From NCBI GenBank assembly GCA_045837725.1, contig JBEWZL010000209.1:310001-374000 (forward strand): a DNA stretch of 64,000 nt, read 5' to 3'. This document shows, one piece after another, positions 1-64,000 of this stretch. This DNA is from Vermamoeba vermiformis. Taxonomy: Eukaryota. The notes beneath the pieces were generated by a model that was given only the letters and a program-made list of their open reading frames with translations, made no database searches and was not told the origin of the DNA. Each line of letters starts with the position of its first letter. Within the stretch, counting starts at the first letter, position 1. The translations under genes were made by a program, and so were the position numbers.

Positions 1-2746
1 GAAGTGTCATTTGAAGTGTCGTTAGATTCACTGCCATTCTTAGAACCTACAAACTACATTAGCGGAATGGAATTTCTCGAACATTAAATCGTACTTGGGA
101 ATGCTGTTGCCAATTGTGCAGGAGAAAACTGGAGTAAGTAGTGCATGAAGGATTGATCCGCTTTGTTTTTGTGGCGAATGTTGACTTTGCCGCTTGCAAG
201 AAGTGTCAGAATTATTTGACACGTGTAATCGTCGCACCATGACGACGGATCCAAGAGCATCAGTAAAGGTGTCATATGCATCATTGACTCGTAGGCATTG
301 ACATCTGCACCGCATTCAATCATTGTTTTGATCTCCATTTCTTCATCGGAGTTGAGCACCGCACGATGAAGTGGCGTTTGACCGACCTTGTTCTGAGCAT
401 TGATGTCAATATGCCTTGACAGGTATCGGATCAAATCAAGTATATTTTCCAGCACAACGCCGTCATTATTAATGTCGCCTCTATTTGGGAACAGTGCGTG
501 CAATAGCGTGTTGCCGGCATTGTCGATAATATCGAGTCTCGCACCGTGCGACACGAGCACTTGAACAAGTTCCACTGGCGCACCACATCGAACAGCTGTG
601 TTCATGGGATAGGTTAATCGACCCTTTGCATCGTAGTCACGATTGTTGACATCTGCGCCATGCAGCAGTAGTGAGAACATGGCTTGTGATGCGAATTCTC
701 GGTCTGAAAGTGACAAACATAAGCAGAGTGGATTGACGGTGTTTCCAGCTATATTTGGATCGGCGCCATGTTCTAAAAGCGTATCAACAGATGAAATACT
801 TTGTGCGAGGATTGCTGAAATTAACGGGGTATTGTCGTTCTTGTCGGGCTTGTTAATATCAATCTGCAAACCTTCTAAGATGTCCTCGAAATCTCCTCCC
901 AGTTCTATTAGGTACGTTAATACTGATTGGCCTTTTTCGTTGTAAACTTCGTCGAGTGGGATCTTCACTTCTTCAATAAATTGTTGGAGCTGTTTTACTT
1001 CCATTGCTAAGAGAAAGCGAAATAAAAACTTCGTGGCGAAATCTTTTGGTATGATATCTTTGATGGATTGGTAGCCTTTCATGAAGACCGGAAATAATAA
1101 ACCAATATAATCGGATTCGAATGAAATCTCCACCCCACGTTGGACTAATGCTAGCCAAACAGGATAATTCTCTATAGCATAACTCGCAAAATTATATTCT
1201 CCTTCTTTGGCTGGCCTCAGTAATCTCTCTTCTCCAAAAATGTCGACCAGATCTTCGTACGACGGCGCTTTTTGAACTATTCTTTTGATGTCAACGCTAA
1301 ATAATTGATCCAACTCTTCTTTCGGAAATTGCATTAGAACTTCTTTAACGGAGTTGAAGTCGAATTCTCCTTTGACCAAAGTACTACATAAATTCTGCGG
1401 CGTTGAGTTTTGTGGATTTGACACCAAACCGAACTTCTCTAATAAATCCAGAATGTTGTTTGAGGCTTTATGAGTCCATTTCAAGTTCCACGACCAGGTG
1501 TACACAAGCGTTGGAAACACAAACTGACGGGATCTTTCTGAAAAAGACTCTTCGTATTCTGCGGTGATGTAACCGTGCTTTTCTAAGAATCGTTGAGGTA
1601 CTCCCATGTCTCTATAACTATAAAGCTCCTTAATTGGCGTGTCCACGTGAGTTGAAATAATGTGAGTACGAAGTTCCTTGGAGATCGAAGATCAGGTAAT
1701 GTTGATGAGGAAATCTGCAATTAACTTGAACTCCGAGGGCTTTGCCATACTCCTCGAGCTTTTTCCAGTCTTCTTCGGCCTCTTCCTTCTTGGCATATGA
1801 AGAGGTCTGATTTACGTATAAAGTCTTTAATAACGGAAACATTGTCGTGGTCCAACTGAGGCTTTCAACGTTCTTAGGCAATTTATCGATCACTATTTCG
1901 AGTTCTCTAACTTTATCCGAGATATATTCTGGATTATTGAGGTCGACACCGGTTGGTAGATTTCCACGGAGCAAGGTCAGCTGTTTTACGTTCGGGAATA
2001 ATGGCAACAGTCTAATATTTGTAATTCTAATAGCTAACGTTGTAATCTTCTCGTGTCTTAGAGTATTTTTGCTGGGGTTGGGTATTGAATCCTCGTTTGT
2101 GGAATTTAAAACAAGCGTTGAAAGTGCGCTGGATGCGTTGATAATTCCGGACAAATTGTAAATAGAGCTGTTCGTGTCGCGTATGGCAAGCGTAGAAATT
2201 CTATACTTGGCCAATACAGTATATATTCCTAACAATTTGGTTTTCCAATATTGCAGCGATAACCAGAGCTGTTTGTCAACGTTGGATCGGATCGCGGCTT
2301 GCTGCCAGTGTCTGCAAACAGGTATCAACTGTCGAAGCCAATAGTCAAAGTTAAAATAACCGAAAATATTGTTGCCTAATATCTCCAACGGTATGGCATT
2401 GATTGCTGGAATGATTGATGGGTTGACATCTATCAAAAAAATACCCATTAGCAACAATTATAATGATTATGATATATTATTATTGTTCGTATTTTTCTCG
2501 TGCATATAATTACCTGATACTTGATTGCTATCCACTTCCTGCACAGGCAATAAAATTTATTAATATTTATTAATTATATCTTTTCTGCAGGATTACCATT
2601 GCTTCCACGGGCTGCGAGGTTTCAATTCGTCTCTTTTTGGACATTATTTCGCTATCTTCGTCTAAATAAGGCCTCTTTTTAGACGGGGAAGCCGGTTCTA
2701 GTTGCAACCCATGATCTGATACTTCATGAGGGCTCCGAGAGAGCAT
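1..2746 (-). CDS. F-box + LRR-like + ankyrin-repeat protein (spliced; 3' end probably runs off the window)
   Basis: ATG at 2746 (MLSRSPHEV...KKRR), then two small introns and an F-box-like segment (INAIPLEILGNNIFGYF...LIPVCRHW). A 52-nt GT-AG intron (1669-1618) joins ORF 1630..2457 in frame to ORF 84..1646, which has ankyrin repeats (DNTPLISAI, GNTLLHAL, GQTPLHRAV). A further GTACG..TTGTAG intron near 92-47 continues the frame to the window edge. Confidence 0.75.
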
Positions 2747-3097
2747 TTATGGCGATTTTTTTGCTCGATAATTCTGGTGTCCGTTGCGAGAAAAAAAGAA
2801 AATTAAATTTGCGTGTCATCCAAAGTGTCAGATCGGATCTTTCTCATTAATTTCTTTCTTTAGAATCAAAAAGGATTAAGTTTACAACGAGTAGCCGAGT
2901 GTTGATTTCCTATTCGGATCTGGTATGGTCGTTAAGCACACTGAAAAGTTGTTGGCCTGTTCCAAATTTTTATTCCGTCTGCGAAATCGTCACGAGGGTT
3001 GCGGCAGAGAACTCGAACGATCTTTCCAATTCTGTGTATTATAAGGGCGAGCTTAGTACGGTCTAATAATCAAACTCGTACGAGAACCGAATAAAGC

Positions 3098-6070
3098 ATG
3101 ACAAGCGATAACCGAAACGGGTTTGAAATGCTGCACGACGAGAATCATGCCGAAAAGCGTAAGTGTCGAATTAATTATTGGAAGTAATGATAGTATGACG
3201 TTATAACTAGATTGTACATACGTATGAGTGAGAGATATTCGTTTGATAAACCTAAAATTCAAAATTAAACACAAAAATCGATGCGATAACACATTTACTA
3301 ATGTAAGTTTATTACTAAAGCACTACTCGGCACGAAAGTCGTTAAATTGGTGTTTCGGCTGGTCCGAGAAGGCTTGATCTCACCATGTTCGAGGGGATGC
3401 CTGCTTTTATACTTGGCATTCTTCTTGGTGATACTATCTACAGGTGCCACGTATATGACGTCTATGTGGGTATGTAATTTTGAAATCTTTACATTATTCG
3501 ATGATTATTGAAGGTTTATCTTGCGCTCCCAACCCATCTCAAATTTATTTTATAATTTTAGAGCAAAGAAGCAGCTTGCGCTATAACCTGCAGTTGTGAT
3601 GGCGAAGTCGGCAAAGCAAATATTAGAAGAATTGTTATTATTCTCACGTACTCGACGGGATCTATTGTATTCGCTTCTTGCGCGAGTCAATTGGCAATAT
3701 ACCTAGGTAATATTAATCCCGAAAAATATAAATATTATAGTATATTTATAAATGCATATAGGCATGCGTGCGGGTTTATTTTGGCGCCATTCTTTGGTCC
3801 GCAAGTTGCATAAACAATACCTGCGCAATAAAAATTTTTATGACATTATCGTAAAGGAAAAGAAAATAGTAAGTATCATATAATATTATGTCTTGTTAAC
3901 TTAATTAAGAAATAATTTTGCGATTAGACAATTTTTCAATATTTAAAAATCGTTCATGATTTTCAAGCGGATCCATACCGCATAATTTTTAAGTTCATCC
4001 AAAAAATTAAAACTTAACCTGCTGTTATTTTTCTAGGATAACCCTGATCAACGCATCACCTCAGATGTTCGTGACTTTGTCGCGTTGCTATGTGGAGATC
4101 AAGGTCCATTCGCCGAGTCCCTCGTCATCGCCTTATTTTCATCTATTCGTAAGTATATAATAAAACATTATTTAGCATAATATTAATGTTCTATATTAGT
4201 TAATATCTCCGTATTCACGTACCTCGTCATCGATGCTGCAGGTCTTATGGGCATTGCAGTGCCTCTCGGGTATGTTTTTACAGCGAAATTTCGCCATTTG
4301 CAGGCCTAATTTCCTTTTATGGTCACTGTAGTTGGAGTCTCTTCGGATCCATCGTCAACTTTTTCTTCGCGCGAAGACTTCCTGCTGCCCAGTACTCGCT
4401 CGAAAAGCGCGAAGGTAACATGAGATTCGCGCACATGAGAATCAGAACTTACGCCGAGTCTATTGCCTTTTTTGGAGGTGAAAGTCAAGAAAAAGAATTG
4501 GTCGATAAGGTACGTTCAAAACAAAAGCGGATGCGGGCATAAATTTTCTTCCAGTGACTTACTCGTTCATGAAAATATTTTAGGAGCTCAGTGCCGTCGT
4601 TAAATCAAAGTTGTCGCTTTATCATCGTATTTTGCCCTTGACTCTCATGTCTCAATTTCTCTCGGCCGGAAACGTCGCCATTCCTTTCCTACGTAAGTCC
4701 ATCGCTCTAATTATACCCGTCATTATAATAATGATCGATTTGTTAGTACCTTTGTTGGCAATGCTTCCTACTGAAAAATGCACGTTCAATGTCGGTGACT
4801 TGATGTTGCTGTCTACCGTGATCCGACTGCTAGTCGACCAACTCTTGCAAATCCCAAAGTACTTCAGTCTCTTTGGCGCCTTAGGAGGATTTGCTGCTCG
4901 TGTCGGTAAGTAAAAATATATACTAGTGATAGATATTATGAAGCTATAAGTGGAGTTTGGTGAGCTCAAACATGTCACCAAACACGGATCTACTTCATAA
5001 ATTGATAGTGAATCATTTTGATAATTAACGATAATATTATTAATTACACGTGTCATCAATACTACATTATACTTACTTGCCTTAATAAGGTCAAATGCTC
5101 GAGATCTTGGACATGGTCAATGAAGAACGATGGCAAGAAACTCAAAGTGGCTCAGTAATTACATCAGATCATATAGAGCTTCAGAACGTCTCCGTGACCA
5201 CTCCTAATGGCAAGCTGCTCGTAAAAGATTTATCTTTAGTGGTGGACACAGGAAAAAGTCTCGTAATAACGGGTCTCAGGTATTTCTTAACTTTTTCAAA
5301 TTGTGATACGCCTACATGATACTCATATAGTTAATACGTATATCATTAGTGGTGTTGGAAAGAGCTCTATTCTACGGACGATAGCTGGATTGTGGGAGCA
5401 CAGGTTTGGAACGGTGTTACGCCCACGTGTGCACGATTGGTCCAAATTGTTTTTCGTGCCTCAAAAGTAAGTCTCGAGACTAAGCTAGGCATCTATATTA
5501 ACGTGTTAGGTCGTACCTTGGTGTTGGAACATTACGTCAACAAATCATTTATCCACAACGTGAAAGTGACGTTCACTTGGCTCCAGACGTTGAATACTAC
5601 GACATATTGAAGAGAGTGGGCTTAGAGACGATATTAACTACGTAAGTCGGTTTCAGATATTTTGTGTTCACATCGGACCAAATGTAGGTCTTGATTCGCT
5701 GTCACCACCTGTCAAAATATTCGACTAATTTTTGGTTCGCCATTCGTCCCATAATTCGATTACTAATTTTAGGATATTCAGCGTTAATCTCGATACTGAG
5801 CTAGTGTGGGAAGAAGTTCTGAGTCCTGGTGAAGTGCAGCGGATAGGTTTTGCACGAGTTTTATATCACAAACCGGAATTCATATTCTTGGATGAAAGCA
5901 CTAGCGCATTAGATTTAGAAACTGAAGCTATGTGCATGCAAGCGTGCGTTGATATTGGCGCTACATTAATTAGTGTCGCACATAGACCATCAGTTATTAA
6001 GTACCATCAACGGATGCTGCAGATCCAACCCGACGGAACATACGTATTGAAGAATCTACAAGAGATATAG
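3098..6070 (+). CDS. ABC transporter subfamily D (peroxisomal/lysosomal-type half transporter), multi-exon
   Basis: DNPDQRITSDV, EAA-like motif (EGNMRFAHMRIRTYAESIAFFGGE), Walker A GLSGVGKSS split by an intron, LFFVPQ, signature LSPGEVQRIGFAR, Walker B IFLDESTSALD, SVAHR. Confidence 0.9.
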
Positions 6071-6261
6071 ACGATAGAGATAATAAATGTACATATTAAT
6101 TTCAGCATCCGGGTCAGAAATATCCGAGAAAATGAATCACATCCACAAAAGGCAGACAGCAAAATCTTCGAATTAAGTGAGACGCACAAACTGAAAGTCA
6201 CGCAAAGCTATTATGAAACCGCAGGTATTAGTTTTTATTACAAAAAAACTAAGAAAGTAAT

Positions 6262-6819
6262 TTAGAGCAAAGCGGCGGCACCCATCAAAGCCAAGACGGG
6301 GGCGACGCAAGTAGCGCTGGAGGACTTGGTGGGGGCAGCAGCGGCGCAAGAAATGCAGTCAGTGGAGTCCTTGGCGGCGTAGGGCTTGTCGGAGCCAGAA
6401 CCAGAGTTGGCATCGCAGTAAGAGTCTTCTTGGCAGACTTGGCAGCAGTTGTAGCAAGGCTTTTGGCTGGTGGGAGCAGCATCAGGAGTAGCGCAGTCAG
6501 AGTCAGAAGAGCAAGCTTGCAACAAGCAGAAGAAACCCTCGGGTTGGCCAGTACCAGTGCAGAAACCTTCAGGGCTGGTGTTCTTCTTGGGGCAGATCTT
6601 GGTCCAAGCGTCGTAAGAGGCTTGAGTGCAGAAGAAAGTGAAGTCGGTCATAGTGGAGCCAGCAGAAGCAGCGCAGGCCTTGGCGGGGAGCTTAGCTTGG
6701 AGAGCAGTGGTGTTGCAGAAAGGGTTGGTGTCCTTGTTGGAAGTGTCTTGACAAACGCGAGCAGCAGATGCGGCGTAAGTAAGAACGAGAGCAACAGCGA
6801 TGATAACGATGGCGCGCAT
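6262..6819 (-). CDS. Secreted cysteine-rich, probably GPI-anchored surface protein
   Basis: Intronless 185-aa ORF with signal peptide, many Cys, C-terminal SSS followed by a hydrophobic tail; GC-rich codon bias. Confidence 0.8.
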   Translation of the reverse strand: MRAIVIIAVALVLTYAASAARVCQDTSNKDTNPFCNTTALQAKLPAKACAASAGSTMTDFTFFCTQASYDAWTKICPKKNTSPEGFCTGTGQPEGFFCLLQACSSDSDCATPDAAPTSQKPCYNCCQVCQEDSYCDANSGSGSDKPYAAKDSTDCISCAAAAPTKSSSATCVAPVLALMGAAALL

Positions 6820-6894
6820 TGTTAATATATATTAAGTGTTGTTATACTGATTAACGTTATGATAACAATGAATTATTTAGCTGCAATCAAGTCA

Positions 6895-6903
6895 CTATTT
6901 ATG
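6895..6903 (-). promoter_or_regulatory. Putative TATA-like element CATAAATAG
   Basis: About 80 nt upstream of ATG 6819; the same 9-mer lies about 70 nt upstream of ATG 48650. Confidence 0.4.
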
Positions 6904-7785
6904 CTGGAGACACCTGTCAATCAAACGATCGCGTCACGTGGTTCATTCACAAAAAATATCTTTAGGCGTCATCTCATTGGTCAAGTAATCATCTGCTCGT
7001 TCAGGATTGGTCAGCGACAGTCACATGGGCCTCGTTAATTCACAACTACAACTTTTCGGCGCCAGAAATAACCCAGAAACTAGCCACTTCTCTGAAAACT
7101 CTGCAGATCTAGTTTCGGTTGGCTCGTTTATGATGATACTAGAGGTCAAGACCGTTAGGGCTGACGTGATCCGAGTTACCGGAGGGGGATCCGTGATACT
7201 GCGCATATTCATCCGACGGTGGATCAACGTAAGAAACAGGTCAGAATGGACAATTTTATGGCTCAATTACTCACTACGAACTCGTTTTAATAGGGAGATG
7301 TTAATACTGTGCTCAAATACAGCTGAAATCGGACAACGGGACAAGTGAACTTCAAATGGATCTGGATTGACTGCGTTCATCCAACGTTTCTAATTGGTCA
7401 ACTACATCGTCATTACATAGGATAGCTATGATATCAATGGAGTCGGGCGATTTCAGCTTAGATCAGGAAGCAAAGGTAATGTAACTGGATGTGGTCTAAC
7501 CGCAGTCACTTGAGTGTCATTGCGAGACAGGACCTCTATATCACAACAATATGGGGACGTATTCTACATAAGAAAGAATCTTTATTCGAGGAACTCATCC
7601 AGATGATATGACAGATCAATACGTAAGTTAGAATAACGGGATCCTCTTGTAGAACTTAGTTTTGTGTTTAGCTTTACTACCACTGCCACGACCATATTCA
7701 TTAATAGTATTTGTTAGATCCGGGTTCGTAATCAATTAGACAGTACGTCCCTTTGGTGGCATCTGAAACGTCGTGGAGAAGGTCT

Positions 7786-8541
7786 TTACGAATCTTCAGT
7801 TTTGTTCTATTTAATGGATGACCATGTAAGTACAAACCGATTATAATAGAGTTCATATGAAATTACCTTGCCAACGTTAAGCATTAGCCAAAGACAATCG
7901 TCTTCTTGGATTCCAAGATCTGACATTGTGGCGTCGTTGTTAAGCTCTTTTCCTTTATATATGATTCGTTGGATATTTACATCCACAGTTTCACGCGCCA
8001 AAATCTTTTTTTTGATTTCCAAAATGGTATCTGTTGGATGCATAGCAAAAAAAAACGTCTGGCTGTAATTTTTGACTCGAATATTGATTACGCCAGTATT
8101 TTCAGACACCGTCATATTAATAGTACTATCGTTTTCGATATTATATTCTTTTACGGGCAGATCATTGTTGTCCAAAATTTTGCCAGCGAGTTCTAACCGT
8201 TGGTTAATTATTGGTGCGCCTATTGACTTTTCAATTAATATTTTTACGTCTTTTAACGTTAAATTAGCATCAATATTCAATTTACGCGTTTGACCAGTTG
8301 AAGTCTTCACAAAACACCAGATGCGCGGCTTTAAAATTAATTCTACGATCGTTTCTTCTTTAATATTATAATCTCCTATTGTTTTATCATTTTCGAGCAA
8401 TTTTCCCTCGTAATTTAATTGTTGTTGATCCACGTTTATCTCTCGTTGCTCTTGAATTATTTGTTTGACTTTCTCGATAGTAAAAGTTGGTTCCACATCC
8501 AATACGAATTCACCAGTAGTAGATCTTATTATAATACGCAT
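7786..8541 (-). CDS. Protein of three divergent ubiquitin-like domains
   Basis: Three UBL repeats (QQQLNYEGKLLENDKTIGDYNIKE; QRLELAGKILDNND; QRIIYKGKELNND). An AAG|GTAATT intron leads to last exon NKTEDS*. No C-terminal GG. Confidence 0.85.
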
Positions 8542-8674
8542 ATTTGATTGTGTTATGCACCAAACGTAAATAAAAATTAAATCGGCAACGGATCATCAAA
8601 GTCTAAAAGCGAATTCAATTTAAATATTGTTTTGTATAATAGAGACGCTAGTATATCGGCAATAATTATTAGCT

Positions 8675-10492
8675 TTATTTCTTTGCAGCGGCACTCGCAT
8701 TTGTATTCGATGCAGTTGGAGTCTTACTCTCGGCTTCCAACGCATCCAGACCGAAAAATTCTCGTGCAGTGGCTGTTGTTTGCTTAGCGATCTCTTCTTC
8801 CTATAACGATGAGCATTAATTTAGATATTCAACGGAATCAGATCCAGTACAAAGCTCGATCTAGTTGACCAGCTCGTTAGTGGCGCATTGTTATACTTAC
8901 AGACATATCCATGCACTCAGCGAGCTTCTTAACAACGAATGGCAGCAACATTGCTTCATTTCTGCGCACCTTGTTGAATTTCGGCATATTTCGCGGTGTC
9001 AAGTACGGCGCATCCGTCTCGATCATCAACCTGCAGGAAAAAAACAGTCAGTACTCGTAATAATATGATAATATTGGTCTAATCTGATAACATACCTATT
9101 TAAAGGAATCTTTTTAACTATTCGTTGCAGCTCGAGTCCTCTTCGTTCGTCGCAAACCCAGCCGGTAATACCTGACAATAGGGCAACGTTAGTATTGTTA
9201 TTACTTAATACTTGGACACGCTATTTTAATGATGACAAAAGCCACGCATGGCTAAAAGTTTGCAACTACAGATGCGGACAACTTACCAATATAAAAGCCC
9301 ATTTCCAAATACGTATCGAGTTCCTTTTCAGTGCCAGTGAAGCAGTGCACGACAGCCTTGCCTACTTTGTCTTTATATTGTTTCATAATCGCTACGAATC
9401 GCTCGTGCGCGTCGCGTTCATGAAGGAACAAAGGCTTCTTGGTCTCAACGGCCAACTTCAATTGTTCTTCAAACCACTATAATAATGTTAATATGGGTCT
9501 CAAATATATCATATTATATGCTATGAATCCGAATTTAAAAGTAAATGTACGATAAAAATTTGTTCAAAAGTCACGCGGTCACACTGCCTGTTCGTACCTT
9601 TTCTTGCACGTCTCTAGGCGAGAAATCTCTATCAAAATCTAATCCGCATTCACCGACGGCAACTACCTAACAATGGCATATGTATCAGTAAATGGAGATA
9701 CTAACGAGTGAGGTTGCAATGTGGCAAAGTTGCGAGTATCGAGATCCGAATGAAAAACACTTACTTCTTTGTTACTGAGCAGTTTGCGCAAGAAGGGAAT
9801 AGTTTGATCATTGCACGACTTGGCAGTGTGCGGGTGAATGCCTGCTGTTGAATATAACACACCCGGGTATTGTTTGGCCAATTGGAACGTTTGTTCGCTA
9901 CTCTTAATTGAACTTCCTAAATAGCATACAATTAAATTCGGTTACAATATAGTAAATACAGCAATAAATAAATTAGCTCGTGTAACGGATCTGGTGCGGT
10001 CTTTTTACCTGTCAAAATCATAATATCAACTCCTGCTTGCTTGGCTCGTTCAACGACTTCAGCTCTATCTTTATCAAAGTGGTCGCTAGCTAAGTTAAGA
10101 CCAATATCAATCGTCGACCATTCTCGATCGGGCACGGGGATCTTGTAATCGCTGTTACGGTTGCCGTTATTGTTATTGTTATGATGTCCGCCTCTATGGC
10201 CTCCATGACCTCCACGGTGTCCGTGAGGAGCGTGGTGGCCTCCTCGGTGGTTATTATGAGCCGGTTGATGACCACCAGCGTTGTTATGATTATTTGTATT
10301 ATTGTTCGTTGCAGATCCAGCGTTATTTGAACGCGCTACGTATTGGACTTTGCCAGAACTATTTTTTAAAAAATAAATCAATCAGTAAAACCGATTATTA
10401 ACTGGACATATGGTCTTGGACAAGTTTCAAATCCGTGATAAATGAATGTATTCGAATAAAAATTACCTGAAGGGTTTCTTAGGGTTGCTCAT
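8675..10492 (-). CDS. tatD: TatD-family nuclease with N-terminal His/Asn/RGG low-complexity extension
   Basis: Spliced motifs [66 protein letters not shown]. Confidence 0.92.
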
Positions 10493-11018
10493 TATGAATA
10501 AGTTGACGTTTGCTTGGTGTTTGTTTGATCTAAATTAAGTCAAAATAAATCGTTTGACGATCTTTGTTGTTGAACAGAGAAATTTGTTGGAATGTCCCTC
10601 TTATAATATCATATTATTCTTGTACTTATACGTACCTAGATTCAAATATCGATGATTGGTTGATTGCGCGCAGTGAGTTCAAGTAGACAGATCCTCTGCG
10701 AGTTACTAAAGAGAACATCAACTACAATAAATATATACCTAACACGAGAGACTGACTTGTTGTACTCGTACGCAAGCGAAAAAATAAACTTTTAAAAAAC
10801 GATCCAATAGAACCGGCGCGAAGAAAATTCAGTTTCATCCTTTCGCTAAGTTCAAACATGCTAGTGGCATATCTCCAAATAATTTCTGTTGCTATAATAT
10901 CTGCAAAGTTGTACAGATACTACAGAGCGTACATTACATAAAACGGAATCTTTCCTTTTATAGATCTACCAAAATCATCGTTTGAATTTTACTTAATTTT
11001 CTCAACGATACGGTGCCA

Positions 11019-14000
11019 ATGACCAAACAAGCCAAGCTAGACTTTTGCGAGGTAATTATTGCGTATTCGAGATTTGTTTCAAACTGCCAATCTGCGTGGT
11101 GGAACCACAGCCTAACTGAATTAGAAGCCAATACTAATATAATAATTAACATATTATTTTAGCTCCTGGCAAATGATTCGCTTGACATTGTCGAGGCTTT
11201 TAGCAGCCAAGTAATATTGCAGGCGGATCGAGCCAGAACGCAAGTACTGTGCCAAGCATTATCAGACTTTTTTGAAGCGCAAGGACGTAGTTTAAAATTA
11301 ATTAATTGGTCTATTCAAGATGAAGTTGAAGCATCGAGTAAGTCAAATTCAATTTTAATTTTTAGATTTGATCTTCAATAATCTATTAAATCGAATCTCA
11401 CCGGTTCAAAACAATTATAAGTAATAGCATATAATAGTGTTAAATTGAAAATTCAAGATTTTCTCGGTCGTTTTGATTACGCCCGAAGTATTTTGTTGTT
11501 GTAGGTGACAACACTTTCTTTCCAATTTTCAAATTGTTTTCTCGAACAATGTAATAGTAAATATAATTATTATGTGCCTATTAAAATTCCCAACTCCGAC
11601 GTTCCGTTACTTCTGGAGTCACATCCAATTTGTACTACTAGTAACTCGAGCACAAAATCTCTTTATCCCGAATATTATTCGACTGTATCTTTCTAAAGAG
11701 GCGTATAATTAACGTTCTTACTGCTCAGAGGCCGATGGTTCGGTGTTTCGAGGCACATCTGCTGCAACGTTGCTCATGAACGTCTTCTTCAAGAAAGTAG
11801 GCTCGGAATATTTAAAGCATACTATTAGTTCAGCTGTTCAAGATATATGCACATGCAATTGCACATTTGAGGTAGGTATACTCCCAATTGTACCGAAATC
11901 CGAAAACTGATCCAGGTTGCCGATAATTAATTTCTGAATTTAGATATCTCCCGATAAATGTCCTTCTGAGGAGTTAAAGGTCAACGTATTGAAGATATTC
12001 TCCGTTGCTCAACGACTACTGAACAGTATTATTGAAAATATTGATGAATGTCCAGTGTACGTACCAGATCAACTTTAAAAACTTCGCTTGCAACTTACAT
12101 TGGCAGAAAAAATATACTATAGCAAATTATTAAGTGGAACGATATAAATATTTAATTGAAATGATTTTAATACTTTTTTGGTAGGCCGATCCGAGTCACT
12201 TTGAACATGCTCAAACGAGAGGTTGCCAAGAAATTTCCATCATTACAAGGAGTAGTTGTCGGCAGCTTTTTGTTCTTAAGATTCTTCTGCCCAGCCATTG
12301 TTTCTCCCGAAGAACTCAACATTTTACAAAGTACGTACATGCACCACTTGCCACGACGATATAATAATATGGCGGCGTATTAACATAATTTCAGCACCGC
12401 CTTCGCAGACAGCCCGACGCGGGTTAATTCTAGTATCAAAACTGTTGCAGAATTTGGCTAACGGACTCGAGTTTGGTAACAAAGAACCAGCCATGGCCTC
12501 GTTTAATCCATTCATCACTGACAACAAAGAAAAAGTAGACGCATTCTTCAATATTCTTGCTGTAAGTACACCTATATATGGCGTATAATACGATCGTATT
12601 TACTGAATCTTATGTGACCAATAGGACGTAAGTGTCAATTTGCCCGAGGCAGTGCATTCGCACCTCAAATCAATGAACTCTGGAATCCAAAAGACCCGTA
12701 GTCAATCGACCTCTGGAACACCAGACAACGAAATCAATTCAAAAAAGAGGTAATTACATTGTGATTCAAATTCAATTGAATTGTTGCACAATCTTCGTCG
12801 GAGGAATTTCACGAGTTGACATTTCATTCATATTTAATTAACGCACGTATTGTATAGCAAAAAGAAGCGTGGGAGATCTAAATCAATGGAAGAACAGCGC
12901 AAAAAAGCTGTCAGCAGCAGTCCTCTAACCAGTGCAGATCAGCTCAATGACGGCACGTATGACAGCAGTATTAACGATCCAATCTATGAGGACGATGAAG
13001 AAGAGGAAGACAGTGGTAGTGAAGAGCATGGACCAACGACAAGCGAAAGTGAGCCGTTGGATCTGACCCATCGTAAAATCAATGCGAGGAGAGTAAAACG
13101 CTTCACTAACTCGTTGAGCGAGGACGTTCTGTCTCAATTCATCGTACGTAGAAATTTCACGGAGTTGCTCATACGTTGCTTTATTAACGTTCCTCATATC
13201 TAGAACACGAAGCTGGCTTTGTTCCAAGTGTCCGTGACTCGGTTCGAAGAAGTTTTCAACATCATCTTGCATTGCGTTAGACAGAACCTCGATGCAATCA
13301 GCGACTATCTATTGGTCAAGGATAAGGTACGGTACACTTATGTACATCTATTAATGAAAAATATTAATTAACGTGAGTCAAATGCCTAGTCCGAGATTGT
13401 GGATAAACTCAAAGAGATTTTGTTGATTTTGGGAAGTACTCGGGCAAGGTCGAACAGTGCAATCGAAGAGCGTTTGAAAGAGCACGAGAAATTGTACGCC
13501 CAATCACAGTATTTCATGGGCACTGCTTCACCGCAACGGAATTTATCGCCAGCGAATCAGAAGCCTACAAAAGTTTTGAAAAAGCCGTCGTTCAAGAAGG
13601 AAGTCAAAATAGGTGTGACCAAAGGCTTCGAGCTGTAAGTAGAAACATCTGTGTATTTGCTTTAACCCCGAACTAATGAAATTTCAGCGACAAAAGCAAG
13701 TCCCCGCGAGACCGTCGTGATTCATCACCACCCGCCAGAAAATTGAGTTTCGTAAACAGCCCTCGTGATAACATTTTCTCATCGAGTAACGAAGAAAAAC
13801 CTGACAAGGACAATCGCAGAAAGAGTGATAAAAGGAAGAGTGCCACACGAGTACGTAGTGTACATGATGTTCTTACAAAACTGACCAATCACGAGCAGCC
13901 TACCGGTTCTGCGTCCGATTCTTCGTTGCTAAGGAACGAGCTAAATACGATCAAAGAAGAAATGCAGCAAGTCATGGCTGTAAGCACTTAATTATGCGAT

Positions 14001-15592
14001 GTTAATGGCACGTACTGACCGTTATTTCGCAGGCAAATCTTGAACTTCAGAAGATGAACACGCAACTGAGGATAAAATTGGAACGTCAAGAAGAGCAGCC
14101 ACAAATGTACCGCGCGCCCTCTGGCACAACATTCAACGAGGAAATCAAAGGCATGTTGTTCGAACAGATCCGCGACACGATGTTCGGAGATTTGAAGACA
14201 TTCGTAGTATCGGAGATCAAGCGATATCTGCTGTCAAGTGTCAAAGATGACATTATGAAGATGATGTCAACACTTCAAAACAAGGCGATGACGGACATGT
14301 CACTCATGTTGGAACAAGTCACTAAGCCGCCCTCACCCATCCTGCACTATAATAGCAACACCAACCAAGCTACTAATGGCGTGTCAGACGAGCTCAAGGA
14401 CGAGATTGAACAGTTAAAGTCAACTATTGCAAAGTTAGAGGACGAGCTGTCATTGCAAGTCAATGTCAACTCGCAGTTAGTCAAGGAGATGAAAACGATG
14501 CGATTGGACGCGGCTGAAGAAAAAATCAAAGTACGCACAATGGAGCAACAAATAGCACAAATCTTGAAGAATCAAGAAGACTTGCAATTGACGCACATGA
14601 GACTCAGATCCAACACGCCACCTTCACCCGTCAAAACCATCGGATCATTCAGTACTCCTGTAGTCCCTAACAATAGTGCTGGATCAGTACAGCTGATGGT
14701 TTTGGCACCGCCGTCTGAAATTCAAATTCCGGATCAATCCTTGTCACCTACCGCTGCGCACGTGCTCAAGCCCGGTCAAGAAATTCCGCTTTCACCGAAC
14801 GACTCGGCCATTATTATCACAAGGTCACGTGGCAACAGTGTATCCGTGCAGAACGGAACTGGCCCTGGTGCAACGAGCAGCGTGGTGATTCCAAATACGG
14901 ACTCGACAATAATTATTCGATCACGTGCCAACAGTTTATCAATTCAAAGTGCTAATAATGCACCTGCAAACACAAGTTCAAGCACAAACATTGCTAGCAC
15001 CAATGTTACGAACAATAATAATGCTAGCACGTCGGATCTCATCTCGAAGAAGAACAATTTGCACGTGAGTAGTCCGCATCTGTACTTGGATGTTACGGAA
15101 GAGGATCCCGAAGAATCATCTGAAGAGCAATTAGAGCATAGACCTAGAGCATCGACATATGACCCTTCTTTGCTCCAAGGTGCCAGCAGTTCTGCATCTG
15201 AACCCGCGTCGAACCAGATCAGCTCGGGTCCAGCCAAGATTGCATATCACCCAAGCTTAGGCAATATAGCTATGCCGCAGCCTCCCTCCAACGACTCGTT
15301 AGTTACGGGTAGTACAGTCACCCCCGTTGACAGTCGTACGAACAGTAGTGCTGAAAAGACGGATGGATCCAAGAAAAAAATAACATCGCCGAAATTAAGC
15401 CCTGTTGGCGAAGAATCGAGCGTCTCGAGCAGCAAAAAGGATAAGAAGAGCCGAGATAAGAAAGACAAAAAGTCGGCGAGCTCATCTAGCCTGAAGAAAG
15501 AGAAGAAAGACAAAAAAGAAAAAGAGAAAAAAGAAAAGAAGAAGGGCTCGTTTGTGATTAAGTCTCCGAAGAAAGATAAGAAGGAGAAATAA
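11019..15592 (+). CDS. Ras GTPase-activating protein with coiled coil and Lys-rich tail
   Basis: SVFRG arginine finger, signature FLRFFCPAIVSP, LILVSKLLQNLANG; large last exon with coiled coil, S/N-rich region and poly-K C-terminus. Start uncertain. Confidence 0.88.
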
Positions 15593-16010
15593 GTAATATC
15601 AAGCTTTGGTTCGGCCCTGCACGTGGTTTGTTTGTGTGGATCCAAAAACGAATTTATGCAAGGGTCTAAAAATAACTCCTCGCTAAATTGCGCATCGGAG
15701 TTAGACCTCCGACACCAATATTGTATTTGTATATTATGACGTGTACTATAGTATAAATAGAGATAAGATTTGAAAGCAAGACGAGGCAAGTTTTTTGTCG
15801 ATCAGATCGGGTTCGAAACGTCAACTTTTATTCCCCTTCGTTTTGCGCCTGTCGTCCTTATTATAAAGGTATCATACGTTTGATAGGTATAATTATCGTT
15901 CCATGAAGAAACGCTCCTTTAAAAAGTCACGAGCGTTTTTCAGTCATTCAATGCTTGCACGAAAATTATGACCACATAGCACATACTAAACACTTATGAT
16001 TACAAGTAGT

Positions 16011-19000
16011 ATGGCCAACCACTGGTCATCAAATCTATCAGTATACTTAGTATTGATAATAATATTTTGCGGCTTTTCATTCGAGCAAGCTGCATCCGTT
16101 CTGCACGTAAACTCTTCAATGGAGTATAAAAATTGTTTAGGACTGCCAAAACCACCAGGTAAGTATTTTATATAACTGCATTATAATCTAACGATATATT
16201 CGAAGGTTATGATAAACGAAATCCGCTTACGATTGTTGTAAATAATTGGTTTGGATCGAGAATTAATGGACATATAGCCAAAATAATACTTGAAGAGGTT
16301 GTGGGCATTAGAACAACATTACGGGAGGTGGATAATCAAACAGAGAACTGGCCTTTACTTTCATCCGGAGATGCTCACGTTGCGCTTGAAATCTGGTACT
16401 TAAATTATTTTCTAAATTATTTTTTCATTTGTTTATTGTTACGCATTATCGTGTATTTTCAATCGAATTGTTTTTGAAACACACGAATTCTAGATCCCGC
16501 TTTATAATTCTCCGTTTACTTTACTCTTTTTGGTGGATACTAAAAACTTTATCTGTCATAGGGCTACCGATAGTAAAAGGTACATCCAAGACTTCGTAAT
16601 GACGCAGAAAACAGTGGTTCCAGCAGGGCCTTTAGGAATTATTGGTGAAATCGGTACGCTATATATATAGACAAGAATTTATGAATATTAAATAATTATT
16701 TTTCGCGCAACGAAAAGAAACTAAAATTAGTCCTTTTTAAAATCTTAAAGATTGTCGTCACGTGCTGCACTTTTCTTACGCCTTAAATCAAGCCTTAATC
16801 TCTTTGATTTATTATCGCATGCTAAGAGTTAATCCATTGGAGGATCTTGCCTAAAAAGGCATTCCTCTTTTGGTTATTTTTCTTGCCATTCGAATCCGAA
16901 CGACACTCGTGTCAATTTTTTCATGAAACTTGCCCTTATGCCTGTTTAATAACAAATTCTATGCTATATAGGATGGTATATACCGAGATACGTCCAAAAA
17001 GATGTTCCAAAAGTCTTGTTCGGGAAATTCAGCGATGAGGATGCGGCCTACTTCAATAATACATTCTATCTTGGAAGTCCAGAATGGAGCTCATTTGATC
17101 AAAGGATCATTAATTACAATAATTGGAGCTTAACCATACAAAACTTGTCTGGCGAGGACGAACTACTGAGGCTGATTTTGGATCGGTATTACAACCAAGA
17201 GCCGCTATTGTTCTATTTTTGGAAACCTCATCCATTACATGACATCATAGATTTGGTCAAAATTCAATTAGAAGACGCAAGTACGTTACTTACATACTCG
17301 ATCTCGCTGAGTGAGATTCGCGATCTATATTTAGCTAACGGTTAAATGTTTAGTAATTAATGGAACAAGGTTACCATGGTATTCTCCAGACATTTTAGAG
17401 AAGTTTGTTTGGACTGGCTTGGCTTCGTACAGTTACGAAGGATCGTTCTTAGCCAACGGGTTCACGTACTCCAATACCGACCAGACGCAGATTATGGCGC
17501 AGTTGCTTAATGGATCTTCGTACACGGACTCAGCCTGTACGTGGGTGAGAGATCATGAGTCCACCTGGAAGATGTGGGTAGCACCAAGTACGTTCACAAC
17601 ATGCCCTCTTACAACGGTAACTAACGTTTTATTTTTGTTCAGTCGAATACCAAGAAGTGCCTGTCTCACTTCAAATTGCTATGTTGGTCTTAGCGTCATT
17701 TTCTATAGCAGTTTGTGTCTTCTATTTGGTCATGACCCTTATTAAGTAAGTTCGAGCGAAGACACTTTTTGACACTTTGACACGTGACGTGTCACGATCA
17801 GCTCTAACAGATGCGTGTCATTGCACAGTTCCTGACACGCTATGACACGTGTCATAGAATCAAATTAACAGTCATCCGTCATCGCACATATCCTACTCTT
17901 TGCGCAGCATCACGCGACTTCATGCGACTAACAAATGCTTTTTAGGCGCAATACCAAAGTGATCGTAGCAGCCAGCGGCACGTTCCTGATCTCCATGTGC
18001 GTGGGAGGATTTTTCATTTACGGCTCTGTCATTGCTTGGGCAACAAACACCACTCCAGGCTGTGCTATTTTCGAGTGGTTTTTAGCGACAGGATTTGCAC
18101 TGCTCTTTGGCAGTTTGTTCGCTAAGAACGCCCGGATCTACATGCTGTTCTCAAACAAGTCGCTTCAAGTCGTCAAAATTAGTGACCGCGATATAGGTCT
18201 CATCGTCATGTGCTTGTTGTTGGGCGAGTGGGGCATTCTGATCGCTGGTCAAGTCGTTCAAGGTGCTACGTACACCTTTCTTAGTTACCTCACGACTCAG
18301 TATTCATTTTGCATCTTTCACCCTGGCACTGGCATTACATTGCTCGTGTACAACGTAAGTTTTCGAGCCTCGGATCCAGCTGGATCTCGCTACTTAAAGC
18401 ATTAACTCAACGATTGTTTTGATAGGCACTGCTTATAGTCGTTGGTATTTTGATAACAGCTCTCGTCAGCAAACTGAAATTGACACTATATAATGAAAGT
18501 CGATACATGGCACTCGCTGTAAGTAGCTTAAACATGGATCCGGACATAAATCTTAAACTTCATTTTTAGGTATACAATTTTGCACTCGCAGTGATATTCT
18601 TCATCATCGTATTCTTCGTTCAAGATGTCGTAGCCAGATTTGCAGTCACGTGCTGTGCGATCATAGTCGTTGCAAACGTTTCATTGGGCGTGATCTTTGT
18701 TCCCAAGCTGAAACTGCTGTTCAAATACACCGCAGAAGAATTACAAAAAATGAACGACGACCAGCTGAACGCGCTTATTAGAGGCTATAATAAGAAATTT
18801 ACGCCTACTAGCCCCAGCCGAACGTCGATCGATGAGCCTAGACCAGCATTAAATCCAGTCGTAGCAAAAAATATCAATTCAACTATTCCCGTAGAAAATA
18901 GTCATTATAATACCAAAGACTCGGTTCAAGTCAGCACGATTTCGTCCTTTGAAGATGAAATTACGAAGTTGTTGAGCAATGTACGGACAATTACGGCTGA

Positions 19001-19115
19001 AAATGAAGAGCTGAAGAAAGAAAATACTGAATTGAAGGCAGTTGTCGCGAGATTGACCGAACAGCTGAACAATACTAATCATGATAGTACCGATTCAGAA
19101 CATAGTAAAAACTAG
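16011..19115 (+). CDS. Class C (GABA-B/Grl-like) GPCR with glycine-betaine-binding-type (OpuAC/ProX-like) ectodomain
   Basis: Signal peptide; NNWFGSRINGHIAKIILEEVVG, AHVALEIW, GPLGIIGEIGWYIP, PLLFYFWKPHPL; 7TM_3 motifs KVIVAASGTFL, FGSLFAKNARIY, YNESRYM, IFVPKL; C-terminal coiled coil. Confidence 0.85.
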
Positions 19116-19428
19116 AAACTTGTAAATTGTAGATGAATGTAAATAGATTAACATAACTGCAAGTACGCTCAATATTCAAGCACTCCAAACGTGGTACACA
19201 CGAGAAAATATTTGATCAATAAAGCTATCCGCGACTAATTCAAACCCTAAGAAAAATTCTTAATTTAGAGATTTTGCAGAATATTTAACTAAGGTCTAAT
19301 CCAAAAAATTGGCCGGTCGCCTGGCCAAATATCTCGGACTTAACGCGGCGGTAGTTGAATTTTTGTTTCAATGAAAACTCCTTTTTGATTTCACAAAGAC
19401 GTTACTAGACGAACAACACATCTTCCAA

Positions 19429-19650
19429 ATGGCGACAATTACTTATAAAATCAATGGCAAAGATGTTACGAAAGAACAATATGAAGATTTAGAAAGCAAA
19501 ATGACCGACAGAGAGCTTTTCCGATGCAAAAAGATGGCAGATGGAGGCCAATCGACGGACACTGCCACGCATAGAGACACTGGCAGGGAGTATAAAATAG
19601 TGTCCACGACGAAAGGTCAGAAAAGCACCCACGAGATCAAAGACGCTTGA
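19429..19650 (+). CDS. Small hypothetical protein (73 aa)
   Basis: Intronless ATG ORF with protein-like composition between AT-rich flanks; no family recognised. Confidence 0.6.
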   Translation: MATITYKINGKDVTKEQYEDLESKMTDRELFRCKKMADGGQSTDTATHRDTGREYKIVSTTKGQKSTHEIKDA

Positions 19651-20213
19651 TCTTCTGAATTTTGAATTTGTGAACGCAGACATGTAATTAGCTGTATTAT
19701 TAGATCAGTAATTTTCAATAAACGTAAAAATAAATAAAAATCGGTTACTGATAATGCAAGCGGCGATCTCGCGAGCAGATTCTAAAGACCAGCCGTTTAA
19801 AATACTCGAGCATCGCAAGAATTATAATTCTATTACCTATTACAATATTATAGAGATCATAAAGTTCGGTATTAAGATTAGGCAAAGAAGAAATTTTAGT
19901 TCACGTATTCGAATACCCAAATCCAGATTCAGAGCTCAGATCTGCGAGGCGGCCACTAGGTAACTAATTAGCGACATAAATATATGCCATGCCAAACGCG
20001 ACTGATGCTCCTTATCAGTCGAGCTGTATAAAACGTACCAAGCATTACTTTAAATCTGGAGCACGAGACAAAATCTTTATATGGTAAAAGAGAATCTAAA
20101 TGCTACAACAATTCAATTTAAACAAAATAATATCAGTAGAATGCCAGTACTGGATGAAATGTCTAGTCATTAGCACTTGCTGCACGTGGATGCCGATCCA
20201 CAAAACACGAAAT

Positions 20214-21147
20214 TCACACCAAAGCCGCAACGGCTTCAAATCCCTCGCCCAAGTCTTTGAACCTGAAGAGATAGTTAATAATTTGAACCAATACAATAAT
20301 CGTAAGTCATTCTTACGTCTTTTTGTAAGGCGTCCAGAAATTCTTTGGCTTTTCCTTCTTCAACTTCTTGACGACGGTGGTAGACAAGCCAATGAACTTC
20401 TTAATGGCGGCCTTGCGCGACTTGTTGTGCTCCTCCTTGTCCCAGACTGGCATTTCTATCGCTTTGTCCGCTGCGAAGACGAGGTACTCGAGGAGCAGAT
20501 CCGACTCGCCGGCTGCTTTAATCTCCATTGCCTTGGCAACGAGATTTCTCTATAGTATGATAAGTAAGTATGTCTTTATGATAGATAACTAGTTCGTACC
20601 TTAAACGCAGAGAGTCTGCCAGATACTCGATTATACGCGTACGTGTCGCTGTTACCACGTCCATATTTATCATATGGAAAGGCCTTAAGATAGTCGCGCT
20701 CGAGTTTTTTGATGAGCTCCTTAGTCTTGTCGAGCGAAGGCTTCGGTGTACTGGCGGCTAAGCAGTCAACAATGTCTGGATGCTTCTCCGCAGCGTTTGT
20801 AATGACTTCCAAAATTTCTTCTTTGCTCAGAGCCTTCAGTTTACTATCAGAGGAGTCAGTTGCCATCGTCGATTATTTTTAAATAATTATTTTGAATTAC
20901 TTTTCAATTTCGGAGAAATTCCAAATCGAAGGGATCGGTTCCAGAAACGATTAAGGTTAGGTAGTTGCTATACTTACGCTAGAGTAGGGTTGTTCTTCTT
21001 TCTTTTCTTGGTCGGAGGCTGCACAACGTCCTCGACGTCGCTGACAACGTCAATGTCAGCCAGATCGTTCTCGCCGCCGGCTAAGTCGATCTCGGCCTCA
21101 TCGAATGAAGAATCTTCGTCGACTTGCGCTCTCTTTCTCTTGCTCAT
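20214..21147 (-). CDS. Hypothetical nuclear protein (4 exons)
   Basis: In-frame splicing joins MSKRKR...acidic...KKRKK, LKALSKEEIL...DTYAYNRV, RNLVAKAMEI...MPVWD and FKDLGEGFEAVAALV*; two basic NLS-like clusters. Confidence 0.7.
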
Positions 21148-21359
21148 GTTGTTGCTCGTTCTACAGGTTAGCAAAAATAGCTGCAACAAAAATTGGTTGG
21201 CCCTTAAAGGACCAGATGAATTCCCAAGCATATCTCGGCTTAGATTTTGGAATGCAATATCATACGTGGTACGTACGGATAGTGATATATTGAGTTAAGA
21301 TATAAGGAGTTAATTTCGTTGACCCGATCGAAGATCAAACTAACCTTTTATTCGTTTCT

Positions 21360-22957
21360 TTAGAACATTATGTCGATGGTGTGCGCGTCAACAACAGTAA
21401 CAGCTTCGCTGCATTGATCAATGACCGTTGGTTGCCATTGAGCTTGCATGGGCTTGCTGCCGTCCAAAACAGCCAAGTTTGAGAATCTGACCTTGCCGTT
21501 GGGGTAATCTTGACAATCTTGCATACCATAGACTTCCTATATTGCAAATAATATTATTAATATCAATATGAAGGCTAAATTACGCTAATAAATGAAAAAT
21601 TTCAAAATGTAGGCAGATCGCGGGTTGTTTTTACCAAAGTAACGAAGGCGAAAGGCTCCAAAGAATGAGTATCGACGACAAGGTTGCTGCTAATGCTAGA
21701 GGTCTTGTCGATGCATTGAATCGACCAAGTGTTGTTCTTGTTCAAGAACATTTTACCCAAGATCACGTCGTTTGATTGAACCCTCTTCAAAGGACTAGCA
21801 ATGATATAACATTAATATGGTTGAACATATGCGAGAGTACCATTATATTCAAAATTACCTGTAGATGGCGTTTCCGGATCCCCATCCGACGTACCAGCTG
21901 GCAATAGACCAGTACTGCGTAACAAAAGCGTTAGATCGATTGTATTTGGTCTATATTGCTACATAAGCGAGTATATAAGGCTAATCAAGCATTGAATTTC
22001 CTTTAGTGATTTTTCTAAGCCCGTGTAACGGTCAAAAGGGTCTTTTAAGTAGTGCGGATGTGGCACGAGACAAATCGATTCATAAGCGTAATTAAGTGCT
22101 ATAACAATATACTTACGTTGCCACCACCGGCATCCGAAGGACCCCATTGCAAAACGGGTTGAATGATCGTAGGCGGGGCTTGTCTCTCCTTAGTTTCTGG
22201 ATCAATTGAGACAACGCGTCAGTATCATGCATGATAGCACTTTCAAGTGTTGTTCTTTGATTTGACAATTTGCTTCAAACAACAAACGGTACAAAAGGGC
22301 TTACCAAAGAAGTTGTTCTGCAATCCGGTGAACAAGAAGACTGTTTGAGCATCGTTCGATTGAGGTGTGGGAGGAACAGTCCTATAAAAATAAATGTTAA
22401 GAATCACAATCGTAACCGCTAAATAGAGTAATAAAATAACGGTCGTTTTCGTGAATCTGCTTATTAGCTTACCATTGACCAATGAAGTTAGTAACAGTAT
22501 CCATAGTATTGTACACTGCGTAGGCCTAAATGTACAAAGAATTAGTACGTGCAGGCAAGCCTCAAATCCAGCGCCAAACTGTCGCGATCAAATAATATTA
22601 AGTTCGCTATTAATATTACTTACAACCCAACCAGTTTGCAATTGACGAGCTTGTTTCATTGCTTCCTTGCACGGAGGCAATTCTTTGCGAGTACCATTGG
22701 CGAACTTGATAAACATCTGATCAACGGTATGATGTTGAATAATAGCGTCTTCTTCCTCAAGACGGTGGACCTAAAAATTAATAAATTAATGACAATATTG
22801 TTTAAATTTATTACTACAAATAACCATTTAAAAAAAATTTGTGAAGCGGATGTGAACTTACGCAGTGACGAGGAAGATAGCCGGCAGGGGTCAACACCAA
22901 GTCGCTAGCGACTACGATGCCTAATAAAGCAAACGCGCAGATGATCAAAACTTTCAT
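21360..22957 (-). CDS. Secreted G1-like (glutamic peptidase/ConA-fold) protein, many small exons
   Basis: Spliced: MKVLIICAFALLGIVVAS, VLTPAGYLPRHCVH, WTVPPTP...QTVFLFTGLQ, IIQPVLQWGPSDAGGG, YWSIASWY, FVTLEVYG...CQDYP. Family call comes from recalled motif resemblance. Confidence 0.7.
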
Positions 22958-23090
22958 TTGTGTTACTGAAGATAGATGAAAGTTGAAAAAATCAAAAGCC
23001 GTTTCTCGATCTAGATCTGTCGACGAACGCTTTCAAAACAAGCAGCTAAACCTGGCAATCTCCGCACACTGATATAAAAGGGATCCGGTC

Positions 23091-24360
23091 ATGTACACCG
23101 CAACAGATGAGAAAGCTGTTGAGAAACTTGCTGGAGATCTAGTACAATCTAGCTTGAAGATCGACTGAACGAATGACCGAAAGATAACTTCGTTAGAGGT
23201 TTAGAAAAATATTCGTGGTCAATACGAGTGGTCCCCAAAGCCATTGATGTGAGTACCAATTATGGTTATTATGTTTGACGAAACTAATGCAGCAACACAC
23301 TTCCTACAGAAAGAAAAATTAGTTAAGATGCCCAGTCATTCCTATGCGGCAGTTGGTTGACCTCAAGATTGCGCAATTACTTCTTGAGGCCGGAGCTGAC
23401 CTTAGCCATCGAATCCACCAGCAAATGGACGGTCTTGCACTTTGCGGCACTAACAAAAATAAGGAGATGTTTAATATGCTGTGAAGCAGCCTAACATTGC
23501 TGGTAATTACGCTTAATAATTTTAATTCAATTTTTCAATTTTAAAAAATTCGTGCAAGCTGGATTCCGTACGTTGGTGTAAACACCAATAATTAATTCTA
23601 TAGTTGTGACCTGATATAACCTTTTTTTTATTGTACAAATAATTCATTTTCACCAAGAAAGGTGCGTAGATTGACGCCACTCGACGACACAGTACCGGGA
23701 GGTCGATCCGAGAGCTCCTGCGGTTTGCTTTTTTTTTTTCCCTTTTTGTCTTGGTTCAGTCAAAATGCTCAAGAGTGCACAGTGTCTGCAGCGAGTTTTG
23801 AGTCCTTCCTTCGAGAGATTCACTGGTCAGCCGTCGTTCTATTTTTAGGTGCGTATCTTGCCAGCCGTGTGACTGAGCTCATCCCTGGTGGCAACTAATA
23901 TGACTTGTTGAAAAAAGAGCCCGAACTCGATGCTCAAGACACTATCGATTGCCATCGAGATCGCGCGTGGCATGCAGTACTTGCATCGGTCGTCGCAAAT
24001 ACAAAGGCACACTGACTTGGCAGGGCCCTGAAGAGTCGTCAGACTACATTGAGATGAGCGACATCTATTCATTTGGCATTGTGTTGTGGCACCGTGCCAC
24101 ATACGAGGGTCTTGATTTGATTGCCGTTCGGCCAGTTAAAGGTTGGTTATTAATTAATAACTAGGCAATATCTTTTACTTAAAATTTTTTTAGCGTACTG
24201 ACCGATTCCATCTCTTATAAGACTGATTTCAATCCCAAACAGACAATTTTTCGACCGGTGATGGCCGCTAAAGCTACAGCCGATTTTTACGGCAGAGAGT
24301 ACTCTACTCCTTCGAACTACACTGCCAACATGGGGCTTGAGTGCCAGATGGGGCAAGACA
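23091..24360 (+). pseudogene. Degraded ankyrin + TKL-kinase gene remnant
   Basis: Fragments IAQLLLEAGADL, WTVLHFAAL, IAIEIARGMQYLH, GTLTWQGPE, SDIYSFGIVLW lie in shifting frames with stops; the HRD-DFG region is missing. Confidence 0.7.
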
Positions 24361-24540
24361 TAGGTAAATTAACCCCATAGATTCGCTTTATTGCCTGCTT
24401 TATTTTCCTAAAAAGGAAACACACGAGCAAAAGCAGAACCTTTTCACTGAAATTTCCATTTCTTCGATTTATACTGCAGGCGGTTTAAACTTTATTCGGC
24501 TTGTGTGCGTTTCATTTCCATTTTTTTACGTATACCCACG

Positions 24541-26530
24541 ATGAACACCAGAACCGCTTTAATTTTCGTCTTTGCAGTACAACTCGTGGCTGCGCAATCC
24601 CCGATCCTCTTTTTTTCAGATTTGGTGGATGGGCCGCGCTCTGGCAATTCTGATACCTCTCAAGGGCAGCCGGCTGGTACGCACGGAGCCATCGTCACGA
24701 TTTGGGGAAAATACCTTGGTTCCTCGCAAGGCACTAGTAAAGTGTATTGCGGTGGGGTCGAAGCACCAGTTGTCTACACTTGGAGCGATGCAACTGAGCC
24801 AGCAAACCTTTACGCCTCTCACGGCATGCAAATGATCGCCTTCCAGATCGCCGGCACTACTCCGCTAGGAGACCAGACAATTCATGTCGTGGTCGACGGT
24901 CAAACTTCCAACGACCTTCCCTTCCACGTCCGAGACACTGGTGCAATTATTTTCGTCAGTACTTCGGGCACCGATGGAGATGGACGAGGTTCCTGGACAA
25001 GCCCATTCCGCACTATTATCAACTCTGATTACGACGGAGCGTTCAACAAGATGGAAAAGGGTGATATTGTTTACGCACTTGATGGTGTTACTGCTACCGC
25101 GCAAGTGCTCGACGGTTGCATTGATACCCAGGTCGACGGTGAGTACTCCTTGCCAGCAGTACAAAAAATACTAGACACTAATAAATACTACAGGAGCGTA
25201 CCGGTTGTCTTCGGCTCTAATTGGATACCCAGGAGCGACCGTTAATGTTGGTGCGGATGACTGCAGTGCCGTAAGAACTTTCGTCAGTGGCATCGGATAC
25301 ACAAAGTACTGGACGATGGCAAAGCTCAACATTGTAGGTACCTTGGAGACTGGAATTCCTATGTACGACGGATGGCGAGTTATTGGCAACAGATTCGAGT
25401 GCAAGAAGGTGTACGATGCCAGTCAATCCGGAATCATTTCAGGCTCGGGAAACAACTTGACAGCCGCCGGAAACGAACTGCTGCACACAGCTCAGACAAA
25501 TGCCGCTACCGTGTCCAAGTTGGAGCACGTGCTTTACTTTCAATCGGAGCGACAAGAAGAAGCTCCCCGTCTGCCCACAGAGTACAACAAGGTGGTCGCT
25601 TGGAACTACTTCCACGACAATTACGTCTACTGCGCTGTCAACTTCTACAGTGAAGGCACTAATTCAGGCTATTTCGAGGAGAACTACATTCACGACAATG
25701 TGATCATTAATCAACGTGGTGCAGGTATATTAGCAGGCCCGTATATGACAGGAAACAAGAATTACATTTACAACAACATGATCTACAACGCTGGTCTGGG
25801 ACCTGAAGGACCTGAAGGCTGTTCTGGTCAAATTGGCCTTCAAATATTTGTGGGCTGGACAACCGGTGTGGAGACAACCATTTATGTCTACTCAAACACA
25901 GTGGTCGACAGCGGTTTCCTAGCGTCTACGTGCGGTTTCACTGGCGCTGTGTACTTCGCTCCTTATCCCAATGCACGCATTGTGTTCCACAACAATATCA
26001 TCTCGCAGGACCCTTCATTCGGTCCGCTTGTTTTGATTGATGATCCACAACAAACTCCGAGCGGTGCTGACTACCAGAATAACTTGTGGTACGGTCAAGA
26101 GGCTCCATCGTGGGATCAGGCAGCGGTCACGGAGGATCCTCTGTTCGTAGACCGGTCTTCGTACAACTTCCACTTGCAAGCCAACTCACCTGCCATTGGA
26201 GTGGGTATTGACACCCGCGATGTAGCAGCATTTGATCTCGAGGGATTGCCTCGCCCGTCTACACCGGATCTGGGGGCCTATCAGTACGCAGCAGCTCCTC
26301 CTGGTGGCTGGTACGTGCCTCCCGTCGCTGGTCCTGGGTCCTCAAGTCCCTCTGGCTCCGTTGGTCCCACCAGTTCGGCCAGTCCTTCCGGCGGTGGTTT
26401 CTCCCCGTCAGGAAGCAACAGTCCCAATGCGCAGGCTCCTTCGTCGACGCAGCGTCCTTCTTTGGCCTCGCTTGGCTTACTGCCCAACCTTTGCATCTTG
26501 ATGGCTCTTTGTACTTCATTGATAATATAA
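24541..26530 (+). CDS. Secreted IPT/TIG + right-handed beta-helix protein, probable GPI anchor
   Basis: Signal peptide; IPT-like (GAIVTIWGKYLGSSQG...VVVDGQTSNDLPF); one GTGAGT..CAG intron (~25139-25192); Asn-rich beta-helix; EDPLFVD...FHLQANSPAIGVG...PDLGAYQY; S/P/G linker and hydrophobic tail. Confidence 0.85.
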
Positions 26531-26733
26531 ATTCTGTCTTATTAATTGATCATTCAGCAAGATCTGGTATAAATTTTACCGCGGATGCCGCTATCTTCGT
26601 CACAAATCTTTTGACATAGCTGACCTCCGCACGTTCGCGTTGCCGCAATTTCGATGAACTCATACAAAGGGCTCGGACCGGTTTCAGGGCTGAGTTCAAA
26701 TTTCGCTACGTGAGTTAATAATCACCAAGTGAA

Positions 26734-27822
26734 ATGTTGTTACAACGATTATACGCTTATGGAGTGCGTTCTAGAATGGTTCTGGCTTCTAGAACCAGCT
26801 TATGGAAGCCAAAACCTAAAAAGATTGCGAATCCGTTCAGTTTTAGCACCACCTTCAAATCAATGACGACATCAGAGCCCAGAAAACATAAACCATATTC
26901 ATTTTGTCACTATTGTGGCTCTCAATATGGTCCTGAAATGACAGCGTTTCCAAAAAAATGTCACTCTTGCAATAACAAAATGTAAGTAGGCCTTAGATTC
27001 GCTTTAAAATTGTAAATTGGCATTATTTATACATTTCATATATCATTATAGTTACTGCATATTTTAGTTTAATTTTTAAAATTAATACAATTGAGTTTAT
27101 TTTCGCGTCAACATTCTAGAAGGATCCTAAAGACTGCTTGTCAGCAAGTAACGTACTATTATTTAGCTATTTGAATCCTCTTCCCGTCGCAGTTGTGATC
27201 GTGCCAGTGGACAACGGAGTAATGCTCATTCGAAGATCGATCGAACCCGCCAAAGGTCAACTGGCATTCCCCGGAGGTAAATATCATCTTACCCTCTCGA
27301 AGGATATATAAACTTCGCGAAATTAGCTCGAGAGCAATTACATCTGCCAGCTAAGGAGGTCAAAAGCCATGATTTACTACTAACATAAGTTCTAATCGAG
27401 CCATTGGTGGTTCGAAAGACTAACAGACGTACGTTTAGGATATATTGATCATATCGAATCTTGGCAAGAAGGAGGTGCACGCGAAGTCTGGGAAGAAGCG
27501 GGGCTAAAATTAGATCCTGCAGAGATCAAGGAATTTAAAATTATGAATGGAACCGGAAAGGTACGCTAGTCGTAGAAATCCATCCTATTAATTATATTGC
27601 GCGTATCTCAGTGTTTATATCCTCTTTTAATGATTACAAATTTAGATCTTGATCTTTGGTGTTTATCAACGCACGCTGTCTTCGAAAGACTTGCCACCGT
27701 TTGAGAACACTGGCGAGACCCTAGAGCGAGTAGTAGTTACAGAACCGGTCAAGTTAGGCTTTGATCTTCATCAGCAAGTAATAGAAGAATACTTTAGGTT
27801 GAAAGCGAGCAACAAAATGTAA
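26734..27822 (+). CDS. Zn-ribbon Nudix hydrolase, probable mitochondrial presequence
   Basis: CHYCG...CHSC, YLNPLPVAV, Nudix box PGGYIDHIESWQEGGAREVWEEAGL across introns; Arg-rich N-terminus without acidic residues. Confidence 0.88.
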
Positions 27823-27948
27823 TTACCCGCTTTATTGGCAAAAATCCTTAGCGATTTCAGTTATGTAAATAGAGTATATATACGTTTGAAGCGAATCGGA
27901 TAAAAGCCTTTATTTTAAGAACTTGATCGCGATCGGATGTTGCGGCGG

Positions 27949-28829
27949 TTAGAACAACAAGAACGATACAACAATCATAGCACCACTAGAGACAATGGCG
28001 ACGTTAGCAGAGGATTTCTTTCCGATAGGAGTGGCAGAAGGAACTCTGGTTGGAGTGGCGGAAGTAGGGGCACTGCTGGGAGCGGATGCAGGACCCGATG
28101 AGCCAGGAGTACCGGCATCCGGCGCAGCTACAGGGGCAGGAGAGCCGCAAGTATCTTGGTATGCACTGAAATAGGCGCTAGTGGCGAGGGTGGCAATGTT
28201 TACGCACTGACCGTTGGGAACCGAGAAGGATGTGCATTTGTCGGGATAGCACAGCGAGCCTGACAAGATTCCAGAATTGGCATCGCACGACATTAAAATA
28301 GTTTGAGTGCTAGGATTGAAAGTAGACAAGCTAAATCCGTTGACGGTGACGTTTTGGCCAGCAGAAGATGGCGAGACTACAATAATTAATTAATTAATTT
28401 AAATTCGCAAATTTTTCATCGATTATCGTAATTCAAATCTTACCATCGTACTGCACAGACAATGTAGCAGAGCAATTGGCTTTGTCGAAGATCTTTACTG
28501 CCAGAAAACCGTTTCTCGGGGGTGGAATGGTTTCTCCGGTATTGCAAAGAGATCTGTTCATATAGAAGTTATAAGTGCTAACAGATATGCACCCTTCACC
28601 CTCCGCACCGCACGTAGAAGCCTATAATGCAATAATTAATTAATTTTGGATCTCTCCCAAATTTAAGTCTTTGCTTTATAATCTTGTTTAAATTACTTAC
28701 GTATTGGCGAGGAGGATCAACCGAATCGCAGGATGAAGTTGAATGGGTATCAAAAATTAAGACCTGGCCCAAGCAGCTGCCGATCAAAATACTAGAGCAC
28801 ACCAGTGCGAAAAAAGAGGATAATTGCAT
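27949..28829 (-). CDS. Secreted Cys-containing, probably GPI-anchored protein (3 exons)
   Basis: Signal peptide, Cys-rich domain, P/S/A/T stalk, SSA followed by hydrophobic C-terminus. Confidence 0.8.
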
Positions 28830-29116
28830 CGTGTCCTATTGCGTTGGTGTGAATAAATAAATGTAATACAACCGATTTTTATTTTAATAGTTGCCTTTAC
28901 CTAAAAAGGAAATCTGATTTGAAAGAGTTCCTCGCTTGTAACGTGCTTGATTACTATAAGTCAAAGGATTACTCGATCAGTTGCGAATTAGCGAGCAAAT
29001 CATGACACCGGAAAAAATTTCCGCTCAGAAATAAGAGGCGCCAAATAACCGTTTAATGCGTGTAATTGCGTATTGTTCAAAGGGTCTAAAAGAAACTTTC
29101 TTGGACGGTATTCAAA

Positions 29117-30948
29117 TCACAATGCTGATTTTCTTCGCATTTTGAAGATAACGGGCTGCGCGGGTCGATAAACGCCAAAGTTTTGATACTTGGGGATGTA
29201 ATCCTCGACTGGTCCAGGAATTTCGATGTCATACTGGCCCAGCAAATTAAACACGAGCGTCTTAATGTTCATGCTGGCAAACTTTGCACCGATGCACGGA
29301 TGACGACCAGCACCAAACACGGGAATTTCGCCGAGTCCTTTCGCTTCAGAGAGCAAACGGTTGGGGTTGAATTCGAACGGTTTGTTGTAGATTTGGCCGT
29401 TGTGAACCACAGTGAAGTGAGGAAGTGTCAAGTACCAACCTAACAATAGATGTCAGCACTGACATTCAGCCTGTCATAAGTGCAATACCTTTAGGAATGA
29501 CGTATTTGTTATCGATGACAAAGTCTTGCACTGCCTTTCTCATCGCTAAGCCACCCGAGCAAACGCGAATAGTCTCCTTAACTGCCATATCAGTGAAGTT
29601 GAACTTGTTGATCAACGCGTGACTTAGATCCGCGGCGGGGTCTTTTGCCATCTCAAGGTACTCTTGTTGTTCTTGCATCAAAGGCTTCATCTGATATTTA
29701 AGTTAGGTTAGGCAAGCCGTAGCGTGGTATATCAAATTGCCTACCAGCTCAGGCTTTGACAAAGTGAAAAACGTGAGCCAAGCGGCAGTCGCGAAGTTGT
29801 TCGATGCCGCGGCAAAAATCAATCCAAACACCAGCGTGCCTAGAAAACCATAATCAACTTCTCCTATGAATTTAGGTTAATAAGTTTCTTGCAGGATTCA
29901 CTTTGACTCTTCCGTACCATTTTTGTTCGTGCAGTTCAGGATCATGAAGTCAATAAATTCTACGCTGTCTTCGGGGATTGGGCCGTTAGAAGTTCGTCTT
30001 TTGACTATTTCGCGGCAAATATCTTTGATTTTGTCCCACGTGGCTGCAGTGCGCTTCTTATTTTGAGGCAACTGATTTTTAACCATGTGCATAAGTCCTT
30101 TAATTCGCTCCTCCGTGTCCAATTCCTTGACCAATCCAACGAACTCCTCTAATTCACTCTTTGACAGATCGGAGCCAACAAACGACCTGAATTGACGTTA
30201 GAATTCTGAGTCAAATTTAAGACTCTAAAATTAGGTTGGTTCGTAATAATTGTTCTTACTTGATGATTACGTCAAGTGTCATTTGATAAATATGAGGAAA
30301 GATGTCTACTTCTTGGTAAGGCTGGGACCATTCATTTTTAAAATAATCGACAATTATGGATCGCATCAGTTTTGCAAAATGCGAGTATCGCTCCTGAGAG
30401 AAAGCGCGCGTGAAGAGAGTCACATTCTCAGGGCGGTTATTATGAAGGTATTCGCTGGGCTGGCCGGCAAGGTTGCCGAAGAGCTAAAAAAAAGAATTAA
30501 AATCAGATCCCAAAAATATTTCTTTCTAAAAGCCGCGTATATCTGCCTAGATTTTTTCAATAATTATAGGAGTTTTATCTTGCGAGGCAGCATGCTTACT
30601 GCTCTTGATTCATTTTTTTGGATTTCAGATCTTGGTTATTACCTCATAGCCGTGTGCCAAGCTTGCATCGTCTTCTTTGATCATATGGTATATTTTGGAT
30701 GCGTTTGGACCCACAAAAAATACAAACGTATTCCACAGAGGTACGCGCACAGAGAACACATCTCCATACTTCGCCGCAGCTTTTTCCAGCGTTGATTCAT
30801 CTGGATTTTCTGCTTTAAATTCGCTTAAAGGTACGTATGGAGGCAAAGGTAGGTCGAATTTTGTCTTTGGAGCTCGTTGAGAGCGTTCTCGCATCCACGC
30901 TAGAGCACCCAGCGCAACCGCAATAGGCAATAACCACAATAAAATCAT
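29117..30948 (-). CDS. Cytochrome P450 (CYP51/CYP7-clan-like)
   Basis: N-terminal membrane anchor, proline cluster, KYGDVF, KETIR (ExxR), FNPNR, heme motif FGAGRHPCIG; I-helix reads FAAASNNF. Confidence 0.92.
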
Positions 30949-31130
30949 ATTAGATTCTTGCACTATTGTGGTAAGCCGTAAAGCGTTAAAACCGAATTAG
31001 TTGAAAAATTATCTCGATTGAATCACCTGGGCACGTGTCGGTAACGAAGGATATCACAACATCCGATTTTTTTATTAGGTACAATCGATTTTTAATTGAT
31101 GTCAGTTCATGATCGTTAGATCTATCGATT

Positions 31131-34100
31131 CTAGTCTGACCTTTCGAGTTGTTCAATAATATGCTCAACCGTTGGACGTTCACTTGGGTTAACCTTCCAA
31201 CAAGAGCGCATAATATCAGCAAGTTTGATTGGACAGTCTTCAGGAATGACAGGTGTCACTCCGTTGTCGCGGATCAGTCTTCCAATCTCGATCGGATCTG
31301 CGTTATTGTGAGGTTCTTTTTGCACCATTACTTCGTACATTAATACTCCGAATGACCATACATCTGTATGGTAAGTCAATTACTGCGTATTAGAAACTTA
31401 TTTGCTTACCTGATTTGGTCGAGTACTCTTTGTTTCGCAGCGACTCAGGCGACATCCATCGAATCGGACCAAGTTCCGATTTTGTTGTTCCGCGCTGAGT
31501 GTCTTCGTCAATAAGACGTGACATGCCAAAGTCTGTTATCTTTGGTTCATTCTTGTGAAGAAGAACGTTTCTCGCTGCCACGTCACGATGAACCATGTTG
31601 TTTGCGTGCAAGTGATTCAAACCTTTCGCTACTCCGAAGATGAACGCTGTTTTTTGTTCGATGGATATAGGCTGATTGGAGTCAAATAGGAGATCATCTA
31701 ACGATCCTCCGTCACAGAACTCGATGACAAGAATGACACTGTCAGTCTCGGGATGAACACTGAAGCCAAACAGTTGAACGACATTGGGATGAGGTCGCAT
31801 TTGTATCATCAGTTCGAGTTCTGAAATGACAGTTGAGTTGGCTTGAGTCATGCTGACTTTGAGTGCGACTGGTGATCCTTTCCAGCTTCCTTTGAACACT
31901 TGACCACTTGCTCCACGACCAATCTGATCGCCGAACTTGATTTGATCGAATGGAATGAACCACTGTCCGTACTTTGATGCCAGCCCTGTCATTGACACGA
32001 CCTTGTCTTTCCCTTGCTTTCGCTTCTTTCTAAGCAATAAAATTAGCAGCAGAGCTCCAGCGATGAGTGCCGCGCCAATTGGGACGACGATTGCTGCAAT
32101 GAGTTCGCCTTCACTGAGTCCTATTGGACCTACAGTTTCATTCAACGCTGTTGGACTATGAGGCGGGACAGTGATAGCATCGGCTTCGAACAGTAGCATC
32201 GCATCAGAGTACGTGCCTCTTCTGCTGTCATCTTTGCCGCCAACTACAACACTGAGCTTGAGGCTGGTTTGATAGACTGCAGAAGCCATGACACTGCTGG
32301 TATAAGTTTGGGTGTACCACTGCCCCGTCGGTACTTCGTAGTAGAAGATTGACGAAAGGCTCGTTGAGAAGCAGACAACAAAGTCTCCAACAGGCACCAT
32401 TGTCAAGTCTTTGCTGAAACTTGACCCGTCTAGCTGTGGTAGCAAAGAGGTCTGGTACGAATCGTGCTCGATGTCGTAAAGGTAAATAGTGGTAAATCTC
32501 AGCACTGCTCGTCCGTCTGATTGTCTTGTTGATATGAAGATCTGGTTGTTATCGATGGCAAAGTACTGCACAAAAAATGTGAAAACGGGCAATGGTGCAG
32601 CTGCTGTTTCAGTCCACTCGAGCGGAGATTGTGCCCGATGCTTGGTGAAACTTCCTTCACTTGTACGGAGATACGCAGTGTCACTGATAGTAAGAACGGG
32701 AATATGAGCGTTGACGAGAGATCGGTCATCGTTCAAATTAAAGTCTGCAGTGGGCAGCGTGCCGTTTTCATTCAGTGTCCAATTGCCACTCAACGGGTCA
32801 TAAACAGCGATAGCTTGATTATTCCAGACCACCAAGTTAGTTCCGAGAGCAGCTGCCGGCAGGTACCATTCTTGGGTGTAATCGCTGAAGGGCATCTCAG
32901 TTGAGTTGAGCCACGTTTGTGCTTCCAAGTCATAGATGTCAACTTTGTTGTAGTACTGCCGACCTAACGTAATAGTCATCTGATCAAATCGGTACATCAT
33001 CACAAAGTGAAGATCGTTTGAAGTCCATAGATTGTCGTTGTTGAGAACGCTTGATTGGTTGAAGCTTGAAAACGTCACTGTCTTGTAGAACACTCCACCA
33101 TTTTCCGTGAAGAAGTTGTCGCCAACCATCGCCACAGGACGGCCACGCAAAGTGATTACTTCATCTGCGATTAAAGTCGCGTTGGCTCCTTGAAATTCAA
33201 AGTGATATCTTTGCGGCGTTGACTCTTCGATGAATTGACATGAGTTGTTTCCCGCGAACAAAGTTGAAATCTCGGTGAAATTCGTTGCCAAAGAGATTGC
33301 ATTCCGTCGAATGTTAACCGCTACAATCTTCGTTTTGCTAGCAATGCAAGCCCATTCTCCAACACTGACGCTAAATTTCAAGCTTGTGAAAGTAGTGGTC
33401 CCAGTGATTTGTCGCCATCGGACCCATGAACCAGAAACATCGTCATAGTAGTAGATGTTTGGTCCGAATCGACCACTATCCACATAAGCGACGTATCCGT
33501 CAACAGCAAACGCGCGCTGAAACTCTAGTAGGGCCAAGACAGCCCCTGTAGTTGCATTAGACCAATAGAATGGCTGATAGGAGCCCATATTGAAAATGAT
33601 CGTTGTTTCTGGTGTCGAGAGTACTGCGTTGATTTCTGCTATTTCCGTTGACAGTTGGTGCCATTCTGAAGTTCCCAGCCGATGAAGAATAATGACCTGA
33701 GCACTCCATACAGCAACGATTCTATTAGTAACATTGAAGTAGAAGTCAGTGAACGTAATTGGATATGCCAACGTGTCAGGAAACTTGTCGATCGTGTCTG
33801 TAGTTCGGTTGTAGATCCACGCCGAAAAAACTGGTTCGTTGGTAGTGACATTCGTTCCTCCAATCACAACGACGATGTCTTCGAAAGCGAATGTAATGCT
33901 ATCAAATAGGTCCATTTTGATCTTGGTGAGTTCAGTGCTGTAGTTCCATTTGCTCGTTGTCAGATCGAGAAAGTCGACGGAGTAACTGCCGATAACGGTC
34001 AGTGTTGATTGATACACCGAGATACTAGTGGCATTAAATACTGTTGGTCCTTGGCCATGGTCTCTAATGAAGTCTTGTTTGGTTGGGTCGAACACAAAAG

Positions 34101-34419
34101 GTGGATTCGCGTATGAGTACCCTCCAACAAAGTACAGGAAAGGTTCTTGAACGACTGGAGTGACGAATCCTCTTTTGCTGGGAAGATAAAGAGGTGTTGT
34201 CCAGTTTCTATTGATGAGATCGAACACTTCAATCTTGTCTGTTGCAACGTTGTCGTGGAACTCCCAACCGCCAACAAAATACAAGTTTGAGCCTGCTTCA
34301 ATCAAAGATAGTCCATCTCTTGGTGAAGAAATTCTCGTGGTGTTGTAAACTACATCGCCATGGACCCAAGAAAGCAAGCAACACAACGCTATTACCAAAA
34401 TGGCTAATCTGGTTGACAT
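31131..34419 (-). CDS. Receptor tyrosine-kinase-like protein, kelch-like ectodomain (copy 1)
   Basis: Signal peptide, kelch-like LYFVGG repeats, single TM, kinase GRGASG/VALK/HRDVAARN/DFG/GPIRWMSPE; one intron before DVWSFG. Confidence 0.93.
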
Positions 34420-34922
34420 CCGCAATCTGACATTAAACGGGATATTAGTTCCGATTAATATTAACTACCATAAAAAATTATTTTAATTACTATCATATTT
34501 ATAAACGAACAATTGGTGCTCTTGAATTTCAAATTGTTTTTGCAAGATCTGAACCTCGTGAGCGTTACAACAACAAGGTTATCACTTAGTTCGAACAAAC
34601 ACTTTGAATAATTGTATAAATGCCAAAAGTAAGTTATAATGTTACTAATTTAACGCTTGTAATGAGCTTAGCTGGATAGAGGTTCCAGACGTACCGCTAG
34701 AAACAAGCGCACATGTGGTTAACTGTAGTTGCATTAGTTGAATTAATTTCGTGTTGGTTTACGTGTTTAATGCTGTCAAAAATAGGCCGGCAATCAATGA
34801 GATTCTTTAACTTTAAATTCCAACGTAAAAAACCGCAAACTTATAATTGCAATTTCAATTATTTATTGCTACTTACAATCGTTTCTTGGAGAGTACGAGC
34901 TATTTTACCAGCCGAAAGAATA

Positions 34923-37900
34923 TTACGTGGAATTCTCAAGTTGTTCAACGATCTGCTCAATCGGGGGACGCTCGGCTGGTTTAACCTTCCAACAAGAGCG
35001 CATAATATCGGCAAGCTTGATTGGACAGTCTTCAGGAATGACAGGTGTCACTCCGTTGTCTCGGATCAGTCTTCCAATCTCGATCGCATCCGCGTTTGTG
35101 TGAGGTTCTTGCTGAGCTACTACCTCATACATGAGCACTCCGAATGACCACACGTCTAAATAATACTATTATTAGATTATCAAGCGTTAGATAAGAACTA
35201 TTTGCTTACCTGATTTGGTCGAGTACTCTTTGTTTCGCAACGATTCAGGTGACATCCATCGAATCGGACCAAGTTCCGATTTTGTTGTTCCACGCTGAGT
35301 GTCTTCATCAATCAGTCGTGACATGCCAAAGTCTGTTATCTTTGGTTCATTCTTGTGAAGAAGAACGTTTCTCGCTGCCACATCGCGGTGAACAATGTTG
35401 TTCGAGTGTAAGTGATTCAGACCTTTTGCAATGCCGAGTAGCAGCAACGTCTTTTGAGTCAGAGGTATTGATTGCTTTGCTTCGAAAAGGAAGTCATCCA
35501 GCGAGCCTCCGTCACAGAACTCGATGACAAGAATGATACTCTCTGTTTCTGGATGAACGCTAAAGCCGAAGAGTTGAACGACATTGGGATGAGGTCGCAT
35601 TTGTATCATCAATTCGAGTTCTGAAATGACAGTTGAGTTGGCTTGAGTCATGCTGACTTTGAGTGCGACTGGTGATCCTTTCCAACTTCCTTTGAACACT
35701 TGACCACTTGCTCCACGACCAATCTGATCTCCGAACTTGATTTGATCGAATGGGATGAACCACTGTCCGTACTTTGATGCCAGTCCTGTCATTGATATGC
35801 TTTGGCCATGTCGACGCTGTTGCTTTTTCTTTCTTCTCAGCAACAAGATCAACAGTAGAGCTCCAGCGATGAGTGCCGCACCAATAGGCACGATAATGGC
35901 GGCAATTAACTCGCCCTGTGTTAGTCCAGCAGGCGTGGATACTGTGTTGTTGGTAGCTTCTGGGCTTGCAGGCGGAATTGTGATTGAGTCGTCTTCAAAC
36001 AGCAGCATTGTGTCCGAAAAAACGCCATTTTGTTGATAATCATGACCACCAACGACAACGCTGAATCCATAGCTCGTTCGATAGACTGCAGATGGTAGTA
36101 CAGTGGCGGTATAATCTTGTTCGTACCATTGACGCGTTGATATCTCATAGTAGAATAGCTGATTCCATGAGGGCGCAAAAGCAACCATAAAATCTCCAAC
36201 AGGAACAATTGTCAAGTATCTTTCAGCTTTAGGCAGCAAAGAAAGGTCGAAAGAATCTTGTTCCACATCGTAAAGATAAATTGTGTTGAAGAATAAATAT
36301 TGTCTGGCTCCATTTCTGCAAGGGACGAAGATTTGGTTGTCGCCAATGGCAAAGTACTGACTTAAAAATCGCCCATTGGTAGACGGCGCCGCAGCTGTTT
36401 CACTCCAGTCGAAAGGAGATTCCGCTTGATGTTTTGTGAAGCTCGGCGTAGTTGTACGAATAAACGCAGTGCCATTGATGGTGAGAACTGGAATGTGTGC
36501 ATTTACCATCTGAAGATCGTTTGGATTCGACAGAGTACCATTGTCATCGAGGGTCCAGACACCAGTTTGAGGTTCGAATGCGGCCATAGATTGGATGTAC
36601 CATACGATCAGCTTGTCGCCAAGAGCAGTTGCTGGCAGGTACCAATCATGCGTGACATCAGTGAATGGCAGTTCAGTTGAGTTGAGCCACGTTTGTCCTT
36701 CCAAGTCATAGATGTCAACTTTGTGGTAGTATTGTCGAAGTTGAGTCCGATCAGAAAAGATACTCTCCATCAACACAAAGTGACGATCATTCGCTGCCCA
36801 AAGAGGAGAGGATGTAAAATTGATGAGCTGCGTGAAGCTATTTTCTGTCAAATTGTGACGCGCAACACCACCGTTTGCCGTGAAAAAGTCATCGCCGACA
36901 ATGGCTACTGGAACTATGTAGGGACTAAATTGTTCGTCTGTGATTAGCGTTGCATTTCCTTCTTGAAAGTCGAAATGATATCGTGTTAAAAGAAACGTGT
37001 CGAAAAAATGACAGGAGTTGTTGCCAGGCAACAGCAGTGTTATGCTTGTGAAGCTCGACGAGAGTGTCAGATATTGTTGTCTTATATTCACTGCAAGTAT
37101 TTTATCGGTTGCTGCAAGGCAAGCCCATTCGCCAGTAAATGTCGCCAATTTGGTGTTGAAAGTATCTGTCAGAACGATCGGAATGATAAGTTGGTCCCAT
37201 ACGCCAGTTTCATCATTGTAATAGCGAATTTCTTTGCTAGTAAGCGAATAGACGAATGCTACGTAGCCATCAACAGCAAACGGATACTGAAATCCTGATA
37301 CTGTCACTTGCGTTAAGTTAACTGAAGGGCTCGTCCAGTTGAACAGATAATAGCCAGTATTGTCGAATATAAAAGTGACTGTCTTTGATGAGGCAATAGT
37401 GCTGACATTTGACGTGTCCATATCTATCTCGTACCACTCTTTCGTTCCCAAACGATGAAGAAGGATGATGCCATTAGGAGCCCATACGGATATAACTTGG
37501 TTGGTGACGGTGAACTTGAAATCGGAGTATATTCCGTTTCGCAATAAAGCGTTTGGAAATTCTTCAATTTGGTTCGTAGTTCGGTTGTAGATCCAAGCTG
37601 AAAAAACAGGTTCGTTGGTAGTGATGTTCGTTCCTCCTATTACGACTACTATGTCTTCAAACGTAAACGTAATCGTATAAAATAGGTCCATTTTGATCTT
37701 GGTGAGTTCGGTGCTGTAGTTCCATGTTTTCGTTGTCAGATCGAGAAAGTCGACGGAGTAAGTGCCGATGACAGTCAAGGTAGACTCGTGCAATGAGATA
37801 TCAAAGGGAGTCAGTACTGTTGGTCCTTGTCCATGGTCTTTAATGAAGTCTTGTTTGTTTGGGTCGAACACAAAAGGTGGATTCGCGTATGAGTACCCTC

Positions 37901-38186
37901 CAACAAAGTACAGGAAAGGTTCTTGAACGACTGGAGTGACGAATCCTCTTTTGCTAGGAAGATAAAGAGGTGTTGTCCAGTTTCTATTGATGAGATCAAA
38001 CACTTCAATCTTGTCTGTTGCAACGTTGTCGTGGAACTCCCAACCGCCAACAAAATACAAGTTTGAGCCTGCTTCAATCAAGGATAGTCCATCTCTCGGT
38101 GAAGATATGCGTGTCGTGTTGAATATTACGTCGGAGAGGACCAGGGGAAGCAAGTAACACAAAACAAGAGCAAATCTGGATGACAT
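34923..38186 (-). CDS. Receptor tyrosine-kinase-like protein, kelch-like ectodomain (copy 2, tandem paralog)
   Basis: Same architecture and same single intron position as copy 1. Confidence 0.93.
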
Positions 38187-38696
38187 CCGAGCTTAAAGTT
38201 TAATATTATTAATTCAGCGCAAAATCATTATAAAAAAATGTAAATTTTAACATCAAGAATAGGAACGAGATCAAAATTATGAGCGTGGGTTTTAGTAGAT
38301 TCGCCCGGCGATCTGTCAGTTATTCTATTATCGCGACTTACCAACAATTAAGCTTGCATGTGCATGCACTTATTACTAATAATCCGTATTATGGAGTTCT
38401 GGGTGATGAATCATATCAAATTAGTTTTTGACATAACGTTCGGCTAATTAGCGGCATTTTTAAGCTTTGAACCGCAAGGATACGGAAAAGATTCTTTGTG
38501 TACGACGTTAAACTCTAATAGAACGATAGTGGTCGTTAATTGGCTGCAAACTTATCCCATTGTTCCTGGGCAGTGCCAATGATTGTCCTGCCAAGACGGG
38601 ACCGGCAGAAATTTAACCATGTTCTGTGAATATTCTTTGTAAACCAGTGACTCAATAATAATGCTATTTACCTTTTCTTTCTATTTACATAATTTA

Positions 38697-41480
38697 TTAG
38701 ATCGGATCTGAATTGGAGTACGACGAATCGTCCTCGTCATCTGATGTAATCAGCCTTCGCTTAAGTTCGTTGTTTTCTCTCTTAAGAATTTCATTTTGCT
38801 GCTTCAGCTGTTCATTTTCCTCGTGCAATTTTCTTGTATTCGAGATCAACTTCCCTAGTTCTCCGTCGATGGATGATAATCCAGACGACATGTAGCTCGT
38901 ATTATTCGGCTCATAAGAAGATACCCTAACGGAACTTTCCTGTTGGGAGTGATGTTGCTCTTTTTGTTTCGCGGATCCCATGCGAGATCTAGCCTTTTGA
39001 TGAATGGCTCTATTGATCTCCAAGTCATTTCGAAGCCGCAGCTCTTCATCAGTGTACTTGAACGTGAGGTAAATCTTTGGCACGAAGATTAAGCCCAGGG
39101 CCATGTTTGTCAAGAACAAAATTCCCACGCAAACTACGACGAACTTCGCCATCGGATCCTCTACAAACATGATAGCAAGGACGAACGCAGCAGCCAAACC
39201 GAAGTTGTACATCTATATAGGGTATAAGAGTGATGAAGACAACGGGATAGCAATACGTACCGCCAAGCCAATGTATTTTGCTTCCGCGTAAAGTGTCAAC
39301 TTCACGTAGCTAATCAAAACGGATATGACAATTCCCACGATGACAAGCGCAGCCTAAGTATAGCGTATGAGCAACTGACATTATGAATGTAAAGTATTAC
39401 GTACGTTGTAGACTAGCAAAGCAACTCCAATGCCGTAGTGGAAACTGCAGAAGTTGTATTCGATCGTGCCATTCGCAATGTAGTCGTAAGCAGGCGGATC
39501 CAAAATTTGTCCTATGATTAGCAACAGCCACTCGCCAATCAAGATCATAAAGACAATCAGTCCGACATCCTTGTCCGTGTACTTCACGATCTTCAGTGAC
39601 CGGTTGCTGAGTACCAAGTAGATCCTTCCATTTTTGGCAAACAAGCTACCAAATAGCGTGCCAAATCCTGTCGCTAAAGTCCATGCAAAGACCGCACAGC
39701 CAATGTCGGTTAAAGTTGAGAACGCGACAACTGACGCGTACATCAACATGCCTCCAACGCACATCGTAATCAAGAACGTTCTACTAGCAGCAATCATCAC
39801 CTTTGTGTTACGTCTGTTTAATGGCAGTTAGTTATGAATTGCAGGAGTAAAGTTTGGGTGTCCGATCTACTTACTTTACGATTACTGAAATCAAGTAGAA
39901 GATGGCCAAAGATACTGACACCGCTGTGATTACATACATAGCGGTAGTGGTAGACTGGTCTATGATTCTAAAGTTCACTAAAGGAAACACGAGTTAATGC
40001 TGGACCTTGTAAATATCGAGTGAGGCACGTACCTGGCAAGATCCAAAATGACCATGTAGCTTCGTTTTGCTTGACCCAGCTGCACGCTACATCGAAGAAG
40101 GAGGCTCCGTTGTATGTCTCATTCAATAGGGCCGTTGTGGTGTCGGTGGTCAGAGTAAATGATTGCAAGAAGTACACGCTCGCAGAGGAGTACGCATTCA
40201 ATCCTGCCCAATACAGCTTCGACAAAATGTCTGCGCGGTGATAATAGTCTTCAAGGAAGCAAGTTAATTCATGTCTCTAATGAAATATAATGATTACGTA
40301 CTCATCATTGGAAAACCAAGTCTGAAAAGTTGAAGTTCTTGGGCGAGTGGATGCGGGCTCCAAAAATAAAACAACATCGGTTCTCTTCGTTCATGAGCCT
40401 CTCTTATACGTGCCATATGATTCGCTTCTCCGCCCAACTCAACTACAGTGAGATTGTAGCCCATATCCTCGATGATCTTGAAATCGCTCACGGACCAGTA
40501 CAAGTAAGGCGTGTAGTACGTGTTGTTGAAGTAAGCCGCAATTGTCTCGTTGAAATTGCCCCAATAGACGCTCGGATAAACATCCAGAACGTATGACGGA
40601 ACATACCAACCTGGTGACACGTGTCATCAGTAAAATGCAACAAAACTGCACGGCAAAAAACAAACTGATTGAATTTTTTCCGGTTGTACTATTATGGTAA
40701 TCAAGTTTAAATTAGTAACAATTCGCTTAAATTTTAACGAGATTGTTTCAAACGTTAAAAATTTCACAATTAATTAATTCTGAAAATTGCAATTCATCTG
40801 TTAATAATGTGAAATAGAGCCGTGACGGTCATAAATTAATTCATAAAATGGTGGGAGTCCCGTGGTTAGATCAATTAAATCCAGCTTACCAACTTGACCA
40901 ACTACACCTAAAGGTCCGCCATTCAAAACTGCTTGTCTCTTAACAACATATTCTTTATAGTAATCGTGCGGGCTGCTTGTCCTATTGATTCAAATTCGGG
41001 TTAAAAATAGCTGACAGCGGATGTCTCGTGCGGCCAAATTTAGCTCGCTGAAAAAGCGCTCGGGATGATTATTAATATGTGTGAATAATAATTACCAATA
41101 TTCTAAGCTTGCGTGTAAACTTCCGTTCGCTAACTGCTCCCACATATCCGCTGTACCTATATCCACTAGGGATGTCTGTATCCCGACTACCTCCGTCAAT
41201 AATATTCGGGCAATATTTACATTTATTTTCGAGCTAGCCCATTGATTTTGAACTAGTCTAATTGGATTTCTATAATCATAGCCTACATTTTTTAAATTGG
41301 AATTAGATCTGATTAGAACACGCGCCAAATCAATTTTTAATTACCATAGACTGCCGAGCGATTTAAACACCTAATTGCTGGATAATTTGTGCTGACCGGA
41401 GTTTCAGTTGTATTGTATGTTTGAGCGAGGCACCATCCTGAATACCAAAGTAAAAATATGAATATTACTTTGGGCACCAT
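38697..41480 (-). CDS. Class C GPCR with OpuAC/ProX-like ectodomain (paralog of 16011-19115)
   Basis: Signal peptide; NQWASSKINVNIARILLTEVVG, LHASLEYW, GWYVPSYV, PMLFYFWSPHPL, FGSLFAKNGRIY, IFVPKI; C-terminal coiled coil; exon layout matches the paralog. Confidence 0.85.
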
Positions 41481-41848
41481 TTGAAGAATAATATTATATT
41501 GTGTTATATCATTGTTTACAATCGATTTTAATACATAAATCACGAAATTTTTACCTTATTGCCATGTTTGTAAAAACGGACTAATCCTTCCGGATGCTTG
41601 TTCGGATACCGATAAGGACTTTTGCCAGTCATTATTCCCTCTCTAATAATGATGCATTTAAAGAGGAAATTTTCGAAGGTTATTGCTTCAGACCTCCGAG
41701 CAGACAAATTTAGTTCGGATTTCAATTTTCCTTTTGTCAAACTACAACCAATAACGCGAACCACATCTTATTAATGCTGTTCTCGTACAAAATAAAAGCC
41801 AGCGCGTTTGGAGCGCAGTACTTGGCTATTGTGGATTCAGCACAGCAG

Positions 41849-43736
41849 ATGAAAGCTCTTGAGCTTCGGTATAACAAAACAGCCGATCTACCAATACGAA
41901 GAGATATAATATTGTGCGATAAGCCTATTCCTATGACACAGGGCGATGAAATTCTAATCAAAGTGAAAGCTGCATCCATTAACAGCGTAGATGTCGAGTT
42001 TTACAAAAAGCCTTCTTTGAAAAATTATTTAGGGTACACCAAGCGACCACCATATATTATGGGTAAATATTAATTGCCAAACAACCTTCAGAATAATTTT
42101 CTGGATATTATTTTGTCGATCCAATTTTTCTTTTATTAACTTGGCGTTTGTTGCATCCTATTATGCTTTCGTCAACAGTCTAATATAATTTATGAATTAT
42201 TGTAACTAAGGAACTGATTTTTCGATACAACAGGTCGTGATTTCAGCGGTGAAGTCGTGGGCCTCGGACCAAATGCCTCAAAATTCAAGGTACCTTGCAA
42301 CCAAACAACAATTTCAAAGTTATTTCTTATAATAATGACTTATATTAATAGGTTGGCGATGAAGTTTTCGGCTTTGTATCGCTGCACAGCAAAAGCACAG
42401 GCGGAAGTTTCGCGCAGTACTGCAAAGTGACGGAAAAAGCTGTGGCACTCAAGCCTTCGAACTTAACTCATATACAAGGTATTCATATAATTAATATTTA
42501 TGCACTTACGACTTTTGCATTTATCAGCTAGCTGATCAACAAACAAAATTTTTTTGCTGATCGCGATCTTGCGCGCACATAAACTATCAGCATTCAAGTC
42601 TTATATGGGTAGATACGTATTAATCCTATTTTACCTCTATAGCTGCAGCGCTCCCGTGGTGTGGCTTTGCTGCCTGGCAAGGCATTTATAGCAAACAACT
42701 CGCGCAAGTTGCTGGTGAAAAAGTACTCGTACTCGGCGCATCAGGAGGATTAGGTAACATTATATTATACCTCATAGACTTTTTTCGTCGTTCATATAGA
42801 CCTACATTATCGAAATTTGCTGTGGATAGTCATTAATCAAAAAAAATTAAGATTTTGTTTTGAAATTAGGCACAATTTTCTGACCGTATTAATTAAATTA
42901 TTATTACCATATTAGGCAGTATGTGCGCGCAAATCTTACAGAATGTTCTGCATGCATCCGTAGTGGCTACAATGCACAAAGATAATCGACCGAAGGCCAT
43001 GAAAGAAGGTTATTATATGATCCTCGATACTAACGATGAAGAAGATATGTCGCTATTAAAAGAACGCGATTTTGATATTTTAATTGACGCAACAACTGAT
43101 GGCGTGAAGGAAAATGAATGGAACAAATACGTCATGTACGGTACGTACTCTCTAATGAAAATTTAAGCCGTCGCAAAGGCGAATTATATCTTACATAATA
43201 ACATGACGCTATTAATCATGATTGCAAACGAATTTTTTTCGCATGATCAGATCACTGAGATTCGTTTCGTCCACATGCATTTGGTTTACTTCAGTCATTT
43301 TGCTGATTTAGCCTTTTCTCATCGTACACTTTGCATAATAACAGTGTAATAATGTATTTTATGTGCAGGTGGTCGATACGTTCGCTTCCAAGGAGTAGAT
43401 CCAACAACAGTCGGGGATGAAAATGAAAACAACTTTTTTATAAATTTAGCTTCTGCGCTCCATTCAATAGCAACGCGATGGACGAGTGTACTCACTAACG
43501 GGGTGCATACGAAGAGATATTTCTTCTTCGACCACAATCCGGAGATTATTGGCACGCAACTTGATATTGTTAGGTACATGGCTGAACAAAAAAGAATCAC
43601 GCCTATTATCGACTCTGTATATAATATTGAAGATTATGTAGCTGCTATTGAAAGGTTTCAGCAGCGGAACGGTGTCAAGTACGGAAAAGTCGTTCTGAAA
43701 ATAACAGACGATGCAGACCAAATAAAGCCTTCATAA
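41849..43736 (+). CDS. MDR-family NAD(P)H quinone oxidoreductase-like (RTN4IP1-like)
   Basis: ILIKVKAASINSVD, GRDFSGEVVGLG...FKVGDEVFG, AAALP, VLVLGASGGLG, GKVVL. Confidence 0.88.
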
Positions 43737-43939
43737 GAAACAATATATATCACTAAGCGTTAATAAGTTGTATAGTGGTGCTAAAATCGATAAACTAGCG
43801 CTTCTAGTAGCTTCTCAAGCACGTGATTCTCAGATCGACCTCCAATTTCTTCGCAATCCCAAAAATATACGAGAATGTTCACCGTACACACTTTTAGGAT
43901 AAATATCATGTCGCTTTTTAGTTTTGTTGTGAAAAGAAA

Positions 43940-46900
43940 ATGATTTCCACAGCTGGCCAAACTCGTAGTTTTGCAATACTTTTCTTGGTTGCATTGTGCT
44001 CGCTTTTGATCCAAGTCGCAAGCACCGAAGATATAATTTGGTACACAGGTTCAAGCGATTACTCTACCGGACATAAATATGCCTGGCAAGGAACCACAGA
44101 TGGAAAAAGCGCGCCAGAATTGTTGATTGCAAGTGTTATCAATCAACCTTGGTTGGTCGCAATAAGCAAATCAAAAAATATCATTTATTGGACTGACAAT
44201 AAAGGAGTTATTGGAGCATGGTAAGTTATTTATTTAAATTTGACAGGATTTAGATTTGGATCTGATCGCTCCATTTAACTCTGTTTGCCTTCAGGAATAT
44301 ATCGTCGCAACAACCTAGCATTGTTCATCAATTTAATATCGGTAATTGGGATGAATACTCAAATGGCCCAGCATTGACGGGCATTGACGTGGATGAGCTC
44401 AACAATCATCTCTACTTCACCTTTAATCAGTCCATCTATCGATTAGACATCTCTCAGATGAATCCTTCTCCATTATTGATCGCATCATACGGTAACAAGG
44501 TATTCAATCCTCGTTTCAGTGCTTCACGAAACTCGTTGTTCTTCTGCCTTCGAAACAACTTCAAAGAGCAGGGTAAGATTATATTAGGGCGACGATTTTA
44601 TGAACAATAAGCGCTAATTATATTGCTGAAGGTGACTTGGTTCAAGTGTCGCTGTCAGATCCGACAACAATCACCACATTGGTTTACAATACGAGCACTG
44701 GCAGCATTGTGCAACAGTTGTTTATTGACGACACTACAAACACACTGTACTACAACAGTCCTGGTACACTAACAATGTTTGGTGTGAGTTTGACAGCGCC
44801 ATACCAACAAGTGTTCAAGTCGATCTACCTCAGCACCAACCCCACCTTTTTTGATTTCAATCCAACAACCACCACGTTCATCTTTGGCAATTTACGTTTT
44901 ACTAGTGCAAGCAAGTGGTCTTTGGGTCCGAATTCACCTACTACAATCTACCAACCTTCTTATGGTCGCGTGACAGGTGTCAAATTTTTCAATGACACGC
45001 ACGCTCTTGTCGTCTATCAGTACCCAGGCAATTCAGCCAATCCCGGCGAAGGATCCCTGAATCTCGTCAACCTTAACAACCCGAACGACACCTCGGTTCT
45101 ACTGCACAACTTTGGCATGGGCGCATCGCTCCTTTTTGACGAGAAGTACTGCGACTTCTATTACTTCGCCAATCATCATCACTCGTCCAGTACGGATCAA
45201 CGAATTCTCCGCAAGAACATTAAAGCGGTAGAACCGAGTATCTACCAAAGCGAGGTCACAAGCAATTACAACGGTATGAGCGGAATTACTCTCGATGTCA
45301 ACAAACGAAATCTCATCGTTGCCAGCTCCCAAAGTAAGTTTTGTTTACAAAAGTTGAAGTGAATATGACGTATCTTACTTACTCAAGCTTATTTCTAGAT
45401 GCATCGAACACAATAAGCTATTTTCCTATTGACAAGCCAGGAGCGCCTTCAGTTCCAATAATTGATTCTAAAGGCAGGTCTATTGGTGGTTACGTTGTAA
45501 ATGACAAGTAAGTTTCTCATTATTCGTACCAGAAAGGTTTGACCTAATGATATAATTCATGAACAGAACTGGAGATATTTATTATATAGTATACGCCGGG
45601 TATCTCTATGATATCTATCTGTTAGAGGCCTCAGCGATTACGAAGGGTAAGAGATGCGGATCTGATCGAAGACGTACTGACGCTTTTTTGTAGACTGGAT
45701 CGATAATGTTGGACGCCTCATTATTGGAGGAATTAGAACTGTCAATACAATTAGCATGGCAGTAGATTCGGTGAATAACAAGTTCTATTTTTCAAACAAT
45801 TCGATAATCATGCAGTCAAACTTGGACGGATCTGACTTAACGACCTTTTTTACATTATTAGGTATGTATTTTTGTCTTATGCTATTGAAGTGATATAAAT
45901 AAACTAATGATTTTTTAGATAAAAATGGCAGAATAACAAGCATGAAGTGGGATCCAACCTCAAACAGACTGTTCTTCTTGGCCACGCCGAAATCGGGATG
46001 GATCATGGTCTCCGTTAATAACAATGCCTTAGATGCTATTATTACACCTCTTAATACTAGCACAAGTAGCGGCAGAGATTTGTTCTCGGTCATCAGTCCA
46101 GATCCGTTGTCAGACTGGGTCTACATGAACGCTGAATACTATTCACCTCTTCGCATCAAAAAAGATGGATCGCTAGTAGAGCCACTAAATTCATATATTC
46201 CGTTCTCTTATACTTTGGTAAGTCCCTCATTGTTTTAGATCTACAATTCTGATTTTTAACGGCGGTTCTTTTTAGGGCTCAACTGCGTTTGACGAAACAA
46301 CCGGATATCTTTATTATAATGACGTCTGCAACAAGAAAATCAACGTCTCAAACATCAATCGAAATGACGTAAGTTTTTTAAGTTTGAGACAATTTGCATT
46401 CTTTAACGAAGTTTTGCTTAGCCCAACGCAACTCCGTTTGAAACTGCATGGGATTGCGATAATGAATTTTCAAGCGCCCAGTTTGTTCATGATAGAGTCA
46501 ATAAGGTATTAGAAGATTAATCATATGTCACGGCGGTCTAATGAAATTTCAATTCAGATGTTTTGGCTGCTTCGAAGCCATCAAAATACGACCAATGTGG
46601 CCTATACAGTCGGCGTGAAATCTATCAACGGTGGACCTCCCAAACAGCTTTTTGACTTCCCGAAAAACGTTAATGGACCTTTCGCTATTGACACTACAAA
46701 AAGCAAAATGTTCGCGTATTATTTTACAACCGACCGATGGAACCAAAAGACAGATCAAGCTATCGTCATGATGGACTTGTACAACGGATCTAATTTGGGA
46801 ACGGTGAAGCATTTTACGGGCAATGACTACGCAGGATTCAGTTTGACAGCTATGACATTTGACACTCGCACAAATTTGTTGTTCTACGCATGTAAGTCCA

Positions 46901-48349
46901 ATTGAATCCTCGACAAATGTACAATACTAATGATCATATAGTGAGCTCATACGGCGGAACAGCTCTCGAAAGCTTTGACCCTGTTACGTACAAAACTAAC
47001 AGACTTTGGTCCGTGAAGAAAATGTATAATGTAAGAGACATGAAAATCAAGGGATCGTCGATTTATATGGCCAGTAAGTACAATATGAACTCTAAAAAGA
47101 ATTCATCGAATATTGATTTTTCACGCGTTAGTGTACTACGGCAATATTTTCGTCTATGACTTGAACAACGGCACTGCCACAGATTTGTTAGTAGCAGCTT
47201 CTGCCATATCACTTGATCCGAATAGCGACACGATCTATATTGCTGGATCGTTTTCCATTAGCGCCGTAAGTAGAAATTTCTTGTTGCGTAGAGAATTCTT
47301 CGTTGACACGTGTCATTTTTGTAGGCCAATGTTAATAACGTTAATGCGACACAAACTACGTTATTGAGCACTTTTACGATCACAAACATCGCTTTCGACT
47401 TTTCTAGCAGATCCACGTACTTCACTCTGCGAAGAAGTAAGTGAACTTTAGCATTAGGGTTAGGGTTTGAGATTAACTTTTTTTCTAGGCACAATTCGCA
47501 ATATTCCTCCGTACTACTATCGATCAGATTTGGACGGCAAGAACAAAAAGAAAATGCAAGTTCAAGGCGGTTTATATGTCCCTCACGAATTGCAGCAATT
47601 GAAGCTGGCCAATGGTATGTCAAACAGCAATGGACATTGCAGGAAACTTTTTCTGACATTATTAACAGGCAAATTCTATGTTGCTGATGGCAATCTCGAC
47701 ACTTTTAACCTCGACGGCAGTGGCTACACGCGAATCATGCAGACTACGAATGTACGGGGCAGAGTCAAGTACGATGATGCGTCACAACGAGTCTATTGGC
47801 AAGAAAACTATGGTCAACGGTAAGAAATGATGTCAACGGACCGAAATTGCAACACATTAATATTTTGTTTTTTTCAAAGGTTTTACAGTTGTGCAGTTTA
47901 CTCCAACAAGTACGCAGATTGCCGTGGCTACACCATGTTTGCTGAGTGGCAGTACTCTTCTATAATTCAATTGCCAAGCTTCGTTATTGGTAACAATGGC
48001 ATGGTTTATTTCACGGCACAATATAATAGAGCAATCTACCAAATGGATTTGAACATCGTGAGTTGACACATCAAAGTGAAATTTCACGGAAACTAATTTT
48101 TCTTTTAAGGGCCAACCTTCACTTAAAGTACTCGTTACAGACCCGCGATTAAGTAACGTGTATGCCATTGCTACGGACAAAGCCAGATCAGCATTATTTG
48201 TGACGACCATTCCATCAGCAACTCCCTCAGTGTTGCGCGTGGGATTTGACGGAACAATTACGACCTTATATGCGAATATTGCCTCGCCATATGGTCTGTT
48301 AATAACTGATTTAAGTCAATGTTCGAACAGAATTTCCAGGCTTTTCTGA
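43940..48349 (+). CDS. Large secreted beta-propeller protein with YWTD/LDLR-class-B-like blades, many introns
   Basis: Signal peptide; IIYWTD, GIDVD...HLYFT, QSNLDGS, YRSDLDG, RVYWQE, PYGLLI; no TM segment seen. Confidence 0.75.
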
Positions 48350-48509
48350 GCAGAATACAAGACCTTGCACCCCTCCAAGTTTAAATTTTGTCTTAAAATT
48401 GTATCTCTTTAATTAAATGACAGTGGTTCAACTTTATTATACTAGTTTAGGCGTGTACAACCAGGAAATGTAGTCCAGTACTCCAACTAGAGAGTTCAAA
48501 CGCACTTCA

Positions 48510-48650
48510 TTAAGCGTCTAGAGCCTTGCAAGGGTACAAAACCTCTTGAGTAGTGGTAGTGGAGCCGTCCGGGCAGATTTGAGGAGTGCCTGGAGATAAT
48601 TTGTTGATCAACGCATCGTGGTCGGCTTGCAAACTTTGAGACGAACCCAT
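48510..48650 (-). CDS. 46-aa microprotein with N-myristoylation motif
   Basis: MGSSQS start, CA-rich leader, upstream TATA-like element, double stop TAA TGA. Confidence 0.55.
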   Translation of the reverse strand: MGSSQSLQADHDALINKLSPGTPQICPDGSTTTTQEVLYPCKALDA

Positions 48651-48714
48651 TGCTGTGTTGTGTTGTTGTTGCTGATGTTTGGTGCTAATGTAAAATATTC
48701 GTACCCAAACCAAG

Positions 48715-48723
48715 CTATTTATG
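48715..48723 (-). promoter_or_regulatory. Putative TATA-like element CATAAATAG
   Basis: About 70 nt upstream of ATG 48650; identical to 6895-6903. Confidence 0.4.
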
Positions 48724-49315
48724 TGCGGCGCGGGAGCGGAGCTTCAGCTTCTTGCGCGCTGATTGGTCGAACTCACCGCAGTTCTGATTAGCTGAACATT
48801 CCTTTGGAGATTCCACCGAAGGAAGATGGTATATTTCATTTTCATAATACATAATGCAACGAGTTCAGCGTGTGAACACTCATAAGAGTTCTTATAATGC
48901 CTTTGGTTGACAAGGTGTTCCCTGACAAGACTCAACAAGATCAACATCTTCGGCTTCTGTCTTGTAATGAATTGGGTGAGCGGAAATTGTCAGCACGCTG
49001 TTACGGCAACAAAGCACATTACCATGACATACGTACCCCTTCATAAGAGTCATTCCAATAGTAAGTAGAGCAGGTTTCTTTTTATTTTCGTAGAATCTCG
49101 TATCTTTACGAATTTGCTTTTTTCATTATTCTATTTTTGGATTAAATCCTTTTCGAGCTGTTTCAAAATATCATCGGTTTTGCAAAAAGAAAGACAAATG
49201 ACATTATTGGGCATGTGCTCCTGGCTGTGAACCTCAAGTTAAATCGATACCGGCCACCGCAAGTAAAATTTAATGTTTTTACTCATAACTGGAGTTTCTA
49301 AAATACTAATTTTAT

Positions 49316-52300
49316 TCACCACAAATTGAATCTAGACCGAATGGCAATAGGAATGGCCTTCAATTGCTCTTCGGTGTAATTTGCATTATTCTTCGACGCT
49401 TCAATTCCCGCGAGTTGTTCTAGGGACAAGTACGGTTTGAGCGATGACAAGTCAAGTGTGAAAATATCACTCGAGAACCACATTTGGCTAGCAATAGCGC
49501 CTCCAAATATCGCCAAGGTTGTTCCATGCACCGCAAGACTGGCGTAATAGAACGGAAATTTGTTTTGTGAAATTTCATTGATAACTTTTTGCTTTGCTTC
49601 TTCGTACTGAGCTGGTTCGTGTTTGCGGCATAAATCGATTGTTTGGCCATGGAGCTGTTCATAGTGGCGATCTTCAGGCATTGAATAACCTTTGAAATCA
49701 AATTCAATGTCGTGAAAACTGCTCACGCCAGAGTCTATTAAAAAAATATCTTTAGTCTTTGCCATAATTTACGGTTCAATAACATACCCAAATCCAAAAT
49801 TAGCAATTTGACCTTCGGCTCATCGTTGCTGCTGTCTCGAACAAGAGCTAAAATGAATCGATCGCCAAAGCTAACGATAAACGACAAAAAATCCATGGTG
49901 GCTGGAAGTGTAGTTGATTTTAACCAGCGTCTTTTTTCTAATAAATAACAAATCAAATTAGTTTCATGCCTCGCAAATTTGATCGAACTAAAATCATACC
50001 GAGATTCATCGTAAAGATCGTTCGTTGATTTTTCACCCAAAAAGAATTCCTGGCAAATATACTAACATCATACAGTACTATTAGTAGCGAAAAGTAAGAG
50101 AACGCTTCAAGTAACGTACATTGCGTGTTGATAAGTCAAAGTATTAAAATCCATGTCGCCCTGGTCCACATGGAACGAGTCAAATCGACTTTTGGCCTTA
50201 TCATAAACTCCCAACGAATCTGTTAGAGGGTACAACAACCTGACAACAAATATTGCATTAATTCGCGAACTTGCCTTTTTTGGATAAATCGGACATTCGA
50301 CTTACCGATCGCCAAAATCAAACATCGGGTACTTCAATACTCGCTCTTGGACCGTTGCTGTCCTTGGTGTATGTGACCATGGATTCGATTCTTCTGACAA
50401 AAAACTCGACGTTACGACATGCCCTTATATGGTAATAAGACTTACTTTTGGGGTCCCAAATCGCGTAAGTTTCGCCTTTCGTAGTGTTGAACCAGATCTG
50501 CACCAAAAATATTATTACTATTATACTATTATGATTTCCTTATTAGTAAATATGGTACCGTAACATACTTTTCCACCGACTGGTGCGCAACTTCTTTGGT
50601 CCCATCTGTCGAGTGTAAAAGAGTTTATCCATATTTTTTCCCACGCCAAGGGTGTATCGCCTAATTAGGTAAGTGAGTTTATCGATCGAAAGTTTCATCC
50701 TGAAAGGATTGAATGAGACTTACTTAATTTAGTTCGCCAACATGTGTTCACATATTCGACTTGGAGTGCCAAAGTTACATAGCCGTACTCGTCCCACCAG
50801 TTCAAGAAGGCCGCCATTCCGCCCCAAATATAGAAATATTCTCCGATGAAGAAACACTGCGCATACCCTCTGTCATTTCAATATATGAGTAGCTGTATGT
50901 ACTACAGCTTTAATTTTGGATAAAAATTTACCTTGGGAACGGCAAGCTTTGTACTGGCTTGCTTGTGGGGAGATATTTGCATGTGAAGGAGAATGACGGC
51001 AACGACGCACTGGTGTCGAACAGCTCTTTGGCTGATAACGAGGCGACATCTACATAAAAAAAAGTCAATATTAAGCACCGGCCAATGATACTAAAGAACC
51101 GAAAATTGCCGCTACATAAAGAACGTGTAACACAATTGATATACTTGACACGTGTTAATGATCAAATTGAAGGTGAAAAATATTTTTACCTTTTGGCAGT
51201 TGACCAGCGGAATTTCTTTTTGTACGATCAGCACCGCGCTCCAATAAATGTGTCACAATTTCAACGTCTCCGCGTTCAGCCGCCAAATGAAGCGGTGTTG
51301 TTTCGCTGTCCGGATGTCCGCTGATATTTGCACCTATAAATAGCTTCTTATTAGACTTTGCATCAATTTCTCCGTTACGAACCTCTTTCCAAGAGAGCTC
51401 TAACAATTTGAATTGTTCCTTTTTGGGCTGCCAAATGTAGCGCGGTCAATCCATCTGCGTCCATCGAATCAATTTTCACGCCGTTCTGTATTCAATGAGT
51501 TATTACCAAATAAGGAAATATAGAATTTCACAATCACCGTACATCCAATAACGCATCGAAAATTTGGTTCATTTCAAGTACGTCCGTAGATTTGTTGTGA
51601 CTGTTGATCCACAAATGCAAATAACTTCCTTTTTTGGAAGTCGTTCGAGCGGCATCAGCGCCGTATTTAATATACTCAACGACGATCTAATCAATAAAAT
51701 ATGAGTACTTTAAACTTTTGAAGCGGATCTGGGTTGGTTACCTGTGGCTTCAACGAAGTAATCGCGTAATCTAAAATTGTCTCGCCAACAGAGTTCTGCA
51801 CGTTAATGTTGATTTTTGGGTGACCCAATACGCTTTCAGGAATATTTTCGTAGGTCCAATGAAGCACGTGACCTCCACCAGCCCTGCTTTGAATGTTGAT
51901 GTCCAGATCTGGATGCAGGGTCCAAATTGTCACTAGTTTCCTATTCCAGCCCCTATTCCAGTTCCTATTCGAGGTAGCGTACCATAGAGTCGGATAACCT
52001 CTAATAAATTTTAAAAATAATAAATTAATTTTCAAAAGCAAAATGTATGTGAAACGTACTGACTATCTCGTGAGTTTGGATCGAACCCGTTGCTCCACAA
52101 AAAATCTCGTAATTTTTCTATGGGCCCTTCTTTTTGATACGCCTTTGCAATATGAACTGCAATTGATTCGCTTTCGTTAACGCTCACATTCATTTCAGCT
52201 CCGAGCTTCAAACATTGCCTCAAAATATCAATCGTCTCATCTACCGTGCCCACATTGCACGCCTGTACGAATTATATGAGATAATTAATTTAATATTAAG

Positions 52301-53532
52301 ATGCTGTACTACTAACAGATTGGGCACACTGTTGTATGTAAGTTTTTGCATCCGGTGGACCGATTATTTTCAAACCCCACATCATGCAACGGAAATAAGG
52401 TAACCTGTTCGCATCGACCTTCCTATAACAAGCAATGTTAGGCCATATTCAAGTTACAGACTCTAATCGAATTGAGCGGATCCGATCTGGTAAGAGAGTA
52501 CAGAAGAAAATACTCTTTTGAAAGCTCCAATTACAAATACTTACTGTATGGTAGATATGAGAGATCTCCAATACCCGTAGCCGTGATCACCACCATCGGA
52601 ATAATACGAAGGATGAGCGTTATAACAAATTGCGAAGTACGGCGAAGCGCAATAAGCCAATTCCATCAGAAATTCTTCCGTTATGTGCGCAAGCTTTGCA
52701 AAAGATCTGCCGTTCATATAAAACGATCCACAGTCGTATATCAACCGATAATTTTTCACGTTGACGGATCCGTTCTCGTTAATGCTCGTAGCTTCTGTGA
52801 TTATAAATCCATCTCGGTCCATTCGTAGCAGCCATTGGCCTTCTTGCTCGAGAAGTTTTTGCGATTCTTCTTCGGACATAAAGCCATAGAATGCACGTCT
52901 AAGCGAAAAGTTCAGTTGATATCGTTGCTGGTATTATCTCGATCGAGATAAAATTTGGCTTTTCCTAAAAAGGAAATTAATTGACTTACATTACAGAGTC
53001 TTTGTCTTGCAACAATTCATATAAGAGTGTATTAAACAGTGCTCTATTGTCTATATGAAACACATCGAAAGCTCTCCTTGCGCTTTGTTTCGTAACGACG
53101 GATCTGTCTTTGTCGTCAACGCAGAATGTGGTAAACACCGCTGCGTAAAATGTATTCAGTGGTGTACATCGATGTCTTGAATCGAACTCTGGATCAATAT
53201 TGTGTACGTATCGGTCCAAGGAATATTGTGGGTAGTAAACCAGTTGAGAACCGAATTTTTCTATCGGGATCTGCTCTGTGGTCGCGAACCACTCATCAAG
53301 AATTCCATACCAACCTGTATTTAATTAATTTTAAGCTTTTAAAGTAGATCTCACGCATAAGAGCGATAATTTAATTTTTAATTATGGCGAAAAATAAGGA
53401 AAGCTTCAATTTAACGTGAAAAATTAATAAAAAATACTATAATTGTATTTAATTAATTTTGAATGCAAAATAACTACCATAGCAATCTCGTGGTTGGATG
53501 AATTGCACTCGCTTTGATTTCCGGTCTGCCAT
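49316..53532 (-). CDS. SH2-like + ankyrin + kelch + BC/VHL-SOCS-box protein
   Basis: In-frame junctions checked by hand: RAFYGFMSEEESQKLLEQEGQWLLRMD (SH2-like); GLTALHLAA, ETTPLHLAAERG (ankyrin); PRGYAQCFFIGEYFYIWGG, LAIFGG (kelch); FTLDL...SLEQLAGIEA...LKAIP (BC/cullin box). Confidence 0.75.
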
Positions 53533-53848
53533 GAAACAAACCAAAACCAAAAGGATATTAGAATTAGCGCCTAGTGTGGTATATTCAGAAACCACTTAAA
53601 CTTTGAAGACTAAAAAATGGACGGTTGGCCACTTTTTGAGATTTTCGCGTGAATTGAAATTTAATTTAATTTTGGCTGCTACGCGTCTCCGATAAGGTAG
53701 TGATTGTGAGCCAATGACGATGTTGAATAACTAACATCGTTTAATGGTAAGATAACGAAGAAAGTCCAGCGAGCTGATCAACCTTTGAGAAACTTGCGTT
53801 TACAGTACATTCGACAGTAAAGATCATAATCTTAAACTAAAAGAGCAT

Positions 53849-55676
53849 TTAATCAGAGCCCGAATTAGGAATCGGCCGTAATTTGACGTATCTTAGAATG
53901 CGCAAGAAGTTATCTACGAAAAATAAATTTGCATCGTTCTCATATTGCACTATCAGCTCCGGCTTCCATCCGTCTCCGTAAGCAGTTGCCACGTCAAAAC
54001 TAAGCTCTTTGAACATTACCACAATATGTTGCAACACCGCTTTTGGATCTGTCGGCGATCCACCTGTGGATTCAGTTAGTAACCTTGTACTTACAAAACG
54101 CTGATTGAAATAGCTTACGCAAGTTAGGAAAGTCCTCTGCAATAGTTTCAGAGGTCATAATTCGATTGTATGCCTCTTTGTTTGTGTCGACCAATTGCAC
54201 GACAAAGGCACATCTGTTAGAGCGGTAATACTTCGCTGCTTCGGGAATCAATTCTTTCATGAACCCAACGTTTTCGTGAATATAATTAGGATGGTACTTA
54301 TAGTTCTCTAGCCTCTTATCAAAATGACGCATATTGACCTGCAGATCCGCTCGGTTAACTCGACCTTTCGGTTTTTAGCAATTATATTTTCGGTTACTTA
54401 CGACTAGAACTAACGTTGTGATGCCATCTAGCATATACTTCTGTTGAATTATCGAGTAATTGAGAACTCTTAACTCTTCTGGAGGTATTACAATGTGGCT
54501 GTGCACGCAACATGGTCAGTCAACAAAATTCAAAGTATGAGCGATAGAAAGAAAATAAATAGCAGATTTGTCGAATTTGTATGATTGGCTTTGGCTTACC
54601 AGTACTTAAAATGATCATCCTCGTGAGAGTACATGATTTGCTCGACCGGCCTCAAATAATGTGCCGCGAACGATTGCTTGATGTTATTGCAATAGGTCTT
54701 AATATTGTACATAGCACTCATTCTACTCCATACTAAGGGCTCGTTACACACTTATAATGAATGGTCAGTATGTCACTCAACAAGCCGGGTGTTATTTTTT
54801 GACGAATTATACGTACCTTCGTGTAAGATCTTATTACACTTAGACAAGTTAATGATATCGATTGGATGTGTTAAATATGATACGATGCACCATATCAAAT
54901 CAGTTGGCATTTCTGAAAACATGGCGAAGCTGTCTGAAGCTGGATCCGAACAGATTAAAATCAAATGTAGCATGAAATTATTGCGGTTAATAATACCTTT
55001 ACAGAATATCGGCGTTCTGTTTTGCTTTTTTAGCCTTTTCAAGGCCACAGAAGATAAGTAGTATTCGCCGAAAAGATTGAGCGTTGCAGGTATGAAGTTG
55101 GCGATGTATTCTTCTTTCGTCGTCCATATAGAATTCATTAATTTGTATTGTTCTTCGGTTTTTTCTGTTTTCAAGGCTTCTATCGCTGAGAGCATCTTCG
55201 CGTCATCGTGCAAAAACGGATCGAGTTGTTGCAACCATTCACAAATCGATTGCTGAATAAATTCGTTAGATTAATTGCGTACATATAGTCATATCATACA
55301 TTAAAGAACTGATGAGCGTTTGCTTGGAGAAACAACAATGATTTTGTTTTGAAAATTGGCCAAAGTAGTTCCATTTCGTCTTCTGTAATTTTTCCCGAAC
55401 CCTGATAGCTTCTAATATGCTTAATAGTATTATGCACAAGGTCCCCCTCGAGATCTGGGCAAATCTAAATTATCAGCTATTTATTTTAATTTTTTAATTG
55501 AATAATTACCGAAAAAAACCGACCGAATACACCTTGATTCGTCATCAACTTTCGGTTTATCTATTTTTTTCTGCGAGGACTTCAATTTCTGTTTACTCTT
55601 CTTCTCTGAAGAGACAGACAAGGTCAGGATGGATTAGGATCGGGACACAGCTGTCATCATTACCTTTCTTCTCCAT
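53849..55676 (-). CDS. Hypothetical protein with internal F-box-like motif
   Basis: FSEMPTDLIWCIVSYLTHPIDIINLSKCNK; multi-exon, 5' exon phases not resolved. Confidence 0.6.
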
Positions 55677-56042
55677 TCTCTTTTTCTTTTGAAATCTTAA
55701 CTCCGACTATCGAACAATCAGTATGCCGGCATAGCGTCAGTTATGGACCGGTCTGATATTTATGTTCGTTTCGCCTAACAAAATTGGACTTAACAACGAT
55801 TAAGTCACGAGTGTCTATGCAACACTTCTCAGTAAATCTTGCAGAGCAAGCTCTTATATACAATCAACAATAGTAATTCACAGTTTATTATATTACAAGC
55901 ACAGTTTCGAAAGAGTACAACAGCACCGAAGGCAAACGTTCTTTGTCGACAATTTGCGATCGGCTTTGAGTACTTTGTTATTGCTACAAAATATTAAGAA
56001 ACCCCAAAGGGGTATAATAAATATAAGAAAAGCACCTCCTAT

Positions 56043-59000
56043 CTACATTAAGGCCATTTTAGGACCCTCTTCTGAATCTGGACTCGATCCACCACTCATC
56101 CGACTGTTAGGTGGAGAAGTGAAATCGCTGTATGGATATTCACTGAACGGCGTGTGTACGTTGTTACCGTTCTCAACAAAATAAGGGAAAATATTGTCGG
56201 GTCGTCCTTTGAAGCCATTGGAGTGGCCTGTTGGGACCATCATGGGTGTGGTTGGTGTCGTAGGAGTATTAGGGGTGGGTGGAACGGGTGATCCAAAACT
56301 ATTAGGCATGCCTGTTATCATTAAGACATTAGTATTCTGCGGATCAAAGAGCGGATGCGCGTGATCCTATGTTGGTCGGAAAATTGCTTCTCAATGCTTA
56401 CCATCAAAATCGCCTATCGCGGCCATGTTCCTGAAGTTGGAAACTGGAGGAATAATCATATTCTGCGAAGGCATAATTGGCAAATTGTTCAAGTTCTTTG
56501 GATCTGACAGTGGCGGGGAACCACCGATGTCCATTAACGGTGGAGACAATGGGTTGTTCTTTAGTATGTTCGGGGAGTTATGGGATCCATTACTCCACGA
56601 GCCACTACCATTCTGAAGGTTCTTAGGGCTGTCACTTTCATTTGAGTTTTGCCTAGATCCACGCGTTAGTCGACAGAACTAAATCGAATCAAAGATGTAT
56701 ATAAACAATTCAGCACGAAGAAAAAAGCGAGTTGCTCTAGTCGATCGTGACGCACGAAGAGAAGAAATTTGGATTGAAAAATGAAGCCGTTACATTGCAA
56801 GAAAAATTCGGCGGGAAAAATGTTAGCCCGATCGATTTGAAAGTTGCGTTAATGTAGCGCATAATAAATTGAATCATATCCTAACGCGCGTCGGAAAAAT
56901 GCAAGGTGAATCACTTAAACATAAAAATCAACTTACATTGGATCGCTTGATGCTTCGGGTGAACCTCCACCAATGCCGTAGAGCGGTTTGTTTTTTAATA
57001 GGTTCAGTTGGATGTCGCGCTCTGAGCACAGTTTGCTGATTCGTTCGAGCACGTTCTTGACATGTTTCTGCCATGTAACGGCTGTCAGCAGTTCTACAGA
57101 TTAAATAGATTAGAGATGATGATTGACAAGGCTATTATTGCAAATCTAATAATAGTTGCGCAATGCGGGAAGGTTAAGTGAAACGGAGAAAAGAATGCCC
57201 CACAACGTGCAAAATTCAATTATCCATAAAAGGAAACGAATCGCAAAGTCGATTTTGCTGTGTAAGCAAACGGATGGCGATCGTACACGATTCCAATTCC
57301 CGATTGCTTCTCGGCACGCGACCGCACGAGTTTCTCGTTTCATCAAGAAACAGCAAAATCTACTTACCAATCTCTTTCTCGGCCGTGTCGAATTGCCCGG
57401 ACTCCAAATGGGTGACTACTAACGATTCTAGGGTATTAACTATTGATACAGGGAAGTACTTGAGTTCAGGGTTGTTGATCATGAGTTTTAGCGTTTGATC
57501 CGCCCACTCCAAGGCTGTGTATGTAGAACTCGGTTAATACTCGTAACATATTTTTAAAATATACGAAAACCGTGTCCATTAATTAATCTGGGTATACCAA
57601 ACGGTTATTCTTGTGGAATTCAAACGTACCTTGCTCTTTCATTTTAGCGCGCCAAAAAACTGCCGATCGGGTAGACCACAATAGCACACGATATACGTTA
57701 ATCTCGTAATCGTTCTCACTGTCGTGGAACATCGGCAGCACATGCTTCTCGGTGTGATCCAAGTATTGAAGCATCGACTTGAAATCTGGGTTAGATTCGT
57801 ACTTCATCCTGCTGAAGGTCTGCACGATGATAGTGAAGAACATTTTGTTCGGTGCCACTCGTTGGTGCATCAATCTGTAATAACATATTAGATTAGATGG
57901 CACTAACATCCACAAGCTTTGCATTGGCGATCCATCCCGCAAAAGAATGACGGTTGAATGAATTGAGCTTACCTCGAGAACAGCCTTAGCTTTTTCGTGT
58001 AGTCTAAATTGTTTAATGCTGTCTTAGCAAGCATGCACGAAACTCCGACGGGTGAAGTATCCTTGTACACAAAAAAAGTTAGATTTAACCCGGGATCGTA
58101 TCTTTTGCAAACTAGGCTTACGAGTGCTTTCAAGTTCTTGCAGATGTTATAGGCGAGAGTATTCAGCACGACGGCTTTATCTTTTTCCATTTGTAGGTGG
58201 AAATAGTACGAGAGCAAGGAGTATCCAGATGCAATCTGGTAATCCTTCGTCTCGAACATAAAGTCCTTTGCTATAACAGTAGCGCATTGAACGAACTCGT
58301 CGGCATGCTGTGCGTTTCGTAGTAATAACGAGCCTAAAATGCAAATAGTGTTTAGTAAGATTGCCTTACACGGAGTTTTCACTACAAATGGCCGGGCGCG
58401 ATTAATTTCATGAAAGAATACGATGTAATCTTGAATAATAGCGAACGTGCAGATCTTGCTAGGTTCATTGATTAAAAATATGAAGAATAGTATGATCACA
58501 AAGATCGCTAAAAATTACGTCATGGTGTGATTTATCGACGTGGATTTAGAGTTTATGGATACCGAAAGAAAAATTGATTACCTAGTGCTAAAATCGTATT
58601 TAAAGCCATATTATAGATCCTCTCTTTTCTTGATTGCTGCTCGAAGGGTACTGAGATAAGGGACAGTGCTAGTGAGCCGCTATTTGGTATTTTGAAAAAC
58701 GGGTGGATGAAGTGCAAGTACTTGACGTAAACACTGAGATACGCTGATAATGTTGAACATAATGCGAGGTGCTGCGTATAGGGATCGACAGTTAATTGAA
58801 GACCGTTGTTAGAACCCGGATTAGGTACTGCCGGCTTTTGGATGAACTGAGCTGGTGTTTCTGGAACTTCCATCGCGCCTGTCATATTATTGGGTGATTG
58901 CACGCTATTTTGTGGACTCGGTGTTGAGACTGGGGAGGTCTGGAACTTGGTTGGGTTCTTCCAAATCGCATTTGGTGAGTCGTTTTTCTCCATTTCGCTT

Positions 59001-59242
59001 TTAATCCTCGGAAGCCCATTATTAATAAAATCCGTCTCCTTATTAATTGGCTTTCTTCCGCGTCGCTTGGGTATGGAATAGAGGCAATTTGTTTTTCTCT
59101 TCCTGCACTGTTGGCAGGGATGAGCGCCGTCGCATTTGAGATGCGAAGACCGACAATTCTCGCAGGCTAGCGAGATCATGGATCTTTTGCGCTTATCTGC
59201 CAAATTTTTGACATCTTCTATTGAGGGTTCTTGGCTGGCCAT
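56043..59242 (-). CDS. Zn(II)2Cys6 binuclear-cluster transcription factor
   Basis: ACENCRSSHLKCDGAHPCQQCRKRKTNC followed by KRRGRK; middle region YVKYLHFIHPFF...ALG; P/N/S-rich C-terminal exons. Confidence 0.9.
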
Positions 59243-60150
59243 AAACAATTGTAAGATTATTCAAGATGAGCCTTGAGCCAATCCGTTATTTTTTTTTGTT
59301 TACAAATGGTGTTCGTTTTGATTGCTCCAAGTTAAATATGTACAATAATAACGAAGTTGAGGTATAAGGCAACTTCCTCTTGCGTTTCTCGTCGGAACAA
59401 AAATAATAAATAAAATTCATTGGGCAATCTTTTTTGAGCTATTTTTCGGCGGACAAAACCAACCCCTTAGATTTAGCACCACAAGGGTCTAGTGACCTCG
59501 ATCATAAGATCGGAATGCTCCCTACATCTCTACGGAGGGCCTTCCAGCAACACAAAAGATCGGATTTAACTCACGTAGTTTCTGTGTTTATTCACTTTAC
59601 AGCAAGGCCTATTCTAGGTTGGGAAAGGTAGGCATTTTATTTGACCCACATTATCTTGAACTCTGCACAGTTTTGATACGTCGATTGATGCGCATCTGTA
59701 ATTAAATCCTCCAAAAGAGATTTCCCTCAAAAAGACGAATTAAATCTTTTAATAATTATTAGTCATATTCAATGCCTGCAACGAGCGGAGCAACTAGACT
59801 AAAAATTGCCGCGTGCACGCTGATGCGTAGATTTGGATTACTAAATTTGAACACGTTGAACTTGGCGTGGCGTATAATTTATGATGTTATCGATATCGGT
59901 ATGTTTATTTTACGCGTATCAATGTTCCATTACTGCAGTACTTGCTTACTATTGCACAATCTTGAAAAATCGAAACGACCGACGTTCGCTAGTGGCATGA
60001 TCCAGGATGGATGACGGGACCATCTGTGTAAAACGTGGTAAAACACATATCTGATATTAAAAAGAGATTGCTTTGGTGTTGTTTACGAGCATTGTTTGAA
60101 CTGGCTCGTGCCCACATAAATTAATTTTATCGTGTTGGTCCTCGCACACG

Positions 60151-63100
60151 ATGGTCTCTCGATTATTATTTGACCGCGGGTATCGGCTATTTAAGGCGAC
60201 TAGGACTGGATTTTTGGGGAATACTGGGGCAGGATCAAGTGTAAGTTAGGCTCGATCTAGAATGGCTTGCATTTTAATAATATTTATTTTAATATATTAG
60301 ATTATTTCTCGTTCTTTTGCCAAGCAAGTAGCTCAAAAAACACCCCAATCTGAACCAGATGCAAAAGAAAAATTACAAAAAAATGCCAAAAAACCCGCAG
60401 CACGCCATACTACCACTAAAAATACCGCCGAAAATATAGGCAATAATGTAGATAATGTAAAAAATACAGCAACCCCCAGACGAAAAACTAAAATCACTGA
60501 ACCCATTACTGCATCTGGCGAAAACACGACAGCACCATCAACAAAGCCAGCTAAACGCGCACCACGTGCCGCAAAAAAATCAGACAATTCAAGCACAAGT
60601 GCAGCGGATCCGAGCAGCGAGCCCAATGCAGAAAAGCCAAAGCGATCCAGATCAAAGGCACAAGCGACCGCTAGTGATGCAATAACAGCCTCTAGCGACA
60701 TAAAAAAGCCTGTTAAGAAATCAACTGCAAATAAAAAGGCTGCAGAAGTAGCTGCACCAACTGAAGAGGCGAAAGAAGCTGTCAAAACTGCACCCGTCAA
60801 AAAAACCAAGGCAGATCTCGCCAAGTTTGAAGCAGGTAAGAAATATTGACGTTGATACTGCAATATATACATATCTTGTTAACATTATATTTGCTTAGAA
60901 TTTCAGAAGGGCTTGCCAGCGATCCAGAGGCTCGAGGAAAAAGTCAAAGAGTTCAAAAAGAACGCAGGAGCAAAATTGACCGTGATTTTAGCTGAAAAAC
61001 CTTGTAAGATATCATTATTTTATGAATGGTAGGCAATAGGACTAATTTATGTTCGTACGTAGCTGTTGGTATCGATATTGGACGAGCGCTGAAGATCCAA
61101 AACGAAGGACAATTGACTAAAGGTTATTTTGGCAATATTAAATACGATCCAAAGGCACCTGTAAGTAACAAGAAAAAATACTGCTTTTTGGCTGAATTGA
61201 ACGTGTGCTTGTAATTACGATCCACTCTTTGATCCGTGACGCGATTGAGTTCTTAGTCTTACAATGTTGTTATTTAGAACATCACTATTGTCACGTGGTG
61301 TTTTGGTCACATGCTCGATGTCACGGACAAAGAAGGTGCTTCAAAGATTTGGCGAGTGGATGTGCTACCCATCGTTCCTGATGCATTAGTTACTGTGCCA
61401 CCAGCCGAAGTAAACACTTAGCTTTTTTTTTTTATAATCAGTCCCTTGCATAACTAAACTCTTCGTAGGAGATAAAGAAGAGACTAGCACTCGAACAAAT
61501 ATGCATGTTCTTCCGTCACGCTGATGGTACGAAAATATGAATATGCTGCTCTTTGCTTTATTAATCCTTTGTGCCTTCCATTGCAGAAATTGTTGCGGCC
61601 ACTGATGCGGGAAGAGAAGGAGAGTTAATCTTCCGAGAAATCTACGCGTTCAGCGGATCCAAAGCCCCAGTCAAACGCTTGTGGATCTCATCCCAAACTG
61701 ATCGAGCAATCATTCAAGGGTACTGAGAGCACGATACTATAGTGTGGTAAATATAAGCACTAATCGCAGTATGCAGGTTCAAGTCTCTGAAAGACATCAA
61801 GGAGTTCGATCCATTGTACGACGCAGCTGAATCTCGGAGATATGCGGACTGGTACGTATGAAAGTTTTGATTTGTATTTGTGCTTTGAAATCATTATTGA
61901 ATTCTTTCGTGGAGAGATTGGGAAATCAGTTCATGAAGCAGTGTCGGATCTTGATTCCAAAACACAAACTGACATTTTATGGTATCATAGGTTGGTTGGC
62001 ATTAATTTGACGAAGCTGTATACTCTACTTTATCGCGAAAAGTTCTTTGGCAATGTCGTTAGTGTCGGTCGTGTTCAGACTCCAGTTTTACGAATGATAA
62101 CGGATCGTGCCTTGCAACATAATTCCTTCATTCCTGTACGTATATTTATATAATGAGTATTAGCAATGTCTAATTGAAACGTTTAGCAACCGTATTACGA
62201 AATGTTCATCACGTGCCAGCACGGTAATTCTACGTTCAAAATGCAGTGGGCGAGCAAAACGACAGATCCCGCGCAAAGAAAGAAATTTTTGGATAAGAAG
62301 GAGGCTGTCGCTGCCAGAGACAGTTGTCAGCCTACGATGAAAGTCGTTGATGTTAAACAAGAAAAAATAGTAAGTCGGGCTGCATCATTGCCTTTTTAGG
62401 AAATTTGTAACAGGTTTTAATTCGTTCTTTTTTCTAGGAAGAAAAAGGTCCTTTACTGTTTGATTTAACTTCATTACAAAAAGAAATGAACACGAAGCAC
62501 GCACTGAGTGCCAGCAAGACATTACAAATTGCTCAAAGTCTTTATGAGCGACACAAGTTGATCACTTATCCGAGAACCTCTTCAAGATTCTTGCCGAACA
62601 GTTCCAGGCCTATGGTTGCCGCATTAATTAAGTACGTTATTATTCTCCTCACCCCATTGGACCAGATCCATCGTACGGACGAGATCCAATTTTTATGATT
62701 TAATTGGATCCGTTTGAGGCTAACAATTCTTTCTTAGACAATTTACTCAAGACCCAAAGAACAAACATTTCGACGTTTCACCAATTTTAGCGGTAAACAA
62801 GGCGCTCGTTATTCGCAAATCAGCCGTTGTTTTCAACGAGACGAAAGTGACCGATCACCACGCTTTATTGCCGACTTTGAATTCTGATTGGCAGAATTTA
62901 GCGTCAAAATTGGATGAGAAGGAGATAGTAGTGTTTCAAGCTATTACCAAGCGATTTTTAAGTAAGATCTGTTTCGGATGTGGATCTTTCTCTCGGTATG
63001 TTTTTATTAATCATTGCTATTATTAATAGGTTTGTTCTTGCCTGATTTGGAAAAGACGCGGTACGAGTTAAAAGCGGAAAATAACGGCAATGTTTTCGTT

Positions 63101-64000
63101 GCCAGTTACAATATAATTAACAATCTTGGTTGGAAGGCGGTACGTATTATTTATCAATTTATATATTAAATACTATTACTTATAATTATAATAGATGTAC
63201 CGCGGTGAGTTGACTAAAGAAGAATTGGAAGAAGACAAAAAATTCCCGGCACTGAAAGTTGGCCAAGAAATTACGTGCACTGTTCCTCCTTTAGTAGAGG
63301 TACATAATTATAAGGATATATATGAAATTATTCAGTTTTCATATTTTCTAAAAGAAACTGGGATCGAGATCTGATCTAACGTCTCTTTGATTTTAGGAAA
63401 AAAATACAAAGCCACCAGCGTTTTTCACTGAAGCATCGCTATTGACTGCAATGCAAAACCCGACAAAATATATTGAAACAAATAGCGTAACTGAAAATGA
63501 AGAAATTGCCGAGGAGTGGGGTCTAGGCACTGCTTCGACACGCGCTGGCATTATCGAACGGTTGACTAGCGTGGGATATATTAAGAAAAATAATAGAGCC
63601 CTCTTCCCTACGCGCAAGGGCATTCGATTTATCAAGTTAATTCAAGACGTAAGTTGTGAAATTTCGCTCAAAAGTGATGTGCGACCCGACTTTTGACACG
63701 ATATTTTTCATATAGGAACCGATTGCTAATGTTGCAACTACCGGCAAATGGGAGCACGCATTGGCTAAGATTAAGGACGGAAAGTTGGTACGTATCGATG
63801 GCCACTCAACCGAGTTACCATATTTGGAAGTCATCGCCTCGCTCGAGAACCCGAAATTACTCTATTTTTTTTCTGATGTTTTGCTGATAGGCTGCCAATG
63901 AGTTTACATCTGGCATTAAGACAATGGTTAGCGAGCATTGTACGAGATACAAAGAGTAAGTCAGATCTAGATCCGCTTAACGACCACTGGGTAATTTTTT
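60151..64000 (+). CDS. topB: Type IA DNA topoisomerase, bacterial TopB (topo III)-like, with presequence; 3' end beyond window
   Basis: Spliced motifs [67 protein letters not shown] (catalytic Tyr codon 62567-62569), [27 protein letters not shown]. Confidence 0.93.

Follow-up and report, generated by a model that had tools for sequence, protein, structure and literature searches.

The window, by which we mean the whole analysed stretch of 64,000 nt, ends inside a gene for a type IA topoisomerase. The gene begins at 60151 and runs on the plus strand to the window end, with 17 exons and 16 complete introns (GT..AG, 51-139 nt); its frame of 858 codons is open across 17 joints, and the gene extends past the window end. 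The features are as follows.

58553-59260, minus strand: exon of a Zn(II)2Cys6-type regulator, divergent neighbour of the topoisomerase gene
60151-60240, plus strand: exon 1, aa 1-30, from ATG to AGT and followed by a GTAAGT donor; carries the start codon and an Arg-rich, acid-poor N-terminus
60241-60300, plus strand: intron 1, 60 nt, GTAAGT..TAG, GC 0.25
60301-60835, plus strand: exon 2, aa 31-208, beginning I-I-S-R-S-F-A-K
60310-60321, plus strand: putative cleavage motif R-S-F-A (cut between Phe and Ala), residues 34-37, in exon 2
60899-61003, 61063-61160, 61278-61409, 61469-61526 and 61587-61719, plus strand: exons 3-7, Toprim domain
60994-60996, plus strand: codon of Glu241 in A-E-K-P-S, Toprim
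61601-61624, plus strand: T-D-A-G-R-E-G-E, Toprim acidic cluster
61673-61693, plus strand: KRLWISS
61777-61851, 61991-62135, 62187-62369, 62438-62631 and 62738-62961, plus strand: exons 8-12, type IA core (PF01131)
61844-62012, plus strand: ADWLVGINLT, across the exon 8/9 joint
62555-62578, plus strand: KLITYPRT
62567-62569, plus strand: codon of the catalytic Tyr562 (I-T-Y-P-R-T), aligned with T-Y-P-R of Escherichia coli TopB
62844-62864, plus strand: KVTDHHA
63030-63139, 63195-63299, 63397-63648, 63716-63787 and 63891-63955, plus strand: exons 13-17, type IA core (PF01131)
63457-63522, plus strand: TopB-specific loop of 22 aa, corresponding in position to the decatenation loop of E. coli Topo III
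63956-64000, plus strand: start of intron 17, with a GTAAGT donor at 63956

An in-frame stop is located 17 codons upstream of the exon 1 ATG, with no Met in between. The initial annotation had placed exon 1 at exactly 60151-60240, spliced to IISRSFAK, in a gene with over 10 introns. Both statements agree with what we found: the joint from 60240 to 60301 is present in a contig of the sequence set X1, so that exon 1 is joined to the core in spliced sequence, and the 16 complete introns are followed by the 17th donor. The X1 contigs, 95-99% like the window, come from a near-identical organism and a run presumed to be RNA; 13 of the 16 complete introns are absent from them, with the joints exactly as modelled, introns 3-7 and the joints of introns 9, 10, 12, 13, 14 and 15 among them. 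Intron 15 is also spliced out in raw RNA reads (three from run X6 and three from X8). The raw RNA runs X6, X7 and X8 gave just 4, 2 and 7 reads, at 90-99% likeness, and because of these low counts they are little informative beyond the intron 15 joint; three X6 reads depart from the genome sequence at 63787, the donor of exon 16. For introns 8, 11 and 16 there was no joint among those listed for X1 and X6-X8.

P0001, a close ortholog, and P0152 are related proteins of 963 aa with 84% identity to the model; their contigs measure 3192 and 3132 nt, which leaves no room for the introns. The model is colinear with P0001, with 721 of 853 aligned positions identical and with gaps within exons 2 and 14 only, none at a joint. 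With the frame open over the joints, this colinearity and 13 of 16 introns skipped, the gene model is far beyond chance. P0001 goes on for 105 aa past the end of the window model, and the metagenomic locus L088, where exon 1 and the position of intron 1 are the same, has two additional exon-like matches downstream. Thus, the end of the protein, some 105 residues that include a ribbon of four cysteines invariant in all 15 aligned sequences, probably lies beyond the window in two more exons.

The four core motifs quoted in the initial annotation (KRLWISS, ADWLVGINLT, KLITYPRT and KVTDHHA) were all found, and the predicted protein retains the residues needed for catalysis as well as an intact TopB-specific loop. 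The loop is absent from TopA, as E. coli TopA is gapped there, while exon 15 aligns through residues 482-554 of E. coli Topo III, whose decatenation loop we take to be residues 502-519. In the E. coli enzyme this loop serves decatenation; it is basic there and acidic in the window protein. In place of D-x-D, 13 of the 15 alignment rows have D-x-G (D-A-G, n = 12; P0016 has D-A-A), with the variants D-S-G in P0010 and P0013 and D-P-S in P0002; judged from this alignment, D-x-G is what this bacterial subfamily normally has.

The assignment to TopB rather than to eukaryotic Top3, also made in the initial annotation, is borne out by model ranks, by scores of the full-length protein and of single exons, and by the tree described below. 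All six window exons tested had NF005829 or TIGR01056 as top model, with the profile order colinear. In full-length scoring P0001 served as a proxy for the window protein: it scored 231.5 bits with E. coli Topo III, 55.3 with TOP3A and 45.2 with TOP3B, and bacterial TopA models reached at most 175 bits versus 539 for TopB. Exon 11 scored 43.9 bits with E. coli Topo III versus 18.5 with TOP3A, and 70.2 bits with PF01131; exon 15 scored 36.3 bits with E. coli Topo III, while neither Top3-alpha nor Top3-beta matched it at E ≤ 1. PF01751 covers residues 235-373 of P0001 (37.4 bits), and a look-up of P0001 in the Atlas bore out the Pfam families. P0001 falls slightly under the NCBIfam curated cut-offs (539.1 versus 597 for NF005829; 476.4 versus 515.75 for TIGR01056); since these are meant for prokaryotic protein naming, the protein is best named a divergent eukaryotic offshoot of TopB. 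These comparisons support the view that the gene encodes a bacterial-type TopB and not a eukaryotic Top3.

Relatives in other eukaryotes were few. When 1.84 billion representatives were scanned exhaustively, the best 150 matches included just three further eukaryote-like clusters (P0002, P0003 and P0006), and a metagenome scan with P0001 gave five loci with L088 as the sole ortholog, P0001's own contigs being outside the collection scanned. A profile search with four eukaryotic proteins placed P0003 and P0006 alone above the bacterial matches among the 120 proteins listed; as the query rows P0001 and P0002 are missing from these 120, the listing sets no bound on the range of the family. The receptor-kinase gene, searched to place the carrier taxonomically, matched two proteins and, in the Atlas, generic kinase clusters of many phyla. 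P0006, the only relative with a species name, is a protein of the amoebozoan Balamuthia mandrillaris (KAL6077820.1, an entry named ‘DNA topoisomerase’). P0006 and P0003 share with the window protein the core and an Arg-rich N-terminal extension, but are only ∼35% identical to it, keep a recognisable Toprim_Crpt C-terminal repeat, and carry a SAP domain (52.4 bits in P0006 and 37.2 bits in P0003, versus a Pfam cut-off of 23.9) in the place that the Lys/Ala/Pro-rich linker takes in the window protein.

To place these proteins we used IQ-TREE (LG+C20 PMSF) on 54 rows and 680 columns with a TopA outgroup, 192 of 246 rows being omitted to keep the mixture model feasible; the rows comprise TopB and the TopA outgroup and are without eukaryotic Top3-alpha/beta and archaeal Topo III. 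The five eukaryotic rows, among them P0003 and one from Balamuthia, form one clade (100/98), and this clade is nested within a clade of 35 bacterial TopB rows (100/96), next to a group with Margulisbacteria (97/78). E. coli TopB is outside the 35-row clade, and the TopA outgroup is split off at 100/100. A FastTree phylogeny of all 246 rows, from which proteins shorter than 500 aa had been removed beforehand, agrees with this placement. The best 80 of 591 bacterial loci were 31-37% identical to the window protein and came from six phyla, with no Alphaproteobacteria among these 80; the best 80 of 157 relatives on viral contigs were 31-35% identical, no closer than bacteria. The 246-row tree holds seven viral rows: L092, L095, L096 and L147 are in the printed subtree, inside bacterial clades, and since the other three are outside that subtree, no viral row is in the eukaryotic clade. 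A conjugative-element source, at which the initial annotation hinted, is conceivable. Some of the bacterial clades neighbouring the eukaryotic clade contain members whose contigs are classed as viral. P0066 and P0093, considered as eukaryotic members given their short N-terminal extensions, were placed in bacterial clades and rejected.

The GC content of the gene (0.43; GC3 0.41-0.44) is similar to that of its neighbours, and its codon usage correlates with theirs at 0.60, within a control range of 0.16-0.79. The Zn(II)2Cys6-type regulator stands next to the topoisomerase gene in L088 as well, in the same order and orientation and with 84.5% identity over 226 aa. The neighbour-like composition and the synteny with a related species indicate that the transfer is old. 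Together with the deep eukaryotic clade that includes Balamuthia, this supports acquisition from bacteria, and not a recent one, in line with the old horizontal transfer that the initial annotation had proposed.

The same annotation had seen a mitochondrial-type presequence, and this claim held in part. D8 is the sole acidic residue in the first 47 (the next is at position 48), the first 40 residues contain 7 Arg or Lys, 1 Asp or Glu and 8 Ser or Thr, and R-S-F-A is at 34-37, as the description of an Arg-rich, nearly acid-free N-terminus with an R-S-F-A site implied. In all the eukaryotic lineages the first 40 residues (for P0003 scored from its second Met) have 7-10 Arg or Lys and 0-1 acidic residues; the extreme N-terminus is thus Arg-rich and acid-poor in every lineage, yet its sequence is barely conserved between them. 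Mitochondrial processing-peptidase sites typically have Arg at -3, as R-x-F/Y/L followed by A/S. The window protein, P0001, P0002, P0003 and L088, i.e. three divergent lineages, share a motif R-x-[FYL]-[AS], which is absent from the N-terminus of Balamuthia P0006; in the window protein R-S-F-A matches this pattern and marks a putative cleavage site. The hydrophobic moment gave no clear signal of an amphipathic helix: the maximal hydrophobic moment is 0.73 in the window versus a shuffle mean of 0.61, with 18% of shuffles reaching it, and in none of six N-termini was the moment above shuffles (the fraction reaching the observed value was 0.07-0.78, with 0.78 for P0006). The Arg-rich acid-poor N-terminus and the motif shared by three divergent lineages make mitochondrial targeting plausible, with the balance leaning somewhat towards it.

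The N-terminal extension comprises ∼235 residues. In exon 2, residues 37-66 form a conserved block, and there is a basic linker rich in Lys, Ala, Pro, Ser and Thr, with a net charge of +17 and 21% Lys/Arg; no Pfam family matched exon 2. The linker has many K/R clusters that are potential nuclear signals. There is no second Met in the window protein before residue 288, and therefore a presequence-free isoform would not be possible. SAP domains are commoner in nuclear proteins. The Lys-rich linker, together with the SAP domain in relatives, is compatible with a nuclear or dual role.

Taking these results together, we give a probability of about 0.55 to the following reading: this is a functional nuclear gene of a protist, derived from a bacterial TopB that was acquired horizontally before the eukaryotes now carrying it split from one another, and its product is a predicted mitochondrial enzyme. 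After the transfer the gene would have gained at least 17 spliceosomal introns, a host-like composition and the N-terminal extension. As in other type IA enzymes, whose mechanism is established, Mg2+ would be bound by the acidic cluster together with the Toprim Glu, Tyr562 would cleave one DNA strand to form a 5′-phosphotyrosine, and a second strand would be passed through the protein-bridged gate before the break is resealed; the TopB-specific loop would favour unlinking of gapped or hemicatenated molecules. The first ∼36 residues may serve as a matrix-targeting presequence, cut after R-S-F, and the Lys/Ala/Pro-rich linker could keep the enzyme on the mitochondrial nucleoid, where, acting as an mtDNA decatenase, it would resolve intermediates of replication termination and recombination. 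A more specific scheme, which we advance tentatively and hold at slightly below an even chance, is that one lineage of amoeboid protists runs its mtDNA with a topoisomerase class without record in eukaryotes, a TopB from a Margulisbacteria- or Bacteroidota-like donor, to which a presequence and two independent DNA tethers were added. The donor cell could have been prey or a symbiont, or the source a mobile element; the tethers would have been gained independently, as a histone-H1-like Lys/Ala/Pro tail in one branch and a SAP domain in the other.

The same gene, of the same bacterial origin, could instead have a nuclear function, alone or alongside a mitochondrial one, as an extra topoisomerase for recombination or replication stress, with the basic linker (or SAP in relatives) binding chromatin and doubling as a nuclear signal. 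The linker's charge and Lys/Arg content, the SAP domains scoring above the Pfam cut-off in P0003 and P0006, and the non-significant amphipathic moment all speak for such a role; nevertheless, the acid-poor Arg-rich extreme N-terminus is kept in all lineages despite low sequence conservation, R-x-F/Y-A/S recurs in three divergent lineages, and no internal start would yield a presequence-free form. Mitochondrial nucleoid proteins, too, can have DNA-binding regions rich in Lys: as described in sections of PMC7463775, the Lys-rich, Pro-rich N-terminal half of Glom, a mitochondrial nucleoid protein of Physarum, condenses DNA. We therefore regard a nuclear or dual role as unlikely, if still a serious competitor of the mitochondrial reading.

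Considerably less probable, in our estimate, is that the gene did not come by a lineage-specific transfer, being left over from the mitochondrial endosymbiont or the first eukaryotes and lost in nearly all lineages, or a gene brought in by a giant virus of amoebae. Such histories could account for the lack of an exact donor (bacterial relatives of six phyla all being 31-37% identical among the best 80 of 591 loci) and for the sister-group support of just 97/78. But an endosymbiont relic fits poorly with 0 of these 80 loci being alphaproteobacterial and with just three further eukaryote-like clusters among the best 150 of the 1.84-billion scan, while a viral route is opposed by the best 80 of 157 viral-contig relatives being no closer than bacteria and by none of the seven viral rows of the 246-row tree joining the eukaryotic clade; moreover, the Mimivirus type IA enzyme is listed in parts of PMC2647321 as of the TopA-like kind. 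Almost no credence is due to readings in which the gene is a bacterial contaminant, was inserted very recently or is a pseudogene in decay: we found no supporting evidence for any of these, and against them stand the 16 complete GT..AG introns with spliced transcripts, the host-like composition, the eukaryotic neighbours in conserved synteny, and an intact 858-codon frame with catalytic residues present.

With bacterial TopB (E. coli, PDB 1D6M and 1I7D; NF005829/PRK07726, TIGR01056) the window protein has in common the Toprim domain and the type IA core, including the catalytic Glu and Tyr, D-H-H-A and the TopB-specific loop, and P0001 also the C-terminal four-Cys ribbon. Unlike its bacterial counterparts, to the best of which it is 31-37% identical (best 80 of 591 loci), it is encoded in a eukaryotic nucleus by a gene with at least 17 introns and has an N-terminal extension of ∼235 aa that they are without.

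The proposed role resembles that of the mitochondrial isoform of TOP3A (human, Drosophila), also a type IA enzyme, which, according to passages of PMC6514783, unlinks hemicatenated mtDNA and is imported via an N-terminal targeting sequence. TOP3A, however, belongs to the native eukaryotic Top3 family (55 bits with P0001) and has nuclear and mitochondrial forms from alternative starts, whereas the window gene has no second start of this kind. Portions of PMC2647321 and PMC6514783 describe plant and algal organelle TopA-like (omega-type) enzymes and kinetoplastid mitochondrial type IA enzymes that serve organelle genomes. They set a precedent for organelles served by type IA topoisomerases that are bacterial in type or specific to a lineage; still, the enzymes of plants and algae are TopA-like and arrived together with the plastid, while the window enzyme is of the TopB kind and has no link to a plastid.

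In a survey of topoisomerase distribution (PMC2647321), eukaryotic type IA enzymes comprise native Topo III and plant-transferred TopA-like enzymes. If a TopB-type enzyme of bacterial origin has become fixed in a lineage of eukaryotes, it would be a third kind. A literature search without subscription journals and supplementary tables found no published description of such a gene, which may be listed somewhere; the ‘TopB’ in PMC8516963 is TopBP1 and irrelevant here.

If the mitochondrial reading is right, this would be another case of organelle-DNA maintenance machinery rebuilt from foreign parts. It would also offer a clean natural experiment in gene domestication, in which introns accumulated, the composition became host-like, and a targeting sequence was added along with a DNA-binding module that differs between the sister branches. 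In Balamuthia, which is pathogenic to humans, a bacterial-type enzyme without a host counterpart would be of ordinary interest as a lineage-specific marker.

We read region 59401-64000, listed stop-to-stop frames and joined 17 open segments, flanked by GT and AG, into one gene model on the + strand.

Exons of the topoisomerase gene, spliced model
60151-60240, + strand, exon 1
60301-60835, + strand, exon 2
60899-61003, + strand, exon 3
61063-61160, + strand, exon 4
61278-61409, + strand, exon 5
61469-61526, + strand, exon 6
61587-61719, + strand, exon 7
61777-61851, + strand, exon 8
61991-62135, + strand, exon 9
62187-62369, + strand, exon 10
62438-62631, + strand, exon 11
62738-62961, + strand, exon 12
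63030-63139, + strand, exon 13
63195-63299, + strand, exon 14
63397-63648, + strand, exon 15
63716-63787, + strand, exon 16
63891-63955, + strand, exon 17

The 17 joined exons form a single open frame of 858 codons. The 16 complete introns (51-139 nt) all start with GTA and end in TAG (14 of 16) or CAG (2 of 16); pooled GC is 0.33 in introns versus 0.43 in exons. A 17th donor, GTAAGT, is situated at 63956, and the window stops within intron 17. Between an in-frame stop 17 codons upstream and the ATG at 60151 there is no other Met. All four motifs quoted in the initial annotation, as well as exon 1 and the splice to exon 2, were found where it had placed them.

With exon 15 as the sole query and longer proteins allowed, two proteins were found among 166 candidates: P0001, a close ortholog (963 aa, 93% identity in this exon), and P0002, another eukaryotic member (940 aa, 44%). 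Aligned end to end with P0001, the spliced model was identical at 721 of 853 positions, with gaps confined to the interior of exons 2 and 14 and none at exon joints. The contigs bearing P0001 and its near-copy P0152 (3192 and 3132 nt) are shorter than the intron-containing gene in L088, a genomic metagenome contig of a relative, where it spans ∼4350 nt; from these lengths we infer that both contigs are transcript-derived.

Public sequencing runs were compared with the window over 59901-64000. Contigs of run X1, 95-99% like the window, covered 26 of 30 bins and skipped 13 of the 16 introns (1-7, 9, 10 and 12-15) at the joints of the model, some with the usual ambiguity of 1-3 bases and with one differing letter at introns 4, 12 and 13; the run represents a close relative or strain, its RNA nature is only guessed, and the initial 55 nt of exon 1 lie outside its coverage. 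The joint from 60240 to 60301 was seen in these contigs, in agreement with the earlier proposal that exon 1 is spliced to the core. Among the runs compared, no joint was listed for introns 8, 11 and 16. In runs X6-X8, with very few reads each, intron 15 was also skipped by raw RNA reads (three in X6, three in X8), and three X6 reads depart from the genome sequence at the exon 16 donor, 63787.

Pfam searches with ten exon translations gave PF01131 in four (exons 9, 11 and 15 above the cut-off, exon 12 below); the exon 2 linker matched no Pfam family. In NCBIfam, a bacterial topoisomerase III model ranked first for all six core exons (NF005829 for five, TIGR01056 for one), and profile positions climbed colinearly from 34 to 551. 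P0001 scored just under the curated cut-offs of NF005829 (539.1 bits, cut-off 597) and TIGR01056 (476.4 bits, cut-off 515.75); none of the TopA, archaeal and reverse-gyrase models exceeded 216 bits. Scores of P0001 against solved structures were 231.5 bits for E. coli Topo III, 88.9 for 6k8n (an entry carrying the name topoisomerase III), 74-79 for TopA entries from bacteria, 55.3 for human TOP3A and 45.2 for TOP3B. Window exon 11 gave 43.9 bits with E. coli Topo III versus 18.5 with TOP3A; exon 15 gave 36.3 bits with residues 482-554 of E. coli Topo III, and no Top3-alpha or -beta was listed for it at E ≤ 1. By these similarity scores, the protein does not group with eukaryotic Top3.

Catalytic positions were inspected in a 246-row alignment. 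The window protein has the Toprim motif A-E-K-P-S (Glu241), T-D-A-G-R-E-G-E, T-D-H-H-A and the catalytic I-T-Y-P-R-T (Tyr562, codon 62567-62569). Gly replaces the second Asp of the D-x-D motif; since the D-A-G form occurs in 12 of 15 rows of protein alignment A1, including 10 of 11 bacterial rows, this Gly is a subfamily trait and not a lesion. The window protein also has a 22-residue insertion at the place where every TopB row carries one and E. coli TopA shows a gap; in E. coli Topo III the insertion forms the decatenation loop, and in the window protein it is acidic, not basic. The four-Cys C-terminal ribbon, encoded beyond the window, is conserved without change in all 15 rows of A1. In the same alignment P0002 has T-A-R-P-S for A-E-K-P-S, with the Toprim Glu lost, D-P-S-L-E-G-E for D-A-G-R-E-G-E, and T-Y-P-Q-T for T-Y-P-R-T, with the tyrosine kept; its catalytic activity may be weakened or lost.

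HMMER, run exhaustively over 1.84 billion representatives, returned 13,813 relatives of P0001; among the best 150 of these, the match started >150 residues into the protein only in P0002, P0003 and P0006, all eukaryotic. P0006 (KAL6077820.1, Balamuthia mandrillaris) is named just 'DNA topoisomerase'. The best 80 of 591 bacterial loci (one genome per species) were 31-37% identical and belonged to Bacillota (27), Actinomycetota (25), Bacteroidota (20), Verrucomicrobiota (4), Margulisbacteria (2) and Pseudomonadota (2), with no Alphaproteobacteria among them. The best 80 of 157 viral-contig relatives were 31-35% identical; thus, by best matches, no source is closer than another. A profile search with alignment A2 listed 120 proteins, from which the query rows P0001 and P0002 were absent while far weaker bacterial matches were present; the word-based candidate step of this search can miss the query's own members.

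A FastTree phylogeny of 246 rows included the model, 145 representatives and 78 of the 80 named loci (both sets limited to lengths of at least 500 aa), six paralogs taken from two genomes of Bacillota, TopB and TopA of E. coli K-12 and seven viral rows. In this tree the five eukaryotic sequences grouped together (SH-like 93) beside a group containing Margulisbacteria (92), within a 57-row clade rich in Bacteroidota. In an IQ-TREE analysis (LG+C20+F+G4 by PMSF, 54 rows by 680 columns, TopA as outgroup) the eukaryotic clade received 100/98, P0003 with P0006 100/97, and P0002 with the window protein and P0001 100/99. The whole clade lay within a bacterial clade of 35 rows (100/96), with E. coli TopB outside, and the Margulisbacteria-containing group was its sister (97/78). 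N-terminal extensions were excluded from the kept columns; the R-x-F-A/S site shared in them therefore supports a single origin independently.

The topoisomerase exons (GC 0.43, GC3 0.41-0.44) fall inside or just below the interval spanned by six nearby coding stretches (GC 0.42-0.51, GC3 0.44-0.53), and the codon-usage correlation with neighbours is 0.60 (control range 0.16-0.79). In L088, whose source is more distantly related, the gene is also present, and its introns, intron 1 among them, sit at corresponding positions. A Zn(II)2Cys6-type regulator (58553-59260, - strand) lies head-to-head with the topoisomerase gene, ∼890 nt off; its counterpart in L088 (268-945) is 84.5% identical over 226 aa, and the divergent upstream arrangement is conserved. 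Identities inside the eukaryotic clade drop to 35-38%. Taken together, these observations show that the gene is old and domesticated.

In the eukaryotic members, 122-239 residues precede the Toprim motif; almost all bacterial matches begin within their own first 5 residues. The first 40 residues contain 7-10 Arg/Lys and 0-1 acidic residues in the window protein, P0001, P0002 and P0006, and in P0003 from its second Met. The extensions of P0001, P0003 and the window protein (at residues 34-37) each contain one R-x-[FYL]-[AS] motif, and that of P0002 contains two; the motif is present in L088 and absent from P0006. The residues that follow are alike between lineages (A/S-K/S, then Q/V/K). With a roughly estimated expectation of ∼0.2 per 200 residues, the presence of the pattern in three independent lineages is suggestive, not decisive. 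Among the window protein, P0001 and L088 the best-conserved part of the extension is aa 37-66 (60319-60408), just past the putative cleavage site (22 of 30 invariant, 73%); invariance is 47% in residues 1-36 (11 of the first 15 residues by eye) and 31% in linker 67-190. There is no Met between residues 1 and 288, so an alternative start cannot yield a presequence-free isoform, unlike in TOP3A, where alternative starts are used (PMC6514783).

Several features count against a mitochondrial reading. The N-terminal hydrophobic moment does not exceed that of shuffled sequences, 18% of which reach the observed value. The linker is 21% Lys/Arg, with net charge +17, and this Lys/Ala/Pro/Ser/Thr-rich segment occupies the place of a SAP domain in the sister-branch extensions (P0003 residues 76-104, P0006 residues 121-153); apparently each of the two eukaryotic branches acquired a DNA-binding module of its own after transfer. 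Both the linker and the SAP domain are compatible with binding to chromatin. Glom, a nucleoid protein of Physarum mitochondria, likewise has a Lys-rich, Pro-rich region that condenses DNA (PMC7463775). We give mitochondrial localization a probability of about 0.6. The earlier observation holds up. Of its interpretation as an acquired enzyme serving mtDNA, kind and origin are upheld, while location and role are plausible proposals; the protein is a type IA topoisomerase of foreign origin that probably serves an organelle.

The accessible part of the survey by Forterre and Gadelle gives eukaryotes a native Topo III and a transferred TopA-like enzyme, describes bacterial Topo III as scattered among phyla and also plasmid-borne, and does not mention bacterial-type Topo III in eukaryotes (PMC2647321). 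In the portions available, a review of mitochondrial topoisomerases names Top3-alpha, algal/plant Top1A and gyrase, and a kinetoplastid type IA enzyme (PMC6514783), and the candidate mitochondrial proteins of Andalucia include just 'DNA topoisomerases II and III' (PMC7050145). No description of a eukaryotic TopB-type family was found in the literature, with supplements and subscription journals outside the scope.

Other genes in the window
31390-34464, - strand, single-exon gene, ∼1000 aa
35187-38192, - strand, its tandem paralog, single-exon, ∼1000 aa
18570-19115, + strand, open frame
38697-39212, - strand, similar open frame

In each tandem paralog the start resembles a signal peptide, and the protein further has Kelch-type repeats, a transmembrane stretch and a tyrosine-kinase-like domain; the nearest database proteins of the pair are unnamed. 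The two open frames share a hydrophobic start and a coiled-coil-like Glu/Asn-rich tail, and look like last exons of paralogous multi-pass membrane receptors.
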